From positions 3,639-67,638 of the forward strand of contig SAUS01000001.1 in the NCBI GenBank assembly GCA_004000625.1: a DNA stretch of 64,000 nt, read 5' to 3'. This DNA is from Candidatus Cibiobacter qucibialis (GTDB lineage: Bacteria > Bacillota > Clostridia > Oscillospirales > Ruminococcaceae). How positions within the stretch are numbered: position 1 is the first letter of the stretch; each line of letters starts with the position of its first letter. Positions 1 to 64,000 of the stretch are shown one piece after another. The notes under the pieces were generated by a model. The model made no database searches. It saw only the letters and a program-made list of their open reading frames with translations, and had not been told where the DNA came from. Made by a program: the position numbers and the translations under genes.

Positions 1-216
1 CAGCAGAATTTGCGCTTGCAATCTGATAGGATTTGTGGTATTATAACCAACATGAGATGCAAAGGGGCAGCTACCAATACAGCTGCCCTTTTTTGCACTT
101 TTGCAGGTTCAGGCGGTAACATTGTGCGTTTTAACCGCCTGGGGCCGGGGGTTCAGCCCCAAAACAATCAGGGGCGCGGCAGAATGGCTGCGCCAATGTA
201 AGAGAGGGAAAGAATT

Positions 217-1899
217 ATGAAAAAATTTGCCTGCGCTGCGCTGAGCACTGCACTGCTGGCCAGCATGCTGGCTGCCTGCGGCAGCTCCGCATCCACCACC
301 CCGGCGGCTTCCTCCGCTGATACATCCTCCGATACCGGGGCATCTTCCACCGAAGCTGCCGCTTCCACCGGGGTTGCAGCAGATGGTTCGCTGCACGTTG
401 CCATGAACACCGATATCCAGACGATGGATGTGCACAAGACCAACAACGACTACATGGTGCCGCTGAATATCTTTGACCGCCTGTTTGAGATCAAAACCAA
501 TGCGGACGGCTCCACTGAGCTGGAGAAGAGCCTGGTGGAAGACTACACCGTTTCGGACGACGGCCTGACCTATGATTTCACCCTGCGCAGCGGTGTTACG
601 TTCTCTGACGGCACCCCGCTGACCGCCAACGATGTCAAGTATACCTTTACCCGTATGCTGGCCCTGCCGGACAGCGTGCAGACGGATTATGGCTCTGCCA
701 TTGCCGGTGCGGAAGCTGTGATGGATGGCACCGCAACCGACCTGGAAGGCATTCAGGTGATTGATGACACCCACTTTACCGTTACCCTGTCGGATCCGTT
801 TGCCGGTTTCCTGTATGAGCTGGCAACCGCTTCCTGCTCCATCATGAGCGAGAAGAACGTGGAGGAAGCAGGCGACCAGTTTGGTATGGACTGCTCCAAG
901 ACCATCGGCTCTGGCCCGTATGTGGTCACCAGCTGGACCCGCGACAGCAGCATTGTGCTGGATGCCAACCCCAACTACTGGGGCGAAAAGCCCAGCGTGC
1001 AGCATGTGGAAATTTCCATCGTGCCGGATTCTTCCACCATGAGCATGATGTTCCAGAACGGTGAGCTGGATATCCTGGACTGCGATTACATTGACGCTGC
1101 CGTTGTCAACTCTACCTACAAGACCCAGTATGCCGATGATATCGTAACCTCCAACCGTCTGGGCACCACCTACATGGCTCTGAACGAGAATGTGGAGCCG
1201 CTGAACGATGTCAAGGTCCGCAAGGCCATCCAGATGGCCATTGACCGCCAGACCATCCTGGATACCGTGTATAACGGCGATGGCAGCCTGGTGGACGGCA
1301 TTTACCCCAAAGGCCTGATCGGCTACACCGAGGATAACGAGGGTTGGCTGAAGTACGACCCCGAACAGGCCAAGAGCCTGCTGGCCGAAGCCGGTTACGC
1401 GGATGGCTTTACCATGGAGATTGCTGCCGATAACTCTAGCAGCGATTCCACTCTGCTGGTCATCCAGATCGTGCAGCAGTACCTGCAGCAGATCGGGATT
1501 AACGCTGAGATCAAGAGCTATGACCCCGCCAGCTGGCTGGATCTGCGCAAGAGCGGCGATATGGTCAGCTTTGTCAGCTCCTGGACGGCCGACTATAACG
1601 ACCCGGATAACTTCATTTACACGTTCTTCGGTACCCCCGAAAAGAGCAATGTGCGCAGCCTGAACTACTTTAACACCGACGTTATGAGCCGTGTTGCTGC
1701 CGCCCGCGGCATTGTGGACGACACCGAACGCCTGACCGAGTACGCCGCGCTGGAAAAGCAGATCGTGGAAGAGGACGCTGCATGGGTACCCATGTTCAGC
1801 CGTTCCCACCTGTTTGTTAAGGGCGACCGGATCGCCTCCTTCACCCCGCACTGGGCTGGTTATAACGATACCCAGTATATCAACGTTACCTTGAAGTAA
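217..1899 (+). CDS. ABC transporter substrate-binding lipoprotein, family 5 (oligo/dipeptide OppA/DppA-like)
   Basis: 560 aa; N-terminal lipoprotein signal with lipobox (LAAC); length and architecture of peptide/nickel SBPs; RBS GAGGGAAAG upstream; followed by two permeases and two ATPases. Confidence 0.85.
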   Translation: MKKFACAALSTALLASMLAACGSSASTTPAASSADTSSDTGASSTEAAASTGVAADGSLHVAMNTDIQTMDVHKTNNDYMVPLNIFDRLFEIKTNADGSTELEKSLVEDYTVSDDGLTYDFTLRSGVTFSDGTPLTANDVKYTFTRMLALPDSVQTDYGSAIAGAEAVMDGTATDLEGIQVIDDTHFTVTLSDPFAGFLYELATASCSIMSEKNVEEAGDQFGMDCSKTIGSGPYVVTSWTRDSSIVLDANPNYWGEKPSVQHVEISIVPDSSTMSMMFQNGELDILDCDYIDAAVVNSTYKTQYADDIVTSNRLGTTYMALNENVEPLNDVKVRKAIQMAIDRQTILDTVYNGDGSLVDGIYPKGLIGYTEDNEGWLKYDPEQAKSLLAEAGYADGFTMEIAADNSSSDSTLLVIQIVQQYLQQIGINAEIKSYDPASWLDLRKSGDMVSFVSSWTADYNDPDNFIYTFFGTPEKSNVRSLNYFNTDVMSRVAAARGIVDDTERLTEYAALEKQIVEEDAAWVPMFSRSHLFVKGDRIASFTPHWAGYNDTQYINVTLK

Positions 1900-1928
1900 T
1901 TTTTGGACAAAAAAAGTTACAAATAATG

Positions 1929-1968
1929 CAATGCAGGCTGCGACCACAGGTTGCAGCCTGCATTTTTT
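1929..1968 (+). terminator. Intrinsic terminator after SBP gene (hairpin ATGCAGGCTGC...GCAGCCTGCAT + T-run)
   Basis: Perfect 11-bp stem, short loop, followed by TTTTTT; typical partial terminator between highly expressed SBP and permease genes. Confidence 0.7.
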
Positions 1969-2077
1969 ATGTTATAATTTTAATGCTTGTATATTTTACA
2001 GCATAAAAGTGTAAAAATATACAGCCGCTCAAACAGACTGTCCATAAGGTAAAACTGCATTCTGCCTGGCAGGGACC

Positions 2078-2100
2078 GTAGGGGCGCACATTGTGCGCCC
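2078..2100. repeat. REP-like unit 'GTAGGGG + hairpin (GCGCACATTGTGCGCC)'
   Basis: Same motif (GTAGGG followed by 6-8 bp palindromic hairpin) recurs at 31024-31050, 31102-31123 (inverted), 31161-31186, 51017-51042. Confidence 0.5.
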
Positions 2101-2118
2101 ACGAACCTGAAAACTTAG

Positions 2119-2290
2119 GGCAACACCGCACAATTCCCGCCTTGCGGCTTAAGCACCGCTCCGGCAGCTGCGGCACGGCATCTGCGTTGCCAAAATGCTC
2201 GATAAGACATCCAGTATTATCTGCGCTTTTGGCTTGGCATCTGCCGCACCTCGCTCGCCGTATCGGCACTTAGAATTATGCGGTATTGCC
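2119..2290. repeat. ~172-bp palindromic intergenic repeat, copy A (terminal inverted repeats GGCAA(C/T)ACCGCACAATTC / GAATTATGCGGTATTGCC)
   Basis: Near-identical copies at 16022-16193, 26247-26417, 63191-63362; miniature at 19621-19679. Located between oppA-like SBP and first permease. Confidence 0.85.
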
Positions 2291-2426
2291 TTAGCGCTTT
2301 TTATAAAAGCGCTGTGCCGAAGCAACGCCTGCGGGGAAAATGATGTTCACCTGCACAGAGCATGGTTTTAACCGATTGGCAGTTTGGAAACAGCGGCTGT
2401 GAGGGACAAAAGGGGAGTGACTCCGT

Positions 2427-3347
2427 GTGAAAAGCGTGATAAAGCGCATTTTGGGCACCATTCCGGTGCTGATCGGCGTGGTACTGCTCATCTTCATCAT
2501 GCTGCGCATTGTTCCCGGCAATGCGGCGGCTATGCTGCTGGGTGAACATGTGGACCAGGCCACCATTGACCGCCTGACTGAAGTGATGGGGCTGGATAAG
2601 CCGGTGATCGTGCAGTTCTTTGACTATCTGGCCGGGGCGATCCATGGGGACCTGGGCATCAGTTATAAATATAACCGCGCTGTTACCGATATGATCATAG
2701 AGGCGTTCCCCTACACGCTGGAACTGGCCCTGCTGGCGGCGCTGTTCGCCTGGGTGCTGGGCCTTGGCACCGGTATTATAGCAGCCATCAGGCAGAACAG
2801 CCTTGTGGACCACCTGTTCATGGGCGTTTCGCTGGCTGGCGTTTCCATGCCTATTTTCATGGTGGCGCTGCTGCTGCAATACCTGTTTGCCTTCAAAATC
2901 AAGGCATTCCCGCTTACGCTGGATGGTACCTTCCTTTCCATGATTCTGCCCGCCATTGCCCTGGGCTGGAACAGCGCAGGCAGCATTGCCCGTATGACGC
3001 GCTCCAGCCTGCTGGAAGTGATGCAGGCGGATTATATTGATACCGCCCGTGCCAAAGGCCTGCGCAAGCAGGCGGTCATTCTGGGCCATGCGCTCAAAAA
3101 CTCCATGCTGCCGGTCATTACCATGATGGCATTGCAGTTCTCCGGCATGCTGTCCGGCGCAGTTATCACCGAGAGCATTTTTGCCATTCCCGGCATCGGC
3201 CGCCTTGCCACCACAGCAATCCAGAACCGTGATATGCCGGTGCTGCAGGGAACCGTGCTGTTTACCACCGTGCTGGTCATTGCAGGCAACCTGATTGCGG
3301 ACCTGCTGTATTCTGTGCTGGACCCGCGCATCAGAAAGGAGGCATAA
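2427..3347 (+). CDS. ABC transporter permease (OppB/DppB-like)
   Basis: 306 aa; N-terminus MKSVIKRILGTIPVLIGVVLLIFIMLRIVPG is classic OppB/DppB; GTG start with RBS AAAGGGGAG. Confidence 0.85.
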   Translation: MKSVIKRILGTIPVLIGVVLLIFIMLRIVPGNAAAMLLGEHVDQATIDRLTEVMGLDKPVIVQFFDYLAGAIHGDLGISYKYNRAVTDMIIEAFPYTLELALLAALFAWVLGLGTGIIAAIRQNSLVDHLFMGVSLAGVSMPIFMVALLLQYLFAFKIKAFPLTLDGTFLSMILPAIALGWNSAGSIARMTRSSLLEVMQADYIDTARAKGLRKQAVILGHALKNSMLPVITMMALQFSGMLSGAVITESIFAIPGIGRLATTAIQNRDMPVLQGTVLFTTVLVIAGNLIADLLYSVLDPRIRKEA

Positions 3348-3350
3348 GCC

Positions 3351-4256
3351 ATGGCAGACGAAATGTTGAAAAATGCCCAGCCGCAGGAATTGGAAAGCCA
3401 GATCGGCGAAGAGGACGGCCTGAAAGAACAGCTGCTGCGCATGTGCCGCCAGAACAAGCTGGCCGCCTTTTCGGCTGTGCTGATTCTGGTTGTCATCCTG
3501 ATGGCGATTTTTGCTCCCGTTCTGGCCCCCTATGGTGAGGCTGAGCAGGACCTGATCAGCCGTTTGCAGGGCCCCAGCGCTGCCCACTGGTTTGGCACGG
3601 ATGAACTGGGCCGCGATGTGTTCTCCCGTATTCTGTATGGTTCGCGCCTCTCGCTTACCATCGGCATTCTGCCCAGCATCATCTCGCTGGTGGTGGGCAT
3701 CTTCTTTGGCCTGCTGGCCGGTTACTTTGGCGGCTGGGTGGATTATGTCATCATGCGCCTGGCGGATATCATGCTGTCCATCCCGTCCCTGCTGCTGGCC
3801 ATGGTGGTTATGTACACCCTGGGCCAGTCCACCGTCAACCTGTTTATCGCGCTTTCCCTCACCAGCTGGGCCAGTGTGGCCCGCGTGGTGCGCAGCCAGA
3901 CCCTGAGCCTGAAGGAGAGCGAATATGTTGAGGCTGCCCGTTCGATCGGCGTCAGCAACGGCAAAATCATGCTCAAGCATATCCTGCCCAACTGCATTCC
4001 CTCATTGATCGTTCTGTTTACCCTGAATGTTCCCTCTGCCATTCTGTCTGAAAGCTCGCTGAGCTTTTTGGGCATCGGCGCACAGCCCCCGGCAGCATCC
4101 TGGGGCCTGATGGTCAACCAGTCCAAGCAGTTTTTGTTCACCCAGCCCTGGCTGGCCCTGGCACCCTGCATTGCCATTATGATCGTGGTGCTGGCGTTCA
4201 ACTTTTTGGGTGACGGTCTGCGCGATGTGCTGGACCCCTACATGAAGAACCAGTAA
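3351..4256 (+). CDS. ABC transporter permease (OppC/DppC-like)
   Basis: 301 aa; multi-TM, BPD-transporter signature region; immediately follows OppB-like gene. Confidence 0.85.
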   Translation: MADEMLKNAQPQELESQIGEEDGLKEQLLRMCRQNKLAAFSAVLILVVILMAIFAPVLAPYGEAEQDLISRLQGPSAAHWFGTDELGRDVFSRILYGSRLSLTIGILPSIISLVVGIFFGLLAGYFGGWVDYVIMRLADIMLSIPSLLLAMVVMYTLGQSTVNLFIALSLTSWASVARVVRSQTLSLKESEYVEAARSIGVSNGKIMLKHILPNCIPSLIVLFTLNVPSAILSESSLSFLGIGAQPPAASWGLMVNQSKQFLFTQPWLALAPCIAIMIVVLAFNFLGDGLRDVLDPYMKNQ

Positions 4257-4276
4257 CGGCGGGGGAGAAGTAAAAG

Positions 4277-5259
4277 ATGGAAAATAATAATAATGTTCTG
4301 GAAATCCGCGGCCTGAACTCCTATTTCTTTACCGAAAAAGGCGTGGCCCCGGCGGTGGATGGCCTGGACCTGGATATTCCCAAGGGCAAGATCATCGGCC
4401 TGGTGGGGGAGAGCGGCTGCGGCAAAAGCATGACCGCCAAATCCATTATGGGCCTGCTGAAATACCCCGGCCGCGTGGCGGGCGGCAGCATCCGGTTTGA
4501 AGATCAGGACCTGACCAGACTTTCGGATAAAGAGCTGCGCAAGATCTGCGGCAATGATATTTCGATGATCTTTCAGGAGCCGATGACCAGCCTGAACCCG
4601 GTGCTCAAGGTGGGCCGCCAGGTGCGCGAAACGCTGCTGGTGCATAACCCGACCATGAGCAAGGCGGAAGCCAAGCAGCGCGTGGTGGAAATGTTCCAGC
4701 GTGTTGGCATCCCCGAAGCGGAAAAGCGCTATGACTGCTACCCGCACGAGCTTTCCGGCGGCCTGCGCCAGCGCGTGATGATTGCCATGGCCATGGTATG
4801 CAAGCCCAAGCTGCTGATTGCCGATGAGCCCACCACCGCACTGGATGTGACAATTGAAGCCCAGATCCTGCGCCTGATGAAGGAGCTGCGGGACGAAACC
4901 GGCATGAGCGTGCTGATCATCACCCATAACATGGGCGTTGTGGCGGAAATCTGTGACTATGTGTATGTCATGTACGCAGGCAAGATCATGGAACAGGCCG
5001 AAACCTTTGAGCTGTTTGACCATACCATGCACCCCTATACCAAGGGCCTGCTGGATTCCATCCCGCGCATTGGCCAGAACGCCAAGCGGCTGCACACCAT
5101 CCCCGGTGTGGTGCCCAACCTGCTGCACCTGTCGCAGGGCTGCCCGTTCAGCAACCGCTGCGAATATGCCACCGACCAATGCCGCACGGAAAAAGCGCAG
5201 CTGCATCCCGTTGCACCGGATCATCAGGTGCGCTGCTTCCGCTGTGAGGAGGAACATCA

Positions 5260-5263
<4 letters not shown>
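4277..5263 (+). CDS. Peptide ABC transporter ATP-binding protein (OppD/DppD-like)
   Basis: Walker A GESGCGKS, signature LSGGLRQR, Walker [13 protein letters not shown]; C-terminal oligopeptide-ABC extension. Confidence 0.9.
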
Positions 5264-6240
<977 letters not shown>

Positions 6241-6263
6241 GATAACACAGTGAGGAAATAACA

Positions 6264-7115
6264 ATGCAGGCAGTAATCAACGTGGCCATAGCGCCGCTTA
6301 CCACAAACCCGGCCCTCTGGGCGCAGAACCCGCAGCAATCCCGTCTGGTGGATGAGCTTTTGCTGGGCATGCCGGTGGAAATTACCGGCGAAGCCGAACA
6401 GCACATGGTACCGGTACGCACCTTTTACGGCTATACCGGCTGGGCAGCACAGGATGCTTTGCTGACTGGCCCCAAGACGGAAGAATGGCTGGTTCAGCCG
6501 CAGATGGTGGTCATAGCCCGCTGGGCTGATGTGCTGGCGGAACCCCGTGTGCAGGGGGCCTGCGTGGCTGCTGGCCTGCCCTTAGGCGCCCGCGTGGCCG
6601 TGCAGGGGGAGCCGGAAGACGGCTGGCAGGCCGTAACGCTGCCGGATGGCCGCACCGGTTACCTGCGTGCGGATGCGCTGGCCCCACTGTACACCCAGCC
6701 CTGCGAGCAGGACCAGGAAAAGCTGCGTGCAGCCATTGCCCAGGCAGCCAAGCGCTACCTTGGCACGCCCTACCGCTGGGGCGGCAAAACCCCGGCGGGC
6801 ATTGATTGCTCCGGCCTGTGCAGCATGGCATACCTGCTGTGCGGTATTTCCATCTGGCGGGATTCCGAGCTGAAAGAGGGCTACCCCATCCATCCGGCCC
6901 ATGTTTCGGATATGCGCGTGGGAGATCTGGTGTATTTCCCCGGCCATGTGGCGCTCTATCTTGGCAATGGAGAGTACATTCATTCCACCGCGCGAGCAGG
7001 GGATAATGGTGTTGTGATCAACAGCTTTTACCCGGATTCCCCCCTCTACCGCCCTGACCTGCCCAAGCAGATCACCGCAGTAGGCTCCTACTTTGCCCGC
7101 CGGGAGGCAACCTGA
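6264..7115 (+). CDS. NlpC/P60 (C40) gamma-D-glutamyl-L-diamino acid endopeptidase, YkfC-like with N-terminal SH3b domains
   Basis: C-terminal NlpC/P60 catalytic motifs (GIDCSGL...H...H); size and two N-terminal SH3b-like regions as in B. subtilis YkfC, which is also encoded next to a dipeptide ABC transporter. Confidence 0.75.
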   Translation: MQAVINVAIAPLTTNPALWAQNPQQSRLVDELLLGMPVEITGEAEQHMVPVRTFYGYTGWAAQDALLTGPKTEEWLVQPQMVVIARWADVLAEPRVQGACVAAGLPLGARVAVQGEPEDGWQAVTLPDGRTGYLRADALAPLYTQPCEQDQEKLRAAIAQAAKRYLGTPYRWGGKTPAGIDCSGLCSMAYLLCGISIWRDSELKEGYPIHPAHVSDMRVGDLVYFPGHVALYLGNGEYIHSTARAGDNGVVINSFYPDSPLYRPDLPKQITAVGSYFARREAT

Positions 7116-7132
7116 TAAAATTGAAATGAAGA

Positions 7133-7170
7133 AAAGCGCCTCTCTGTGATAGGAACAGAGGGGCGCTTTG
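7133..7170 (+). terminator. Hairpin terminator after NlpC/P60 gene
   Basis: AGCGCCTCTCTG...CAGAGGGGCGCT stem followed by T-rich tract. Confidence 0.55.
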
Positions 7171-7257
7171 ATATGGATTTTATAATAAATGCGGTCAAAA
7201 GTACGGTCAGATAAAAAAACTAGACGATAAAACATACGTTTTAACGTTCAACACTTT

Positions 7258-7365
7258 GGCGGGAGCTGGTGGATTCGCCAAGCCGCGGTCTAAGCAACAG
7301 TCCGCAGGACTGTTGCTTGCCGCCTTCGGGCGGCCGACCTGTTCGAACCCTACCAGTTCCAGCAC
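7258..7365 (-). pseudogene. Degenerate tRNA-Tyr-like remnant / small structured element (two perfect hairpins incl. GCCGCC-UUCG-GGCGGC)
   Basis: Shares a 17-nt identical block (GGGAGCTGGTGGATTCG) plus GACTGT and TGCTTA segments with the adjacent tRNA-Tyr 3' half but lacks anticodon loop and part of the T-loop; cannot be folded into a cloverleaf. Confidence 0.35.
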
Positions 7366-7370
7366 AAAAA

Positions 7371-7396
7371 AAGACCCGCAACCTCAGTTGCGGATC
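7371..7396. terminator. Bidirectional hairpin terminator (GACCCGCAAC-CTCA-GTTGCGGATC) with A-run / T-run on either side
   Basis: 10-bp stem; TTTTTTT on the minus strand terminates tRNA-Tyr; TCTCTTTT on plus strand. Confidence 0.6.
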
Positions 7397-7401
7397 TCTT
7401 T

Positions 7402-7486
7402 TGGTGGGAGCTGGTGGATTCGAACCACCGAAGCATTAAGCAGCAGATTTACAGTCTGTCCCCATTGGCCACTCGGGAAAGCTCCC
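7402..7486 (-). tRNA. tRNA-Tyr (anticodon GTA), type II with long variable arm, CCA encoded
   Basis: Cloverleaf folded by hand: acceptor GGGAGCT/AGCTCCC, anticodon loop CTGTAAA, T-arm GGTGG-TTCGAAT-CCACC, discriminator A, CCA. Confidence 0.85.
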
Positions 7487-7742
7487 ATATTCATTTGTGC
7501 GCCTGCCTTAACAGTGCTTGATTAGTATATCAGAGCCTGAGCAAAAATGCAAGCCCTATTTTGAAAAAAATTGAAGTTTTTTGCTGCAATGCGGGAAAAT
7601 GGGGTAAAAGATGCTGTATAACGAACAATTTTCGCGCGAGAAGGCACAGTGGTTAATAATTTGAAGAAAAGCCCAAAAAGCCCTTGCTTTTTTGCGGCGG
7701 GTATGCTAAAATACATTTTGCAATGCCAAGGCATTGCCTTAT

Positions 7743-7826
7743 GCGGAAGTGCTGGAATCGGCAGACAGGCACGTTTGAGGTGCGTGTGTCTATGACGTGT
7801 GGGTTCAAGTCCCATCTTCCGCACCA
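7743..7826 (+). tRNA. tRNA-Leu (anticodon GAG), type II, CCA encoded
   Basis: Acceptor GCGGAAG/CTTCCGC, D-arm CTG-GAATCGGCAGA-CAG, anticodon stem CACGT/GCGTG loop TTGAGGT, variable hairpin, T-arm GTGGG-TTCAAGT-CCCAT, ACCA. Confidence 0.85.
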
Positions 7827-7828
7827 AC

Positions 7829-7870
7829 CAAAAGAGCGCTGAATCGTTGAGGTTCAGTGCTCTTTTGGTT
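7829..7870 (+). terminator. Intrinsic terminator after tRNA-Leu
   Basis: CAAAAGAGCGCTGAA...TTCAGTGCTCTTTTG hairpin followed by TTTGGTT. Confidence 0.7.
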
Positions 7871-7983
7871 TATCAGTACCCATTCTTTCAACAAAGCCTC
7901 TCACAACGTACATAGAACAAAACAGGCCGCACAGCCTGCGCCATTCTTTAATGGCGGCAGCCGTGCGGCCTGGTCTATTTGAA

Positions 7984-8877
7984 TCATTCGTAGGTGCGGC
8001 GTCCGGCAAAAATGCACAGAGGGCGGTTACACTTGCCGGTGCCCATCAGCTGGGTGGCGGCACACAGAGTTGCGCCGGCGCTGGAACAGGCGGGGATGCC
8101 GTCATAGAACAGCACCTCCCGTGCGGCGCGCTCGGCATCGGCCGAGGAGACCGTCAGCACGGTATCCACTACATAGGGGTTATAGTTTTCCGGCACAAAA
8201 CCAGGCCCGATGCCCGCAATGCTGTGGTGGCCAATGAACCCGCCGGAAATGGCGGCGCATTCGCTGGGCTCCACGGCCACAATGCGGATCATGCTGTTCC
8301 AGGCTTTCAGGTATTCCGCCACGCCGGTAATGGTGCCGCCGCTGCCCACGCCGATCACCACAGCATCGATCGCATCCCCGGCGGCTTTTAAAATCTGGGG
8401 ACCGGTCACGCGGCGGTGGTATTCGGGGTTATCATCATTGGCAAAGTAGTTGGTAAAGTAACCGTTATAGCGGGCGGCGGTGTCTTTGGCAACCTGTTCC
8501 AGCGCACGGCGGCCGCCGCTGCCGCATACCACAATGCGCGCCCCCAGGTTTTGCAGATGCTGCCTGCGGGAAAGCGGTAGGCTGCTGGGCACCACCAGAA
8601 TGCAGGGGTGGCCTGTGGTGGCGCAGCTTACCGCAAGGGCAGCGCCAAAGCTGCCGGAACTGGCTTCCACCACCGGCATACCGGGCTGCAATGTGCCGCG
8701 CTCGGTGGCAAAAGCCAGCATAGTTTCGGCCACGCCGTCCTTGCAGGTGCCGGTAGCGCCGCCGAAATCCAGATATGCCAATATGCTGGAAGCAAGTTCG
8801 TGCCGCCCGGAATACCCCGAAAGCCGCACCACCGGGGAACGGTACACGTCCTGATAATAGCTCTGCAATATTGCCAT
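7984..8877 (-). CDS. PLP-dependent cysteine synthase family protein (CysK/CysM-like)
   Basis: ~298 aa from ATG at 8877 (RBS AAGGAGG); PLP-lysine motif region (GTCKDG), glycine-rich loop GSGGT, fold II tryptophan-synthase-beta signature. Upstream part of the 363-aa ORF is unsupported. Confidence 0.75.
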   Translation of the reverse strand: MAILQSYYQDVYRSPVVRLSGYSGRHELASSILAYLDFGGATGTCKDGVAETMLAFATERGTLQPGMPVVEASSGSFGAALAVSCATTGHPCILVVPSSLPLSRRQHLQNLGARIVVCGSGGRRALEQVAKDTAARYNGYFTNYFANDDNPEYHRRVTGPQILKAAGDAIDAVVIGVGSGGTITGVAEYLKAWNSMIRIVAVEPSECAAISGGFIGHHSIAGIGPGFVPENYNPYVVDTVLTVSSADAERAAREVLFYDGIPACSSAGATLCAATQLMGTGKCNRPLCIFAGRRTYE

Positions 8878-9104
8878 AGCCTGGCAGACCTCCTTGCAAA
8901 AATCAGGCAGGGGAGAACACGCAGTCCGTAAAATCCGCCCCGTTCTGTAAATTTCACCCAATATACAACATATTATAGCATATCCGGCGCGGCTTTGTAC
9001 ATGAAAAAAACATATTTTGCCGCAGTTTTTACGGCAAAAATGCTGGGCGGGCACAAAAAGCTGAAAAAAACGCAAAAAACAGCCGGATACCGCACCTTTG
9101 GGCC

Positions 9105-9133
9105 TTGACAGTATGACTTTAGAGTGTTATAAT
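9105..9133 (+). promoter_or_regulatory. Sigma-A-type promoter for ylxM-ffh (TTGACA-17-TATAAT)
   Basis: Consensus -35 and -10 hexamers with 17-bp spacer ~70 nt upstream of ylxM start. Confidence 0.6.
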
Positions 9134-9200
9134 TCAAAAGCTGTAAAGAAAAACACTTTACAGCAGTCAGAGGAACAGACAACACAAAGGGGGCACGGCC

Positions 9201-9602
9201 GTGGCAGCCAAAGCAGGTAAGGACCTTGGGTTTTCCATCCTGCTGGATTATTACGGCATGGTCCTGACGGAAAAACAGCGCAATATTCTGACAGAATATT
9301 ATAACGATGACCTTTCGCTGGCCGAAATTGCCGAAAATTATGGCATAACCCGCCAGGGAGTACGGGATGCCATCAAGCATGGCGAAGCGACCCTGATGGA
9401 GATGGAGGAAAAGTTGGGCACTGCCCGCCGGACCGAAGCCATTCGGGCAGATCTTGCCCGGCTGGAAGAGCTTGTCAGCGAGGTGCGCGTGTGCAATACT
9501 GGGTTGTTTGAACCGGATACCCGCGTTCAGCGGGCTACCGAGGAGATGCTGACCATTATTCACCGCCTTGATACGCAGGAGGAACTGCCCGATGGCATTT
9601 GA
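9201..9602 (+). CDS. ylxM: YlxM/p13-like putative DNA-binding protein (UPF0122) found upstream of ffh
   Basis: 133 aa; conserved YDFYGxLLTxKQ-like N-terminus (LLDYYGMVLTEKQRNIL) and sigma-70 region-4-like HTH; conserved position overlapping ffh start. Confidence 0.8.
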   Translation: MAAKAGKDLGFSILLDYYGMVLTEKQRNILTEYYNDDLSLAEIAENYGITRQGVRDAIKHGEATLMEMEEKLGTARRTEAIRADLARLEELVSEVRVCNTGLFEPDTRVQRATEEMLTIIHRLDTQEELPDGI

Positions 9603-10935
9603 ATCTTTAAGCGAGCGTCTGAACGGCGTTTTCAAAAAACTGCGCGGCAAAGGCAAGCTGAGTGAAGCGGATATCAAGGCTGCGATGCGGGAAGTCCGCA
9701 TGGCGCTGCTTGAAGCGGACGTCAACTACAAAGTCGCAAAGGATTTCTGCGCGCAGGTTTCGGAGCGCGCCATGGGCCAGGAAGTGATGGAAAGCCTGAC
9801 CCCCGCCCAGCAGGTTGTCAAGATCGTCAACGAGGAACTGACCAAGCTGATGGGCGGCGAGGAACCCCAGACCCTGCACATCAAAAATAAGGGCCAGACC
9901 GTTATGATGATGTGCGGCCTGCAGGGTAACGGTAAAACCACCCATGCGGCAAAGCTGGGCCGCTATTATAAAGCCCAGGGCCGCCGCCCACTGCTGGTAG
10001 CCTGTGATATCTACCGCCCCGCAGCAATTGACCAGCTGCGCATTGTAGGCGAGCAGGCAGGCGTTCCCGTCTATGAGATGGGCACCGAAAAGCCGGAAAA
10101 GATTGCCAAGCAGGCAGTTGAGTACGCCAAAGACCACGGCTATGATATCGTTATCATTGATACCGCAGGCCGTTTGCAGATCGACGACCAGCTGATGGAC
10201 GAGCTGGTGCGCATCAAGCAGGCTGTTGAGGTGGATGAGACCCTGCTGGTTGTGGATGCCATGTCCGGTCAGGAAGCCGTCAACGTTGCCAAGACCTTTA
10301 ACGAAAAGGTTGGCATCAGCGGCGTGGTTCTGACCAAGACGGACGGCGACACCCGCGGCGGTGCGGCGCTTTCGGTTCTGGCCGTTACCGGCAAGCCGAT
10401 CTACTTCCAGGGCACCGGCGAGAAGCTGGATGCGTTGGAGCCGTTTTACCCGGCGCGCATGTCCAGCCGGATCCTTGGCATGGGCGATGTGCTGAGCCTG
10501 ATCGAAAAGGCCCAGACCTTGCAGAATGACAAGGAAGCCGAAGAAGCCGCCAAGCGAATGATGGCCAACAAGTTCGATATGAACGATATGTTGACCCAGT
10601 TCGCCCAGATCCGCAAGATGGGCGGTGCGTCCGCGCTGCTGGCCATGATGCCCGGCACCAACCAGATCAGCTCCGAACAGATGGACCAGATCGATGAAAA
10701 GGCGCTGCCCCATATTGAAGCCATCATCTACTCCATGACGCCGGAAGAGCGTGCGCATCCTTCCATCATCAACCCCAAGCGCAAGCGCCGCATTGCGGCG
10801 GGCAGCGGCCAGACGGTTGAGGACGTGAACAAGCTGCTGCGCCAGTTTGAAGCCATGCAGAAGATGATGAAAAAGGTCAAGCGCAACCCCAAGGGCTTTA
10901 TGCGCGGCCTTGGCGGAATGAGAGGCCTGCGCTGA
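9592..10935 (+). CDS. ffh: Signal recognition particle protein Ffh
   Basis: MAFESLSERL... N-domain, G-domain GTPase motifs (GLQGNGKTT, DTAGR, TKTDGD), M-domain Met-rich C-terminus. Confidence 0.95.
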   Translation: MAFESLSERLNGVFKKLRGKGKLSEADIKAAMREVRMALLEADVNYKVAKDFCAQVSERAMGQEVMESLTPAQQVVKIVNEELTKLMGGEEPQTLHIKNKGQTVMMMCGLQGNGKTTHAAKLGRYYKAQGRRPLLVACDIYRPAAIDQLRIVGEQAGVPVYEMGTEKPEKIAKQAVEYAKDHGYDIVIIDTAGRLQIDDQLMDELVRIKQAVEVDETLLVVDAMSGQEAVNVAKTFNEKVGISGVVLTKTDGDTRGGAALSVLAVTGKPIYFQGTGEKLDALEPFYPARMSSRILGMGDVLSLIEKAQTLQNDKEAEEAAKRMMANKFDMNDMLTQFAQIRKMGGASALLAMMPGTNQISSEQMDQIDEKALPHIEAIIYSMTPEERAHPSIINPKRKRRIAAGSGQTVEDVNKLLRQFEAMQKMMKKVKRNPKGFMRGLGGMRGLR

Positions 10936-11057
10936 GCAGCCTGCTATGAATTTGATATGACCCGTAAGCCTCTCTGGCCCCAGGGTGATATATAAATTGC
11001 AAGCCCACGAGGGAAAACCACGGGGCCGTAAAAACAAAATTTTGGAGGATATTTACC

Positions 11058-11297
11058 ATGGTTAAGATTCGTCTGCGCCGCATCGGCGCCAAGAAAGCTC
11101 CTTTCTACCGCATTGTTGTTGCTGACAGCCGCTTTGCTCGTGACGGCCGCTTCATCGAAGAGATCGGCTACTACGATCCGACCAAGGAGCCCAGCGTTGT
11201 CAAGATCGACGCCGACAAGGCTAAGCAGTGGCTGGCCAACGGCGCTCAGGCTACCGATACTGTTCGTGTTCTGCTGAAGAAAGAGAACATCCTGTAA
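11058..11297 (+). CDS. rpsP: 30S ribosomal protein S16
   Basis: [25 protein letters not shown]... canonical S16. Confidence 0.95.
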
Positions 11298-11316
11298 TTA
11301 AACGGAGGAACGCCAC

Positions 11317-11550
11317 ATGCAGGAACTGCTGATTGCCGTTGCCCGTGGCCTTGTGGAAGATAAGGACGCGGTGCAGGTAACGGTTGACCCCGCGCGTGAG
11401 GACGGCACGGTTGTGTACCATCTCACGGTGGCAGAAGGCGACATGGGCCGCGTGATTGGCAAACAGGGCCGCATTGCCAAGGCAATCCGTGTTGTCATGC
11501 GTGCCGCCGCCGTCCGCCAGAACGAAAAAGTCGTGGTGGAAATCGGCTGA
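11317..11550 (+). CDS. KH-domain RNA-binding protein (YlqC-like)
   Basis: 77 aa; GRVIGKQGRIAKAIR KH motif; conserved position between rpsP and rimM. Confidence 0.85.
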   Translation: MQELLIAVARGLVEDKDAVQVTVDPAREDGTVVYHLTVAEGDMGRVIGKQGRIAKAIRVVMRAAAVRQNEKVVVEIG

Positions 11551-11640
11551 TTTTTGCCACCCAGCACTCTGCCGCTTTGCGCGCAGGGTGCTTTTTATTT
11601 GCCGCCGCTTTTGTGTGATTTATTCTAGGAGGTTCCCCCT

Positions 11641-12171
11641 ATGCAAAACTATCTGCCCGCCTGCAAAATTGTTTCCACCCACGGTGTCCGCGGCGAAATG
11701 AAAGCCCTGCCGCTGTGCGACGGCGCACAGTTCCTGGCCAAGTTCAAGCGCCTGTACGCTGCCGCAAACGGCAGCGGCGAAGTTGCGCTGCGCGGGGTGC
11801 GCGCCCAGGGCAATATGCTGCTGGTCAAGCTGGCCGGGGTGGAGGATATGGATGCCGCCCGCGCCCAGGTGGGCAAAACCTACTATTTTGCCAAGGCGGA
11901 TGCCAAACTGCCGGAGGACCGCTATTTTATTGATGATCTGATCGGCTGCACTGTGCTGCATGCGGACGATGGCCGCACCCTTGGCATCGTTGCAAAGGTG
12001 GACCACCCCGGCGTACAGGATATCTATATTGTGCGCGATGCAGCGGGGGAGGAGCACTGGATCCCTGCCGTGCCGGAGTTTGTGGTGGATGTGGATATTG
12101 CGGCCCGCACAGTAAAAATGCGCCCCATTGCGGGCATGTTTGATGAGCCGGTCAACGGCGATGAGGAGTAA
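11641..12171 (+). CDS. rimM: Ribosome maturation factor RimM
   Basis: 176 aa; N-terminal GVRGE motif, PRC barrel C-terminus; synteny rpsP-KH-rimM-trmD. Confidence 0.9.
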   Translation: MQNYLPACKIVSTHGVRGEMKALPLCDGAQFLAKFKRLYAAANGSGEVALRGVRAQGNMLLVKLAGVEDMDAARAQVGKTYYFAKADAKLPEDRYFIDDLIGCTVLHADDGRTLGIVAKVDHPGVQDIYIVRDAAGEEHWIPAVPEFVVDVDIAARTVKMRPIAGMFDEPVNGDEE

Positions 12172-12174
12172 TTG

Positions 12175-13413
12175 ATGCGCATTGATATTGTCACCCTGTT
12201 CCCGGAACTGTGCGATAGCTTTTTGAGCACCAGCATCCTGGGCCGTGCCCGTGCCAAAAACCTGTTTGAAGCGCACTGCCACCAGATCCGGGATTATACC
12301 AAAAACAAACAGCGCCAGACGGACGATTACCCCTATGGCGGCGGCTGCGGCATGGTGCTGTATGCTCAGCCCATTGCAGATTGCCTGCGCGCTGTGGCGG
12401 ACCAGTGCGCCCAGCAGGGCCGCGCCAAACCCCATGTGGTGTTTTTGACCGCCGCCGGGCAGCCCTATAACGAGGAGACCGCCCGCCGGCTTTCCAGCTA
12501 TGAAAGCCTTGCGCTGGTGTGCGGCCACTATGAGGGCATTGACCAGCGCGTGATCGATACCTTTGGCGATGAGGAAATTTCCATCGGCGACTATGTGCTG
12601 ACCGGCGGCGAGCTGGCCAGCCTGGTGGTGGCAGATAGTGTGCTGCGCCTGCAGCCCGGCGTTCTGGCCGAGGAAAAGGGCTATCAGGACGAAAGCTACT
12701 GGGACGGCCTGCTGGAATACCCCCAGTTCACCCGCCCGGAAGTGTGGGAGGGCCAGGCCATCCCGCCGGTGCTGCTGACCGGCGACCACAATAAAATTGA
12801 CGCCTGGCGCGGCCGCCAGAGCCGGGAACGCACCCGCCAGCGCCGCCCGGACCTGTATGACCAGTGGTGCGCCACCCACCCGATCACCCAGATCCCGCGC
12901 TGGAAGCGCACCGAGCGTGCCCAGCTGATCAAGACGGATGCCCAGCTGGATGCAGCCGCAAAACTGTTTGCCGAAGGCTGCCGCACCGTCTGCCGGGATG
13001 TGTGCACCGAAGCAGGCCTTGCAGAATATACGCCGGAAGTCATGCGCCAGCGCCTGGAAGAAGAGCGCAAGGCGGGTTGGGCATTCTACCTGCACACCAC
13101 TTCGGATACGCCGGACGGCATGGTGGGTGTCTGCCATAAAACGGGGGAGATCAGCCACCTGTTTGTCACACAGTCCGCCCGCGGCAGCGGCATTGGCACA
13201 AAGCTGCTGGATTTTGCGCGCAAAAAACTTGCGGAGCACGCCCGGCCCTGGCTGGCCGTGCTGGATGTAAACACGGCGGCCATCGGCCTTTACCGGCGCA
13301 TGGGCTACCTGCCGGATGGCGTGCGGAACATGTACCAGCCGGGGGGGAATGTAGCATTCTGCAAGCCCTGCAAAGAGCTTGTTATGCGCTATCAGCCCCA
13401 GGATCAAGGCTGA
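12175..13413 (+). CDS. trmD: tRNA (guanine37-N1)-methyltransferase TrmD fused to a C-terminal GNAT N-acetyltransferase domain
   Basis: Residues 1-~235 are full TrmD (SPOUT; ends ...RRPDLYDQW); residues ~240-412 carry a GNAT acetyl-CoA motif (QSARGSGIGTKLLDFA...LDVNTAAIGLYRRMGY). Single uninterrupted ORF. Confidence 0.8.
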   Translation: MRIDIVTLFPELCDSFLSTSILGRARAKNLFEAHCHQIRDYTKNKQRQTDDYPYGGGCGMVLYAQPIADCLRAVADQCAQQGRAKPHVVFLTAAGQPYNEETARRLSSYESLALVCGHYEGIDQRVIDTFGDEEISIGDYVLTGGELASLVVADSVLRLQPGVLAEEKGYQDESYWDGLLEYPQFTRPEVWEGQAIPPVLLTGDHNKIDAWRGRQSRERTRQRRPDLYDQWCATHPITQIPRWKRTERAQLIKTDAQLDAAAKLFAEGCRTVCRDVCTEAGLAEYTPEVMRQRLEEERKAGWAFYLHTTSDTPDGMVGVCHKTGEISHLFVTQSARGSGIGTKLLDFARKKLAEHARPWLAVLDVNTAAIGLYRRMGYLPDGVRNMYQPGGNVAFCKPCKELVMRYQPQDQG

Positions 13414-13684
13414 ACCTGCGGTATTCTGTCGGTTTTTCGTACAGGTTTTGTAGTCTATCTACAATCCGGTTGAAAATAAACTAGTAAATTTGCACAAGCA
13501 GGCCCGGCGCGATTTGTGCCAAATGCGGAATCCTGCCAAAATTGCAAATTTACACTGTACAAAGTCGAACAAATGGGATAAAATATAAACAATCAAGGCG
13601 GCACTGATTGTGCAATACCGCCTGAAAGGAGCCCGCGGTAGAGAACTTGGGCGTATCTTTTCATATAAGTAGGAGAGAATAATT

Positions 13685-13948
13685 ATGTACGTTAAAGAAG
13701 TTACCGTTGAGAATCAGGTAGGTCTGCACGCTCGTCCGGCCACCTTCTTCATCCAGAAGGCAAACGAGTATAAGTCTTCTATTTGGGTCGAAAAGGAAGA
13801 GCGCCGCGTCAACGCTAAGTCCCTGCTGGGTGTTCTGAGCCTCGGCATCGTTGGCGGCACCACCATCCGTATCATTGCTGACGGCACCGATGAACAGGCT
13901 GCTGTGGATGGTCTGGTCAAGCTGGTCAACTCCGGCTTCTCTGAATAA
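13685..13948 (+). CDS. ptsH: Phosphocarrier protein HPr
   Basis: 87 aa; His15 motif GLHARPA, Ser46 region KSLLGV. Confidence 0.95.
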   Translation: MYVKEVTVENQVGLHARPATFFIQKANEYKSSIWVEKEERRVNAKSLLGVLSLGIVGGTTIRIIADGTDEQAAVDGLVKLVNSGFSE

Positions 13949-13965
13949 TCAGATCTTTTGTTTTT

Positions 13966-13997
13966 GCGGCGGGTGACTGGTCACCCGCCTTTTTTTG
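13966..13997 (+). terminator. Intrinsic terminator after ptsH (GCGGCGGGTGA...TCACCCGCC + T7), followed by a second palindrome 13997-14021
   Basis: Perfect stem followed by TTTTTTT. Confidence 0.75.
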
Positions 13998-14053
13998 TCT
14001 GCGCGGCCATGCCGCGCAGACAAAAAATCACTCACCACCCTTATTCAAAAAAC

Positions 14054-15898
14054 ATGACAAAACAAGAACTCTACAAAAAAGCCTGTATGCTCCCGCTGCT
14101 GCCGGGGGTGTATATCATCCGCGATAAAACGGATACCATCATCTATATTGGCAAAGCCAAGCGCCTGCGCATCCGTGTTTCACAGTATTTCCGCGAGGGC
14201 GTGCCCCATGACGCGAAGGTCACCCAAATGATCAACCACGCATTTGCGTTCGATGTCATCGTCTGCCAAAGCGAATTTGAGGCCCTGGTGCTGGAAGCCA
14301 GCCAGATTAAGGCCCATACGCCAAAGTATAATATCTTGCTCAAAGATGATAAGGGCTACAGCTATGTAAAGATCACCCACGGCCCCTGGCCGCGTATTTC
14401 TGCTGCCCTGCAAAAGGACGATGAGAACGCCGATTATATCGGCCCGTTCACCTCGGCTTTTGCGGTGCGGGAGATGGTGGAAACTGCCCAGAACTGTTTT
14501 TTGCTGCCCCGCTGCAATAAAGAGTTCCCGCGTGATATCGGCAAGGGCCGCCCCTGCCTGAATGCCCATATCGGCAAGTGCATGGCTGTGTGCGGCGGCA
14601 AAATTACCTGCGAAGCTTACAATGAGGCCGTGCAGGGGGCTCTGCGCATGATCCGGTACGGCAAAAAAGATATCGTCAAGCAGCTGAAAGAGAAGATGCA
14701 GGCGGCGTCTGACCGGCTGGATTTTGAAACAGCCGCCCTGCTGCGGGATCAGATCGCCGCCATTGACCGCGTAGCGGCGGGCCAGAAGGTGGTTATGGAT
14801 GCCGGGACAGAGATGGACGTCATCGCGCTGGCGGGCACTACCCGCGCGGTATGCGCAGCGGTGCTGCGCTACCGGGATGGCCGCCTGACCGATAAGCGGG
14901 AGTTCGTCTTTCATGATACGACCGATATCGAAGCCGTGCGGGAGGAATTCCTGCCCCAGTATTATCTGGATGGCGAGACGATCCCCAAAACCATTGCGGT
15001 GGATACCCTGCCGCCGGACGCCGAAGCGCTGAACCAGGCGCTGAACGAAGCACGCGGCAGCAAGGTGGAGCTGTATGTGCCCCAGCGCGGCGATGTGGCC
15101 AAGCTGGTAACAATGGCCTACACCAACGCTGTGGAGCGCCTGGGGCGCGAGAGCGGCCGCTATACCCGCGAGGAAAAGCTGCTGGAAGAAGCCGCCCAGG
15201 TGTTGGGCCTGAAAACCCCGCCGAGGGTGATTGAAAGCTATGATATTTCCAACTGGGGCGATGGCTCCAGCGTGTGCGGTATGGTGGTGTTCAAGGATGG
15301 CAAGCCTTACCGCGCCGGCTACCGCCGCTTTAAGATGCGCACCGTTGCCGGCACGGACGACTATGCCTCTATGGCGGAAACGCTTTCCCGCCGGGCTGCG
15401 GAGTACGAGGCGGCCCGGCGCGGCGAAAAGCCGGATAATGAAACCAACCAGTTTGCCACCATGCCGGATCTGCTGCTGATCGATGGCGGCCGCGGGCAGG
15501 TGAGCGCCGTTAAACAGGCACTGCGCGGCACGGCACTGGAACATGTGCCCACCTTTGGCATGGTCAAGGATGACCACCACCGCACCCGCGCCATTGTGGA
15601 TGATGCGGGCGGGGAAATCGCCATCAACCGGCACCGCAATATCTTTACCTTTGTGACCAATATCCAGGATGAAACCCACCGCTATGCCAACGATTACCGC
15701 AAGCGGATGATGCACAAAAAGTCCTATGCGGCAACCCTGACAGAGCTGCCCGGCGTTGGCCCCAAGACCAGCGCGGCACTGCTGGCACATTTCAAAACCG
15801 TAACGGCAGTCAAGCAGGCGTCTATTTCGGACCTGGAAGAGGTCAAGGGCATCAGCCACGCCAAGGCGGAGAACATTTATAATGCTCTGCGCCAGTAA
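14054..15898 (+). CDS. uvrC: Excinuclease ABC subunit C (UvrC)
   Basis: N-terminal GIY-YIG (GVYIIRDKTDTIIYIGKAKRLRIRVSQYF), UvrBC-interaction, RNaseH-like endonuclease and C-terminal (HhH)2; start chosen at MTKQEL. Confidence 0.9.
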   Translation: MTKQELYKKACMLPLLPGVYIIRDKTDTIIYIGKAKRLRIRVSQYFREGVPHDAKVTQMINHAFAFDVIVCQSEFEALVLEASQIKAHTPKYNILLKDDKGYSYVKITHGPWPRISAALQKDDENADYIGPFTSAFAVREMVETAQNCFLLPRCNKEFPRDIGKGRPCLNAHIGKCMAVCGGKITCEAYNEAVQGALRMIRYGKKDIVKQLKEKMQAASDRLDFETAALLRDQIAAIDRVAAGQKVVMDAGTEMDVIALAGTTRAVCAAVLRYRDGRLTDKREFVFHDTTDIEAVREEFLPQYYLDGETIPKTIAVDTLPPDAEALNQALNEARGSKVELYVPQRGDVAKLVTMAYTNAVERLGRESGRYTREEKLLEEAAQVLGLKTPPRVIESYDISNWGDGSSVCGMVVFKDGKPYRAGYRRFKMRTVAGTDDYASMAETLSRRAAEYEAARRGEKPDNETNQFATMPDLLLIDGGRGQVSAVKQALRGTALEHVPTFGMVKDDHHRTRAIVDDAGGEIAINRHRNIFTFVTNIQDETHRYANDYRKRMMHKKSYAATLTELPGVGPKTSAALLAHFKTVTAVKQASISDLEEVKGISHAKAENIYNALRQ

Positions 15899-16021
15899 AC
15901 TCAACGCCGGCAACGGCAGGAGAGGGGAAAACCCGGCTGGATTGCAGGCTGGGTTGTAAAATAAGAATGAATGACGGTAAACTCCCTTGACAAGCGGATT
16001 TGAACCATCCATAATGTATAA

Positions 16022-16193
16022 GGCAACACCGCACAATTCCCGCCTTACGGCTTAAGCACCGCTTCGGCGGCTGCGGCACGGCATCTGCGTTGCCAAAATG
16101 CTCGATAAGACATCCAGTATTATCTGCGCTTTTGGCTTAGCATCTGCCGCACCTCGCTCGCCGTATCGGCACTTAGAATTATGCGGTATTGCC
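16022..16193. repeat. ~172-bp palindromic intergenic repeat, copy B
   Basis: ~95% identical to copies A, C, D; between uvrC and rsmD. Confidence 0.85.
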
Positions 16194-16292
16194 ATAAGTG
16201 CAACTGTTTATCCCGAATAAGAGTGCTCTGGCTTGAGCTTCCCGGCGGGATGGGTGGCTGCCATATAACAAATGAAAGGCAGGCGGCCTAAC

Positions 16293-16844
16293 ATGATGCG
16301 TGTGATTGCAGGTACAGCCCGCGGCAAAAACCTTGCTGCGCTACCGGGGGAGGATGTTACCCGCCCCACCATTAACCGCGTAAAGGAGGCAATGTTCTCC
16401 AGCGTACAGTTCTCTGTGCCCGGCGCGCGCGTGCTGGACTTGTTTGCAGGCAGCGGCCAGCTTGGCATTGAGGCATTATCCCGCGGGGCCAAGCGCTGTG
16501 TTTTCCTGGATGCTTCCCGCGAGGCGATCCAGATCGTGCTGGCCAACTGCAAAACGGCGGGCGTGTTTGCGCAGAGCCGGGTCATCCCGGATGATGCGTT
16601 CCACTTTTTGGCCACCACGCAGGAAGAGTTTGATCTTGCCCTGCTGGACCCGCCGTACCACCACGGCACGGTAGCCAAAGCACTGCCGCAGCTGGCAGCG
16701 CACATGGCCCCTGGCGGTGTGGTGCTGTGTGAAACAGAACTGGACGCCGAGCTGCCGGAACAGGTTGAGGGGCTTGTTTTGGCAAAACAATATAAGTACG
16801 GCAAGATTTTGGTAAGCCGCTATGAGAAAGAGGAACAGCTATGA
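16293..16844 (+). CDS. rsmD: 16S rRNA (guanine966-N2)-methyltransferase RsmD
   Basis: MMRVIAGTARGKNL..., SAM motif VLDLFAGSGQLGIEALSRGA, DPPY motif. Confidence 0.85.
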   Translation: MMRVIAGTARGKNLAALPGEDVTRPTINRVKEAMFSSVQFSVPGARVLDLFAGSGQLGIEALSRGAKRCVFLDASREAIQIVLANCKTAGVFAQSRVIPDDAFHFLATTQEEFDLALLDPPYHHGTVAKALPQLAAHMAPGGVVLCETELDAELPEQVEGLVLAKQYKYGKILVSRYEKEEQL

Positions 16845-17326
16845 ATGTTGAGGAACTGCTGGATATGCTGGAGGAAACGCTGGAGGAGGGTACCGCTGTG
16901 CCGTTTGCCGCCGCCAAGCGTGTGGTAGATGTGGATCGCTGCCGCGATATCGTGGATGAGGTGCGCAATAACCTGCCCGATGAACTGCACGACAGCAAAA
17001 AGATTGTGGCAGACCGCGAGCAGATTTTAAAGAACGCCCAGACCGATGCGGATAACATCATCAAGCAGGCAGAGGAACGCGCACGGGTACTGGTATCGGA
17101 CAAAGAGATCACCAAGCGCGCACAGAAGATGGCCGTGGAGCTGGTGAACGCCGCACAGGCACAGGCGAAAAAGATCAACAATGCCTCCGCGGCTTATTGT
17201 GAGAATATCCTCAAAAACTCGGAGGAAGTTCTGGCCCGCAGTGTGGCGGATATCAAAAATACCCGCATGAACCTGCGCAACCTGGCCAGCCGCGGCCCCC
17301 ATGGCCCACAGAAACCGAATCTGTAA
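16841..17326 (+). CDS. Hypothetical acidic coiled-coil protein (ATP-synthase-b/H-like heptad repeats), translationally coupled to rsmD
   Basis: 161 aa; ATGA start/stop overlap with rsmD; highly charged, Ala/Glu/Lys/Gln-rich helical repeats; no TM segment. Confidence 0.5.
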   Translation: MNVEELLDMLEETLEEGTAVPFAAAKRVVDVDRCRDIVDEVRNNLPDELHDSKKIVADREQILKNAQTDADNIIKQAEERARVLVSDKEITKRAQKMAVELVNAAQAQAKKINNASAAYCENILKNSEEVLARSVADIKNTRMNLRNLASRGPHGPQKPNL

Positions 17327-17486
17327 AATCGGCCCCCTGTGCGGGCTTTGTGAAAGAGATCTGCACGGTTCCTGCCCCGCAAACAACAAATAAGACAGCA
17401 TTTGTGAAAACTTTATGGCCCGCAGCGCTTTTTGGCGCTGTGGGCTTGCTTTTTGCCCCGCGATTTGGTACTATATAAGTGTTCCA

Positions 17487-17526
17487 GTGGGTAAAAGTGG
17501 GCAGTTTGGGGTTAAAGTGGTGAGTT
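17487..17526 (+). promoter_or_regulatory. Four direct GTGGG-type repeats with 10-bp periodicity (putative MraZ operator) in dcw promoter
   Basis: GTGGGtaaaa GTGGGcagtt TGGGGttaaa GTGGTgagtt directly downstream of a TATATA -10-like element, ~90 bp upstream of mraZ. Confidence 0.6.
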
Positions 17527-17617
17527 ATCCACACATTCCACAGGGTTGTTAACCGCGAAATTCCGCTGAAACGCTAAAAAAGCGACAGTTCCAACCGGGA
17601 AGGGGGCGGGTTCGACA

Positions 17618-18034
17618 ATGTTCATGGGTCAGTATGACTACGCAGTGGACGCAAAGGGCCGTCTGAATTTCCCCGCAAAGTTCCGGGATGGAATGGGCGA
17701 AACCTTTATCGTGACCCGCTGGCTGGACCATTGCCTTGCCGCGTTCCCGCCGGAGGAGTTTGAAAAAGTGGCCCAGCGCATTGCCGAAAAAGGTATGGTA
17801 AAGGGCCGCAATGTCAGCCGTATGCTGTATTCCTCTGCGGTGGAAGTAACACCGGATAAGCAGGGCCGCATTCAGCTGCCCGCAAAACTGCGGGAATACG
17901 CCAACCTGGACCACGATGTGAGCGTGATCGGCAACCGCAACTTTGCGGAGATCTGGAACACCCAGGATTGGGAAGCCCGCCAGGCGGAAAGCGATGAAGA
18001 TTTTACCGCCGCAATGGAAGACCTTGATTTTTAA
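17618..18034 (+). CDS. mraZ: Transcriptional regulator MraZ
   Basis: 138 aa; MFMGQYDYAVDAKGRLNFPAKFR... tandem MraZ repeats. Confidence 0.95.
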   Translation: MFMGQYDYAVDAKGRLNFPAKFRDGMGETFIVTRWLDHCLAAFPPEEFEKVAQRIAEKGMVKGRNVSRMLYSSAVEVTPDKQGRIQLPAKLREYANLDHDVSVIGNRNFAEIWNTQDWEARQAESDEDFTAAMEDLDF

Positions 18035-18102
18035 GATACACTTTGAGCGGGGGTGTACCCCTGCATGTTAAACCGTGTGAAACGGGGAAAGAGGAGAACA
18101 CC

Positions 18103-19026
18103 GTGGAATTTAGTCATATCCCCGTTTTGCTCAGCCAATGCCTTGAAGGGTTGGCCATTGACCCTGCCGGGATTTATCTGGACGGAACGGCCGGCGGGGC
18201 AGGCCACTCAAAGGAAATAGCAAAACGCCTGACCACCGGGCGGCTGATCTCGCTGGATCAGGACCCGGATGCGGTGGCAACCGCTGCCGCAAGGCTAAAG
18301 GGCTTACCCGCCCAGGTGGTTCAGGCCAACTTCCGCGAAACCGCCCGCGTGCTGGATGAACTGGAGATCCCCTTCATCAACGGCGCGCTGCTGGACCTTG
18401 GCGTTTCCAGCCACCAGCTGGACGATGCCGAGCGTGGCTTCTCCTATCACGCGGATGCCCCGCTGGATATGCGCATGAGCCAGCAGGGACCCACCGCGGC
18501 AGACTTGGTGAACACCCTGGACCGTGAGGAACTGACCCGCATCCTGCGCGATTATGGTGAGGAACCGTATGCCTGGCAGATTGCGGGTAAAATCGTGAAA
18601 GCACGGGAGGAAGCCCCGATTTTGACGACCCTGCAGTTTGCGGACCTGATTGCATCCGCTATGCCGCCTGCCGAGCGCCGCAAGAACAAGAACCCCGCCC
18701 GCCGCAGCTTCCAGGCAGTGCGGATTGCCGTCAATGGGGAACTGGATGCCCTGAACGAGGGGATGGAGGCGATTTTCAGCCGCCTGGCCCCCGGCGGGCG
18801 GTTCTGCATCATCACGTTCCACAGCCTGGAGGACCGGCTGGTAAAACAGAAGTTCCGCCGCTGGGCCCAGCGCTGCACCTGCCCGCCGGAGCAGCCTATT
18901 TGCACCTGCGGCGGGATGCCCAAAGCTAAACTGATTACCCGCAAGCCGATTGAAGCGGACGCTGGTGAGTTGGAAGAAAACCGCCGCAGCCGTTCCGCCA
19001 AGCTGCGCGTACTGGAAAAATTATAA
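18103..19026 (+). CDS. rsmH: 16S rRNA (cytosine1402-N4)-methyltransferase RsmH (MraW)
   Basis: HIPVLL start region, SAM motif YLDGTAGGAGHS, DLGVSSHQLD; GTG start with GAGGAG RBS. Confidence 0.9.
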   Translation: MEFSHIPVLLSQCLEGLAIDPAGIYLDGTAGGAGHSKEIAKRLTTGRLISLDQDPDAVATAAARLKGLPAQVVQANFRETARVLDELEIPFINGALLDLGVSSHQLDDAERGFSYHADAPLDMRMSQQGPTAADLVNTLDREELTRILRDYGEEPYAWQIAGKIVKAREEAPILTTLQFADLIASAMPPAERRKNKNPARRSFQAVRIAVNGELDALNEGMEAIFSRLAPGGRFCIITFHSLEDRLVKQKFRRWAQRCTCPPEQPICTCGGMPKAKLITRKPIEADAGELEENRRSRSAKLRVLEKL

Positions 19027-19130
19027 GCGTGCCAGGAGGGAACATTGGCAGCGCGGCATGGCGCTTGTGACCATGCCGCACAGCTTAAGGAAAGCCGAAA
19101 TTTTACGATACGAGAAAGGGGGCGGCGCCC

Positions 19131-19607
19131 ATGGCTTCCACAGCAGCAGAAATTTCAACCAACAATCATTCCGGTTCCTCCCGCACACCGCGGGTGCGCG
19201 TTGTCAAGGGCGGACGCTACGGCCTGAGCAAGGCACGCCAGTTTGCCCGCACGGCGGGCACGGTGCTGGTCATTGCCATCTTTTTTGGTTTGTTTGCCAG
19301 CATTGTCGCCAGCCAGGCACGCATCACACAGCTTTCCGGCGAAATTGATGACGCCAAGTCGGAACTGACCAATGCCCAGAGCTATAACGACTATCTGTCC
19401 ACCACCATGGATCAGATCACCAACAGCACCAGCGTCCAGCAGGAAGCGGAGGATCGGCTGGGGCTGGTTAAAATGGACCCCAGCCAGGTGACGTATGTCC
19501 GGCTGGAGGATGAAAGCGTGATCGAACGCGCAGCCGGCACAGCAGACAAGTTTTTTGCCGGTATCAAAACCGCAGCGCTCAGTCTGCTTGGCAGTTTTGA
19601 CCCGTAA
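19131..19607 (+). CDS. ftsL: Cell division protein FtsL
   Basis: 158 aa; basic N-terminus, single TM (VLVIAIFFGLFASIV), coiled-coil; position after rsmH. Confidence 0.75.
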   Translation: MASTAAEISTNNHSGSSRTPRVRVVKGGRYGLSKARQFARTAGTVLVIAIFFGLFASIVASQARITQLSGEIDDAKSELTNAQSYNDYLSTTMDQITNSTSVQQEAEDRLGLVKMDPSQVTYVRLEDESVIERAAGTADKFFAGIKTAALSLLGSFDP

Positions 19608-19620
19608 CCGATCCGGTCAA

Positions 19621-19679
19621 GGCAATACCGCATAACTTTGGGTGCCCAAGCCGTCAGGTGGGAATCATGCGGTGCTGCC
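19621..19679. repeat. Miniature derivative of the 172-bp repeat (terminal inverted repeats only)
   Basis: GGCAATACCGCAT...ATGCGGTGCTGCC flanking a 30-nt core with its own palindrome TTGGGTGCCCAA; between ftsL and pbp. Confidence 0.5.
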
Positions 19680-19784
19680 CTTACATTGCGCCAAAGCGTG
19701 CATCCCAACAGGAGCACGCTTTTTTTGCCATCATGGGCGGGCGCGTATTCGTGCAAACAGTCTTTTCTGTAAAGGAATGAACCT

Positions 19785-22415
19785 ATGCCAAAGCAACCCG
19801 ACAACAAGAATCAATCCACGCGTCATCACAACCGCCGCAGCCCGGAGCCGGGGCAGAATCATGCGCTTACACTGAACGGACGCATCATGGTTTTGCTGCT
19901 GGTGATCGGCTTTATCGCTGCGGGGTGCGGCGTTCTGATTTATAAGCTGTATACCCTGCAGATCCGGGATGCTGAGCAGTACCGTGTTCAGGCGGCGGAA
20001 CAGCAGCTTTCCGATACCCAGATCCCCGCCACGCGTGGCTCTATTTATTCCGCTAACGGCAAACTGCTGGCCAAAAGCAGTGTGGTGTGGAACATTATTG
20101 CCAACCCGTCCAAGTGCAACCAGGATTATGTGGCGGAAACCAGCCAGAAAATCAGCGAATTGCTGAACGGGAGCGTCAGCGCGGAAAAAATTCAGGAGCA
20201 GCTGAGCAAAACGAACAGCCAGTACCGCGTGATTGCCAAGGGCATTGATATGGTAACGGCGCAATCCATTATTGACTATGCCAACACCAAACGCATTACC
20301 AACGGCAAGGCGGAGGGGGATCCGGATGCCAAGTACGAAACGGTGCTTTCCATGTACAAGGAATCCTCCTCCACGCGGGAATACCCTAACGGAATGTACC
20401 TTTCCTCGGTCTTGGGCTTTTGTGATGACAGCGGCAACGGCATGTACGGCCTGGAAAAATCGTATGATGAGAAACTGGTCGGTACACCAGGGCGCAGCAT
20501 CAGCAGCGAGAACGCATGGGGCTATGAACTGGCTAACGAGGAAAGCGATACCCACGCGGCTATCAACGGCTATAACCTGAACCTGACCATTGACGATACC
20601 ATCCAGACCGTGCTGGAAACCGAGCTTTCCAACGCAATTGATGACTATGATGTGCAGAACCGTGCCAGCGCCATTGTGATGAATGTGAACACCGGCGCGG
20701 TGCTGGGTATGGCAACGGCGCCGCAGTTTGACCCCAACGATCCGTATAATATCACCGAACCCAAATTGCAGGCTATCCTGGATAATGCCGGAACGGCGCT
20801 GACGGAGGACGATATTTCCGTCCTGCAAAGCCGTTTGGGGCAGGACGCCGTAGCGGATATCATTGCGGACGGCGTTGTGAACCCCAACGGAACAAAAAGC
20901 ATCGACGAAGAAGGCAACGAAATCGACGTTCCCAGCGAAAAAAGCCAGCTGCAGGGCATGATCCGTGAGGCCGAGTGGAAGAACAAAGCCGTGACGGAAT
21001 TGTATTACCCCGGCTCAGTCTTTAAGCTCATGACGGCCGCTGCGGCGCTGGATTCCGGCCTGATGGGGGCGGACCAGCAGTTTTACTGCGGCGGCAACCT
21101 GACAGTATTCCCCAATACCGAGTGGGAACACAGCTACCGCTGCGCCGAGGGCAACACTCACGGCTGGCTGGATATGGCCGGGGCGCTGAACCACAGCTGC
21201 AACCTGTACTTTATCCAGGTGGCGGAAAAAATGAGCGCCGAATTCTTTTATAACTACTACCAGGCGTTTGGCCTGACCCAGACCACTGGCATTGATCTGC
21301 CGTATGAGGCAAAGGGCATCTCCAAAACCCAGCAGGAGATGGAGCAGGTGGAAACGGACCTGTACTCCACCGCGTTCGGCCAGTCCCAAAAGCTGACCCT
21401 GATCCAGATGGCAGCCGCCGTGGCTTCCACCGTGAACGGCGGCTACCTGATGACCCCCTATGTGGTGGATAATATGACGGACGACACCGGCAACGTGGTA
21501 TGGCAGGCTGAAACCGACATAAAGCGCCAGGTCGTCAGCGAGGAAGTCAGTGAGCAGATCCGCGCCATGATGGAAAACAACGTGGGTCACACCGGTACCA
21601 GCAATGACCTGGACTATCACGGTTGTGCCAGCGCTTATGTGGCGGGCTACCGCATCGGCGGCAAATCCGGTACGGGAGAACAGCTGGACTGGAAAGACGC
21701 TTACAAGTACCGCCCGGACGGCGACTACCGCAAGGCCATCAGCTTTGCCGCCATCCTTCCGGCGGACGACCCGGAAATTCTGGTGCTGGTCATGATGGAT
21801 GACCCGCGCTGGATCTTTGACTACGCTTCCCAGATTGTGGCCCCTGTTACCGGCAACATCATCAGCCAGATCGCGCCGTATCTTGGCATTGAACGGGATG
21901 CTTCTTATGATAGCAACGGCAGTGTGGAAGTGCCAAATGCCATTGGCACCCGCTGGACTTCCGCCCAGGTCAAGATGAACGCCGCCGGGCTTTCCCACCG
22001 GTTTGTGGATACCAGCGACGGCGATGTTGTGTATCAGTACCCCGCAGGCGGCACCGTGGTGCCCGCAGGCTCCACAGTTTACCTGTATACCCAGTCCACC
22101 ACCGACGCCACCACCACCGTGCCGGATGCCACCGGCAAAACCGGAACCTTTGCCGCACAGATGCTCAAGGCTTCCGGCGTCAATGTGGCAATTTCGGGCA
22201 GTGCATCGGACCGTGTTGTCAGCCAGGATATTGAGGTTGGGAGTGTGGTGCCCTACGGCACAGTCGTTACCCTGACCACGGAACCCGACGGCAGCAGCGA
22301 TGCCCAGCAGGATGCAGATACCCCGCAGGACGATGCCGCCCAGGACGCCGCCGGTGAAAATGATCAGGATAGCACGACCCAGGATGATACCGGAAGCGAT
22401 GCCGAGCAGCAATAA
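19785..22415 (+). CDS. Penicillin-binding transpeptidase (FtsI/PBP2B/SpoVD-like) with C-terminal PASTA domains and acidic tail
   Basis: SxxK (GSVFKL), SxN (HSCN), KSG (GKSGTG) motifs; two PASTA-like repeats; D/Q-rich low-complexity C-terminus. Confidence 0.9.
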   Translation: MPKQPDNKNQSTRHHNRRSPEPGQNHALTLNGRIMVLLLVIGFIAAGCGVLIYKLYTLQIRDAEQYRVQAAEQQLSDTQIPATRGSIYSANGKLLAKSSVVWNIIANPSKCNQDYVAETSQKISELLNGSVSAEKIQEQLSKTNSQYRVIAKGIDMVTAQSIIDYANTKRITNGKAEGDPDAKYETVLSMYKESSSTREYPNGMYLSSVLGFCDDSGNGMYGLEKSYDEKLVGTPGRSISSENAWGYELANEESDTHAAINGYNLNLTIDDTIQTVLETELSNAIDDYDVQNRASAIVMNVNTGAVLGMATAPQFDPNDPYNITEPKLQAILDNAGTALTEDDISVLQSRLGQDAVADIIADGVVNPNGTKSIDEEGNEIDVPSEKSQLQGMIREAEWKNKAVTELYYPGSVFKLMTAAAALDSGLMGADQQFYCGGNLTVFPNTEWEHSYRCAEGNTHGWLDMAGALNHSCNLYFIQVAEKMSAEFFYNYYQAFGLTQTTGIDLPYEAKGISKTQQEMEQVETDLYSTAFGQSQKLTLIQMAAAVASTVNGGYLMTPYVVDNMTDDTGNVVWQAETDIKRQVVSEEVSEQIRAMMENNVGHTGTSNDLDYHGCASAYVAGYRIGGKSGTGEQLDWKDAYKYRPDGDYRKAISFAAILPADDPEILVLVMMDDPRWIFDYASQIVAPVTGNIISQIAPYLGIERDASYDSNGSVEVPNAIGTRWTSAQVKMNAAGLSHRFVDTSDGDVVYQYPAGGTVVPAGSTVYLYTQSTTDATTTVPDATGKTGTFAAQMLKASGVNVAISGSASDRVVSQDIEVGSVVPYGTVVTLTTEPDGSSDAQQDADTPQDDAAQDAAGENDQDSTTQDDTGSDAEQQ

Positions 22416-22491
22416 CCCCGGCCACGGCAGGGGAACCCCACAGCAAACTGAAACATGCCGCAACTAAACCAACCAAAAGGAGCGTGTTCCC

Positions 22492-23871
22492 ATGAAAACC
22501 ATGAACGCGAATGAACTTCTGGCCGGGCTGGCACTGGCCCGCCCGGTGCCCATCACCGCCGTTGTAACGGACTCCCGCAAGGTGCAGCCGGGCTGCATTT
22601 TTGTCTGCTTCCCCGGCGAGCGTGTGGACGGCCACGACTATGCCGCCAAGGCGTACCAGGCCGGGGCCGAGTATGTGATCGCCAACCATCCCGTGGAGGG
22701 CGTGCCGGAGAATCACCTTGTCATCTGTGAATCCAGCTACCTTGCCATGATCCGTATGGCATCCAACTACCGCACGCTGTTCAGCCCGCTGATGATCGGT
22801 GTGACCGGCAGCGTGGGCAAAACCACCACCAAAGAGTTCTGCTATGCGGTTCTTTCGGCTTTTGGCAATACCTTAAAAACAGAGGGCAACCAGAACAATG
22901 AGATCGGCCTGCCCAACACGCTGTTCCGCCTGGAGGATACCACCCAGTATGCTGTGGTGGAAATGGGCATGAGCCACCTGGGCGAGATTGCCCGCCTGGT
23001 GCGCGCAGCGCGGCCGTCTGCCGGTATCATTACGATGATCGGCGTTTCTCACCTGGAAAATCTGGGCACACGGGAGAATATATTGAAGGCAAAGATGGAA
23101 ATCTGCCAGGGCCTGCCGGACGGCGCCCCGCTGGTTCTGAATGCGGACGATGACCTGCTGCCCACCGCGCAGATCCCCGGCCGCCTGCGCCCGGTGTGGT
23201 TCGGCATCCGCTCCAGCTCCGCCGATGTGCGCGCCATCAATATTCATACCGTAGGGGAGGGTACCGGCTTTACCCTGGTGGATAACGTGGACGGCGAAAC
23301 CTATGAGTTCAGTGTAACCATCCCCACGGCAGGCGTTCATACCGTGTATGATGCCCTTGCTGCTTACACTGCAGCCACCCGCTTGGGGCTGGAGCGTGCC
23401 CGCGCCGCCCGTGCGCTGGCCAGCTATCAGACCACCGGTATGCGCCAGAACATTGTGCAGCACGGCGGTGTGACCTTTATTGAGGATTGCTATAACGCCA
23501 GCCCGGACAGCATGAAAGCAGCCTTGCAGATTCTGCATGACCGCCAGCCCGGCCCCGGCGGCCGCCGCATTGCCGTGCTGGGCGATATGCTGGAACTTGG
23601 CGCTGCCAGTGAACCCGGCCACCGCCAGACCGGCAAATGGGCTGCCGATGCCGCCGACCTGCTGGTGGCTTACGGCCCGTTGAGCGCAGCCATGGCCGAA
23701 GCAGCCCGGCAGAAAGGGCTGCAAACCATCCATTGCCAAGCGGCGGAGGAAGTAGTAGAATATTTACGGCAGAACGTCCGCCCCGGCGATGTTGTGCTGG
23801 CAAAAGCCAGCCACGCCATGAAGCTGGATGATGTATTAAAGCGGCTTTACGCGGCGCTGCCAAACGCATAA
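22492..23871 (+). CDS. murF: UDP-N-acetylmuramoyl-tripeptide--D-alanyl-D-alanine ligase MurF
   Basis: P-loop GVTGSVGKTTTKE; Mur ligase middle and C domains. Confidence 0.9.
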   Translation: MKTMNANELLAGLALARPVPITAVVTDSRKVQPGCIFVCFPGERVDGHDYAAKAYQAGAEYVIANHPVEGVPENHLVICESSYLAMIRMASNYRTLFSPLMIGVTGSVGKTTTKEFCYAVLSAFGNTLKTEGNQNNEIGLPNTLFRLEDTTQYAVVEMGMSHLGEIARLVRAARPSAGIITMIGVSHLENLGTRENILKAKMEICQGLPDGAPLVLNADDDLLPTAQIPGRLRPVWFGIRSSSADVRAINIHTVGEGTGFTLVDNVDGETYEFSVTIPTAGVHTVYDALAAYTAATRLGLERARAARALASYQTTGMRQNIVQHGGVTFIEDCYNASPDSMKAALQILHDRQPGPGGRRIAVLGDMLELGAASEPGHRQTGKWAADAADLLVAYGPLSAAMAEAARQKGLQTIHCQAAEEVVEYLRQNVRPGDVVLAKASHAMKLDDVLKRLYAALPNA

Positions 23872-23895
23872 TTGCATATTTTGGGGGAATATCAC

Positions 23896-24909
23896 ATGGG
23901 AATGATCGTTTCTTGGATGCTGGTTGCCGCGGCAATCGGTGCGTTTGCCGTTACGGCACTTTCAGGCTGTTTTGTAATTCCGGCACTGCACAAGCTGCAC
24001 TTCGGCCAGACCATCCGGGAATCCGGCCCGACCTGGCATAACAAAAAACAGGGCACACCCACCATGGGCGGCCTGTGCTTCATCTTTGGCATTCTGGTGG
24101 CCTGCGGCCTGGTGTATGCCGGGTTCTACCGCTATGCACAGGACCTTTTGGGCATTGTGCAGGTGCGCGCCGCCTTGCTGGCGCTGTTCCTGGCGTTTGG
24201 TTCCGGCTTTATCGGTTTTCTGGATGACTATATCAAGGTCGTCAAGCACCGCAACCTGGGCCTGCTTGCCTGGCAAAAGCTTATCATGCAGTTCATTGTT
24301 ACCGGCGGCTTCCTGGTGGGGCTGCACATGCAGGGCCTGCTGACCACCATCATTATGCTGCCCTTTATCGGTGCGGTAGATCTGGGCTGGGTGTATTACC
24401 CCATTGCGTTCTTCGGCATCATCTTTTTGGTCAATGCCGTCAACCTGACGGATGGTCTGGACGGCCTGTGCTCCTGTGTGACCTTTGTTTCCATGCTGGG
24501 CTACCTGCTGGCTGCCAGCATGCTCAGCTTTTATCATGTGGCCGTTCTGGCGGCGGCAACGGCTGCTGCGGCAGCGGGTTTCCTGGTGTGGAACTTCTAC
24601 CCGGCCAAAGTGTTCATGGGCGATACCGGCAGCATGTTCCTGGGCGGTATGGTAACGGCCCTTGCCTTTATCATGGGCCGGCCGGAGTTGGTGTTCTTCT
24701 TTGGCATTGTGTATATCTGGGACGCCATGACCGTTGTGATCCAGCGCGTTTACTTCAAGCTGACCCACGGCAAGCGCATTTTCCGCATGACACCGATCCA
24801 CCACGCATTCGAGATGCGCGGCTGGAAAGAAGTCAAGATCGACTTTTTCTTCAGCCTGATCGCCATTATCGGCGTGGTGCTGGGCCTGATGTACGTTTAC
24901 ATGGCATAA
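23896..24909 (+). CDS. mraY: Phospho-N-acetylmuramoyl-pentapeptide transferase MraY
   Basis: 10-TM; conserved DD, NxxNxxDGxDGL (NAVNLTDGLDGL), HH motifs; start at MGMIVSW with GGGGGA RBS. Confidence 0.9.
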   Translation: MGMIVSWMLVAAAIGAFAVTALSGCFVIPALHKLHFGQTIRESGPTWHNKKQGTPTMGGLCFIFGILVACGLVYAGFYRYAQDLLGIVQVRAALLALFLAFGSGFIGFLDDYIKVVKHRNLGLLAWQKLIMQFIVTGGFLVGLHMQGLLTTIIMLPFIGAVDLGWVYYPIAFFGIIFLVNAVNLTDGLDGLCSCVTFVSMLGYLLAASMLSFYHVAVLAAATAAAAAGFLVWNFYPAKVFMGDTGSMFLGGMVTALAFIMGRPELVFFFGIVYIWDAMTVVIQRVYFKLTHGKRIFRMTPIHHAFEMRGWKEVKIDFFFSLIAIIGVVLGLMYVYMA

Positions 24910-24946
24910 AATATTCTTAGCGTTCAGAAAGGGGGCTGTACCGCAA

Positions 24947-26194
24947 ATGACGCTTGCCCAGCTTTTCGATTTGGCCTTTGGCAACATTGGCAGGTTTTTT
25001 AAGGAAATCGCGTTCAAAAAAGAGGAACGCGGCAAACTTTCCTATGGCTTTGTCGGCACGCTGATCCTTGTGTTGACTTACGGGCTGATCATGCTGTTCT
25101 CCGCCAGTTACTCCACCGGGTATTACCGCTTCAAGGGGGATATTTACCACTTTATCCGCCCGCAGGCAATTCTGGCGGTGGTGGGGCTGGTGCTGATGTA
25201 TCTGATTTCCAACATCAACTACCGCAGCCTGCGCCACATGAACTGGTACTTATACATTTTAACGCTGCTGCTTTTGGTGTGGGCCCTGTTCAGTGAGCCG
25301 TACAACGGTTGTTACCGCTGGGTGTATATGTTTGGCACAACCCTGCAGCCTTCGGAGCTGGCAAAGTTTTCGGCTATTTTGGGTCTTGCCTGCTTTGCGG
25401 ACCGGTATTATGAAAAACGGGGAACACTGCTTTACGGCATTGTGCTGCCCGTGCTGCCGCTGCTGCCGGTGCTGGTTCTGCTGTACAAAGAACCCCATAA
25501 CTCTGCTATCATGCTGATCCTGCTGATTGCGGGCAGTATGATTTTGTGTGGCGGTGTGGGCCGGTTCTGGTGCATCCCGGCGGCAGGCGCGGCTGTGTTT
25601 GTGATTTACAAAATGCTGACCGGACAGGATAACTATGTTCAGCAGCGCCTCGGCGCATGGAACGGTGACGAGGGCGATATTTTGTACCAGACCCAGCAGA
25701 GCCTGTATTCCATTGCGTCCGGCGGGCTGACCGGCCTGGGCATTGGCAACAGCCGCCAAAAGCACCTCTGGCTGCCGGAAGCCAGCAACGACTTTATCTT
25801 TTCCGTTCTGTGCGAAGAGCTGGGCTTTATCGGCGCGGTGATCTGTATGGGCCTTTTTGCCGCACTGATCATTCAGGGCGTTATCATCGCCCTGAACTCG
25901 CCGGATTATTTTGGTACGATGCTGGGTATTGGCATTATGTCGCAAATTGCCTGGCAGGCCATGATCCACATTGCGGTGGTCACCAATGTGGCCCCAAATA
26001 CCGGCATCAGCCTGCCGTTTTTTTCCTCCGGTGGTACCAGCCTGCTGATTCTATTGTGTGAGATGGGCATTATACTAAGCATATCGCGGGCGGGCAACGC
26101 GCAAAACGCTGCGCGCAGCAAGCGCTCGCATGAAGAACTTGCCCGCCGGATGAACCCGCAGCGCCGCACTCACAAAGCCCTGCACAGCAACTGA
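24947..26194 (+). CDS. ftsW: SEDS-family peptidoglycan glycosyltransferase FtsW
   Basis: 415 aa polytopic; FtsW/RodA motifs (SQPSE-like LQPSELAKF, PEASNDFIFS, SSGGTSL). Confidence 0.85.
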   Translation: MTLAQLFDLAFGNIGRFFKEIAFKKEERGKLSYGFVGTLILVLTYGLIMLFSASYSTGYYRFKGDIYHFIRPQAILAVVGLVLMYLISNINYRSLRHMNWYLYILTLLLLVWALFSEPYNGCYRWVYMFGTTLQPSELAKFSAILGLACFADRYYEKRGTLLYGIVLPVLPLLPVLVLLYKEPHNSAIMLILLIAGSMILCGGVGRFWCIPAAGAAVFVIYKMLTGQDNYVQQRLGAWNGDEGDILYQTQQSLYSIASGGLTGLGIGNSRQKHLWLPEASNDFIFSVLCEELGFIGAVICMGLFAALIIQGVIIALNSPDYFGTMLGIGIMSQIAWQAMIHIAVVTNVAPNTGISLPFFSSGGTSLLILLCEMGIILSISRAGNAQNAARSKRSHEELARRMNPQRRTHKALHSN

Positions 26195-26246
26195 GAATTC
26201 CCGCATGCCTGCGGAAAGCATTGTTCTCTTTGGTTTCAGATATAAG

Positions 26247-26417
26247 GCAATACCGCACAATTCCCGCCTTACGGCTTAAGCACCGCTCCGGCGGCTGCGG
26301 CACGGCATCTGCGTTGCCAAAATACTCGATAATACACAAAGTATTATCTGCGCTTTTGGCTTAGCAGCTGCCGCACCTCGCTCGCCGTATCGGCACTTAG
26401 AATTATGCGGTATTGCC
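26247..26417. repeat. ~172-bp palindromic intergenic repeat, copy C (inside dcw cluster between ftsW and murG)
   Basis: Same family; central hairpin loop differs (ACAAA vs ATCCAG) while stem GATAATAC/GTATTATC is perfect. Confidence 0.85.
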
Positions 26418-26459
26418 ATAACATAAACGTTCGATTTTACGGAGAAAAGAGGAATCACT

Positions 26460-27581
26460 ATGCGTGTTTTGATTGCTGCCGGCGGCACAGCCGGCCATAT
26501 CAACCCGGCACTTGCCATTGCCGGAGCCTTAAAGGCGGCGGACCCCGCGGCCGAGATCCACTTTGCCGGGCGGAAAGAGGGCATGGAGTACGGCCTTGTA
26601 ACCAAGGCAGGGTACCCGTTCCACCATATTGAGATCAACGGTTTCCAGCGCAAGCCAACCCTGAAGAACGTGGGCCGCAACGTGGTAGCGCTCTACCATC
26701 TGGCTCTGTCCGGCCCGCGCACGGCGGCTATCCTGAAAGAGGTCCGGCCCGATCTGGTCATCGGCTGCGGCGGTTATGTCAGCGGCCCGGTGGTGCGCGC
26801 CGCCGCCAAAAAGGGCATCAAGACCGCCATCCATGAGCAGAACGCATTCCCCGGTGTGACCAACAAGCTGCTGGCCAAGGATGTGGACGTGGTGTTTGCC
26901 GCTTCTGCCGCTGCGGTGGAAAAGCTTGGCGCGCCGGAGAAGACCCTTGTGGTTGGCAACCCTGTCCGCCCGGAAATTTTGAACCGTGACCGCGCCGCCG
27001 CCCGTGCTGCTGTGCACGCGGGGGACCGCACCGTGATTTTGAGCTTCGGCGGCTCTTTGGGGGCCCGCCGTATCAACGAGGTTGTGGCAGAGCTGTGCGC
27101 GTGGGAGCAGGCAAACGATCTGCCCGTGTTGCACCTGCACGCCACCGGCAGCCGCGGCGTAAAGCTGTTTGAGGACCTGGAAGCCAAGAACCACTTTGCC
27201 CCCGGTGCCAACCTTGTGGTAAAAGAATACATTGATAATATGCCGGATCTGCTGGCCGCGGCGGACCTTGTTATTTCCCGCTCCGGTGCGCTGACGCTGG
27301 CGGAGCTGGAAGCCATGGGCCGCGCGTCCATCCTGATCCCTAGCCCCAATGTGGCCGAAAACCACCAGTATTACAATGCACTGGAGCTGCAAAACGCCGG
27401 TGCCGCCATTGTGATTGAAGAAAAAGACCTGACCGGTATCAAGCTGATCGAAACCGTGCATGCCCTGTTGGCAGAGCCCGGCAAACTGACGGCCATGGGC
27501 ACCGCCGCCAAGACCCTGGGCAACCCCAAGAGCCTGGAACTGATCACCGCAAAGCTGCTGGAACTGGTGAACGGAAAGTAA
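26460..27581 (+). CDS. murG: Undecaprenyldiphospho-muramoylpentapeptide beta-N-acetylglucosaminyltransferase MurG
   Basis: MRVLIAAGGTAGHINPALAIA; GT28 N and C domains. Confidence 0.95.
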   Translation: MRVLIAAGGTAGHINPALAIAGALKAADPAAEIHFAGRKEGMEYGLVTKAGYPFHHIEINGFQRKPTLKNVGRNVVALYHLALSGPRTAAILKEVRPDLVIGCGGYVSGPVVRAAAKKGIKTAIHEQNAFPGVTNKLLAKDVDVVFAASAAAVEKLGAPEKTLVVGNPVRPEILNRDRAAARAAVHAGDRTVILSFGGSLGARRINEVVAELCAWEQANDLPVLHLHATGSRGVKLFEDLEAKNHFAPGANLVVKEYIDNMPDLLAAADLVISRSGALTLAELEAMGRASILIPSPNVAENHQYYNALELQNAGAAIVIEEKDLTGIKLIETVHALLAEPGKLTAMGTAAKTLGNPKSLELITAKLLELVNGK

Positions 27582-27639
27582 CCTGCCGGAACAAACCGGC
27601 AGCAAATAAAAGCTGAAACACAGAAAGGAGGTACACCCC

Positions 27640-28923
27640 ATGGACCGCAATCAGCGCAGCCGAAACCAGAAAAAAAGTGTACCTCCCCGCAAGGGTCAGC
27701 CCAGCCATCGCAACACCAAAAGCGCCCCGCCGCAGCGCAGCAGCCGCCCGGCGGGCAGCCAGCAGCGGCCAAAGGGCAGCGGCCAGCGTCCCGCAAAACA
27801 GCCCGAACGCCAGCCGCCCAAACAGCAGCAAAAGCGCCCCCGCCCCCAACAGAACCCCCAAAAGCCGGGGTACCGTTCCAGCGCGCCACAGGTGCAGCGC
27901 CGCGTTACCCGCGCGGAACAGCTGCGAATCCGCCGCCGCAAGGCCATCATCGGGGTGCTGTGCGTTTTGGCAGTGCTGGTGGTCGGCATTGTGCTTTCCA
28001 TCAACCTGTTGTTCAAGGTGACGGATTTCCGGGTGGAAAATGCGGACCGCACCACCCCCGCCAATACCGGCATTTATACCGAACAACAGCTGATCGATGC
28101 AACCGGCATTCAGGTGGGGGATAACCTGTACGGTTTTTCCACCAAAGAAAAATCTGACCAGCTGTTGGCGCAGATGCCGTACCTGGATGTGGCAGTCGTC
28201 ACCCGCCAGGCCCCCGGCACCGTGATCATCCGGGTGCAGCCTGCGGTGGAACGCTTTAAGATGGAGTATTCCGGCAGCTGGCTGGTGCTGAGCGAACAGC
28301 TGAAAGTGCTGCGTGTGGAGCCGGCAGAGCCGGATAATCTGGTGCAGCTGGATGCCCTGCTGCCAGAGGGCGCGGCCACCACGCCGGGCAGCTTCCTGAC
28401 ACTGGATGCCCCCAGCGAGCCGACCGCCCTGGCAACGGCCATGCCAAGCGGCACCGCAACGCCGGAAAATGCAGACGAAGCCGATACGGCACAGGAGACC
28501 CCCAACGAGGTGCTGAACGAACTGCTGGGCGAACTGGACCAGTATGGCCTGCTGGATGGCACCACGGTGCTGACCATGCAGAACATGACCGAGCTGAGCT
28601 TTTTGTATCAGGGCCGTGTGTCGGTCCAGCTGGGCACGGCAAACAATCTGGATTACAAGATCCGGTTTGCCGCCTATATCATTCTGGATACCGGTGGCGA
28701 TGGCCTGGCAAGCAGTGACCGCGGTACGCTGGATGTTTCGGACCAGCAGACGGACGGCACCATTCAGCCGCGCTTTTTGCCGGCGGAAAACCCTGTGGCC
28801 ACCCCGGAGCCGACCCCGGAACCCCCGGCAGAGGATACCACGGATGCTGCCGCCGATGCAGCGGCAGATGGTGCAGACCTGACTGCCGATGCGCCCCAGG
28901 ATGACACCCAAAGCCAGGAATAA
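27640..28923 (+). CDS. Cell division protein FtsQ/DivIB with long basic disordered N-terminus and acidic C-terminal tail
   Basis: ~110-aa R/K/P/Q-rich N-terminus, single TM, POTRA-like region (FRVENADRT...), position after murG. Confidence 0.7.
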   Translation: MDRNQRSRNQKKSVPPRKGQPSHRNTKSAPPQRSSRPAGSQQRPKGSGQRPAKQPERQPPKQQQKRPRPQQNPQKPGYRSSAPQVQRRVTRAEQLRIRRRKAIIGVLCVLAVLVVGIVLSINLLFKVTDFRVENADRTTPANTGIYTEQQLIDATGIQVGDNLYGFSTKEKSDQLLAQMPYLDVAVVTRQAPGTVIIRVQPAVERFKMEYSGSWLVLSEQLKVLRVEPAEPDNLVQLDALLPEGAATTPGSFLTLDAPSEPTALATAMPSGTATPENADEADTAQETPNEVLNELLGELDQYGLLDGTTVLTMQNMTELSFLYQGRVSVQLGTANNLDYKIRFAAYIILDTGGDGLASSDRGTLDVSDQQTDGTIQPRFLPAENPVATPEPTPEPPAEDTTDAAADAAADGADLTADAPQDDTQSQE

Positions 28924-28935
28924 AAGAACAACCGA

Positions 28936-28979
28936 TCCTGCCGATGCCGTTTCCAAGCGGTGCGGCAGGACTTTTTTTA
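28936..28979 (+). terminator. Intrinsic terminator after ftsQ
   Basis: CCTGCCG...CGGCAGG stem followed by ACTTTTTTTAT. Confidence 0.65.
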
Positions 28980-29050
28980 TCGCTGCCTGTAACAAAACGG
29001 CGGCCGCGGCCACCAATATCATGTAAGGCGCCTGAACAAAGCGAAAGGAG

Positions 29051-29563
29051 GTGGGCCAAAGCATGAAACTGCTGGAGCTGGAGGAACTGTACCGGCGCTA
29101 CCGGATGGATCTGTACCGCTACCTCTGCTTTTTGACCCACGACCCTGTGCAGGCGGAAGACCTGTTGAGCGAAACATTTGTGCGGGTCATCAAGCGGCTG
29201 CCCACTTTCCGTGGAGAGTGCGAGGTAAAAACCTGGCTGTTTGGCATTGCACGCAATATCTGGCTGGAAAGCCTGCGCAGGCGGCACCAGTCCGTCAGCC
29301 TGGACGATTTGATGGAACGCTACATAACCGATGATGCCCTGACCGAAACCACCGCCGCCCGCCAAAAGCTGCGCCGCGTGCAGGCTTTGCTGCAGCAAAA
29401 GGACGAGCGCACCCGCAGCGTGGTATACCTGCGGGCGCAGGGGTATTCGTACCAGGAAATTGCCCAAAAACTGCAAATAACCGAAGCATCCGCGCGGGTG
29501 GTGGAGCACCGTACCCGCGCCTGGCTGAAAGCAACTCTGCAAAAGGAGGGATACGACGAATGA
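29051..29563 (+). CDS. ECF-family RNA polymerase sigma factor (sigma-70 regions 2 and 4)
   Basis: 170 aa; region 2 (LYRYLCFLTHDPVQAEDLLSETFVRV), region 4 HTH (RSVVYLRAQGYSYQEIAQKL). Confidence 0.85.
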   Translation: MGQSMKLLELEELYRRYRMDLYRYLCFLTHDPVQAEDLLSETFVRVIKRLPTFRGECEVKTWLFGIARNIWLESLRRRHQSVSLDDLMERYITDDALTETTAARQKLRRVQALLQQKDERTRSVVYLRAQGYSYQEIAQKLQITEASARVVEHRTRAWLKATLQKEGYDE

Positions 29564-30177
29564 CGCAAGAAAAAGAAACAAACCGGCAAGCAGAACAGGG
29601 AAAAGCAGAAACCGAAATTCCCTGCGCGGTCTGCCGGGATTTGATCCCGCTGGTGCAGGATGGCGTTGCCAGCCCGGAAAGTGAAGCGCTGGTAAAAGCC
29701 CACCTGCAAACCTGCCCGGAATGCCGCACCCTGTGGCAGGCGGGCGGCGGGCAGGCCCTGCCACAAAGCCTGCCCGCACCCGATGATGCCCGCCTGCTGC
29801 AAAAGATCCGCCACAAATACAATACCGGCCTGCTGATGTTTGCAGCGCTGGGCATGGGCTTTGGGGTGCTGACAAGTTACGGCGAACATTCCAACTGGAT
29901 CATCCTGATTTTCCCGTTCGTGTGCGCCGCGGCAGTGTACCAGGACCCCCAGATGTGGAAATTGCTGCTGGCAGTGGGGGAGGGCATTGCCCTTTGCGCG
30001 CTGCTGCGGACCTTCGTGCGTTATTGGCAGTATGGGGCCACCCTGATGGAGTACCCGGTTACCCTAATTGTGTACAGCGTTTTTATGCTGGGGCTGTGCG
30101 GCGTTGGCTGCCTGATTGGCTGGCTGCTGAACTATGCCAGCGGGAAAGGAGAGAAAAAACATGAAAGTGAAAAGTAA
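29560..30177 (+). CDS. Membrane anti-sigma factor with N-terminal zinc-finger (zf-HC2: CxxC...HxxxCxxC)
   Basis: 4-nt overlap with sigma gene; CAVCRDLIP...HLQTCPECR; 3-4 C-terminal TM helices. Confidence 0.75.
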   Translation: MTQEKETNRQAEQGKAETEIPCAVCRDLIPLVQDGVASPESEALVKAHLQTCPECRTLWQAGGGQALPQSLPAPDDARLLQKIRHKYNTGLLMFAALGMGFGVLTSYGEHSNWIILIFPFVCAAAVYQDPQMWKLLLAVGEGIALCALLRTFVRYWQYGATLMEYPVTLIVYSVFMLGLCGVGCLIGWLLNYASGKGEKKHESEK

Positions 30178-30913
30178 GCGGAAGATGGCAGGCATTCTGG
30201 CGGCGGTGCTGATTGCTTTGGTGCTGCTGGCCTTTGACTGCATCAACGGCGACCCCATCAGCGAGCGCTGGGCCATGCACCGGGCCATACAGTTTGCGGA
30301 AAAACTTTACCCGGACCAGACTTTTACGGCAGAAAACGCAGGTTCGATGCGGGGATTCTGCTATACAACCAGAGTGCAGTCCCAGCAAAGCAAGGATACC
30401 TGGTTTTATGTGGAAACGCACTTTTGGCTTTTTACCAGTGATATCTATACGATCGACCACACCCAGTACATAGATGCGCGGCTTAATACATCTAATCGCA
30501 TGGAGCTGGAGGCGCAGGATGAGGTGGCACCGGTCCTGGTTGATGCTTTGTCGGAATACGACATTCCCTACGATGAAGCGGAGCAGTGCGTGATGGTGAT
30601 TCTGCCGTATGAATCAGGGAAAAATGCCTTTGATCTGGGCATGGAATACCAGCAGTGGCTGCCATTGGACGCCCCGTTTGAAAAAGACATTTTGCAGCAT
30701 ATACCGGCCAAACTGTGGGTCACGATTGAAACCACATCGCAGCCCCAGCAGGCGGATTTCCAGCCTGCCCTGCAAAAAATAAAAGCCGCCTGCGAAGCAA
30801 ACGGCTACCATTTTGCCACCTATAATGTGACCATGATCCAGCGGGATATCCCCTATGAGACCGCTCTTGCCCAATGCATAGAATCCGGCGATGTGGCGGC
30901 GGGGGAGATTTGA
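30161..30913 (+). CDS. Hypothetical membrane-anchored protein (signal anchor + ~220-aa extracytoplasmic domain), co-operonic with sigma/anti-sigma pair
   Basis: MKVKSKRKMAGILAAVLIALVLLAF signal anchor; overlaps anti-sigma stop; no recognisable catalytic motif. Confidence 0.55.
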   Translation: MKVKSKRKMAGILAAVLIALVLLAFDCINGDPISERWAMHRAIQFAEKLYPDQTFTAENAGSMRGFCYTTRVQSQQSKDTWFYVETHFWLFTSDIYTIDHTQYIDARLNTSNRMELEAQDEVAPVLVDALSEYDIPYDEAEQCVMVILPYESGKNAFDLGMEYQQWLPLDAPFEKDILQHIPAKLWVTIETTSQPQQADFQPALQKIKAACEANGYHFATYNVTMIQRDIPYETALAQCIESGDVAAGEI

Positions 30914-31023
30914 AGCATGATAATAAAGCCATCATTTACGGTGCGGTAGGGCGGGATGCCCTTATCCCGCCGTGGAGAAACTTTGCCGGTTGCGGCAAAC
31001 GCCGCAAATAATTTGTAGGGGAC

Positions 31024-31186
31024 GATGCTCGTCATCGTCCCGTGAACGAGCCGTGGCCAATCATTTACCCCCACATATGGCAAACGACCGCTGGCGCACA
31101 ATGTGCGCCCCTACGGGTGGGATGTATGGTAAATGATGATTGCGCGTTATAAAACGCGCTCTGTAGGGAACGGTCTTGATCGTTCC
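31024..31186. repeat. Cluster of four REP-like hairpin units (GTAGGGG-hairpin, inverted unit, GC hairpin, CTGTAGGG-hairpin)
   Basis: GACGATGCTCGTCATCGTCC, GGCGCACAATGTGCGCC, GCGCGTTATAAAACGCGC, GGAACGGTCTTGATCGTTCC; units shared with 2078-2100 and 51017-51042. Confidence 0.5.
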
Positions 31187-31232
31187 GAAAACCATAAATT
31201 AGATGTATGATGGAATATAATCCCCCTAAAAC

Positions 31233-31270
31233 TCAAAAAGGCTGCTCCTTCAACCGAAGAAGCAGCCTTT
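31233..31270 (-). terminator. Intrinsic terminator downstream of purB
   Basis: AAAGGCTGCTTCTTCGGTTGAAGGAGCAGCCTTTTTGAGT on the minus strand. Confidence 0.75.
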
Positions 31271-31329
31271 CGCTTATTCATCCAATCATGATGCTATCGT
31301 AATCTTATAATTCCTCAAGCCCAAATAAA

Positions 31330-32763
31330 TCAAACATTCAGCTCCACATGCTGGCCAAGATCCTCTTTGTTGGCGTCCAGCACGGGACGGATAACTTCGG
31401 CCAGGAACTCTTCCACCTGCTGCGGGGCGCGGCCGGTGAAATCTTCGGGGCTCAGCTCGGCCTCGATCTCCTCGCGGGTCAGACCGAATGCAGGGTCAGC
31501 TTCCACGCGGGCAATCATATCATTGGGCTTGCCCTCCTGCTTGACCACAGCGGCAGCGGCCACGGCGTGCTCGCGCAGGCGCTCGTGCAGCTCCTGGCGG
31601 TCGCCGCCTTTCTTGACGGCTTTCATCATGATGTTCTCGCTGGCCATGAACGGCAGCTCAGCCATCACGCGGCTGCGGACAACCTTGGGGTAAACCACCA
31701 GCCCGTCCGAAACATTCAGCAGAATGTTCAGGATGGCATCAGCGGCCAAAAAGCCCTCAGCCATGGCGATGCGCTTGTTGGCGGAATCGTCCAGCGTGCG
31801 CTCAAACCACTGGGTGCCGGCGGTGATGGCGGGGTTCAGCACATCCACCATCAGGTAGCGGGAAAGCGCGCAGATGCGTTCGCAGCGCATGGGGTTGCGC
31901 TTGTACGGCATGGCGGAAGAACCGATCTGGTTCTTTTCAAACGGCTCCTCCATCTCCTTAAAGTTGGCCAGCAGGCGGATGTCGGTGGCCATCTTCATGG
32001 CACTCTGGGCAAGACCGGCAATGGCGGAAAGCACATTGTAGTCCACCTTGCGGCTGTAGGTCTGGCCGCAGACGGGCACAACCTTGTCAAAGCCCATCTG
32101 GGCGCACACATCGGCTTCCACTGCCTTGACCTTGGCAGAATCGCCGTTGAACAGCTCAATAAAGCTGGCCTGGGTGCCGGTGGTACCCTTAACGCCGCGC
32201 AGGGCCAGCTGGCTGATCTGGTGGTCAATCTCCTGCAGGTCCATGTAGAACTCGTTCATCCACAGGGTAGCGCGCTTGCCAACGGTGGTCAGCTGGGCGG
32301 GCTGGCAGTGGGTGTAAGCCAGGCAGGGCATATCCTTGTACTGCTCGGCAAAATCGGCCAGGTTGGACAGCACGCCGATCAGCTTTTTGCGCACCAGCTG
32401 CAGGCCTTCGCGCATGATGATAACATCGGTGTTATCGCCAACATAGCAGCTGGTAGCACCCAGGTGGATGATACCCTTTGCCTTGGGGCACTGCAGGCCG
32501 TAAGCGTAAACATGGCTCATGACATCGTGGCGCACCAGCTTTTCGCGGGCAGTGGCTTCCTCGTAATTGATGTCGTCCTTGTGGGCTTCCAGCTCGGCAA
32601 TCTGTTCATCGGTAATGTCCAGGCCCTGCTTCTGCTCAGCCTTGGCCAGCGCAATCCACAGCCTGCGCCAGGTGCGGAACTTGTTATCGTCCGAGAAAGT
32701 ATACTGCATCTCATCGGAAGCATAACGGGTGGAAAACGGAGAAATATAACGATCATGTGCCAT
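31330..32763 (-). CDS. purB: Adenylosuccinate lyase PurB
   Basis: 477 aa; MAHDRYISPFSTRYAS...; fumarate-lyase signature GSSAMPYKRNP. Confidence 0.95.
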   Translation of the reverse strand: MAHDRYISPFSTRYASDEMQYTFSDDNKFRTWRRLWIALAKAEQKQGLDITDEQIAELEAHKDDINYEEATAREKLVRHDVMSHVYAYGLQCPKAKGIIHLGATSCYVGDNTDVIIMREGLQLVRKKLIGVLSNLADFAEQYKDMPCLAYTHCQPAQLTTVGKRATLWMNEFYMDLQEIDHQISQLALRGVKGTTGTQASFIELFNGDSAKVKAVEADVCAQMGFDKVVPVCGQTYSRKVDYNVLSAIAGLAQSAMKMATDIRLLANFKEMEEPFEKNQIGSSAMPYKRNPMRCERICALSRYLMVDVLNPAITAGTQWFERTLDDSANKRIAMAEGFLAADAILNILLNVSDGLVVYPKVVRSRVMAELPFMASENIMMKAVKKGGDRQELHERLREHAVAAAAVVKQEGKPNDMIARVEADPAFGLTREEIEAELSPEDFTGRAPQQVEEFLAEVIRPVLDANKEDLGQHVELNV

Positions 32764-32792
32764 TGGTCGGGTTTCCTTTCTTACAGCATGTC

Positions 32793-35700
32793 TTACAGTT
32801 TGAAGTAGTTCACGCCGCCTTCAAAAATCGGCTGGTACTTGTCGCCGGTAACGTTTTTGTACAGGCTGTCGCCGCTGCGCTCAGAATGGCCCATCTTGCC
32901 GAACACGCGGCCGTCCGGGCTGGTAATGCCCTCAATGGCCAGCACAGACCCGTTGGGGTTGTAGCGCATATCCATGGTGGGCACGCAGTTCAGGTCAACA
33001 TACTGGGTGGCAACCTGGCCGTTGTTGATCAGCTGCTGCAGCAGGCCGTCATTGCAGACAAAGCGGCCTTCGCCGTGGCTGATGGCGATCAGGTGTTCAT
33101 CATCCACATTGCATTCGCTCAGCCAGGGGCTCTTGTTGGAAGCTACGCGGGTGCGCACCAGCATGCTCTGGTGGCGGTGGATGGTGTTAAAGGTTAGGGT
33201 CGGGTCGTTCTCGGTAATTGGGCGGATCTCGCCATAAGGCACAAGGCCCAGCTTAATCAATGCCTGGAAGCCGTTGCAGATGCCGAGTGCCAGGCCGTCA
33301 CGCTGGTTCAGCAGACGGTTGACGGCATCGGCCACAGCGGGGTTGCGGAAGAACGCCGCAATGAACTTGGCGGAGCCGTCCGGCTCATCGCCGCCGGAAA
33401 AACCGCCCGGCAGCATCAGAATCTGGCTCTGGTCAATCTCTTTCACCAGGGCTTCGCAGCTGGCGGCAACGTCGGCGGGGGTCAGGTTCTTCAACACCAG
33501 AATGTGCGGGTCGCCACCGGCGCGGCGGAATGCGCGTGCAGTGTCGTATTCGCAGTTGGTACCGGGGAACACAGGGATGATAACGCGCGGGGTGGCCAGG
33601 CGCACAGCCGGGGCAACGCGCTGGAAGCAGTTGACCTTGTATTCCAGGGATTTGACTTCCTTGCCAGCCTTGAGGTAGGGGAAGACAGGCTGCAGCTTTG
33701 CTTCCCATACATCCTGCAGGTGCTGCAGGTCGATGTTTTCGCCGTTGACGTTGATGACGTAATCCACGGTGGTGGAACCGAGGAATTCACCGGCAGAAGC
33801 ATCCAGAAGCTCCAGAATAACTGCGCCATAGCAGGGCTTGAACAGGTCGTCCAGGTTGATATCGCGGCTCAGGGACAGGCCTACGTGGTTGCCGACGCAC
33901 ATCTTGAACAGTGCTTCGGCAATGCCGCCGTAACCCGGCGTTGCTGCGGCCAGCACCTTGCCTTCGTCGATCATCTGCTCCACGATCTTGTAGATGGAAA
34001 GCAGGCTGCCGATCTCCGGCATGCCGTCCTTGTACTGCGGCTTCAGGATGACAACAGAGCTGTTGGCTTTCTTGAACTCAGGGCTCATGACGTTGGCGGT
34101 GTTGCCAATGGCGGTGGCAAAGCTGACCAGCGTGGGGGGAACATCCAGGCCTTCAAAGCTGCCGGACATACTGTCCTTGCCGCCGATGGAAGCAATGCCA
34201 AGGCCCATCTGGGCATCCAGCGCGCCAAGCAGGGCGGCCAGCGGCTTGCCCCAGCGTTCGGGGGCAGTGTTCAGGTGCTCAAAATATTCCTGGAAAGTCA
34301 GGTACATATCCTTGTGGCGGAAACCGGCGCAAACCAGTTTGGTTACGCTTTCCACAACGGCCATGTAAGCGCCGCGGTAGGGGTCCGCTTCAGTCAGATA
34401 GGGGTTAAAGCCCCAGGCCATGCCGGAGCAGGTGGTGGTTTCGCCATCCACCGGCAGTTTGGCAGCCATGGCCATGGTGGGGGTCAACTGGTATTTACCG
34501 CCGTAAGGCATCAGCACGGTGGAAGCGCCGATGGTGGAGTCAAACCGCTCGCCCAGGCCTTTCTGGCTGCAAACGTTCAGGTCGCCAACCAGGTTTTCCA
34601 GCTTTTCGGCAAAGGTGGAACCGGCCCACTGGGGCTGCCATACCGTGCCGGGCAGAACATGCACATCGGCATGGCGCTCGGCACCGTTGGAGTTCAGGAA
34701 CTCGCGGGAAAGGTCCACGATGGCAACGCCGTTCCAGTTCTCGCGCATCCGCTTTTCCTCGGTAACGGTAGCAACCACGGTGGCTTCCAGGTTTTCCTCA
34801 TTGGCAAGGGCAATGAACTTTTCGGCATCCTCAGCGGCAACGGCAACAGCCATGCGCTCCTGGCTTTCGCTGATAGCCAGCTCGGTGCCATCCAGGCCCT
34901 CGTACTTCTTGGTAACTTTGTTCAGGTCAATGTTCAGGCCGTCGGCCAGCTCGCCGATGGCAACGGAAACGCCGCCTGCGCCAAAGTCGTTGCAGCGCTT
35001 GATCATGCAGCAGGCGTCCTCGCGGCGGAACAGGCGCTGCAGCTTACGCTCAATGGGGGCGTTGCCCTTCTGCACCTCAGCACCGCAGGTTTCCAGGCTG
35101 GTCAGCTTGTGGGCCTTGCTGGAGCCGGTAGCGCCGCCAATGCCGTCACGGCCGGTGCGGCCGCCCAGCAGGATGATCACATCGCCGGGCTGGGGCTCTT
35201 CGCGGCGGACATGGCTGGCCGGGGTAGCACCCACAACAGCGCCGATCTCCATACGCTTTGCCACATAGCCGGGGTGGTACAGTTCAGCAACCTGGCCGGT
35301 GGCAAGGCCGATCTGGTTGCCATAGCTGGAATAACCGGCAGCAGCAGTGGTAACCAGCTTGCGCTGGGGCAGCTTGCCGGGCATGGTTTCGGCAACCGGC
35401 TTGAGCGGGTCGCCTGCGCCAGTCACGCGCATGGCCTGGTAAACATAGCTGCGGCCGGACAGCGGGTCACGGATGGCACCGCCGATGCAGGTAGCAGCGC
35501 CGCCGAACGGCTCAATCTCAGTGGGATGGTTGTGGGTCTCGTTCTTGAAGAGGAACAGCCAATCCTGCAATTCGCCGTCCACATCGCACTTGATTTTGAC
35601 GGTGCAGGCATTGATCTCTTCGCTCTCGTCCAGGTTCTGCAGGATGCCGCGCTGTTTCAGGGCCTTGGCGCCGATGGTGGCCAGGTCCATCAGGGTGCGG

Positions 35701-36479
35701 TTCTTTTTATCGCGGCCGGTCTCGGCACGCAGGGCCATGTAACGGTCAAATGCAGCCTGCACAACTTCGTCGTCAATCTTGACATCGTTCAGGATGGTGC
35801 CGAAGGTGGTGTGACGGCAGTGGTCAGACCAGTAGGTATCGATCAGGCGGATTTCGGTAATGGTCGGGTCGCGCTGTTCAGATTTGAAGTAGTTCTGGCA
35901 GAACACAATGTCGGCGTGGTCCATGGCCAGGCCCTTTTCATTGCGGAAATTCTCCAACGCAGCGTCATCCAAAGCGCAGAAGCCGTTCAGGGTTTCCACA
36001 GCGGTGGGCACGGCAAATTCCATTTTCAGGGTATCGCGGGTGTCCAGGCTGGCCTCGCGGGCTTCCACCGGGTTGATGACGTACTTCTTGATGGCTTCCA
36101 GATCCTCTGCGCTCAGCTCGCCGTCCAGCAGGTAGATGCGGGCACTGCGCACAGACGGACGCTCGCCCTGGCTCAGCAGCTGGATACACTCGGAAGCAGA
36201 ATCTGCACGCTGGTCAAACTGGCCGGGCAGATACTCCACAGCAAACACCGTCTTGGCGGTGGGCAGCTCGGTATAGGTCACATCGACTGGCGGTTCGCTG
36301 AACACGGTGGGGATGGCTTTCTCAAACAGGTCGCGGTCAATGCCTTCCACATCATAGCGGTTCAACAGGCGCAGAGCTTTCAGGCCCTTAATGCCAACCA
36401 GCTCAACCAGTTCATGCTTCAGGCCCTGGGCTTCGCCGTCAAAGCCGGGCTTTTTTTCTACATAAATGCGGTAAACCAT
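32793..36479 (-). CDS. purL: Phosphoribosylformylglycinamidine synthase, single-chain large form (PurL/FGAM synthetase)
   Basis: 1228 aa with N-terminal PurS-like, central PurM-like duplicated domains and C-terminal glutaminase (GFSGGDEP...CNGFQ). Confidence 0.95.
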   Translation of the reverse strand: MVYRIYVEKKPGFDGEAQGLKHELVELVGIKGLKALRLLNRYDVEGIDRDLFEKAIPTVFSEPPVDVTYTELPTAKTVFAVEYLPGQFDQRADSASECIQLLSQGERPSVRSARIYLLDGELSAEDLEAIKKYVINPVEAREASLDTRDTLKMEFAVPTAVETLNGFCALDDAALENFRNEKGLAMDHADIVFCQNYFKSEQRDPTITEIRLIDTYWSDHCRHTTFGTILNDVKIDDEVVQAAFDRYMALRAETGRDKKNRTLMDLATIGAKALKQRGILQNLDESEEINACTVKIKCDVDGELQDWLFLFKNETHNHPTEIEPFGGAATCIGGAIRDPLSGRSYVYQAMRVTGAGDPLKPVAETMPGKLPQRKLVTTAAAGYSSYGNQIGLATGQVAELYHPGYVAKRMEIGAVVGATPASHVRREEPQPGDVIILLGGRTGRDGIGGATGSSKAHKLTSLETCGAEVQKGNAPIERKLQRLFRREDACCMIKRCNDFGAGGVSVAIGELADGLNIDLNKVTKKYEGLDGTELAISESQERMAVAVAAEDAEKFIALANEENLEATVVATVTEEKRMRENWNGVAIVDLSREFLNSNGAERHADVHVLPGTVWQPQWAGSTFAEKLENLVGDLNVCSQKGLGERFDSTIGASTVLMPYGGKYQLTPTMAMAAKLPVDGETTTCSGMAWGFNPYLTEADPYRGAYMAVVESVTKLVCAGFRHKDMYLTFQEYFEHLNTAPERWGKPLAALLGALDAQMGLGIASIGGKDSMSGSFEGLDVPPTLVSFATAIGNTANVMSPEFKKANSSVVILKPQYKDGMPEIGSLLSIYKIVEQMIDEGKVLAAATPGYGGIAEALFKMCVGNHVGLSLSRDINLDDLFKPCYGAVILELLDASAGEFLGSTTVDYVINVNGENIDLQHLQDVWEAKLQPVFPYLKAGKEVKSLEYKVNCFQRVAPAVRLATPRVIIPVFPGTNCEYDTARAFRRAGGDPHILVLKNLTPADVAASCEALVKEIDQSQILMLPGGFSGGDEPDGSAKFIAAFFRNPAVADAVNRLLNQRDGLALGICNGFQALIKLGLVPYGEIRPITENDPTLTFNTIHRHQSMLVRTRVASNKSPWLSECNVDDEHLIAISHGEGRFVCNDGLLQQLINNGQVATQYVDLNCVPTMDMRYNPNGSVLAIEGITSPDGRVFGKMGHSERSGDSLYKNVTGDKYQPIFEGGVNYFKL

Positions 36480-36485
36480 TCTTGT

Positions 36486-37784
36486 TTAACCCTCCTGTGC
36501 TTTCATTGCCGCAAGGGCACGGGCACCAATATCACTGCGGCGGTGCAGTTTGTCAAAATGGATGCAGTCAGCAGCGGCGTAAGCCTTTTTCAGGGCTTCG
36601 GGCAGGGTGGTGGCGGTTGCCGTTACACCCAGCACGCGGCCGCCGTTGGTAACCAGCTTGCCATCCTTGATGGCGGTACCGGCATGGTACACGGTCACAT
36701 CGGCAGCACCGGGCACCTGGCCATTCTCCAGGCCGGTGATCTCCTTGCCCTTTTCATAGGCAACGGGGTATCCGCCGGAAGCCAGCACCACACAGGCGGC
36801 AGCGCCATCGCTGAACTTGACCTCGGTCTTGTCCAGCGTGCCGTTGGTGCAGGCCTGCATCACGGTCAGCAGGTCGCTTTCCAGCAGGGGCAGCACTACC
36901 TGGGTTTCGGGGTCGCCAAAGCGGCAGTTGTATTCAATCACCTTGGGGCCGTCCGGGGTCAGCATCAGGCCAAAGTACAGGCAGCCCTTAAAGGGGCAAC
37001 CCTCTGCCTGCATGGCGGCAACCGTAGGCAGGAAAATCTTCTCCATGCACTCGGCGGCAATGGCGGGGGTGTAGCAGGGGTTGGGGGCAACGGTGCCCAT
37101 GCCGCCGGTGTTCAGGCCCTCGTCATGATCCAAAGCGCGCTTGTGGTCCATGCTGGAAACCATCGGCTTGACGGTTTTGCCATCACAGAAGGACAGCACG
37201 CTGACTTCCGGCCCGGTCAAAAATTCTTCCACCACAACATGGTTGCCGGAAGCGCCGAACTTTTTGTCCAGCATGATTTCCTTTACGCCATCGGCGGCTT
37301 CCTGCTCATTCTGGCAGATCAGCACGCCTTTGCCCAGCGCCAGGCCATCCGCCTTGATAACAACCGGGTACTTGCCCTTGCTGCGGATGTAATCCATCAC
37401 CTTGGCGGGGTCGTCAAAGGTTTCATAGCCGGCGGTGGGAATGCCGTATTTTTTCATCAGGTCCTTGCTGAACACCTTGCTGGCTTCAATGCGGGCGGCA
37501 GCGGCATCCGGGCCAAAAGCAGGGATGCCCACCTTGGCCAAAGCATCCACCATGCCAAGGGCAAGGGGATCGTCCTGTGCAACAACAACATAATCAAAGG
37601 CTTCTGCCTTGGCAAAGGCGACCATGGCGTCTACATCCGTTGCAGGGATGTTTTTGCAGGTGGCATCGTAACCAATGCCGCCGTTGCCAGGGGCACACCA
37701 GATATCGCCGCAGTCGGGGCTTTTTTTCAGCGCGCGGATAATGGCGTGTTCACGCCCGCCGCCGCCAACAACCAGAATTTTCAT
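36486..37784 (-). CDS. purD: Phosphoribosylamine--glycine ligase PurD
   Basis: MKILVVGGGGREHAI...; ATP-grasp; start at MKIL with RBS GGAG (the longer ORF reads into the AT-rich leader). Confidence 0.9.
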   Translation of the reverse strand: MKILVVGGGGREHAIIRALKKSPDCGDIWCAPGNGGIGYDATCKNIPATDVDAMVAFAKAEAFDYVVVAQDDPLALGMVDALAKVGIPAFGPDAAAARIEASKVFSKDLMKKYGIPTAGYETFDDPAKVMDYIRSKGKYPVVIKADGLALGKGVLICQNEQEAADGVKEIMLDKKFGASGNHVVVEEFLTGPEVSVLSFCDGKTVKPMVSSMDHKRALDHDEGLNTGGMGTVAPNPCYTPAIAAECMEKIFLPTVAAMQAEGCPFKGCLYFGLMLTPDGPKVIEYNCRFGDPETQVVLPLLESDLLTVMQACTNGTLDKTEVKFSDGAAACVVLASGGYPVAYEKGKEITGLENGQVPGAADVTVYHAGTAIKDGKLVTNGGRVLGVTATATTLPEALKKAYAAADCIHFDKLHRRSDIGARALAAMKAQEG

Positions 37785-37978
37785 GGCAAACTCCTTGTTG
37801 TAATAAATAAGAAAGAATAAATAATAAAGAATAATGAAGGTGTGCCGCATGCGGCACGGTTTTGGATATTAGAACTCTAATATTTTATAAGCGGTGCGCA
37901 GCGCCGCGGTCCACCTTCATTTTAATTATTTTTTATTAACTATTCTTTTCCCAATTTTTTTACGAAAAAATTGGGAAC
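37785..37978 (-). promoter_or_regulatory. Structured 194-nt spacer inside pur operon (purH|purD): three hairpins, ~85-bp inverted repeat, GC-palindrome followed by CU-rich tract
   Basis: CCCAATTTTTTCGTAAAAAAATTGGG, GGATATTAGAGTTCTAATATCC, GTGCCGCATGCGGCAC + TTCATTATTCTTTATTATTTATTC; candidate internal attenuator/terminator or processing site. Confidence 0.45.
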
Positions 37979-39160
37979 TTAGTGATGGAACAGCCGGATA
38001 CCACAGAACGCCATGGCAATGCCGTACTTGTTGCAGGTGGCAATAACCTGATCATCGCGGATGGAGCCGCCCGGCTGCACAATGGCGGTCACACCGCTGC
38101 GGCGGGCGCGCTCAATGTTGTCCCCAAAGGGGAAGAATGCATCACTGCCCAGGGCAACATTCGTTACCTTGCTCAGCCAGGCTTTCTTTTCCTCGGCAGT
38201 CAACGGGGCAGGCTGCACAGTAAAGGTTTCGGCCCAAACGTCATCCCCAATCACATCCTCCGGGGTATCGCCGATGTAAACATCAATCGCGTTATCGCGG
38301 TTGGGCTTGGCGATATCCTCGCGGAACGGCAGGTCCAGAACCTTGGGCATATGGCGCAGCTGCCAGTTGTCGGCTTTCTGGCCTGCCAGGCGGGTGCAGT
38401 GGATGCGGCTTTGCTGGCCTGCGCCCACACCGATGGTCTGGCCGTCCTGCACATAGCAGACGGAGTTGGACTGGGTGTATTTCAGCACGATCAGGCTCAT
38501 GATCAGATCGCGCTTCTGGGCATCGGTCACCGTCTTGTTCTCGGTTACAAAGTTTTGCAGCATGGTATCCACGCTGATCTCCAGATCCTGGCGGCCCTGC
38601 TCAAAGGTGACACCGAATACGGTGCGGCGCTCCAGCGGAGCGGGGATATAATCCGGATCAATGGCAACGATGTTGTAGTTGCCTTTCTTTTTGGATTTCA
38701 GCACTTCCAGGGCGTCGGCGTCATAGCCGGGGGCAATGATGCCGTCCGAAACTTCGTGCTGGATCAGCTTTGCGGTGGCAAGGTCGCACACATCAGACAG
38801 GGCGATCCAGTCACCAAAGCTGGACATGCGGTCCGCACCGCGGGCGCGGGCATAAGCGCAGGCCAGGGGAGAAAGCTCAGCCTCTGCACTAATATGATAC
38901 ATCTTTCTCAGCGTTTCGTCCAGTGGCAGGCCAATGGCGGCACCGGCGGGGGAAACATGCTTAAAGCTGGCAGCAGCAGGCTGGCCCAGGGCTTTTTTCA
39001 GGTCGCGCACCAGCTGGTAGCTGTTGAACGCATCCAGAAAGTTGATGTAGCCCGGCTTGCCATTCAAAATGGTAACGGGAAGATCAGAACCGTCTGCCAT
39101 AAAAATGCGGGCAGGCTTCTGGTTGGGGTTGGTGCCGTATTTCAGCTGGAATTCGTTCAT
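37979..39160 (-). CDS. purH: AICAR formyltransferase (PurH C-terminal AICARFT domain only; no MGS/IMP-cyclohydrolase domain)
   Basis: 393 aa beginning LKYGTNPNQ (AICARFT N-terminus); aligns to the formyltransferase half of bifunctional PurH. Confidence 0.8.
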   Translation of the reverse strand: MNEFQLKYGTNPNQKPARIFMADGSDLPVTILNGKPGYINFLDAFNSYQLVRDLKKALGQPAAASFKHVSPAGAAIGLPLDETLRKMYHISAEAELSPLACAYARARGADRMSSFGDWIALSDVCDLATAKLIQHEVSDGIIAPGYDADALEVLKSKKKGNYNIVAIDPDYIPAPLERRTVFGVTFEQGRQDLEISVDTMLQNFVTENKTVTDAQKRDLIMSLIVLKYTQSNSVCYVQDGQTIGVGAGQQSRIHCTRLAGQKADNWQLRHMPKVLDLPFREDIAKPNRDNAIDVYIGDTPEDVIGDDVWAETFTVQPAPLTAEEKKAWLSKVTNVALGSDAFFPFGDNIERARRSGVTAIVQPGGSIRDDQVIATCNKYGIAMAFCGIRLFHH

Positions 39161-39164
39161 AAGT

Positions 39165-39896
39165 TCAGCCCTCCACCGTGTTGTATTTGTTCAGGATCAC
39201 ATCTTCATAATCGCCGGTTTCCAGCGTGATGGCACGCACAAACAGGCTGACCTTATTATCTTCGTTCAGGGCTTCCCACAACTTTCCGGCAAATTCGTCG
39301 GCATCGTTCTGGTCCAGTGTCACGCGCAGCGGCTCACCGGCAAAGCTGGGGATGGGGGAGCCGTTTTTCTGGTAGGTGGTAATCAGCTGGCCTTCGCCTG
39401 CAACGGGCTGCGGATAGTCAAAGGTCTGGCGCTGCACGCTGGCGGGGTTGCCATCGCAGCTTTTCAGGATGCTCAGCTTGTAGCCGCCGCGACGCATATC
39501 CACAACGCCGGAAATGCGGGGGGTAAAGTTGGGGGCATCGTCCTCAAAAGTGCGGGTGGCAAGGGCTGCTTCAAAGCCGTAACCAGGGAACAGGTTATCC
39601 CGCATGTAGCGGTAAATGGTATCCGTCTGGTCACCGTTGGTCACAATGGTGGTATCGTTCAGGGTCAGAACCGGGTTATAGATGATCAGATGGGGATCTT
39701 CCAGCTTGGCGGGGTCTGCGGCTACCGTGCGGATGCCGCCGGGGATGGCGTCAAACACGCGGTTGCGGCTGTTGGCGCTGCGGCCCATGATCCAGTAAGC
39801 AATCATGGCTTTGGTGCCGTCCGGCGAACGGCCGATGCAGATGCCGCGGCCGGGATATTCGTTACCGGCCAGATAAGTATAAAGATTCTTTTTCAT
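39165..39896 (-). CDS. IMP cyclohydrolase, PurO-like (archaeal-type) family
   Basis: 243 aa; N-terminus MKKNLYTYLAGNEYPGRGICIGRSPDGT... resembles PurO/PF07826-type IMP cyclohydrolases; sits exactly where the missing IMPCH activity is needed. Confidence 0.55.
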   Translation of the reverse strand: MKKNLYTYLAGNEYPGRGICIGRSPDGTKAMIAYWIMGRSANSRNRVFDAIPGGIRTVAADPAKLEDPHLIIYNPVLTLNDTTIVTNGDQTDTIYRYMRDNLFPGYGFEAALATRTFEDDAPNFTPRISGVVDMRRGGYKLSILKSCDGNPASVQRQTFDYPQPVAGEGQLITTYQKNGSPIPSFAGEPLRVTLDQNDADEFAGKLWEALNEDNKVSLFVRAITLETGDYEDVILNKYNTVEG

Positions 39897-39917
39897 GCGG
39901 GAATCCTCCTTGTTCGG

Positions 39918-40511
39918 TCAGGCTTCGCCATTGCACACCATGGCAATGGCCTGGGGCAGCAACTTCCATTCGGCTTCCACCATCACGCGCTTCTGCAGCA
40001 CTTCGGGGGTATCACCGGGCTGCACTTCCACGGCTTTTTGCAGCAGGATGGGCCCGCCGTCACACACTTCGTTGACAAAGTGGACGGTAGCGCCGGTCAC
40101 TTTCACGCCGCGCTTCAGCGCTTCCTCATGCACTTTCAGGCCATAGTAGCCGGGGCCGCAAAAGCTGGGAATCAGGCTGGGATGGATGTTCAGGATGCGG
40201 TTGGGGTAAGCGGCAATCACGCTGGGGCCCAGCACGCTCAAAAATCCTGCCAGAACCACCAGCTCAATGCCATGGTCTTTCAGCACACTCAGCAGGGCAG
40301 TGTCAAACTCCTCGCTGGTGGCGTAATCCTTGCGGCGCACCACGGCGGTTTCCACGCCGAAGTTTGCAGCGCGTTCCAACGCATACACACCAGGTTTGCT
40401 GGCAACCACCAGGGTAACCTTACCGTTGGGGTTCTCCCCGCGGCGTTCGCTTTCCAGGATGGCCTGCAGGTTGGTGCCGCCGCCGGAAACCAGCACAGCA
40501 ATCTTCATCAT
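39918..40511 (-). CDS. purN: Phosphoribosylglycinamide formyltransferase PurN
   Basis: [18 protein letters not shown]...; formyl-transferase motifs (NIHPSLIP, D in VDDG-like). Confidence 0.9.
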
Positions 40512-41548
40512 ACCAGCTGCACCCCGCTGCCTTCGCCAATCACACCAAGGCGGTAAGCATCCTCGCCGTTGGCTTTCAGGATCTCAATGGCCTTGTCGGC
40601 ATCCTCGGCAGCCACGGTCAAAATCATACCAACGCCCATGTTGAAGGTGTTGAACATATCGCGCTCCGGAATGTTGCCCTCTTTAGCCAGCACATCAAAC
40701 AGCACGGGGGTGCGCACATCGCTCTTCTTGATCACAGCGCAGCAGCCGGCTTTCAGGCTGCGGGGAATGTTCTCGTAAAAGCCGCCGCCGGTAATGTGGG
40801 AAACGCCCTTGACGGTAACTTCCTTCATCACGGCCAGCACAGGCTTGACATAAATCTTGGTGGGGGCCAGCAGGGCTTCGCCCAGGGTCTTGTCCATGCC
40901 GTCAAAGGTCTTTTTCAGCACATCGGGGTTGTTCTCCAGGTCAAAGATCTTGCGCACCAGGGAGAACCCGTTGGAGTGTACGCCGGTGGAAGGCAGGGCG
41001 ATGATCACATCGCCGGGCTGCATGGTGGAGTTGTCCAAGATCTTGCTCTTGTCCACAGCGCCAACAGTAAAGCCGGCCAGGTCGTACTCGTCCTCCGGGT
41101 AAAAACCGGGCATCTCGGCGGTCTCACCGCCAACCAGGGCACAGCCAGCCTGCACGCAGCCTTCGGCTACACCGGCAACCAGCTCGGCAATGCGCTCCGG
41201 CACGTTTTTGCCGCAGGCGATGTAATCCAGGAACACCAGCGGCTTGGCACCGGCGCAGATGACATCGTTCACGCACATGGCAACGCAATCAATGCCAACG
41301 GTGTCATGTTTGTTCATGTACTGGGCAATGCGCAGCTTGGTACCAACGCCGTCCGTGCCGGAAATCAGCACGGGGTGGGGCATATCGGTGCAGTCCAGCT
41401 CAAACAGGCCGCCAAAGCCACCCAGGCCGCCAATGCAGTGCTCGTTCATGGTGCGGGCAACGTGCTGCTTCATCAGGTCAACTGCCTTGTAACCGGCGGT
41501 AATATCCACACCAGCGGCAGCGTAGCTTGCAGAATAGCTTTTTTCCAT
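40508..41548 (-). CDS. purM: Phosphoribosylformylglycinamidine cyclo-ligase PurM
   Basis: 346 aa; AIR synthase N and C domains ([17 protein letters not shown]). Confidence 0.95.
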
Positions 41549-41569
41549 TATGTTTCTCTCCTTATCAGC

Positions 41570-43039
41570 TTACAGGCGTTTTTTGGTCTGGGACTGGCTC
41601 AGGGGTTTATCGTATACAATGTCCATCGTCTCGTTGGGGGCGGGCACCGGGTAATGGCCGGTAAAGCAGCCGGTGCAGAACCCGCACTTGCTGTGGATGG
41701 CCAGCTGGGTCACATGTTCAATGCTCAGGTAGCCCAGGGAATCGGCCCCCACGATCTGGCGGATCTCCTCCACCGTATGGCCGGTGGCAATCAGGTCTTT
41801 TTCGTCCGGGATGTCGGTGCCGAAATAGCAGGGGTGGGCAAACGGCGGGGCCGAAATGCGGTAGTGTACTTCCTTGGCACCGGCGTCGCGCAGCAGCTTG
41901 ATGGTGCGGGCGCTGGTGGTGCCGCGCACGATGGAGTCATCCACAAGCACAACGCGCTTGCCCGCAACGGTGGAGGAAATTGCGTTCAATTTGATGCGCA
42001 CACTGCTTTCACGCTGGGCCTGGGAGCCCTGGATGAAGGTGCGGCCCACATATTTGTTTTTAATAAAACCCACGCCATAGGGAATACCGCTTTCCTGCGC
42101 ATAGCCAAGGGCGGCATCCAGGCCGGAATCCGGCGCACCGATGACGACATCGGCTTCCACCGGATGCTCCTGTGCCAGAAAGCGCCCGGCCTGCAGGCGG
42201 GCGTCATGCACGCAGGTGCCCTCGATGATGGAATCGGGGCGGGCAAAATAAATGTACTCAAACACGCACATCGTGTGCGGCGCGGTGCCGCAGTGGGTGC
42301 GGATGGTGCGCAGGCCGGTGTAGTCTGCCACCACGATCTCGCCGGGCAGTACATCGCGCACAAAGCGGGCGCCCACGGCATCCAGCGCACAGGATTCCGA
42401 AGCAAAAGCCCAGCCGGAGCCATCCGGCAGCTGGCCAATGCAGAGAGGGCGGAAGCCATTAGGATCGCGCGCGGCGATCAGTTTGGTGTGGGTCATAATG
42501 ACCAGGCTGTAAGCACCCACGATCTGCTCCATCGTGCGGCAGACAGCTGTTTCAATATCCGGGCTGATCAGGCGGTTCTGGGTCAGCAGATAGCCGATGA
42601 CCTCGGTGTCCGAAGTGCCGTGGAAGATCGAACCGTTCATTTCCAGCTTGTGGCGCAGCTGGGGGGCATTGGTCAGGTTGCCGTTGTGGCAGATGGCCAT
42701 AGTGCCCTTGCAGTGGTGCAGAACCATGGGCTGGGCGTTGGCGCGGGTGCGCTGGCCGCTGGTGGCATAGCGCACATGGCCGGTGGCCATCTTGGCATCC
42801 TGCGGCAGGTCAGCCAGCACGCGCGGGGTAAATACCTCGCTGACCAGGCCAAGATCGCGGTAGCCGGTCAGCACACCGTCCACGTTCAGGGCAATACCGC
42901 AGCTTTCCTGGCCGCGGTGCTGCAGGGCATACAACGCGCTGTACACGGCGCTGACCATGTTGGTTTTGCCGGTGGAATCATAGATACCGAACACGCCGCA
43001 TTCTTCATGCAGTGCTTCGGCGGGACAAAGCTCCTTCAT
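41570..43039 (-). CDS. purF: Amidophosphoribosyltransferase PurF
   Basis: N-terminal CGVFGIY nucleophile, PRTase motif VLVDDSIVRGTT, C-terminal Fe-S cysteines. Confidence 0.95.
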   Translation of the reverse strand: MKELCPAEALHEECGVFGIYDSTGKTNMVSAVYSALYALQHRGQESCGIALNVDGVLTGYRDLGLVSEVFTPRVLADLPQDAKMATGHVRYATSGQRTRANAQPMVLHHCKGTMAICHNGNLTNAPQLRHKLEMNGSIFHGTSDTEVIGYLLTQNRLISPDIETAVCRTMEQIVGAYSLVIMTHTKLIAARDPNGFRPLCIGQLPDGSGWAFASESCALDAVGARFVRDVLPGEIVVADYTGLRTIRTHCGTAPHTMCVFEYIYFARPDSIIEGTCVHDARLQAGRFLAQEHPVEADVVIGAPDSGLDAALGYAQESGIPYGVGFIKNKYVGRTFIQGSQAQRESSVRIKLNAISSTVAGKRVVLVDDSIVRGTTSARTIKLLRDAGAKEVHYRISAPPFAHPCYFGTDIPDEKDLIATGHTVEEIRQIVGADSLGYLSIEHVTQLAIHSKCGFCTGCFTGHYPVPAPNETMDIVYDKPLSQSQTKKRL

Positions 43040-43141
43040 TCAGTTCTCCGTTTCCTGTTTCAAACGATGGCAGGGTGCACCGGAAGAGCGAACGGCGGTT
43101 CCAGTACACCCTGAACATTGGCTGGACTAAGCTTGGTTCAA

Positions 43142-43855
<714 letters not shown>

Positions 43856-43950
43856 TGTAATGCGCTCCTTTATATTCTTTCATGAATTGATTTATGGAAT
43901 CCTTTTTATAAAAAGGGATAAAACAACAGCAAATAAACCGGGATTTGAAG

Positions 43951-44457
43951 TTACATAGCTGCGGCTTCGGCAGCGATGGCGGCGTCCTTTTTGGCAATGG
44001 CGGCGGCGGTGTCGGTACGGAACTGATCCAGCTTAGCGGCAAGCTCATCATCGGCAACAGCCAGGATGGCAACGGCCAGGTAAGCGGCGTTCTTGGCACC
44101 GTTCAGGGCAACCGTGGCAACCGGGAAGCCGGAAGGCATCTGCACGGTAGCAAGCAGAGCATCCAGACCGTCCATGGCACCGCCCTTCATCGGGATGCCG
44201 ACCACCGGCAAAGTGGTGTTGGCGGCAAAGGCACCTGCCAGGTGGGCCGCCATACCGGCAGCGCACAGGATAACACCGTAACCATTGGCGCGGGCAGATT
44301 TGGCAAAGGCAGCGGCGGCTTCCGGCGTACGGTGGGCGGAAAGAATGTGCGCCTCAAACGGTACATCGAAATCTTTCAGCACCCCGCAGGCACTTTTTAC
44401 AACCGGCCAATCACTGTCAGAACCCATGATGATGGCAACCTTTTTACGGTTCGGCAT
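43951..44457 (-). CDS. purE: N5-carboxyaminoimidazole ribonucleotide mutase PurE
   Basis: 168 aa; [17 protein letters not shown] motifs. Confidence 0.95.
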
Positions 44458-44473
44458 GTTACAGATCCTCCTT

Positions 44474-44512
44474 CAAAAAATAAGAGCGCGGTGTACACGG
44501 GTACACTGCGCT
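44474..44512 (-). promoter_or_regulatory. Leader terminator/attenuator immediately upstream of purE RBS
   Basis: On minus strand: GCGCAGTGTAC-CCGT-GTACACCGCGC followed by TCTTATTTTTT then GAAGGAGG-N8-ATG. Confidence 0.55.
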
Positions 44513-44906
44513 TATACAAGGCTATTATGCTTATAATACACCGCATGAAGAACACAGCTGCGCAAACCGACCGGGAATGGTCCGAAAAGATTCGTGTAAT
44601 GCACAAAGTCGCCCTCCATCCTTTAATGTATGGCTGGATCCCCCGGCGGGCTGTGTACAGAATAACACACAAAACACCCGTACGGAAAATCTCTGTAATT
44701 AAAGTGTAAAGCGTGCAGCGCAAAAAAGCAAGAGCCAAAACTTTTTTTGGCGCACTTCCTATTGTGTTTAAAATAAGATAGGGCTTTTTGTCAAAGTTGA
44801 TGGAGAAAAACGGGGTGAAGTATGACTTTTTTGATAAGGATTTTTGTGCTATAATAACCATACCAGAAAATACTGCCATAAGGCAGGATGGGAAAGGGGT
44901 ATCGCA

Positions 44907-45428
44907 ATGAAATTGTTCCACACAGCCCTTGTGCTTGGCAAGGGGGGCTTTGGCACACAGCTGGGAGAAATGCTGGCGGAAGCCGGCGGCTATTCCCGTA
45001 TTTTGTACCTGGATGACCAGGCACCGGACGCTGCGGGCAAACTGGCAGATTACCTGGATCCCACCATCAGGGAACGCTGCACCGCGGCTTTTGTAGGCCT
45101 TGGCAACAATGAGCTGCGGCTGCAATGGCTGCAAAAGCTGGTGGCTGCGGGCTACCAGACACCGGTGTTTGAACACCCGGCGGCAGAAGTATGCAGCAGC
45201 GCAGCCCTGGGGGCAGGGACCGTGGTGCTGCCATTTGCCTTTGTGGGCGCAGGAACCAAAGTGGGGGCAGGGTGCATCATCAATGCCGGTGCCATTGTGG
45301 ACCATAACGCCGTGCTGGAAGACGGTGTGCATGCCGCCCCCCGTGCAACCATCAAAGCCGGGGCAACCGTGGAGCGCTGCATGAAAGTGGACAGTGGCGA
45401 AATTATCCGCAGCCCATGGGAAAAATAA
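44907..45428 (+). CDS. Sugar acetyltransferase, NeuD/PglD/VioB family (N-terminal Rossmann-like + left-handed beta-helix hexapeptide repeats)
   Basis: LVLGKGGFGTQL N-terminus, G-rich hexapeptide repeats (GAGTVVLP..GAGTKVGAGCIINAGAIV); start chosen at MKLFH after a TGnTATAAT-like -10. Confidence 0.7.
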   Translation: MKLFHTALVLGKGGFGTQLGEMLAEAGGYSRILYLDDQAPDAAGKLADYLDPTIRERCTAAFVGLGNNELRLQWLQKLVAAGYQTPVFEHPAAEVCSSAALGAGTVVLPFAFVGAGTKVGAGCIINAGAIVDHNAVLEDGVHAAPRATIKAGATVERCMKVDSGEIIRSPWEK

Positions 45429-45534
45429 TGCAGCTGCGCGGAACCGACAGCCAAACAATGCAGGCAGAATTTTGAAAAAAGCGGCCCCGCAATTTGGGTA
45501 TATTGCGGTGTTGCCCTTAATAATAAACGAACGT

Positions 45535-45590
45535 AAAAACCAGCCGCCTGCCGTGCAAATGCACAAAGCAGGCGGCTGGTTTTATAAGTC
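45535..45590. terminator. Bidirectional terminator between convergent acetyltransferase and DltD-like genes
   Basis: AAAAACCAGCCGCCTGC...GCAGGCGGCTGGTTTT. Confidence 0.75.
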
Positions 45591-45645
45591 GTAAGCAAAA
45601 GGTGAAAATCAAGCAGGGAACAACCTGCCAAAAGAAGCAAAGCGC

Positions 45646-47049
45646 TTACCCGACGTTTTCAACATTCTCCTCACCATCCACCGGCAGGGTGGTGCGCGGG
45701 GTCACGCTGAGGGGGTCGGGCAGGGTGTTGTTTTCAACATCCTGCAACACCTGCGGCACACCGGGGAAGAACTTGGCGATGCCGCAGCCTTTGCAGTGCA
45801 GGCCATCGAAAAAGTCGGTTTCATCCAACCCCTTAATGCAGGTGGGGTCATAACTGCCGTACAGCGGAATATTGTAGTCATGCGCATACTGGCGGATCCA
45901 GTTTTCAGTTTCAAAAAAGCCCTGGTGCTGGTCGGTTTCCGTCAGCAGAAAGTCATACAGGTACGGGTGCCAGGGGGAGAGGGCCAAAATCACCGTGGTG
46001 CCCTGGTTTTGCGCATACTGGATAAACTTGTCAAACGCTTCTTCCTGCTTGGGGGAAAGCGAGTCGAACCCTTCCATATGTACGCTGTTGAACGTGGGGC
46101 AGGCTTCGGCGGCAAGGGCGCGCACCTGGTCAGTGTTGGCATCCCGGAATGCGGGGTCATACAGTACACTGCCGTCAGAGCGCTTGATGGTGGTGGGCTG
46201 CTCGTAAGGGTCGCCGTCCACCGGGTTAAAGTCAATGGGGTTGCCATCGTCATCCGTCACAACGCTCTGGCCGCGGTTCTTTAAGTAATAGTCTACGTTG
46301 CCCTGAAAATAAGCCGGTTCCACCAGCGCTTTCCACAGCGCCACGCGGTCCTCTTCCTCATAGTCGGTTTCAACACCGAGAACCTTAGTCAAAAATTCGT
46401 TGTACAGCTCCACATCGGCGCGCTTGTCAAAGGCGGCTTCGTCCCCATACAGCACCCAGGGATCCACGCTCCAAATCAGCACCTTGGGCGCTTTGCCGTA
46501 GCAGACCATCTTATAATAGCTGGTCATGTTATCGCGCACATCCGCGCCGGTAACGCCCATGTTGAAAAAACTGTCGGTTCCGACAAGTTCCCGTGTGAAC
46601 TGTAATACGCGGCTGGAGCCGATGCCGATCACTTCCGGGGTGTCCGGAACATCCTGTGCAAACAGCTGGACAACCTCGCGCTCAATTTCGTTCATCTGCT
46701 CAAAGTTGCTCACATCATAGCCCTGCAGCATCAAGTCCACAATGCGGCGGGGGGCAAGCTCACCCTGGAACAGGCCGCTGCGGTCTACCGTATAGCTGAA
46801 CCAGACCATGAAAACCAGAATGGGAATGAACAGGGCAAACTTGAACAACGTTTTGCTGCCAAAGTATAACCGGCGGACCAAACCATGCAAAAAGCGAACG
46901 AAGATATTTGGCTTTTTGGGGCGTCTGCGCGGTGAGGGAGCGGATTTTTTTTGCTTTGTGGTGGGCTTGCGGGCCGGGGCGGCAACAGCACTGCGGCTGA
47001 CCTTTTGGGTGCCGCGCGGGGCGGAAGCAGGGGTCTGTGTTGGCATAAT
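45646..47049 (-). CDS. DltD/AlgJ-like SGNH-type partner of MBOAT (polysaccharide O-acyl transfer), N-terminal basic tail + signal anchor
   Basis: 467 aa from ATG at 47049 (RBS GGGGGAGGGAG); single TM then large extracytoplasmic domain; immediately downstream of MBOAT as in DltB-DltD / AlgI-AlgJ / PatA-PatB pairs. Confidence 0.6.
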   Translation of the reverse strand: MMPTQTPASAPRGTQKVSRSAVAAPARKPTTKQKKSAPSPRRRPKKPNIFVRFLHGLVRRLYFGSKTLFKFALFIPILVFMVWFSYTVDRSGLFQGELAPRRIVDLMLQGYDVSNFEQMNEIEREVVQLFAQDVPDTPEVIGIGSSRVLQFTRELVGTDSFFNMGVTGADVRDNMTSYYKMVCYGKAPKVLIWSVDPWVLYGDEAAFDKRADVELYNEFLTKVLGVETDYEEEDRVALWKALVEPAYFQGNVDYYLKNRGQSVVTDDDGNPIDFNPVDGDPYEQPTTIKRSDGSVLYDPAFRDANTDQVRALAAEACPTFNSVHMEGFDSLSPKQEEAFDKFIQYAQNQGTTVILALSPWHPYLYDFLLTETDQHQGFFETENWIRQYAHDYNIPLYGSYDPTCIKGLDETDFFDGLHCKGCGIAKFFPGVPQVLQDVENNTLPDPLSVTPRTTLPVDGEENVENVG

Positions 47050-47065
47050 TGATCTCCCTCCCCCG

Positions 47066-48529
47066 TTAAAATTGCTGGTAAATGAACGCCGACTGCCCGA
47101 ACGCGGCAAAGAACAAGATGGATACCGCAGCGGCATAATAGACCGTCCAACGCAGCACAAAGCACTGCTTGCGGATCCAGCGGGCAACATTGTTGCCGTT
47201 GTGCTCCATGGCCAGCACAATGGCGGTACCGCAGGTCAACACCACCGGCAGGCGGCCGTCAATGCCGCTGCTGGTGACCAGATTGGTAACGCTTTCCCAT
47301 CCAGCCGCAAAGCCGCCCTGCCAGCCCTGCAGTATTCCGGCGAATACCTCGCCGGGGACAGCGTTGTAAATGGCGGAAGCAAAAAACACCATTGTAAAGC
47401 TGAACAGCAGGTAGGTGATGCAGCGCTGGAGAAAGGTCTGTACGGCAGGCTCGCGGTACAGCGGGTTATAGCGCCACAGCACTTTGCGAGGAGCTTTGGT
47501 CAGCTGGGCAATGACTGAAATCACGCCGCAGGCAATGCCCCATTCCAGATAGCGCAGGTCAGCCCCGTGCCATAGGCCGCTGACGGCAAACACGATCAGC
47601 GTGTTCAGCATATGGCGCACCACGTTGCAGCGGCTGCCGCCAAGAGGAATGTAGATATAATCCCGCAGCCAGCCGGTCAGGCTCATGTGCCAGCGCTGCC
47701 ACAGCTCGGCAAAGCTGGTAGCCTCGAACGGGCTGTGAAAGTTTTCCAGCAGGTCATACCCCAAAATGCGGGCAGCACCGATGGCGATATCGCAGCAGCC
47801 GGAAAAATCCAGGTAGAGCCGCAGGCTGAACAGCAGGGTGGCGGCCACCAGGTTGGGGCCGTTCATCTCAGCGGGGGTATCGTACACCATCTTGATGTAC
47901 AGGTTCATATTGTCCGCCAGGACCATCTTTTTGGTGTAGCCCCACAGCATGCGGAACGCACCGCCTGCGCAGCGGGTGTAGCTGAACCGGCGGGATTTGT
48001 GGATCTGTGGCCGAAAATGGGGGTACCGCTCAATGGGGCCGGTGGTCATGGCAGGAAAAAAGCTGACGAACAGCGCATAATGCAGCGGGTTCAGCTCAAC
48101 CTTGCAGCGGCGCTTGTATACATCAATGGTGTAGCTGAGCGCAGCAAGGGTAAAGTAGCCCAGGCCCAGCGGGGTAACCATATCCGTGCGGGGCTGCAAT
48201 ACCGTGCCGCCCAGGATATCCGTGGCGAACAGGTTCCAGTATTTGTAATAGAACAAAAGCCCCACACAGGTGAACACCGCCAAAAGCAGGAAAATCACCC
48301 GCACGGGACCTATCCGGCATTTGCCGATCACCAGCCCGCAGCCCCATGTGACCAGTGTTGCCGCAATCAAAACCGGTACCAGCAGGCGGTCGTTGGCCCC
48401 CCAGCAGTAAAACAGGTAGCTGGCAGCCAGCAGACAGTAAGGGCGCAGAACACGGGGCAGGGTATAGTTCAAAAGCGCCACTGCCGCAAAAAAGCCAAGA
48501 AATAGCAGTGTTGTCAGTTCCATCCTCAA
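47066..48529 (-). CDS. Membrane-bound O-acyltransferase (MBOAT; DltB/AlgI family)
   Basis: 487 aa polytopic; conserved MBOAT histidine region (SGLWHGADLRY), WRRWHMSL motif. Confidence 0.85.
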   Translation of the reverse strand: MRMELTTLLFLGFFAAVALLNYTLPRVLRPYCLLAASYLFYCWGANDRLLVPVLIAATLVTWGCGLVIGKCRIGPVRVIFLLLAVFTCVGLLFYYKYWNLFATDILGGTVLQPRTDMVTPLGLGYFTLAALSYTIDVYKRRCKVELNPLHYALFVSFFPAMTTGPIERYPHFRPQIHKSRRFSYTRCAGGAFRMLWGYTKKMVLADNMNLYIKMVYDTPAEMNGPNLVAATLLFSLRLYLDFSGCCDIAIGAARILGYDLLENFHSPFEATSFAELWQRWHMSLTGWLRDYIYIPLGGSRCNVVRHMLNTLIVFAVSGLWHGADLRYLEWGIACGVISVIAQLTKAPRKVLWRYNPLYREPAVQTFLQRCITYLLFSFTMVFFASAIYNAVPGEVFAGILQGWQGGFAAGWESVTNLVTSSGIDGRLPVVLTCGTAIVLAMEHNGNNVARWIRKQCFVLRWTVYYAAAVSILFFAAFGQSAFIYQQF

Positions 48530-48544
48530 ACTCCTTTGGCGGGG

Positions 48545-48907
48545 TTATTTGCCGCTGAGTTTTTTCTCCAAATCCCGCACGCGCTTTTCCAGGATGGCAT
48601 TTTCCTGGGTAAGGCGCTTGCACTTATCCGCAAGCTGGCTGACGCCGATGCTTAAACTGAGCAGCACCAGCAGCACAAAGCAGAACATGAGCATAAATAC
48701 CAGGTTGACCGGCATTTGTACATCCAGCAGATCACGCAGGACGTAAACAACATAGGGGAATACCGCAAAGATGACAAGAACCACGGCCAGTGCCAGCCAG
48801 AGAAGGCTGTATTTTACGCTCATTTGGCCCTTTTTCAGCAGCGCAAAAATAATCAGCAGCAGGATGGCCGCACCCAAAATCATAAAAAACTGGAAATGTG
48901 CCGTCAT
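48545..48907 (-). CDS. DUF2304-family small membrane protein with C-terminal coiled coil (GT2 partner)
   Basis: 120 aa; three TM + KRLTQENAILEKRVRDLEKK; typical neighbour of polyprenyl-phosphate GT2 enzymes. Confidence 0.65.
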   Translation of the reverse strand: MTAHFQFFMILGAAILLLIIFALLKKGQMSVKYSLLWLALAVVLVIFAVFPYVVYVLRDLLDVQMPVNLVFMLMFCFVLLVLLSLSIGVSQLADKCKRLTQENAILEKRVRDLEKKLSGK

Positions 48908-48922
48908 GGGCGTTGTGCCTCC

Positions 48923-49651
48923 TTATTTGCTTTTCGGCTGGTGGATTTTCTTGATAGAAAGGCGGTCAATGATCAAAGACAGGGAAACCTTGATCATGTA
49001 ATACGCGCTTTTAAAACTGCGAATGCTGGAAACGCCGCCCTGACGTTCTTTCATGACGACCGGGGCTTCGCCTACGCGGAACCCGGCCAGCGTGGCAGCC
49101 AGAATGGCTTCCGGCTCCGGATAATCCGAAGCATAATGCTCCGCAAAATAGGCGGTTAGCTGGGGACCGGTGGCACGGAAACCACTGGTGACATCCAGAA
49201 TGCGCTGACTACAGAGAATATGGATGAGCCAGCTTAAAAAGCGGATGCCGACCCGGCGCATAAAGCTTGTCTGGAAGCCTTCGCACTTGATAAAGCGGCT
49301 GCCGATGCACATATCCAGCTTGCCATCCAATACCGGCTGAACGACCTGCATCAGATAAGCGGGGTCGTGCTGGCCGTCACCGTCCATCTGTACAGCAACA
49401 TCATAACCATTGGCGCGGGCATAGCGATAACCGCACTGCACGCCGCCGCCAATGCCAAGGTTGACCGGCAGATCCAAAAACGGGTAGCCATGCTCCGCCA
49501 GCAATTCAGCCGAGCGGTCGGTGGAACAATCGTTGATGATCAAAAAGTCAACCTGCGGGCAGGTGGCACGCAGGCGTTCCACGGTGCTGACGATGTTGGC
49601 TTCCTCATTATAACAGGGAATGATAACAAGAATTTTGGCTGGGTGATTCAA
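48923..49651 (-). CDS. Family 2 glycosyltransferase (polyprenyl-phosphate glycosyltransferase, DPM1/GtrB/ArnC-like catalytic domain)
   Basis: ILVIIPCYNEE..., DxD (QMDGDGQHD). Confidence 0.85.
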   Translation of the reverse strand: MNHPAKILVIIPCYNEEANIVSTVERLRATCPQVDFLIINDCSTDRSAELLAEHGYPFLDLPVNLGIGGGVQCGYRYARANGYDVAVQMDGDGQHDPAYLMQVVQPVLDGKLDMCIGSRFIKCEGFQTSFMRRVGIRFLSWLIHILCSQRILDVTSGFRATGPQLTAYFAEHYASDYPEPEAILAATLAGFRVGEAPVVMKERQGGVSSIRSFKSAYYMIKVSLSLIIDRLSIKKIHQPKSK

Positions 49652-49688
49652 AAGGGCACCTCACATCAGGGGAACGGCCGGTTTGGCA

Positions 49689-50927
49689 TCAAACGCGGCC
49701 TTCCAAAATAAAATGTTCCAGTTTGCGCAGCAGCTCGCTGCGGCGGTAATGCGCAAGATAATATTCTTTGGCGCTCTGGCCCATGGCGGCGCGCTGGGCG
49801 GCGTCCATGCGGGTCAGTGCCAGCAGGTTGTCTGCCAGGGCAGCGGCATCACAGGCAGGGGAGCTTAACCCGCCTGCCGCGGCAACCGCCGCATTGCCGG
49901 CACCGTCCATACTGGCCAGGACCGGCTTGCCGGCGGCCATATAACTGGCAACCTTGGCCGGTACGGTCAGCCCCAAGTCCGGCGAATCCGACAGGCAGAC
50001 GATCAAAGCATCGGCCAGCGCGGTGAACTTGGGGATATCCGTTGCCGGAACACTGCCATAAAACGTAACGGCGTCCTCGGCGTGCAGCTCTTTCACTTTG
50101 GCTTCCAGCGCGGCGCGGCTCATGCCATCGCCCACCAGCAACAGGTGCAACATATCCGCCCCGCGGCTGCGCACATCCTGCACCGCCGTGATGACGGTCT
50201 CCAGGCTTTGGGCGGGGGTAAAAGTGCCGGTAAACACCAAGTTGAACCGCCCGCCGAACTGCGCCTGCAAAGCGGCATCCGGCTGAGGAACGGCGTAAAA
50301 ATCCTCGCAGTACTGCGGGATCACAGCAATTTTTTGCGGCGGCATACCGGTGCGCTGGCACAGCCGCTGCTGCAGCGGCTCACTCATGGCAATCAGTCGG
50401 TCGGCCTTCTTATATAAAGCGTCGCTTACACCCTGGGCAATCGCGCGCAGGGCTTTGTTCTTCACATTCAGCACGCTGTACAGGTTTTCGGGCCAGATAT
50501 CCAGCACATAGTTGGTAAAGGGAATGTGGTGCTTTTTGGCATAGCGGATGGCGGGCCAGCACATCAGTACCGGGCTGGTGTTAAAGCAGAACACCGCATC
50601 GTACCCGCCCGGCAGGCGATGCAGCGCATGGGCGGCGTACCACGGCCAGCTGACATAGTTCAAAAAAATGTTGACCGAGGTGTTGCCCCTGCGCGGAACC
50701 TCTTTGCAGCGGTACAGGCGGGCACCGTGCCATTCTTCTTCAAAAGGGCCGGCAGCGCTGTAACCGGGGAACCATTCGCCTTTTGGGTAATTGGGCAGCC
50801 CGCAAAGCACATCCACCGCAATGCCATCCTGCAAAAAACCTTCCACAATATCATTGATGCGGAAATTTTCCGGCCAGAAATGCTGCGTAACAACAAGAAT
50901 CTTTTTTTGAGAGGGCAAAGGGCACAC
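49689..50927 (-). CDS. Family 4 glycosyltransferase, WbuB-like (L-FucNAc transferase family)
   Basis: 412 aa; KILVVTQHFWPENFRINDI N-terminus typical of WbuB/WbjE-type GT4; co-located with FnlA/B/C homologues. Confidence 0.75.
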   Translation of the reverse strand: MCPLPSQKKILVVTQHFWPENFRINDIVEGFLQDGIAVDVLCGLPNYPKGEWFPGYSAAGPFEEEWHGARLYRCKEVPRRGNTSVNIFLNYVSWPWYAAHALHRLPGGYDAVFCFNTSPVLMCWPAIRYAKKHHIPFTNYVLDIWPENLYSVLNVKNKALRAIAQGVSDALYKKADRLIAMSEPLQQRLCQRTGMPPQKIAVIPQYCEDFYAVPQPDAALQAQFGGRFNLVFTGTFTPAQSLETVITAVQDVRSRGADMLHLLLVGDGMSRAALEAKVKELHAEDAVTFYGSVPATDIPKFTALADALIVCLSDSPDLGLTVPAKVASYMAAGKPVLASMDGAGNAAVAAAGGLSSPACDAAALADNLLALTRMDAAQRAAMGQSAKEYYLAHYRRSELLRKLEHFILEGRV

Positions 50928-50935
50928 ACCTTTCG

Positions 50936-51106
50936 AAAGTTAGGAGTTAGGAAGTAGGAGTTAGGAGCTGAAGAACGGCTGCTAGACTTGAGGTCTTTTG
51001 CAATCTATAAAATGCTCTGTAGGGAACGATCTTGACCGTTCCAAAGCATTCAGCTTGTCGCAGCCTCAAAAAACTCCTAACTCCTCACTCCAACCTCCTA
51101 ACTAAA
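50936..51106. repeat. ~170-bp inverted-repeat element 1 (AGGAG-rich arm ... REP-like core ... CTCCT-rich arm) between GT4 and fnlC
   Basis: Arms GTTAGGAGTTAGGAAGTAGGAGTTAGGAG / CTCCTAACTCCTCACTCCAACCTCCTAAC; core contains CTGTAGGGAACGATCTTGACCGTTCC; paralogous copy at 52265-52425. Confidence 0.7.
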
Positions 51107-51111
51107 AAAAC

Positions 51112-52251
51112 TCAGTTTTTTCTCCACACCATCTTATTAACCACCCCGGTGTAGCTCTGGATGATCTTGACGACCTTGGTGGAAACGTCTTCAGTGTAGT
51201 AGGGGACGGGGATGCCGTTGTCGCCGTTGGCGTTCATGGCAACGGCGGTGGCAACTGCCTGTTCCACGCCGCCCTCGCTGATGCCGGCCAGCACAAAGCA
51301 GCCTTTGTCCAGTGCTTCAGGTCGCTCGGTGGAGGTACGGATGCAGACAGCCGGGAACGGATGTCCCACGCTGGTAAAGAAGCTGGATTCCTCCGGCAGG
51401 GTGCCGGAATCGCTGACCACGGCAAATGCGTTCATCTGCAGATGGTTGTAATCATGGAAGCCCAGGGGCTCATGCAGCTTTACGCGCTCGTCCAGCTGGA
51501 AGCCCATGGCGTCCAGCCGCTTTTTGCTGCGCGGATGGCAGGAATACAGTATGGGCATATCATAGGTCTGGGCCAGGTGATTGATGGAGGTGAACAGGTC
51601 GATAAAGTTCTTTTCGGTATCAATGTTCTCCTCGCGGTGGGCGGAAAGCAGCATGTATTTGTGCGGCTCCAGCCCCAGGCGCTCCAGCACATCGCTGGCT
51701 TCGATCTTGGCCAGGTTGGCGTGCAGCACTTCCGCCATGGGGGAACCGGTCACAAAGGTGCGCTCCTTGGCGGTGCCTTCGGCATTCAGGTAACGGCGGG
51801 CATGCTCGGAATAGCACATGTTCACATCGGAAATGTGGTCCACAATGCGGCGGTTGGTTTCCTCAGGCAGGCACTCGTCAAAGCAGCGGTTGCCGGCTTC
51901 CATGTGGAAGATGGGAATGTGCAGCCGCTTGGCCGCAATGGCGGAAAGGCAGCTGTTGGTATCGCCCAGAATCAGCAGGGCATCGGGCTTCTGTTCCACC
52001 ATCAGGGAGTAGGACTTGGCAATAATGTTGCCGATGGTTTCACCCAGGTCCTTGCCGACGGCATCCAGATAGAAATCCGGCGCACGCAGGCCCAGGTCCT
52101 CAAAGAATACCTGATTCAGGTTATAATCATAGTTCTGGCCGGTGTGGACTAGAATCTGGTCAAAATACACATCACACTTTTTAATCACAGCCGACAGCCG
52201 AATGATCTCCGGCCGCGTGCCGATAATGGTCATAAGTTTGAGCTTGTTCAT
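51112..52251 (-). CDS. UDP-N-acetylglucosamine 2-epimerase (non-hydrolysing), FnlC/CapG/WecB-like
   Basis: 379 aa from MNKLKLMTIIGTRPEIIRL; epimerase motifs; upstream 43 codons of the long ORF translate the repeat element and are discarded. Confidence 0.85.
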   Translation of the reverse strand: MNKLKLMTIIGTRPEIIRLSAVIKKCDVYFDQILVHTGQNYDYNLNQVFFEDLGLRAPDFYLDAVGKDLGETIGNIIAKSYSLMVEQKPDALLILGDTNSCLSAIAAKRLHIPIFHMEAGNRCFDECLPEETNRRIVDHISDVNMCYSEHARRYLNAEGTAKERTFVTGSPMAEVLHANLAKIEASDVLERLGLEPHKYMLLSAHREENIDTEKNFIDLFTSINHLAQTYDMPILYSCHPRSKKRLDAMGFQLDERVKLHEPLGFHDYNHLQMNAFAVVSDSGTLPEESSFFTSVGHPFPAVCIRTSTERPEALDKGCFVLAGISEGGVEQAVATAVAMNANGDNGIPVPYYTEDVSTKVVKIIQSYTGVVNKMVWRKN

Positions 52252-52264
52252 TGTAAAACACCCG

Positions 52265-52425
52265 ATACAGTTAGAAGGTAGGAGTGAGGAGTTAGGCGTT
52301 GAAGAACGACTGCTGGTTTTATTGTCTTCCGCAAACGATAAAGAGTTTCGCAGGGAACGGCTTTGAATGTTCTGAGACATTTACCTTGCCCAGGTTTCAA
52401 AACTCCTAACTCCTACCTGAGTATG
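52265..52425. repeat. ~160-bp inverted-repeat element 2 (paralogue of element 1) between fnlC and fnlB
   Basis: Arms GTTAGAAGGTAGGAGTGAGGAGTTAGG / AAACTCCTAACTCCTACCT; shared internal block TGAAGAACG(A/G)CTGCT and degenerate GCAGGGAACGG core. Confidence 0.65.
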
Positions 52426-52438
52426 TACGTTTAAAATG

Positions 52439-53638
52439 TTACACTTTCAAAAAGAACGTGTCCGGCTTGGCGGGGTCAAACGGTTCGTTGGCCCACATCA
52501 GGGTCACAAGGTTTTCAGTATCGCTTAAGTTGATGATGTTGTGGGTGCAGCCGGGCAGCATCTGCACGGCGGTGGGCTTATCGCCCCACACCTCAAACTC
52601 CATCACTTCGTCACAGCCAACTTTGCGCTCCTGAATCAGCCCGTGGCCGGAAACCACAATAAAAAATTCCCACTTGGTGTTGTGCCAGTGCTGGCCCTTG
52701 GTAATGCCGGGCTTGGAAATGTTCACGCTGAACTGGCCGCAGTTTTCGGTTTTCAGCAGCTCGGTAAAGCTGCCGCGCTCGTCTGCGTTGACTTTTAAGG
52801 GGAAGGCAATCCGCTCCTTGGGCAGGTAGGAAAGATAGGTGGAATACAGCTTTTTGGCAAAGCTGCCCGCCGGGATCTCCGGCACCACCAGCGTGGCGGG
52901 CTGGGCGTGGAACTGTTCCAACAGATCCACAATCTCCCCAAGGGTCACTTTGTGGGTGACGGGAACAAAGCAGTAACGGCCATCCACGGCAGGCACCGGG
53001 GTAAGGCCGTCATAATTGCAGCGGTGGGGCGCAGCTTCCAGCGCATCCAGCATCTCTTCTACCAGATCGTCAATGTACAGCAGTTCCAGCTCAGTTGCGC
53101 GGTCATTGACGGTGATGGGCAGGCCGTTGGCAATGTTGTGGCAGAAAGTAGCCACGGCGCTGTTGTAGTTGGGGCGGCACCATTTGCCAAACAGGTTGGG
53201 AAAGCGGTAAACCAGCACCGGGGCGCCGGTGGTTTTGCTGTATTCAAAGAACAGTTCTTCTCCGGCCAGCTTGCTTTTGCCGTAATCGCTTTTGCCATAG
53301 CGGCCGATCAGCGTGGCCTGAATGGAGCTGGACAGCATCACCGGGCAGGTGTTGCCGTGGGCTTTCAGCGTATCCAGCAGGGTGGAGGCAAAGCCGAAAT
53401 TACCTGCCATGAACTCGCTTTCCACTTTGGGGCGGTTGACCCCGGCCAGGTTGAATACAAAGTCTGCCTTGGCGCAGTATTCATCCAGCAGCGCCGGAGC
53501 CGTGTCCAGGTCATACTCAAAAATATCAGTAATGTTCAGGGCCGGGCGGGTGCGGTTTTTGCCATCGCGGATATTTTTCAGGTTTTCACACAGATTGCGC
53601 CCGACAAACCCCTTTGCCCCGGTGACAAGAATGTTCAT
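52439..53638 (-). CDS. CapF/FnlB-like bifunctional reductase/epimerase (SDR domain + C-terminal cupin)
   Basis: 399 aa; MNILVTGAKGFVGRNL Rossmann motif, C-terminal cupin (WHNTKWEFFIVVSGHG); canonical second enzyme of UDP-L-FucNAc pathway. Confidence 0.8.
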   Translation of the reverse strand: MNILVTGAKGFVGRNLCENLKNIRDGKNRTRPALNITDIFEYDLDTAPALLDEYCAKADFVFNLAGVNRPKVESEFMAGNFGFASTLLDTLKAHGNTCPVMLSSSIQATLIGRYGKSDYGKSKLAGEELFFEYSKTTGAPVLVYRFPNLFGKWCRPNYNSAVATFCHNIANGLPITVNDRATELELLYIDDLVEEMLDALEAAPHRCNYDGLTPVPAVDGRYCFVPVTHKVTLGEIVDLLEQFHAQPATLVVPEIPAGSFAKKLYSTYLSYLPKERIAFPLKVNADERGSFTELLKTENCGQFSVNISKPGITKGQHWHNTKWEFFIVVSGHGLIQERKVGCDEVMEFEVWGDKPTAVQMLPGCTHNIINLSDTENLVTLMWANEPFDPAKPDTFFLKV

Positions 53639-54687
53639 GCCTTGCCTGCCTCTTTCAGTGCTTCCTGGATGTACTCGGTGGTCATGATCTTTTTGATGGT
53701 GCCCTCCACATCCAGGCGGCGGGTGTTGTGGCTGGTATAATCTTCATCGGCCTGGGTGTGAACCTGGCCCTTGATGAAGTACTTGTCATAGTTCAAGTCG
53801 CGGTTGTCGGCGGCAACGCGGTAATAGTTGCCCATATCCTCGCTGCGCATCCGCTCTTCCTTGGTCATCAGGGTCTCGTACAGCTTTTCGCCGTGGCGGG
53901 TGCCGATCACGCGGGTGCCGGTGTCGCCAAACAGCTGCTGCACGGCTTTGGCCAGATCGCCAATGGTGGAAGCATCGGATTTCTGGATGAACAGATCACC
54001 CGGATTGGCGTGCTCAAAGGCAAACATGACAAGGTCAACGGCCTCGTCCAGGTTCATCAAAAAGCGGGTCATGTTGGGATCGGTGATGGTAATGGGGTTG
54101 CCGGCCTTGATCTGCTCCACAAACAGCGGAATCACGCTGCCGCGGCTGCACATCACGTTGCCGTAACGGGTGCAGCAGATGACCGGGCCGCCGCGCTGTG
54201 CGCTGACACGCGCGTTGGCAGTGATAACATGCTCCATCATGGCCTTGGAGATGCCCATGGCATTGATGGGGTAAGCGGCTTTATCGGTAGAAAGGCAGAC
54301 CACGCGCTCCACGCCTGCTTCAATGGCGGCATGCAGCATGTTGTCGGTGCCTTCAATGTTGGTGCGCACGGCCTCCATGGGGAAAAACTCGCAGGAAGGA
54401 ACCTGCTTGAGCGCAGCGGCATGGAAGATAAAGTTGACGCCGGGCATCACATCGCGCAGGCTCTGGATGTTGCGCACATCGCCGATGTAGAACTTGACTT
54501 TATTGTAATAGTCAGGATAGTTGGCCTGCAGCTCATGGCGCATGTCGTCCTGCTTTTTCTCGTCACGGCTGAAAATGCGGATCTCGCCGATATCAGTCGT
54601 CAAAAAATGCTTGAGCACGGTGTGGCCAAAGCTGCCGGTGCCGCCGGTGATCAACAAGGTTTTATCTTTGAAAATGGTATTTGCCAT
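53635..54687 (-). CDS. UDP-GlcNAc 4,6-dehydratase/5-epimerase, CapE/FnlA-like (short CapD family)
   Basis: 350 aa; LLITGGTGSFG, SxxK/YxxxK (MGISKAM) SDR extended family; 4-nt overlap with downstream fnlB-like gene. Confidence 0.85.
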   Translation of the reverse strand: MANTIFKDKTLLITGGTGSFGHTVLKHFLTTDIGEIRIFSRDEKKQDDMRHELQANYPDYYNKVKFYIGDVRNIQSLRDVMPGVNFIFHAAALKQVPSCEFFPMEAVRTNIEGTDNMLHAAIEAGVERVVCLSTDKAAYPINAMGISKAMMEHVITANARVSAQRGGPVICCTRYGNVMCSRGSVIPLFVEQIKAGNPITITDPNMTRFLMNLDEAVDLVMFAFEHANPGDLFIQKSDASTIGDLAKAVQQLFGDTGTRVIGTRHGEKLYETLMTKEERMRSEDMGNYYRVAADNRDLNYDKYFIKGQVHTQADEDYTSHNTRRLDVEGTIKKIMTTEYIQEALKEAGKA

Positions 54688-54903
54688 GGTTTCCTCCTGT
54701 CAGGGGACGAACTTTTGGTGGTAGGCGCAGTAGCGTCGGGCATCTTCTAATGCCCATAAAGCCAACACTTCCCCTATATACAACCAATTCTAACATAAAA
54801 GTTACAGCTTGAAAAGGGCCTGACCTTGGAAAATGCTGTTTTTTGTGGTACAATACCCCCAGTGCAACCATTATCATTATACAATAAAGGAGAATCAGAT
54901 TTT

Positions 54904-56127
54904 ATGCGCGCTTATGAACGTTTGCTGAATTACGTTAAGGTGTATACCACCTCGGACCCCGTAAGCGATACCCACCCCACCACCGCCCGCCAGTTTGACC
55001 TGGCCCGCATGCTGGTCAAGGAGCTGCAGGACCTTGGCCTTGCGGATGCCCATGTGGATGAGCACTGCTATGTTTACGCCACGCTGCCCGCCACCCCCGG
55101 CCACGAAGCTGCCAAGGGCCTTGGATTTATTGCCCATATGGATACTTCCCCCGATGCACCGGGTGAGAATGTGAAGCCCCAGATCCATGAAAATTATGAC
55201 GGCGGCGATGTTGTTCTGCCCGGTACCGGCGCAGTTCTCAGCACCAGGCAGTTCCCATTCCTGGCAAAGCTCAAGGGCCAAACCCTGATCACCACCGATG
55301 GCACCACCCTGCTGGGTGCGGACGACAAAGCCGGTGTGGCCGAGATTATGACCATGCTGGAGATCCTGCAGAAAGAAAACCGCCCCCACGGCAAGATCTG
55401 CGTGGGCTTTACCCCCGATGAGGAGGTTGGCCAGGGTGCTGACCTGTTTGATGTGGAGCATTTTGGCGCAGCCTATGCCTACACGGTGGACGGCGACGAA
55501 GCGGGCGAAATCAGCTATGAAAACTTTAACGCTGCCGCTGCTTTTGTCACGGTACACGGCTTCTCGGTCCATCCGGGCAGCGCAAAGAACGCCATGAAGA
55601 ATGCGCAGAACATTGCCATTGAGTTCCACAACGCCCTGCCGTATTACGACCGCCCCGAATACACTGAGAACCGCGAGGGTTTCTACCACCTGTGCAGCAT
55701 GGAAGGCGATGTGACCGGCGCCAAGCTGGGCTACATTGTGCGTGACCACAGTGCCGAAAGCTTTGCCGCCCGCAAGGAGACCATGCGCCACATTGCCAAG
55801 CTGCTGAACGAAAAGTATGGCGAAGGCACCGTGGAGCTGGAGCTGAAGGACAGCTATTTCAGCATGCTGGAAAAGATCAAGCCGCATTTCCATCTGGTGG
55901 AAAATGCCCGCGCCGCCATCCGCAAGGCTGGCCTGGAGCCGCTGGAAACGCCCATTCGCGGCGGTACGGACGGTGCGACCCTGTCTTACATGGGCCTGCC
56001 CTGCCCGAACCTTGGCACCGGCGGCTTTAACTACCATGGCCCGTGTGAAGGCATCACGGTAGAGTCTATGGATAAGGCAACCGAGATTCTGCTGAACCTG
56101 GCCGATATTTATAAGGATGTCCAGTAA
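54904..56127 (+). CDS. pepT: Peptidase T (tripeptide aminopeptidase, M20B)
   Basis: MRAYERLLNYVKVYTTSDP..., metal ligands HMDTSPD, DDKAG, E-E; RBS AAGGAGAA. Confidence 0.9.
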   Translation: MRAYERLLNYVKVYTTSDPVSDTHPTTARQFDLARMLVKELQDLGLADAHVDEHCYVYATLPATPGHEAAKGLGFIAHMDTSPDAPGENVKPQIHENYDGGDVVLPGTGAVLSTRQFPFLAKLKGQTLITTDGTTLLGADDKAGVAEIMTMLEILQKENRPHGKICVGFTPDEEVGQGADLFDVEHFGAAYAYTVDGDEAGEISYENFNAAAAFVTVHGFSVHPGSAKNAMKNAQNIAIEFHNALPYYDRPEYTENREGFYHLCSMEGDVTGAKLGYIVRDHSAESFAARKETMRHIAKLLNEKYGEGTVELELKDSYFSMLEKIKPHFHLVENARAAIRKAGLEPLETPIRGGTDGATLSYMGLPCPNLGTGGFNYHGPCEGITVESMDKATEILLNLADIYKDVQ

Positions 56128-56285
56128 CCAGCGCAGCCTTTTTGAAAAAAGGCCTGGCGAAAAACTTTAATTGGCTTCGCATAAAAAAGAGTAATAGTCG
56201 TGTGGTGCCCACGGCGGCGCATTTTAACTAGGTCAGCTGCTCCGGCAAGAAGTATTCTGGCCAGAGCTGCCAACCTGTTTTATTC

Positions 56286-56346
56286 GCACCGCCGCGGGCG
56301 GTGCACCGACATTATTCTTTATTCATTATTATTTATTATTTCATTC
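56286..56346 (+). repeat. Bipartite motif: GC palindrome (GCACCGCCGCGGGCGGTGC) + ATTATTCTTTATT...-type T-rich tract; paralogue of 37796-37857
   Basis: 13-nt identical block ATTATTCTTTATT and analogous GC-palindrome in both loci; behaves like a strong intrinsic terminator on the plus strand. Confidence 0.45.
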
Positions 56347-56351
56347 CTGAT

Positions 56352-56396
56352 AGAAAAATAGCGCCCGACGGTTTAAGCGTACCTGTCGGGCGCTGT
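56352..56396 (-). terminator. Intrinsic terminator of the HTH/small-ORF operon
   Basis: AGCGCCCGACAGGTACGCTTAAACCGTCGGGCGCT followed by ATTTTTCT on the minus strand. Confidence 0.7.
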
Positions 56397-56408
56397 TTGT
56401 TTATTTGC

Positions 56409-56741
56409 TTATTTATCCGGTTCACAGTCCAGAATGGAGGGAATATTGGCCCATTTATCCGGTTCGGCTTCGTACCGTTCGTGCAGCCAAGCAACGGCGG
56501 CATCGAGCCCCTCCTGATTGCCGGGGAACTCTGCCATCTCCTGCTTTTCATCGGCAGTGTGTTCCAAGCTCCATGGGCCGGGCCAGATGGTGGCGGTCAG
56601 ATATTCGATCTTCCGCTTGCCGCTTTCATCGGCGGGGTCAGCTTTTTTGGCGGGGGCTACCAGATAGCGCATGCCGCCCTGTGCGCCGGAGTACGGGTTG
56701 CCGCAGTGGAACCAATGGTAGATGGGCAGGCAGTCCAGCAT
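56409..56741 (-). CDS. Hypothetical protein (110 aa) downstream of XRE-HTH regulator
   Basis: No recognisable motif; Trp/His/Cys-rich N-terminus (IYHWFHCGNPYSG); operonic with HTH gene. Confidence 0.45.
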   Translation of the reverse strand: MLDCLPIYHWFHCGNPYSGAQGGMRYLVAPAKKADPADESGKRKIEYLTATIWPGPWSLEHTADEKQEMAEFPGNQEGLDAAVAWLHERYEAEPDKWANIPSILDCEPDK

Positions 56742-56756
56742 AAAATCTCCTCACTT

Positions 56757-57107
56757 TCAGGTTTTGCTGCGGTTCAGTTCCGCGCGTAGTTGGATCAGGC
56801 GGGCAATATCTTCCTTATCGGCCTGGGTCAGTTGGTCTTTCAGATTCTGGTAGGCGGCAATGGGTTCGTCCTGAATCAAAGCGTCCAGTTCCGCCCCGGC
56901 AGGGGAGCCCTGCCACCCGGCCAGGTAGCCGGGCGCCACGCCAAGGCAGGCGGCAATGCTTTCCAGCTTATCCAGCGGAATATTGGTTACAATGCCGGTC
57001 TCGTATTTATAAACCGCTTGTTTGGTCACATGCACCTGTTCGGCCAGCTGCTCCTGTGTCAGCCCTTTGGCGGTGCGTGCTTCGCGGATGCGTTCCCCAA
57101 TGGTCAT
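56757..57107 (-). CDS. XRE-family helix-turn-helix transcriptional regulator
   Basis: 116 aa from MTIGERIREARTAKGLTQEQLAEQVHVTKQAVYKYE (RBS GGAGGTG); classic Cro/C1 HTH. Confidence 0.85.
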   Translation of the reverse strand: MTIGERIREARTAKGLTQEQLAEQVHVTKQAVYKYETGIVTNIPLDKLESIAACLGVAPGYLAGWQGSPAGAELDALIQDEPIAAYQNLKDQLTQADKEDIARLIQLRAELNRSKT

Positions 57108-57355
57108 GCGGATCACCTCCCAAAAAGTATAGCAAAAAACCTGCGGGTTTACAAGATGATAAAAATGACTTGACAAGTTACAGCAAGGATGCTATCCTGT
57201 GAGTGACCTGATAAGTTTCAAGAAGGAATGTTCTCTTTCGGTTGCAAAACAGGCAAAGACAGAGAAAACAACAGCAAAGCGGCGGCAGCAGGGCCGCTTT
57301 CATATGAAATACAAGTAACTTATCAGGTTTCAAATGGATCATAAGGAGGAATGGA

Positions 57356-59482
57356 ATGACCCACGAAATTGAACTGGAAGGATATTACCCTAAAATTCTT
57401 GGCAGCCCCATGCGTATGCTGTGCCTTGGCACCAAAGCCAGCTATGGCATGGAGGTTCTGCATTTCCAGCGCGGCACCGGGTGGGATGGCCTTGCGCTGG
57501 ATGTCACGTTTACTCCGGACCCCCAGGCGGAGGGGACAACGGTGCTGGCGGATGCAGGGGACACCGTAGCGGTGCCGCCCGCCGCCACAGCGCAGGCAAC
57601 CAACAGCGGCAGCGTTACGGTGCGCGGCGTGCGGGATGGCGTGCAGTGCATCAGCTGCAACATCCCATACCTGGTGCTGAACCACGCCCCGGTGCCCGGC
57701 CAGCAGACCGACCCGGCGGAAAGTGTGTGGAAACAGTATGCCGATAAGCTGATCCCCGCGGGCGGCAGTACCGGGCAGGTGCTGGCCAAGGCGTCCGCGC
57801 AGGATATGGACCTGTACTGGGCCGACGGCACCACCACCCAAACCGAAACCACACCCCACATGCTGACCAACGCGGGCCGCAGCAAAAAGAAAGCCATTGT
57901 ATCGTTTGTGGATGACGACTGCCGCAGCGAAGCGTACACCGTGCTGTTCCCGCTGGTGCAGGAACTTGGTATGCCTTATACCGTGGCTTGCCCGGCGGGG
58001 CTTATGGGCAAAACCGGCCGCATGACGGTGGAACAGCTGCAGAAAATGGCGCGCAGCGGCGTGACGGTGGCATGCCATACGATGACCGAAACCGATATGG
58101 AGCAGGATACCCCCGAAACGCTGGAAGCCACCCTGCAGCAGTTTGAAGCAGAGATGCGCCGCTGGGGCATCCGCGGGGTGCGCAGCTATGCCTATGTGAA
58201 CGGGCGCTATAAGGCGGATTGCCTGAACACCGTAAAAAAGCATTTTGACCTGGGCCTTACGGTGGAAAAAGGCATCAACCAGATCCCGTATGAAAGCTGC
58301 CGCATGAAGCGCGTGGAAGTGTTCCCAAAGAACAAAAGCTACACGCTGGAGGATGTAAAAGCATGGGTAGACAAAGCCGTGCAGGATGGCGGCTGGCTGA
58401 TTTTGATGACCCACGCATGGTACACGACCTTTGATGCAGCACAGCTCAAAGAGCTGGTGGGTTATATCCGGGCCAGCGGTGCGGAGCTGATGGACCTGTA
58501 CGATGCACTGGATGCCACCGGCAACGTGGTGGAAGCGGGCGACTACCAAAAGCCGGGCGCGGATGCAGCGGAACCGTTTTTTGTGGTGGATGCGGATGGC
58601 CGCGCCTGGACCAACGCGCTGGAGAACTTACGCCCGGCAGATGGCATCACCAATGTGGGGGCAGCCCTGCAAAGTGGATATGTGATCTCCACCGCCACCG
58701 GCAAGGCAATCAAAACATCAGATACCGGGTTCCGGGTCACCCAGCCGGTGGATGTGACAAGCGCGGCCCAGGTGTTGGTAACGGCCTGGGCGTATGCGGG
58801 TTTTGCGCTCTATTCTTTCTTTGATGCGGCGGGTACCTGCCTTGCCGTAAAAGCGGCCGATGCCGATTATGCTGCGGGCGGCAATACCCTGACCCGGCAG
58901 GCAGTGGCCGTGCCGCAGGGGGCAGCCACTTTGATCGTGGCAGGCAATTTGTACCAGGCGCTGCCCGCCGTCAGGCTGGTCAGTGCGGCAAACCTGGTGC
59001 AGCAGGTAAAAAGCATGACGGTTGCCTGGCACGCCAACTATGTGCTCAAAATTTCCGGCTCGACCGTCAACTATGCAAGCGAAAATCGGCGCATCAGCGA
59101 AAAAGTTGCCGCTGCGGCAGGGGATACCTACCGCCTGAGCTGTTCGGCCAACTGGAACAACGCGCTGTATGTGATCTATGCGGCAGACAACAGCGTGCTG
59201 GCCTGCCGCCAGGCCCCCAACAATGCCGCTGGTGAGGTACTGACCGACTTTGCGGTGACAATGCCGGAAAACACTGCCTATTTCCGCGTGGCAGCAAACC
59301 TGGAAATCCAGCCGGAATCCTACGCGGTGGCCCAATACACCACCCGCATTGCGGCCAAAGCCCCGGTGCTTACGGTTGCAGCGGTGCGCACCCTGCTGGA
59401 TATTTTGCGGGCGGGGACCTATACCCAAAGCCAGCAAAGCGCCATCCAGAATCTGGAAAATGCACTGCTGATCATAGACTGA
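57356..59482 (+). CDS. 708-aa multi-domain protein with central polysaccharide-deacetylase (CE4/NodB-like) domain, no signal peptide, Ala/Thr-rich beta-rich C-terminal half
   Basis: CE4-like motifs (AIVSFVDDDC..., ...ACHTMTE...); N-terminus MTHEIELEGYYPKIL lacks signal peptide/TM; C-terminal ~300 aa resemble carbohydrate-binding/tail-fibre-like repeats. Confidence 0.6.
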   Translation: MTHEIELEGYYPKILGSPMRMLCLGTKASYGMEVLHFQRGTGWDGLALDVTFTPDPQAEGTTVLADAGDTVAVPPAATAQATNSGSVTVRGVRDGVQCISCNIPYLVLNHAPVPGQQTDPAESVWKQYADKLIPAGGSTGQVLAKASAQDMDLYWADGTTTQTETTPHMLTNAGRSKKKAIVSFVDDDCRSEAYTVLFPLVQELGMPYTVACPAGLMGKTGRMTVEQLQKMARSGVTVACHTMTETDMEQDTPETLEATLQQFEAEMRRWGIRGVRSYAYVNGRYKADCLNTVKKHFDLGLTVEKGINQIPYESCRMKRVEVFPKNKSYTLEDVKAWVDKAVQDGGWLILMTHAWYTTFDAAQLKELVGYIRASGAELMDLYDALDATGNVVEAGDYQKPGADAAEPFFVVDADGRAWTNALENLRPADGITNVGAALQSGYVISTATGKAIKTSDTGFRVTQPVDVTSAAQVLVTAWAYAGFALYSFFDAAGTCLAVKAADADYAAGGNTLTRQAVAVPQGAATLIVAGNLYQALPAVRLVSAANLVQQVKSMTVAWHANYVLKISGSTVNYASENRRISEKVAAAAGDTYRLSCSANWNNALYVIYAADNSVLACRQAPNNAAGEVLTDFAVTMPENTAYFRVAANLEIQPESYAVAQYTTRIAAKAPVLTVAAVRTLLDILRAGTYTQSQQSAIQNLENALLIID

Positions 59483-59534
59483 CAATACAGCGCGGTTTTT
59501 CAACAAAAAATCCAAAGGCTGTTGAATAAAAAGA

Positions 59535-59569
59535 AAAAGCGCAGAACCACTTTTGGTTCTGCGCTTTTT
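59535..59569. terminator. Bidirectional terminator (AAAAAGCGCAGAACCA-CTTT-TGGTTCTGCGCTTTTTT)
   Basis: Perfect 12-bp stem flanked by A-run and T-run. Confidence 0.8.
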
Positions 59570-59645
59570 TGGAGCGGGATACGAGTCTCGAACTCGCCAC
59601 CTACTGCTTGGGAAGCAGTCACTCTACCGGATGAGCTAATCCCGC
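59570..59645 (-). tRNA. tRNA-Gly (anticodon CCC), CCA encoded
   Basis: Acceptor GCGGGAT/ATCCCGC, anticodon stem ACTGC/GCAGT loop TTCCCAA, T-arm GCGAG-TTCGAGA-CTCGT, discriminator T, CCA. Confidence 0.85.
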
Positions 59646-59703
59646 ATCGGTAGCTTTTATTATACTTCCCAAGTTCCGGTTTGTCAAGCCCCGGTCGAAG
59701 GTA

Positions 59704-59895
59704 TCAGCCGTCAACGGATTCAATCGCGCCAACGGGGCAGGTCTGCATGGCATCGGTGGCGGCGGCTTCATCGGGGCCGGTTACATCGGCAGGGGCAGCG
59801 GCTGCGGTGCCGCCGTCCGTCATGGTAAAAACTTCGGGGCAGGTGCTCACGCACAAACCGCAGCCGATGCAGTCGGCATTTACATGGAACTTCAT
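59704..59895 (-). CDS. 4Fe-4S ferredoxin (single-cluster, small)
   Basis: 63 aa; CIGCGLCVSTCP ... CPVGAI cysteine motifs. Confidence 0.85.
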   Translation of the reverse strand: MKFHVNADCIGCGLCVSTCPEVFTMTDGGTAAAAPADVTGPDEAAATDAMQTCPVGAIESVDG

Positions 59896-59948
59896 GGGCA
59901 GTCATCCTTTCACGATGTGTTATCAACAGTATGCCCAATCAGCGGCAA

Positions 59949-61380
59949 TCAATCCATGCTTTCTGCGTTTTCTGCGGCGGCTTCCCCGGCGGCATAGGTT
60001 TCGTTGGTGTGGCCTGCAAAGGGGTAGGTACGGGTTTCGGTGGCGGTAATGCTGGTTACGCCGAACCAGCGGGCGCGGCCCAAAGCGAGGGAATCCTCAC
60101 CGTTTTCGCGGATATCCGGCAGGCCGTATGCGCCGCACCATTTGGTGTAGGGTTCGATACCATAGCTAATAATGTTAGCTGCGGCGGGCTCATCCAGCTC
60201 GCTAATCTCCTGCCGCAGCGTCTGGGTGCGCACATGGTCCATCATCCAGTAGCTGGCAATGTCATACCCGGCTTCCAGCATGTGGATGCCGCAGACGATC
60301 CCCACGCAGGCGCTCAGGTAGGCAAGGCCCCGGCGGAACGCTTTGATGTTCAGCTGTACCAGGCAGGCGGCGCAGGCGGCAGCCAGCAGAGCAAACACAC
60401 CGTGGGTGGAGCGGGGATAGTAGTCATGGCTGCCGATCATGGCAAAGTTTGCCCCCAGCGCCCCGGCCAGCAGAATCAGCGGCCACAGCAGGTCAGCTTT
60501 TACAGCATCCTGCCGGGCAAAGCAGAGCAGCAAAAACAAAATCGCAAAGGAAAACAGCAGGGGCAGGGCATAGTCTTTGAGCATATTCAGGCAGGCAAAA
60601 AAGCGCATGGCGTACCGGGTCAGCAGACTGTCGTAATCGCTGAAGCCGCTGGCACGGTTAAAGTTGCCTCGCGCGGTGATGAGCAAAGCAAACCCAACCA
60701 GCGCCCCCGCCAGGCCGGTCGCCATCCAGGCGGGCAGCCTGCGCTCCCGCTTGAACACAACAGCGCCGGCCAGCACCAAACAAACCAGCATTCCGGCGCT
60801 GGTATTCTCGCTTAACCAACCAGCCAGCAGCCCGGCCAACGCCATGCCGGCCGCCATGCGCGCCGTACTGGCAAACGGCTGCTGCAAATAATACCGCCAG
60901 GGCAGCAAAAAGGCGCAGCATCCCACCGTGGCCCACAGGTAGTTGCAGGCGCCACACATCCACAAATTGGTCTGGCCAAATACAGGGCTGATCTCCCACA
61001 GCGCGGCATAAATCAGGGCCAAAGCCAGCCAGTCCGCTTTTTGGCTGCGCCGCCCAACGGCCAGCTTGTACAAAACCAGACCCAGCGCCATAAACATCCC
61101 AGCATTGCACACATTAAACAGAAGCTTGGGAAACATGGTGAACCCCTGGGCAAAAAATTTGACGATGACCCGGCCGCTCCATTCGTGATAGTGGAACACC
61201 AGGCTGGAAATCAACTGCGGCAGGCTGTGCAGCCGTTCGCCGGTATCAAAGGCATAAGCGAAAGTGTAATCATCGGCCAGGTAGGGCGTTAAGCAGTTCA
61301 GCAGCAGCATCCAGCAGAACACCAGCCCGGCCACAAGCCGGAACATGCGGCTGCTGAGGGGCTTTTTTGTTTGTGCCATG
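59949..61380 (-). CDS. Polytopic membrane protein, putative GT-C-type glycosyltransferase (DD motif in first loop)
   Basis: ~477 aa from MAQTKK (RBS GGAGG); >10 predicted TM helices; YLADDYTFAYAF in first extracytoplasmic loop as in ArnT/PMT/EmbC-like GT-C enzymes. Confidence 0.5.
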
Positions 61381-61478
61381 GGCAACCTCCAAAACAAAAA
61401 CGGGCCCCCTGCCGAACAGGGGAGCCCGTAAGATCAACATTATCTTTATTATATCGGTTGTGCTGCCAAAGTGCAAGG

Positions 61479-62822
61479 TCAGTCCTTTTTGTTGCGGGCG
61501 ATGCCTGCAACAACGCCGGAAAGCGCCAGCAGCGCCAGCAGGTTGGGAACCGCCATCAGACCGTTAAAGAAGTCCGCCAGCGCCCAAACCAGATCCACTT
61601 TCAGGGAAGAACCGATCAGGATGAACAGCACAACAATCAGGCTGTACACCTTGGTGTACTTGGAGCCGAACAGAGCGTTGAAGTTGACCTGGCCGAAGAA
61701 GTACCAGCCCAAAATGGTGGAGAACGCAAAGAACAGCATGCAGATGGCAATGAACACCTTGCCGAAGGAACCAAACATCAGGCTGAATGCGGCCTGGGTC
61801 AGGGCGGTGCCGGTCATGCCTTCCGGAATCAGGCCGGAGGTGATCAGCACCAGGGCGGTCAGAGTCAGGATGACAAAGGTATCAACGAATACGCCGATGA
61901 TGGCCAGCGCACCCTGGTCCTGCGGCTGCTTGACCTTGGCCAGTGCGTGGGCGTGCGGGGTGGAGCCAAGGCCGGCTTCGTTGGAGAACAGGCCGCGGGC
62001 AACGCCGTAACGCATGGCCTGCTGCACGGTAACGCCAGCCACGCCACCGGCAATGGCCTGCGGCTGGAAAGCCAGGGTGAAGATCTGAACAAATGCGTTG
62101 GGAATGGCGGATGCGTTCATGACCAGGATGATGACGCAGCCGATAATGTAAAACAGTGCCATGATGGGAACCAGCTTTTCGGTAACAGCGGCAATGCGCT
62201 TAACACCGCCCAGGAAGATGAAAGCTGCCAGAACGGCGATCACAACGCCAACCACCACGCGGTTAACGCCGAACGCATTGTGGAACGCATCACCAATGGA
62301 GTTGGACTGCACCATGTTGCCCATAAAGCCGAGGGCAAGGATCAAAGCAACGGAGAAGAAAGTGGCCAGGAACTTGCCAAACTTGCCCTTGAATGCCGCG
62401 CGGATGTAATACGCCGGGCCGCCGGTTACCTGGCCGTCCACCGTGGTGCGGTAGGTTTGGGCCAGAACGGCTTCGGCGTAAATGGTAGCCATGCCGAAAA
62501 AGGCAGAAACCCAGGTCCAGAACAATGCGCCGGGGCCGCCGCTGACCAGGGCGGTGGCGCAGCCGGTAATGTTGCCGGTGCCAACCTGTGCGGCAATGGC
62601 GGTGGCCAATGCCTGAAAAGAGCTCATGCCGTCTTTATCAGCTGCCTTGCCGTGCAGGCTGAAACCTTTGAACAAGTGACGCACACCATCTGCAAAACTG
62701 CTTAACTGAACAAAGTGCAGCTTGATAGTAAAGAAGATGCCGGTGCCAACCAGCAGGAACAGCAACAGATAATTCCACAAAATGTCGCTGGCCTGCTCTA
62801 CGATCTGCGTAAATGCTGCCAT
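61479..62822 (-). CDS. Alanine/glycine:cation symporter (AGCS family)
   Basis: 447 aa from MAAFTQIVEQ (RBS GGGGGA); conserved AGCS N-terminal region (SSFQALATAIAAQVGTGNI). Confidence 0.85.
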   Translation of the reverse strand: MAAFTQIVEQASDILWNYLLLFLLVGTGIFFTIKLHFVQLSSFADGVRHLFKGFSLHGKAADKDGMSSFQALATAIAAQVGTGNITGCATALVSGGPGALFWTWVSAFFGMATIYAEAVLAQTYRTTVDGQVTGGPAYYIRAAFKGKFGKFLATFFSVALILALGFMGNMVQSNSIGDAFHNAFGVNRVVVGVVIAVLAAFIFLGGVKRIAAVTEKLVPIMALFYIIGCVIILVMNASAIPNAFVQIFTLAFQPQAIAGGVAGVTVQQAMRYGVARGLFSNEAGLGSTPHAHALAKVKQPQDQGALAIIGVFVDTFVILTLTALVLITSGLIPEGMTGTALTQAAFSLMFGSFGKVFIAICMLFFAFSTILGWYFFGQVNFNALFGSKYTKVYSLIVVLFILIGSSLKVDLVWALADFFNGLMAVPNLLALLALSGVVAGIARNKKD

Positions 62823-62907
62823 GATTAAAATTCCCCCTAATACAATATCCCATATCTTACACATCCGGCAGCGCCCGGTATGGGCAGCTGCCACGAAGCG
62901 ACCTAAT

Positions 62908-62938
62908 AACAATACCATGCCCGTTAGATAAAGTCAAG
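62908..62938 (-). promoter_or_regulatory. Candidate sigma-A promoter for AGCS gene (TTGACT-17-TATTGT on minus strand)
   Basis: Hexamers with 17-bp spacer ~85 nt upstream of start; leader contains GGCAGC...GCTGCC hairpin. Confidence 0.4.
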
Positions 62939-63130
62939 TGTATTTATACCGAAAACACTCTGACGTGACAAAGTATGACTTTTCCTGGAACATGACGCGG
63001 AAATTGAGAAAACAAAAAATGATTCGCAAATTCGAGAAAACGCCGGGACAGAACGTCGGAAAATCCGTCCGCGTTGGGGGAAACACAGGAAAAGAAAAAT
63101 CTTGGGCCGTAGTTTGCTTTTGTAAGCACA

Positions 63131-63176
63131 GGAAGCAAAAAAGCCCCGGCAGGGGCGGCAGCGCCGCACCCCACCG
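63131..63176 (-). terminator. Intrinsic terminator downstream of PTS gene (GCCCCGGTGGGGTGCGGCGCTGCCGCCCCTGCCGGGGC + T6)
   Basis: GC-rich stem followed by TTTTTTGC on minus strand. Confidence 0.7.
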
Positions 63177-63190
63177 GGGCAGAAAGCTAA

Positions 63191-63362
63191 GGCAATACCG
63201 CACAATTCCCGCCTAACGGCTCAAGCACCGCTCCGGCGGCTGCGGCACGGCATCTGCGTTGCCAAAATGCTCGATAAGACATCCAGTATTATCTGCGCTT
63301 TTGGCTTAGCAGCTGCCGCACCTCGCTCGCCGTATCGGCACTTAGAATTATGCGGTATCGCC
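63191..63362. repeat. ~172-bp palindromic intergenic repeat, copy D
   Basis: Same family as A-C. Confidence 0.85.
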
Positions 63363-63377
63363 TTAAAATTCAGGAAA

Positions 63378-64000
63378 TCAGGATTCAGAGGATTGCTCTT
63401 GGGGCAGGTTCTTTTTCAGCAGGCTCAGGATCAACCCGCCCAGAATGCTGCCAACGGCCAAAGCAACGCAGTACATCGGGGCGTTGGTGGCAACGGGGAA
63501 CACGAAGATGCCGCCGTGGGGGGCGCGCAGGCCGCAGTGGAACGCCATGGAAAGGGCACCGGCGGTGGCTGCACCAATGGCGCAGCTGGGGATAACGTGC
63601 AGCGGGTCAGAGGCTGCATAGGGGATAGCGCCCTCAGTAACAAAGCAGAGGCCCATTACATAGTTGAGCACACCGTTGCGGCGCTCGTCCGGGGTCCACT
63701 TTTTGGGGAAGAAGGTGGTGGATAATGCAATGGCGATCGGAGGAACCATGCCGCCGACCATAACGGAAGCCATGACCTCATAGTTGCCGGAAGCAAGGGC
63801 TGCAGTGCCGAACAGGTAACCAGCTTTGTTGAAGGGGCCGCCCATATCAATGCTCATCATAACAGCAGAGACAGCGCCCAGCAGGATGGCAGAGGTGCCG
63901 CCCAGGGAGTTCAGCCAGTTGGTGATAAAGTCGTTGATGATGCCCATGACCGGGTTGATGCCGCACATGAACACGCCCATCACAAACACACCGCCCAGCG
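63378..64000 (-). CDS. PTS fructose/mannitol-family EIIC component (C-terminal part; gene continues beyond window end)
   Basis: Polytopic; GIINDFITNWLN..., EGAIPYAASDP conserved EIIC-Fru motifs; stop at 63378. Confidence 0.75.
   Translation of the reverse strand, partial: LGGVFVMGVFMCGINPVMGIINDFITNWLNSLGGTSAILLGAVSAVMMSIDMGGPFNKAGYLFGTAALASGNYEVMASVMVGGMVPPIAIALSTTFFPKKWTPDERRNGVLNYVMGLCFVTEGAIPYAASDPLHVIPSCAIGAATAGALSMAFHCGLRAPHGGIFVFPVATNAPMYCVALAVGSILGGLILSLLKKNLPQEQSSES

Follow-up and report, generated by a model that had tools for sequence, protein, structure and literature searches.

Four repeats of 172 bp, found in a 64,000-nucleotide stretch of DNA from Candidatus Cibiobacter qucibialis (the whole of this stretch is called the window here), are with high probability a non-autonomous DNA transposon, namely a MITE derived from an insertion sequence (IS) of the IS5 family. 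An earlier note on this DNA had proposed a MITE without a transposase of its own. This reading holds, because the repeats have target duplications and precise empty sites, and because there is an autonomous IS5-family element with the same ends. That the repeats are a MITE is secure. The family is still mobile in a very abundant lineage of the human gut. Its members also form a long hairpin, and comparison of many elements makes selection for this structure on one particular strand well supported.

The copies lie at positions 2119..2290, 16022..16193, 26246..26417 and 63191..63362, and are numbered 1 to 4 in this order. The strand assigned to each is the one that folds well, which is the minus strand of the window. 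Copies 2 to 4 are 94.2-97.7% identical to copy 1, so the four copies of about 172 bp and more than 90% identity that had been described are real. Their coordinates were right for copies 1, 2 and 4, and for copy 3 the start had been placed one base late (26246, not 26247). Single-base indels among copies lead to lengths of 171-174 bp. The window as a whole has a GC content of 57%.

All four full copies are intergenic, as had been stated. Copy 1 is in the spacer between an oppA-like and an oppB-like gene, copy 2 between uvrC and rsmD, copy 3 between ftsW and murG, and copy 4 between the gene for a PTS-fructose EIIC component and agcS. The orientation that the copies were said to share is indeed common to them in window coordinates. 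It fails relative to transcription, because the genes on both sides of copy 4 are on the minus strand, which means that copy 4 is inverted compared to the other three.

Every full copy is flanked by 4-bp duplications, which the earlier note had not observed. Copy 1 has TTAG on both sides (left 2115..2118, right 2291-2294). Copies 2 and 3 both have ATAA, at 16018-16021 and 16194-16197, and at 26242-26245 and 26418-26421 respectively. The duplication around copy 4 is imperfect, with CTAA at 63187-63190 and TTAA at 63363-63366, and one end of this copy is the rare variant GGCGAT.

Each full copy opens with GGCAAYACCGCACAATTC and closes with its near-complement. These terminal inverted repeats (TIRs) are some 17-18 bp long; in copy 1 they span 2119-2136 and 2273-2290. 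If the TIR GGCAAYACCGCAYAAYT is searched for with at most 3 mismatches, the window gives 13 matches where 1.4 are expected, and 0 of 100 shuffled sequences reach 13. Ten of these 13 matches are the two ends of five units, which are the four full copies and a miniature of 59 bp. Each full copy is also an imperfect palindrome over its whole length. With TIR matches this far above chance, and with stable folds, the inverted repeats and overall palindrome of the earlier description are confirmed.

Two landmarks stand out within copy 1, both assigned to the minus strand. A small side hairpin, which reads CCGCC-TTG-CGG on the plus strand, is located just inside one TIR (2137..2147). The apex of the palindrome is formed by a central hairpin, GATAAGAC-ATCCAG-TATTATC (2201..2221), and this is also where a 284-bp form of the element, discussed below, has its 112-bp module inserted. 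The central loop of copy 3 is unlike that of copy 1 and reads ACACAAAG. A conserved stem around a variable loop had been brought forward as a sign of structural selection. The argument points in the right direction, but by itself it is weak within the window, because the copies are about 95% identical or more.

The miniature lies at 19621..19679 on the plus strand. It consists of two TIR-like ends (0 and 2 mismatches) with a short spacer between them, so its description as a derivative that has kept the termini stands as far as the ends go. It differs from the four full copies in two respects: its flanks are TCAA and CTTA, which is not a target duplication, and it has the reverse polarity. The unit occupies the same site in strain L212, and it resembles pairs of TIRs, 35-74 bp in length and with TTAA duplications, that are found in other genomes.

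Folded as RNA, a 172-bp copy reaches -72.8 kcal/mol on the plus strand (z = -5.3) and -97.8 kcal/mol on the minus strand (z = -9.6). A scan for promoters and terminators found a terminator-like hairpin of oppA upstream of copy 1, no sigma-70-like promoter inside this copy, and nothing else inside the element. At gathering thresholds, Rfam 15 reports three tRNAs for the window and nothing on the repeats. When the threshold for copy 1 is relaxed to E values up to 10, one chance match to STnc320 appears (15.6 bits), outside the element. The suggestion to check Rfam thus yielded no known non-coding RNA family that matches the element. The open reading frames that cross the copies have no family matches.

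A conserved small open reading frame (ATGACGG...) was considered and rejected. An alignment inspected by eye shows that frames and stops differ from one lineage to another, and that the motif itself is one half of the conserved stem.

Evidence for mobility comes from other strains in which the same sites are empty. The oppA/oppB spacer occurs without the element and with a single TTAG (...GAAAAC TTAG CGCTTT...) in three strains (L127, L129 and L130). The uvrC/rsmD spacer likewise occurs with a single ATAA (...AATGT ATAA GTGCAAC...) in L133-L135, and the PTS/agcS spacer with a single TTAA in L142-L144. In the empty-site strains for these three spacers, the flanking proteins are identical to those of the window. 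The fourth site, ftsW/murG, is empty in L212, even though this strain and the window share 99% identity across 12.9 kb. All 4 sites in the window thus have precise empty alleles elsewhere, in which the target is present once. The reciprocal case is also found: L212 carries a 172-bp copy between mraZ and rsmH with TACA on both sides, where the window has a single, unoccupied TACA (18037..18040).

A metagenome scan with a family-specific interior motif matched 120 stretches of human-gut DNA with a total of 880 kb. These stretches have 101 complete elements, spread over 96 separate sites, and exact 4-bp duplications flank 70 of these 96. After de-duplication there are 53 copies of 172 bp, which are 94.8-100% identical to their own consensus. 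Given these copy numbers, the near-identity of the copies and the empty sites, the family is high-copy, young and currently polymorphic. Its host lineage is also very common: the oppB-like protein is present with identical sequence in 44,434 blocks of an assembly collection, and MurG in 12,265.

The element is not confined to this lineage. A scan for the end motif, using one genome per species, matched at least 116 stretches. Among the matches listed, nearly all hosts are Oscillospirales and other Clostridia, with genera such as Ruminococcus, Faecalibacterium, Gemmiger, Subdoligranulum, Agathobaculum, Butyricicoccus, Acutalibacter and Anaerotignum. The TIR-bounded units among these matches range from 35 to 337 bp, and their lengths peak markedly at 160-161 and 171-172 bp. 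Exact 4-bp duplications flank 42 of 70 such units; an offset control gave 1 of 70. Elements of 157-172 bp that share the TIRs occur across many genera, and their interiors are divergent. The closest named element among the matches listed is from an uncultured Faecalibacterium sp. (L018, 93%), followed by elements from Subdoligranulum (82-84%). Judged by these matches, by the GC content of 57% and by the gut origin, the genus of the lineage would probably be Faecalibacterium. The search for empty sites and target duplications in related genomes that had been recommended thus found both. The relatives across genera contradict the possibility that there is no conservation in relatives, and the polymorphic copies contradict fixation at orthologous sites without empty alleles.

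Insertion takes place in AT-rich intergenic DNA at tetranucleotides that resemble TTAA or Py-T-A-Pu, of which 4 bp are duplicated. The consensus of the duplications is TTAA/YTAR, and TTAA, TTAG, CTAA, ATAA and TAAA dominate. Many of these (TTAG, ATAA, TAAA, CTAA) are non-palindromic, so the duplications are genuine and not extensions of the TIRs.

A partner that could provide the transposase exists in relatives. In a Ruminococcus sp. (L072, 951-2081) the same TIRs bound a unit of 1131 bp with a 4-bp duplication. It encodes a protein of 325 amino acids that scores 312.6 bits against NCBIfam model NF033581 (IS5 family transposase), where the cut-off is 140, and that also matches the Pfam families DDE_Tnp_1 (95.8 bits) and DUF772 (62.4 bits). 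A second IS variant (L082) is 71% identical to this one. A third, of 1130 bp (protein P0011), was found as eight insertions (L271-L278) at different sites with duplications of the CTAA/TTAA type. Over these ten IS copies, exact 4-bp duplications are present in six.

The transposase of the Ruminococcus unit has 7,939 relatives at E <= 1e-40, many of them on contigs of about 1.2 kb. When it was used as a query against a plasmid collection, the matches listed were only distant IS5 relatives on proteobacterial replicons, annotated as IS5-family transposases and about 47% identical over the full length. Neither the window nor the 880 kb of contigs from the same lineage was found to contain an IS5-type transposase, or IS-like sequence adjacent to a TIR. 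This lack is weak evidence, since assemblies from short reads frequently lose IS elements that are multicopy. The interior of the MITE is not simply two ends of the IS joined together, and past the TIR the likeness to the IS extends for only a few bases. Based on the shared ends and duplications, an IS5-family transposase would act in trans, binding the TIRs and mobilising the 172-bp element.

The element also comes in longer forms. The 284-bp form has a GC-rich module of 112 bp at the apical loop, and in a form of 236 bp one of the arms contains a module of 64 bp. Each module folds into a hairpin of its own, and the main stem is preserved. The 284-bp allele is found at oppA/oppB in L124 and L132, and a long allele at ftsW/murG in L006. 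This means that one and the same site can be empty in some strains and have a short or a long allele in others. Short and long forms can also be present on a single contig (L001 and L125, both from ERZ28761083 contig_815).

The idea that the 112-bp and 64-bp modules are independent mobile elements nested in the MITE was rejected, as they occur essentially only inside it.

At PTS/agcS, the short copy of the window and a long copy in L141 sit at the same TTAA with their interiors inverted relative to each other. In both, the end on one and the same side is the variant GGCGAT, which is seen in only 1 of 170 ends. The centre of the palindrome is thus a hotspot for the gain and loss of modules and for inversion. 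Conversion within the palindrome, which is not selective, is real and contributes to the patterns seen.

The body of the element is an imperfect hairpin of about 80 bp. For 18 divergent elements of 170-172 bp from different genera, oriented homologously by sequence alone, the same strand is the more stable one in 18 of 18 cases, by 11-37 kcal/mol. This better-folding strand is the minus strand of the window, and reads 5'-GGCAAT...GGTGTTGCC-3'. The same strand is better in 19 of 19 elements from the 157-161-bp class, with differences of 7-33 kcal/mol, for 37 of 37 over the two size classes. For this shorter class the comparison relies on energies per sequence, since the alignment is too poor for the consensus fold to contain anything beyond the stem of the TIRs.

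For 17 divergent elements of 170-172 bp, RNAalifold predicts 51 pairs at -59.9 kcal/mol. Compensatory double changes are found at 32 of these 51 pairs. In the alignment, 95.1% of the cells at paired positions can pair, compared to 77.4% in shuffles and 36-48% when partners are slid, with the caveat that the 17 elements are related, and that shuffle statistics and p-values therefore overstate independence. The side hairpin, present in one arm only and common to the divergent 170-172-bp relatives, serves as an architectural landmark. It covaries as well (helix 6): pair 145-152 is GC in 10 elements and CG in 7. Covariation across genera in this way backs the claim of structural selection on the hairpin. 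Within the family of the window, paired positions vary seven times less than unpaired ones (0.010 vs 0.072 substitutions per position per copy).

The imperfect pairs tell on which strand the fold matters. On the favoured strand of the 17-element alignment, on which the structure had also been predicted, G·U cells outnumber A·C cells 112 to 7. Because the structure came from this strand, the prediction was repeated on the opposite one. That gives only 28 pairs at -19.4 kcal/mol, and even among these the first strand has most of the wobbles (15 against 4). In an energy-free alternative, every element is aligned, under symmetric scores, with the reverse complement of itself. This yields 210 G·T against 81 A·C, with a G·T excess in 29 elements and an A·C excess in 2. 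The direction of the wobbles is uniform, and many of the wobble positions are lineage-specific. A double-stranded palindrome or cruciform cannot favour G·T on one strand, and the fold would therefore have been selected or preserved in single-stranded form with a fixed polarity. The single strand could be read-through RNA or single-stranded DNA.

In the family of the window, G·U also outnumbers A·C among variants common to several copies, with 24 against 8 (p = 0.007). For private variants, seen in one copy each, the figures are 5 against 4, at very low counts.

Polarity can be compared to that of the IS. Of the three IS variants, two have the end asymmetry (T6/C6) of the well-folding strand, with 5'-GGCAAT...GGTGTTGCC-3' when read in the sense direction. 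In L072 a small hairpin adjoins the TIR at the sense 3' end, and L082 has the motif GGCGTTA where the MITE has its side hairpin. This evidence is limited to the T6/C6 asymmetry and, in L072 and L082, to brief resemblances next to the ends; it suggests that the well-folding strand may be the counterpart of the sense strand of the transposase gene in the IS.

Relative to the host, orientation is random. Among copies between co-directional genes, the two orientations are equally frequent (16 to 16), and the element is about as common in convergent gaps (13) as in divergent ones (14). Compared to local GC skew, 39 of 74 copies agree, which is no significant bias; in the subset with strong skew this is 23 of 34 (p = 0.058), taken as not significant either. 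Judging by the random orientation, the lack of a promoter, the low variation of paired positions, and a G·U bias in shared but not in private variants, the fold seems to count for lineages that propagate, more than through the effect of a resident copy on its neighbours. The structure would then serve the element's own propagation more than the adjacent host genes.

What the hairpin does can be explained in several ways. One possibility, tentative at best, is that it is not just a by-product of the palindrome, and that this group of IS5-type elements needs it in order to propagate, as a single-stranded intermediate or cofactor, either as single-stranded DNA of one specific strand that folds back or as RNA of the sense strand. 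If true, this would be a DDE-transposon lineage whose non-autonomous members are under selection for a strand-specific structure across a whole bacterial order. Alternatively, the repeat could primarily be a structured RNA at the level of the host, either a small-RNA family or a module that terminates transcripts, stabilises mRNA or is a site for RNase III, with the hairpin kept for the transcripts of neighbouring genes and with mobility being incidental. The strong covariation, confined to one strand and tolerant of G·U, would suit such a role, as would the location of copies in transcribed operon spacers, and there are precedents in bcr1 and the Correia/nemis elements, MITE-like repeats that act at the RNA level (PMC3184786). 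A host function is nevertheless improbable, as it does not sit well with even use of both orientations and of convergent and divergent gaps, nor with private mutations that lack the G·U bias. In addition, presence of the element differs between near-identical strains at every site examined, and a copy contains no promoter-like site and has no Rfam match.

It may also be that the hairpin has no function. Template switching (quasi-palindrome correction), gene conversion from arm to arm, and inversion would then maintain the palindrome, and the strand asymmetry would reflect ancestry or mutational bias. Conversion and template switching can mimic compensatory change, the copies within one genome are young at about 95% identity or more, and short and long forms at the same sites indicate frequent conversion-like exchange. 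The interior inversion at PTS/agcS also took place in situ, with the rare end variant on the same side in both alleles. What such processes leave unexplained is the excess of 112 to 7 (or 210 to 81), since conversion would erase G·T and A·C alike. This one-strand excess moreover recurs at lineage-specific positions and in arms of very different sequence, and because orientation is random with respect to transcription and replication, a mutational strand bias of the host should cancel. A hairpin without any function is for these reasons a rather unlikely account as a whole; on the narrower choice between a functional single-stranded state and ancestry plus conversion, the balance is roughly even. 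A system that depends on single-strand hairpins, like REP/REPIN with RAYT or one of the IS200/IS605 type, would rely on precisely such a strand-specific hairpin. That this is at work here, and not a DDE-type MITE, is very improbable given the clear TIRs and 4-bp duplications, the IS with a DDE transposase of the IS5 family that is bounded by identical TIRs, and the absence of orientation bias against the GC skew proxy for replication.

The MITE derived from an IS5-family element can be compared to known systems. IS5 of E. coli is reported to encode a DDE transposase and to duplicate a tetranucleotide with the consensus Py-T-A-Pu, and its own mechanism of transposition has not been directly investigated (PMC5493358). 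The element has in common with the IS5 family its TIRs of about 17 bp that start with GG and its 4-bp Py-T-A-Pu/TTAA-like duplication, and the partner IS passes the model for the family. It differs in that it is a non-coding unit of 172 bp, in its preference for TTAA over CTAG, and in its hosts, which are Oscillospirales and other Clostridia. The transposase of the partner is also only about 47% identical to the proteobacterial IS5-family proteins.

The bcr1 repeats of the Bacillus cereus group reportedly have a secondary structure at the RNA level that is kept by compensatory changes (PMC3184786). Like the element, bcr1 is a MITE-like repeat of Firmicutes, some 155-170 bp long, that has short direct repeats at its flanks and varies in location between close strains (PMC3184786). 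The two would not be expected to be similar in sequence. Going by its description, it differs in having direct repeats of 5 bp and a cruciform-like fold with two stems, where the element has a single long hairpin, 4-bp duplications and a relative in the IS5 family. Correia elements (CREE/nemis) of Neisseria are intergenic MITEs of about 100-160 bp with TIRs and long hairpins, co-transcribed with their neighbours (PMC3184786, PMC11602168). Both these and the element are abundant intergenic MITEs with TIRs that form a long hairpin as RNA. Correia elements have 26-bp TIRs and a TA duplication. The element has TIRs of another sequence and length, duplicates 4 bp, and lives in Clostridia, which is a different phylum.

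Other families, like ERIC/IRU, RUP, BOX and REP/REPIN, are similarly intergenic, multicopy, palindromic and foldable as RNA. REP/REPIN sequences depend on RAYT transposases and lack an architecture of TIRs plus duplication, and IS200/IS605-type elements likewise have neither TIRs nor a duplication; in both systems insertion is strand-specific and linked to replication. BOX is modular and not bounded by TIRs, while ERIC and RUP have other ends and targets of the TA type. None of the ERIC/IRU, RUP, BOX or REP/REPIN families has an Rfam match in the window. The literature searches that were run found no specific description of this family, and a 2024 bulk survey of prokaryotic MITEs, in the passages matched by a search for terms, names Faecalibacterium in passing only.

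The element inserts in operon spacers, including those of the opp-like operon and of the dcw cell-division cluster, and co-transcription of these two copies with their operons is plausible. Because it sits in such places and differs between strains that are 99% identical, it is a source of strain-level regulatory variation, and also a high-resolution strain marker. It fragments metagenome assemblies too: by a hand tally, about half of the whole contigs that contain the element end inside it. Finally, the conservation of a one-strand hairpin over an entire order may offer a handle on whether MITEs of the IS5 type need a single-stranded, folded state.

The MITE comes in more than one size. Apart from the 172-bp unit, two discrete forms occur: one of 284 bp, whose apical loop holds a GC-rich hairpin module of 112 bp (19 of the sampled TIR pairs), and one of 236 bp, in which a 64-bp module lies within one of the arms (5 pairs). 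Both modules are nearly confined to the interior of the element. The loci behind these structural variants are L006:2579-3021, L124 and L132:722-1114 from other genomes, and the human-gut metagenome loci L151-L270. Single sites segregate for empty, short and long alleles of the element.

The site between the PTS gene and agcS has such alleles. When compared with the empty alleles L142-L144, the 172-bp copy in the window (63187-63366) and a 284-bp copy in another strain (L141:607-1215) are found to occupy one and the same TTAA, and the interior of one runs opposite to that of the other. The end variant GGCGAT, which has a frequency of 1/170 ends, is on the same side in both copies. This arrangement points to an inversion in situ, or to gene conversion from one palindromic arm to the other.

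Two other insertion sites have features of their own. The empty ftsW|murG allele, on a metagenome contig 99% identical to the window over 12.9 kb, has a 9-bp tandem duplication (ATAAACGTT) adjoining the unoccupied ATAA target (L212:10290-10300, compared with window 26418-26440). This could be a footprint or an unrelated indel. Upstream of copy 1, 3’ of the oppA-like gene, lies a terminator-like hairpin with a T-run (window 1930-1964). A perfect palindrome, AGCGCTTTTTATAAAAGCGCT (2293-2313), overlaps the TTAG insertion target and is also present in the empty alleles.

By hand tally of the metagenome loci L151-L270, about half of the whole contigs with the element terminate within it, and for L187 and L196 this is true of both contig ends. 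Short-read assembly of this lineage, which is abundant in the gut, therefore breaks off at the repeat.

Human faecal viromes also contain the element: 26 of their contigs, unannotated and recorded as ‘Bacteriophage sp.’, carry it, mostly at 93-99% identity (phage collection; matches H1-H15, MT836497-MT839756). They may stem from prophages, from transduced DNA, or from bacterial DNA that contaminated the virus-like-particle preparations. Two extrachromosomal records of Subdoligranulum variabile have copies that are about 70% identical. The exact TIR motif also matches at least seven MAGs (L022, L026, L037, L056, L060, L080 and L109), labelled Bacteroides faecis, Chitinophagales, Gammaproteobacteria, Spirochaetaceae, Eggerthellaceae, Sphingomonadales and Mailhella. 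Three of them, L022, L056 and L060, have TIR pairs of 42-49 bp; the pair in L060 is flanked by an exact TTAA duplication, that in L022 by TTAA/GTAA. The other four have a single motif match each. Chance, binning contamination or horizontal spread may account for the matches in these seven MAGs.

There may be a weak replication-related bias in orientation. The window-plus strand of the element is the G-rich strand in 23/34 metagenome loci with strong GC skew (p = 0.058), and in 39/74 of all metagenome loci.

The window also holds a 32-nt repeat, GCTCTGTAGGGAACGGTCTTGATCGTTCCGAA, that is unrelated to the MITE. It has three copies (31158-31189, 51014-51045 and 52345-52376) and contains a short inverted repeat. 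With one copy taken as reference, the other two show 91% and 69% identity to it.

The 1130-bp IS5-family IS with MITE-like TIRs contains an extended -10-like sequence, TGGTAAAAT, about 40 nt inside its sense-5’ end (positions ~1487-1495 of each of the loci L271-L278), immediately 5’ of the start codon of the transposase gene. If the promoter is indeed this sequence, transposase mRNA would start within the IS and leave out the 5’ TIR.

Follow-up and report, generated by a model that had tools for sequence, protein, structure and literature searches.

Two foldback repeats flanking the UDP-GlcNAc 2-epimerase gene fnlC of Gemmiger qucibialis are probably dispensable insertions rather than dedicated regulators

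The window analysed here, the whole stretch of 64,000 nucleotides, carries the fnl surface-polysaccharide locus of Gemmiger qucibialis ("Subdoligranulum sp."), a species that is among the commonest human gut bacteria. The assembly collection lists 22,865 blocks with a protein identical to the fnlC product of the window, and the source names for this exact protein are Gemmiger qucibialis, Subdoligranulum sp. or Oscillospiraceae. The spacers on either side of fnlC measure 187 and 193 nt, and each holds one copy of a repeat that we call E1. The genes and the parts of the two copies are as follows:

53635-54687, minus strand: fnlA-like gene (Pfam)
52439-53638, minus strand: fnlB-like gene (Epimerase + Polysacc_synt_C; Pfam), with its stop codon 22 nt before the E1 arm
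51112-52251, minus strand: fnlC (UDP-GlcNAc 2-epimerase, Epimerase_2; Pfam), 379 aa
49689-50918, minus strand: GT4 glycosyltransferase gene with TTG start (Pfam), its Shine-Dalgarno (SD) sequence AAAGGTG lying from about 4 nt past the E1 arm
50936-51106, no strand assigned: E1 copy of the fnlC-to-GT4 spacer, comprising arm, core and arm (alignment, fold)
50938-50967, plus strand: arm AGTTAGGAGTTAGGAAGTAGGAGTTAGGAG, four 7-nt units long and CTCC-type when read on the mRNA strand (inverted-repeat and motif search)
50968-50983, plus strand: family-conserved block CTGAAGAACGGCTGCT adjoining the arm; its homologous counterpart in the basic family core is TTGAAGAAGCGGCTTGCGCCGC
51019-51042, plus strand: REP hairpin GTAGGGAACGATCTTGACCGTTCC with a GTAG tag, lying inside the core; second copy at 31163-31186, module present in many related contigs
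51072-51103, plus strand: complementary arm AACTCCTAACTCCTCACTCCAACCTCCTAACT (inverted-repeat and motif search)
52265-52425, no strand assigned: E1 copy of the fnlB-to-fnlC spacer, oriented as the first copy (alignment, fold); empty site in L095 and L098
52269-52300, plus strand: arm AGTTAGAAGGTAGGAGTGAGGAGTTAGGCGTT (inverted-repeat and motif search)
52301-52315, plus strand: conserved block TGAAGAACGACTGCT (copy alignment, block search)
52350-52374, plus strand: decayed REP module GCAGGGAACGGCTTTGAATGTTCTG, with GCAG for GTAG and the stem largely lost (copy alignment)
52399-52418, plus strand: complementary arm AAAACTCCTAACTCCTACCT (inverted-repeat search)

The two E1 copies are homologous elements of about 165 bp, and the spacers that contain them align over their whole length with 79% column identity, which bears out the initial annotation in its claim that both share one architecture. 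Each copy consists of arms of tandem 7-nt units (GTTAGGA or its complement) around a core of about 105 nt; on the plus strand the left-arm units read AGTTAGG, AGTAGGA or GTGAGGA and the right-arm units CTCCTAA, CTCCTAC or CTCCTCA. Terminal inverted repeats are present in both copies, the arms being complementary over 30 nt at 83% in the copy at 50936-51106 and over 18 nt at 94% in the copy at 52265-52425. That the arms are built of tandem AGGAG-type units and their complement is confirmed, and the motif counts exceed chance: for GTTAGGAGTTAGGAG, with up to three mismatches, 0.45 matches were expected in the 64-kb window and 11 were found, all 11 of them within the two E1 copies, and the arm word CTCCTAAC has five against 0.66 expected, likewise all within E1. 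An arm unit combines TAG or TGA with an AGGAG SD core, and every reading frame therefore hits a stop inside the arm. The core had been described as carrying a REP-like hairpin and a conserved block. The block, TGAAGAACGRCTGCT, is indeed common to both copies (50969-50983 and 52301-52315) and has no third match in the 64-kb window, even at three mismatches. The 'CTGTAGGG + hairpin' holds for the copy next to GT4, where it spans 51015-51042 with an unpaired GTAG tag and a 20-40-bp palindrome at 51019-51042 and where the REP is repeated elsewhere, but it is degenerate in the other copy. E1 is small and non-coding, the sole open reading frame through it (listed as 51112..52380) being an artefactual upstream extension of fnlC.

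On the mRNA strand, the fnlC-GT4 spacer has a predicted fold of -74.3 kcal/mol (z = -7.2) and the fnlB-fnlC spacer one of -47.2 kcal/mol (z = -3.1). The long mRNA hairpin proposed for each element is thus upheld as a prediction, and the spacers are paralogous structured elements rather than random sequence. The opposite strand of each spacer is predicted to fold about equally well. The predicted stem begins 8-22 nt past the upstream stop codon and ends about 4 nt before the downstream SD-like motif (AAAGGTG for GT4, GGGTG for fnlC). Neither at gathering score nor at E-values up to 10 did an Rfam covariance model match the region, and the E1-family members at other loci gave no Rfam match. No promoter-like (sigma-70-like) or terminator-like site lies within either copy, the region showing no excess of such sites, and we found no convincing covariation between the two cores or between the arms.

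Comparison of 18 fnl alleles (the window, L089-L098 and L265-L271), which come from strains with the same fnlC protein as the window and whose flanking genes are near-identical, revealed presence/absence polymorphism of E1 between strains. Most alleles retain both copies, and the orientation relative to transcription is constant. In two of the 18 (L095 and L098), the fnlB-fnlC spacer is reduced to 24 nt without E1, and in four (L092, L093, L095 and L271) the fnlC-GT4 spacer lacks the core and keeps only the outermost arm units, around a second element, E2. The arms contain 2-4 of the 7-nt units across these alleles and are often unequal within a copy, while the core of L269 has suffered one deletion and one tandem duplication. 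No direct repeat that could represent a target-site duplication flanks the arms of the family at seven independent loci or insertions. At CATT|ACTGTAT, the only empty site, the junction and the ends of the arms fail to coincide, 16 additional non-arm bases being gone together with E1, so that the E1-less allele could be a secondary deletion.

E2, a MITE of 172 bp whose terminal repeats read GGCAAYACCGCAYAATTC, occurs five times in the window (2119-2290, 16022-16193, 19621-19679 as a short form, 26246-26417 and 63191-63362), with 4-bp duplications of the NTAR type at three of these copies (TTAG, ATAA and ATAA) and near-matches at the remaining two. The E1 arms of other strains carry E2 insertions in their TTAG/CTAA, at no fewer than five positions and in both orientations, which explains the spacer alleles of 330-377 nt.

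In the relatives that we examined, the orthologous spacers lack E1 altogether. L262, which stands for a cluster with 2,051 members and has an fnlC at 96% identity, shows an fnlC-GT4 spacer of only 18 nt without E1, and its fnlB-fnlC spacer holds GC-rich palindromes unrelated to E1. The spacers of L263 and L264 (fnlC 89% identical) measure 28 and 143 nt, and neither is related to E1. The order fnlA-fnlB-fnlC is retained in these E1-less relatives. The absence of E1 from orthologous spacers indicates a lineage-specific insertion that stands outside the conserved design of the operon.

The initial annotation had named a lack of further copies among the outcomes that would speak against it, but copies of the arm-bearing family do exist: arms of the E1 type are found at eight or more loci in Gemmiger-like contigs. 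Together with a core homologous to that of E1, they lie ahead of glnA in a different Gemmiger species (L169-L171), between ecfT and truA (L259, L321-L324), at two prophage loci, and also in L260, L261 and L170. At prophage locus 1 they follow or precede a presumed tape-measure gene, whose 930-aa product Pfam does not recognise, in the spacer to its neighbour; the comparison there covered about 39 contigs in which both arms are present and four more reached through the flank. Empty sites were absent from prophage locus 1, where they were sought by flank (35 of 35 contigs filled), and from the ecfT-truA junction (five of five alleles filled), and a relative at 72% identity has a REP dimer at the latter junction instead. 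The alignment of E1 with the truA and prophage copies yields a common basic core, TTGAAGAAGCGGCTTGCGCCGC followed by TTTTGAAA and CACACCAWAAACTCC, and by this comparison E1 is that basic core with an inserted REP hairpin. The E1 core subtype itself was seen only at the two sites flanking fnlC in scans of genome, metagenome and viral collections. The genome-collection scan with AGGNGNTGAAGAACGNCTGCT gave 88 matches, all due to chance and none with arms, and the viral scan for the E1 block likewise gave chance matches only. The metagenome scan, run with a pattern that excluded the two known copies, returned one true match, L120, in which E1 connects fnlB to the glnA flank and which is probably an assembly chimera formed via a shared 26-nt arm. 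At the loci compared, no pair of E1-type arms encloses a transposase gene.

The dispersed copies also illustrate how arms and cores change. At the second prophage locus, L317 and L318 carry (GTGAGGA)x5 opposite an unchanged partner arm; since the number and type of arm units vary between contigs without a change in the partner, the arms evolve by slippage or homogenisation and not by compensatory change. The cores of the family are mosaics of GTAG-tagged REP hairpins, and such mosaics occupy the cores at both prophage loci, where the alleles L256 and L214 differ by the precise presence or absence of one REP. In the window, four different units, each made of GTAGGG and a palindrome, are grouped at 30941-31186; the REP of E1, GTAGGGAACGATCTTGACCGTTCC, recurs at the end of this cluster (31163-31186) as well as in many contigs, and GTAGGGGCGCACATTGTGCGCCC is found at 31092-31114 and again at 2078-2100.

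Several known repeat systems resemble E1 in part. Eukaryotic foldback (FB) transposons have long terminal inverted repeats of short tandem subrepeats around a variable centre. As an analogy only, E1 is like them in that the repeat number varies between copies and between arms; they differ in being eukaryotic, of kilobase scale and unrelated in sequence. The core modules fit with the GTAG REP superfamily: the E1 module GTAGGGAACG..CGTTCC, an unpaired GTAG with a 20-40-bp palindrome, is built like GTAG REPs such as GTAG-15 of Anabaena variabilis (Di Nocera et al. 2013, PMC3733652), and the presence of several REP classes in mosaic clusters of alternating orientation, as well as the nesting of REPs in a larger palindrome between co-directional genes, is shared with these REP/BIME systems, in which GTAG REPs are sometimes located within long palindromes (PMC3733652). 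In contrast, the outer arms of E1 are tandem 7-nt SD-like units instead of a fixed palindrome, and its host is a member of the Clostridia. As the main text of the GTAG REP survey contains neither 'Firmicutes' nor 'Clostridi' (PMC3733652), the GTAG REPs of Clostridia seem to be unsurveyed.

Pneumococcal BOX, RUP and SPRITE elements (Croucher et al. 2011, PMC3049150) share with E1 a modular make-up of variable tandem units, complementary ends that form long stem-loops, co-transcription with genes (presumed for E1), insertion into each other and restriction to a species, and in their nested form they are considered parasitic (PMC3049150). In BOX, however, the variable unit is the central boxB, whereas in E1 it is the terminal arms, and the sequences are unrelated. 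Correia elements of Neisseria and other bacterial MITEs (PMC10969869) are similar in size (about 100-170 bp), in their terminal inverted repeats, in their intergenic and intra-operonic location and in strain polymorphism, and their terminal repeats form an mRNA hairpin, as predicted for E1. What sets Correia elements apart is a TA duplication together with repeats fixed at 26 bp; in E1 no target duplication is seen, and the arms are tandem arrays that vary in length. In the literature that we searched no description of the heptamer-arm family was found, a search with the repeat sequence gave coincidental primer matches only, and although one preprint remarks that MITEs are common to Gemmiger and its phages, the supplement of the MITE preprint held no E1-like sequence. 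Retron and CRISPR readings of E1 were ruled out on anatomy, and CsrA- or TRAP-type protein-binding arrays seem unlikely, as base pairing would occupy the GGA/UAG motifs, whose spacing is also unsuited.

Taken together, these data make it probable that E1 is a dispensable foldback repeat and not a dedicated regulator. The best reading of the sequence comparisons is that of a non-coding, non-autonomous, MITE-like foldback repeat with a BIME-like mosaic core, two diverged copies of which would have inserted, within the lineage of Gemmiger qucibialis, into the short spacers fnlB-fnlC and fnlC-GT4. Subsequent drift may have expanded and contracted the arm units, let the REP decay in one copy and removed whole cores, while E2, with its NTAR target, used the TTAG/CTAA of the arms as insertion sites. 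E1 is presumably co-transcribed with the fnl operon, and its arms would zip into a long interrupted stem that folds the insert away and holds the upstream stop codon near the downstream ribosome-binding site. With the stop and the next ribosome-binding site kept close in this way, an insertion of about 165 nt could be tolerable, and nearly neutral, in a packed operon. The long stem would also be a plausible substrate for RNase III, by analogy with Correia elements, whose terminal repeats the enzyme cuts in co-transcribed mRNA (PMC10969869). The family may move with the help of a transposase, by RAYT-type single-strand transposition or by recombination between arms.

The initial annotation had instead taken E1 for a deliberate RNA element. 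A selected cis-acting hairpin, serving as an RNase III site, a 3' stabiliser or a bridge for translation coupling, would use the arm units as stops in all frames and as a masked reservoir of SD sites. The strong predicted stems, the stop in each reading frame inside the arm, the uniform orientation of both copies and their retention in most of the 18 alleles agree with such a function, as does the recurrence, at several loci, of a stop just 5' of the stem and a ribosome-binding site just 3' of it. Any element that fills a short spacer would give equal geometry, however, and both DNA strands fold equally well. We consider selection for a hairpin function unlikely: E1 is missing or gutted in strains with near-identical flanks and absent from all relatives examined, the arms are unstable in length and unbalanced (two versus four units) without co-variation, the core structure differs between the two copies, and the family is dispersed over unrelated loci and prophages. 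At the fnl locus, E1 should thus not carry the annotation of a regulator.

A lead towards a function comes from L235, a phage contig of 65% GC with genes for terminase, portal and capsid, where arms-only hairpins built of the E1 heptamer make up eight of the 11 gene junctions. In these junctions, the upstream TAG belongs to the first unit or to the second, the ATG follows 0-8 nt past the complementary array, and no SD sequence adjoins the ATG. From the sequence, this pattern suggests a hairpin-bridged device for termination-reinitiation or processing, and it hints that a hairpin of the E1 type may be useful and not merely tolerated. Arrays of (AGGAGTT)n occur in 41 IMG/VR stretches with GC contents from 39% to 71%, some as hairpins and some directly before an ATG, and also in L245, L254 and L218. 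Cluster K mycobacteriophages have SAS/ESAS, a repeated motif that includes an SD sequence at gene starts, sometimes with inverted repeats. That motif differs in being a single 13-bp one without tandem heptamer arrays or a long stop-start hairpin. The idea that tandem stop-plus-SD heptamer hairpins form an undescribed class of gene-junction elements in gut Clostridia and their phages is speculative, and we would not favour it on present counts; in that case, E1 and its relatives would be chromosomal versions of the junction hairpins, with loops colonised by REPs and MITEs. If true, stop-plus-SD heptamer hairpins acting in translation or RNA processing would amount to a new organisation of gene junctions.

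Inverted repeats around a core of about 105 nt at a surface-polysaccharide locus could also suggest an inverton, in which a recombinase flips the core between its arms, or fnlC between the arms at 51072-51103 and 52269-52300 that flank it with 91% complementarity, and so makes the polysaccharide phase-variable. Neither the core nor fnlC is inverted in any of the 18 fnl alleles, no inversion was seen at prophage locus 1 (about 39 + 4 contigs) or in five ecfT-truA and three glnA alleles, and among roughly 80 alleles at five loci none differs by orientation alone. The one locus that does show the family core in opposite orientations between contigs is the second prophage locus, where some contigs have the core inverted and much expanded between unchanged arms and flanks. 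These alleles also differ by large insertions and are therefore old alleles rather than the two states of a flip; on this sequence evidence, the inverted core looks like an old recombination event and not a switch. With no promoter-like site found within E1 either, an inverton is very improbable.

Read 5' to 3', an integron attC site leads from RYYYAAC to GTTRRRY, an order that is reversed in E1 on both strands. The proposal that the two E1 copies are attC-like or recombination boundaries marking fnlC as a mobile cassette, which could appeal to the two direct copies bracketing one gene and to the match of GTTAGGC in the fnlB-fnlC copy with GTTRRRY, is scarcely credible, given this wrong polarity (from GTTAGG... 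to ...CCTAAC in the 5'-to-3' direction), the conserved fnlA-fnlB-fnlC order in relatives without E1, the presence of fnlC in all 18 alleles and the occurrence of E1-type elements at loci without cassette structure (glnA, ecfT-truA).

Beyond the fnl locus, the Gemmiger qucibialis genome appears rich in small nested repeats, comprising the heptamer-arm elements, E2 and several classes of GTAG REPs. They give rise to length differences between strains inside surface-polysaccharide operons and occur in prophages too, and, being strain-variable and shared with prophages, they could aid strain typing and the linking of phages to hosts. They also break assemblies. Many short contigs have an end within the arms (L255, L322 and L323), as is expected and typical of a multi-copy repeat.

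The 172-bp MITE E2, which in other strains inserts into the arms of the ~165-bp foldback repeat E1, is present in the window in five copies (one of them a 59-bp short form), corresponding to a density of approximately one per 13 kb:

Window 2119-2290: E2 copy
Window 16022-16193: E2 copy
Window 19621-19679: E2 copy, 59-bp short form
Window 26246-26417: E2 copy
Window 63191-63362: E2 copy

The ends of the element are terminal repeats, GGCAAYACCGCAYAATTC, and the 4-bp duplications at E2 are consistent with an NTAR target, which is similar to the targets of IS5-type elements. In the fnlC-GT4 spacer of two compared contigs (L092 and L093), we observed an E2 variant whose centre holds an additional GC-rich insert of ~140 nt, and forms with internal deletions were seen in L090, L095 and L271.

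GTAG-tagged REPs, short palindromes also present in the E1 cores, are carried by a Clostridia genome: The window contains a BIME-like cluster of four distinct 'GTAGGG + palindrome' REP units (30941-31186) and a solitary REP adjoining an E2 copy (2078-2100). The term 'Firmicutes' does not occur in the main text of a survey of GTAG REPs (PMC3733652). Between two alleles of a prophage locus, L256 (~5340-5640) and L214, the 23-nt REP GTAGGGGCGCACATTGTGCGCCC is precisely present or absent, without duplication; this difference is direct evidence for the gain or loss of a REP. At one prophage locus with E1-like arms, flanks and arms are constant, and the core occurs in two forms (L204/L173/L230/L236 versus L277/L291/L312-L320), either as a basic core of ~100 nt or as an inverted core that has grown to ~230 nt by REP modules. 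The prophage contig L277 also contains a skipping-rope RNA (RF02924, 52.8 bits) at 13107-13207.

An arm-bearing element with a core homologous to that of E1 lies upstream of glnA in two contigs:

L169 1990-2190: arm-bearing element upstream of glnA
L170 2650-2870: arm-bearing element upstream of glnA

Since this element follows the upstream terminator and precedes the glnA leader, and includes an extended -10-like sequence, TGCTATAAT, oriented toward glnA, it may supply the glnA promoter. L120 and L170 diverge from each other in a hairpin-like segment of this leader, and glnA is followed by a gene with an ANTAR domain. In the metagenome contig L120, fnlB and E1 (1-1141) are fused, exactly at the arm end, to sequence that lies upstream of glnA in another Gemmiger species (1142 onward). 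This junction is probably an assembly chimera formed via the common 26-nt arm, or possibly a real rearrangement.

Heptamer-array hairpins also occur in phages. In a phage structural module of 65% GC (L235, IMGVR_UViG_3300037843_000663), GGAGTTA-type arrays and their complement form hairpins at 8 of the 11 gene junctions, for example:

L235 5529-5624: junction hairpin
L235 5885-6015: junction hairpin
L235 6681-6790: junction hairpin
L235 7338-7497: junction hairpin
L235 8185-8266: junction hairpin

These hairpins span from the TAG stop of the upstream gene to 0-8 nt short of the next ATG, and none of the ATGs downstream of them has an adjacent SD; two further junctions carry GGATTTT-type arrays. 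(AGGAGTT)n arrays of at least three units were found in 41 IMG/VR viral stretches (L272-L311) with GC contents from 39% to 71%, some with a complementary array downstream, others immediately upstream of a start codon.

The longest fnlC ORF (window 51112-52380) extends 43 codons upstream into E1, and the public gene call P0158 (433 aa) appears to contain such an extension, indicating that the repeat can mislead start-codon annotation. In several Gemmiger-like assemblies, the truA call consists of two ORFs (~190 aa and 65-100 aa) that overlap or adjoin each other. The cause may be a frameshift, a split of the gene, or a sequencing error that recurs among assemblies:

L321 419-1182: split truA call
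L324 1201-2089: split truA call
L325 1001-1760: split truA call
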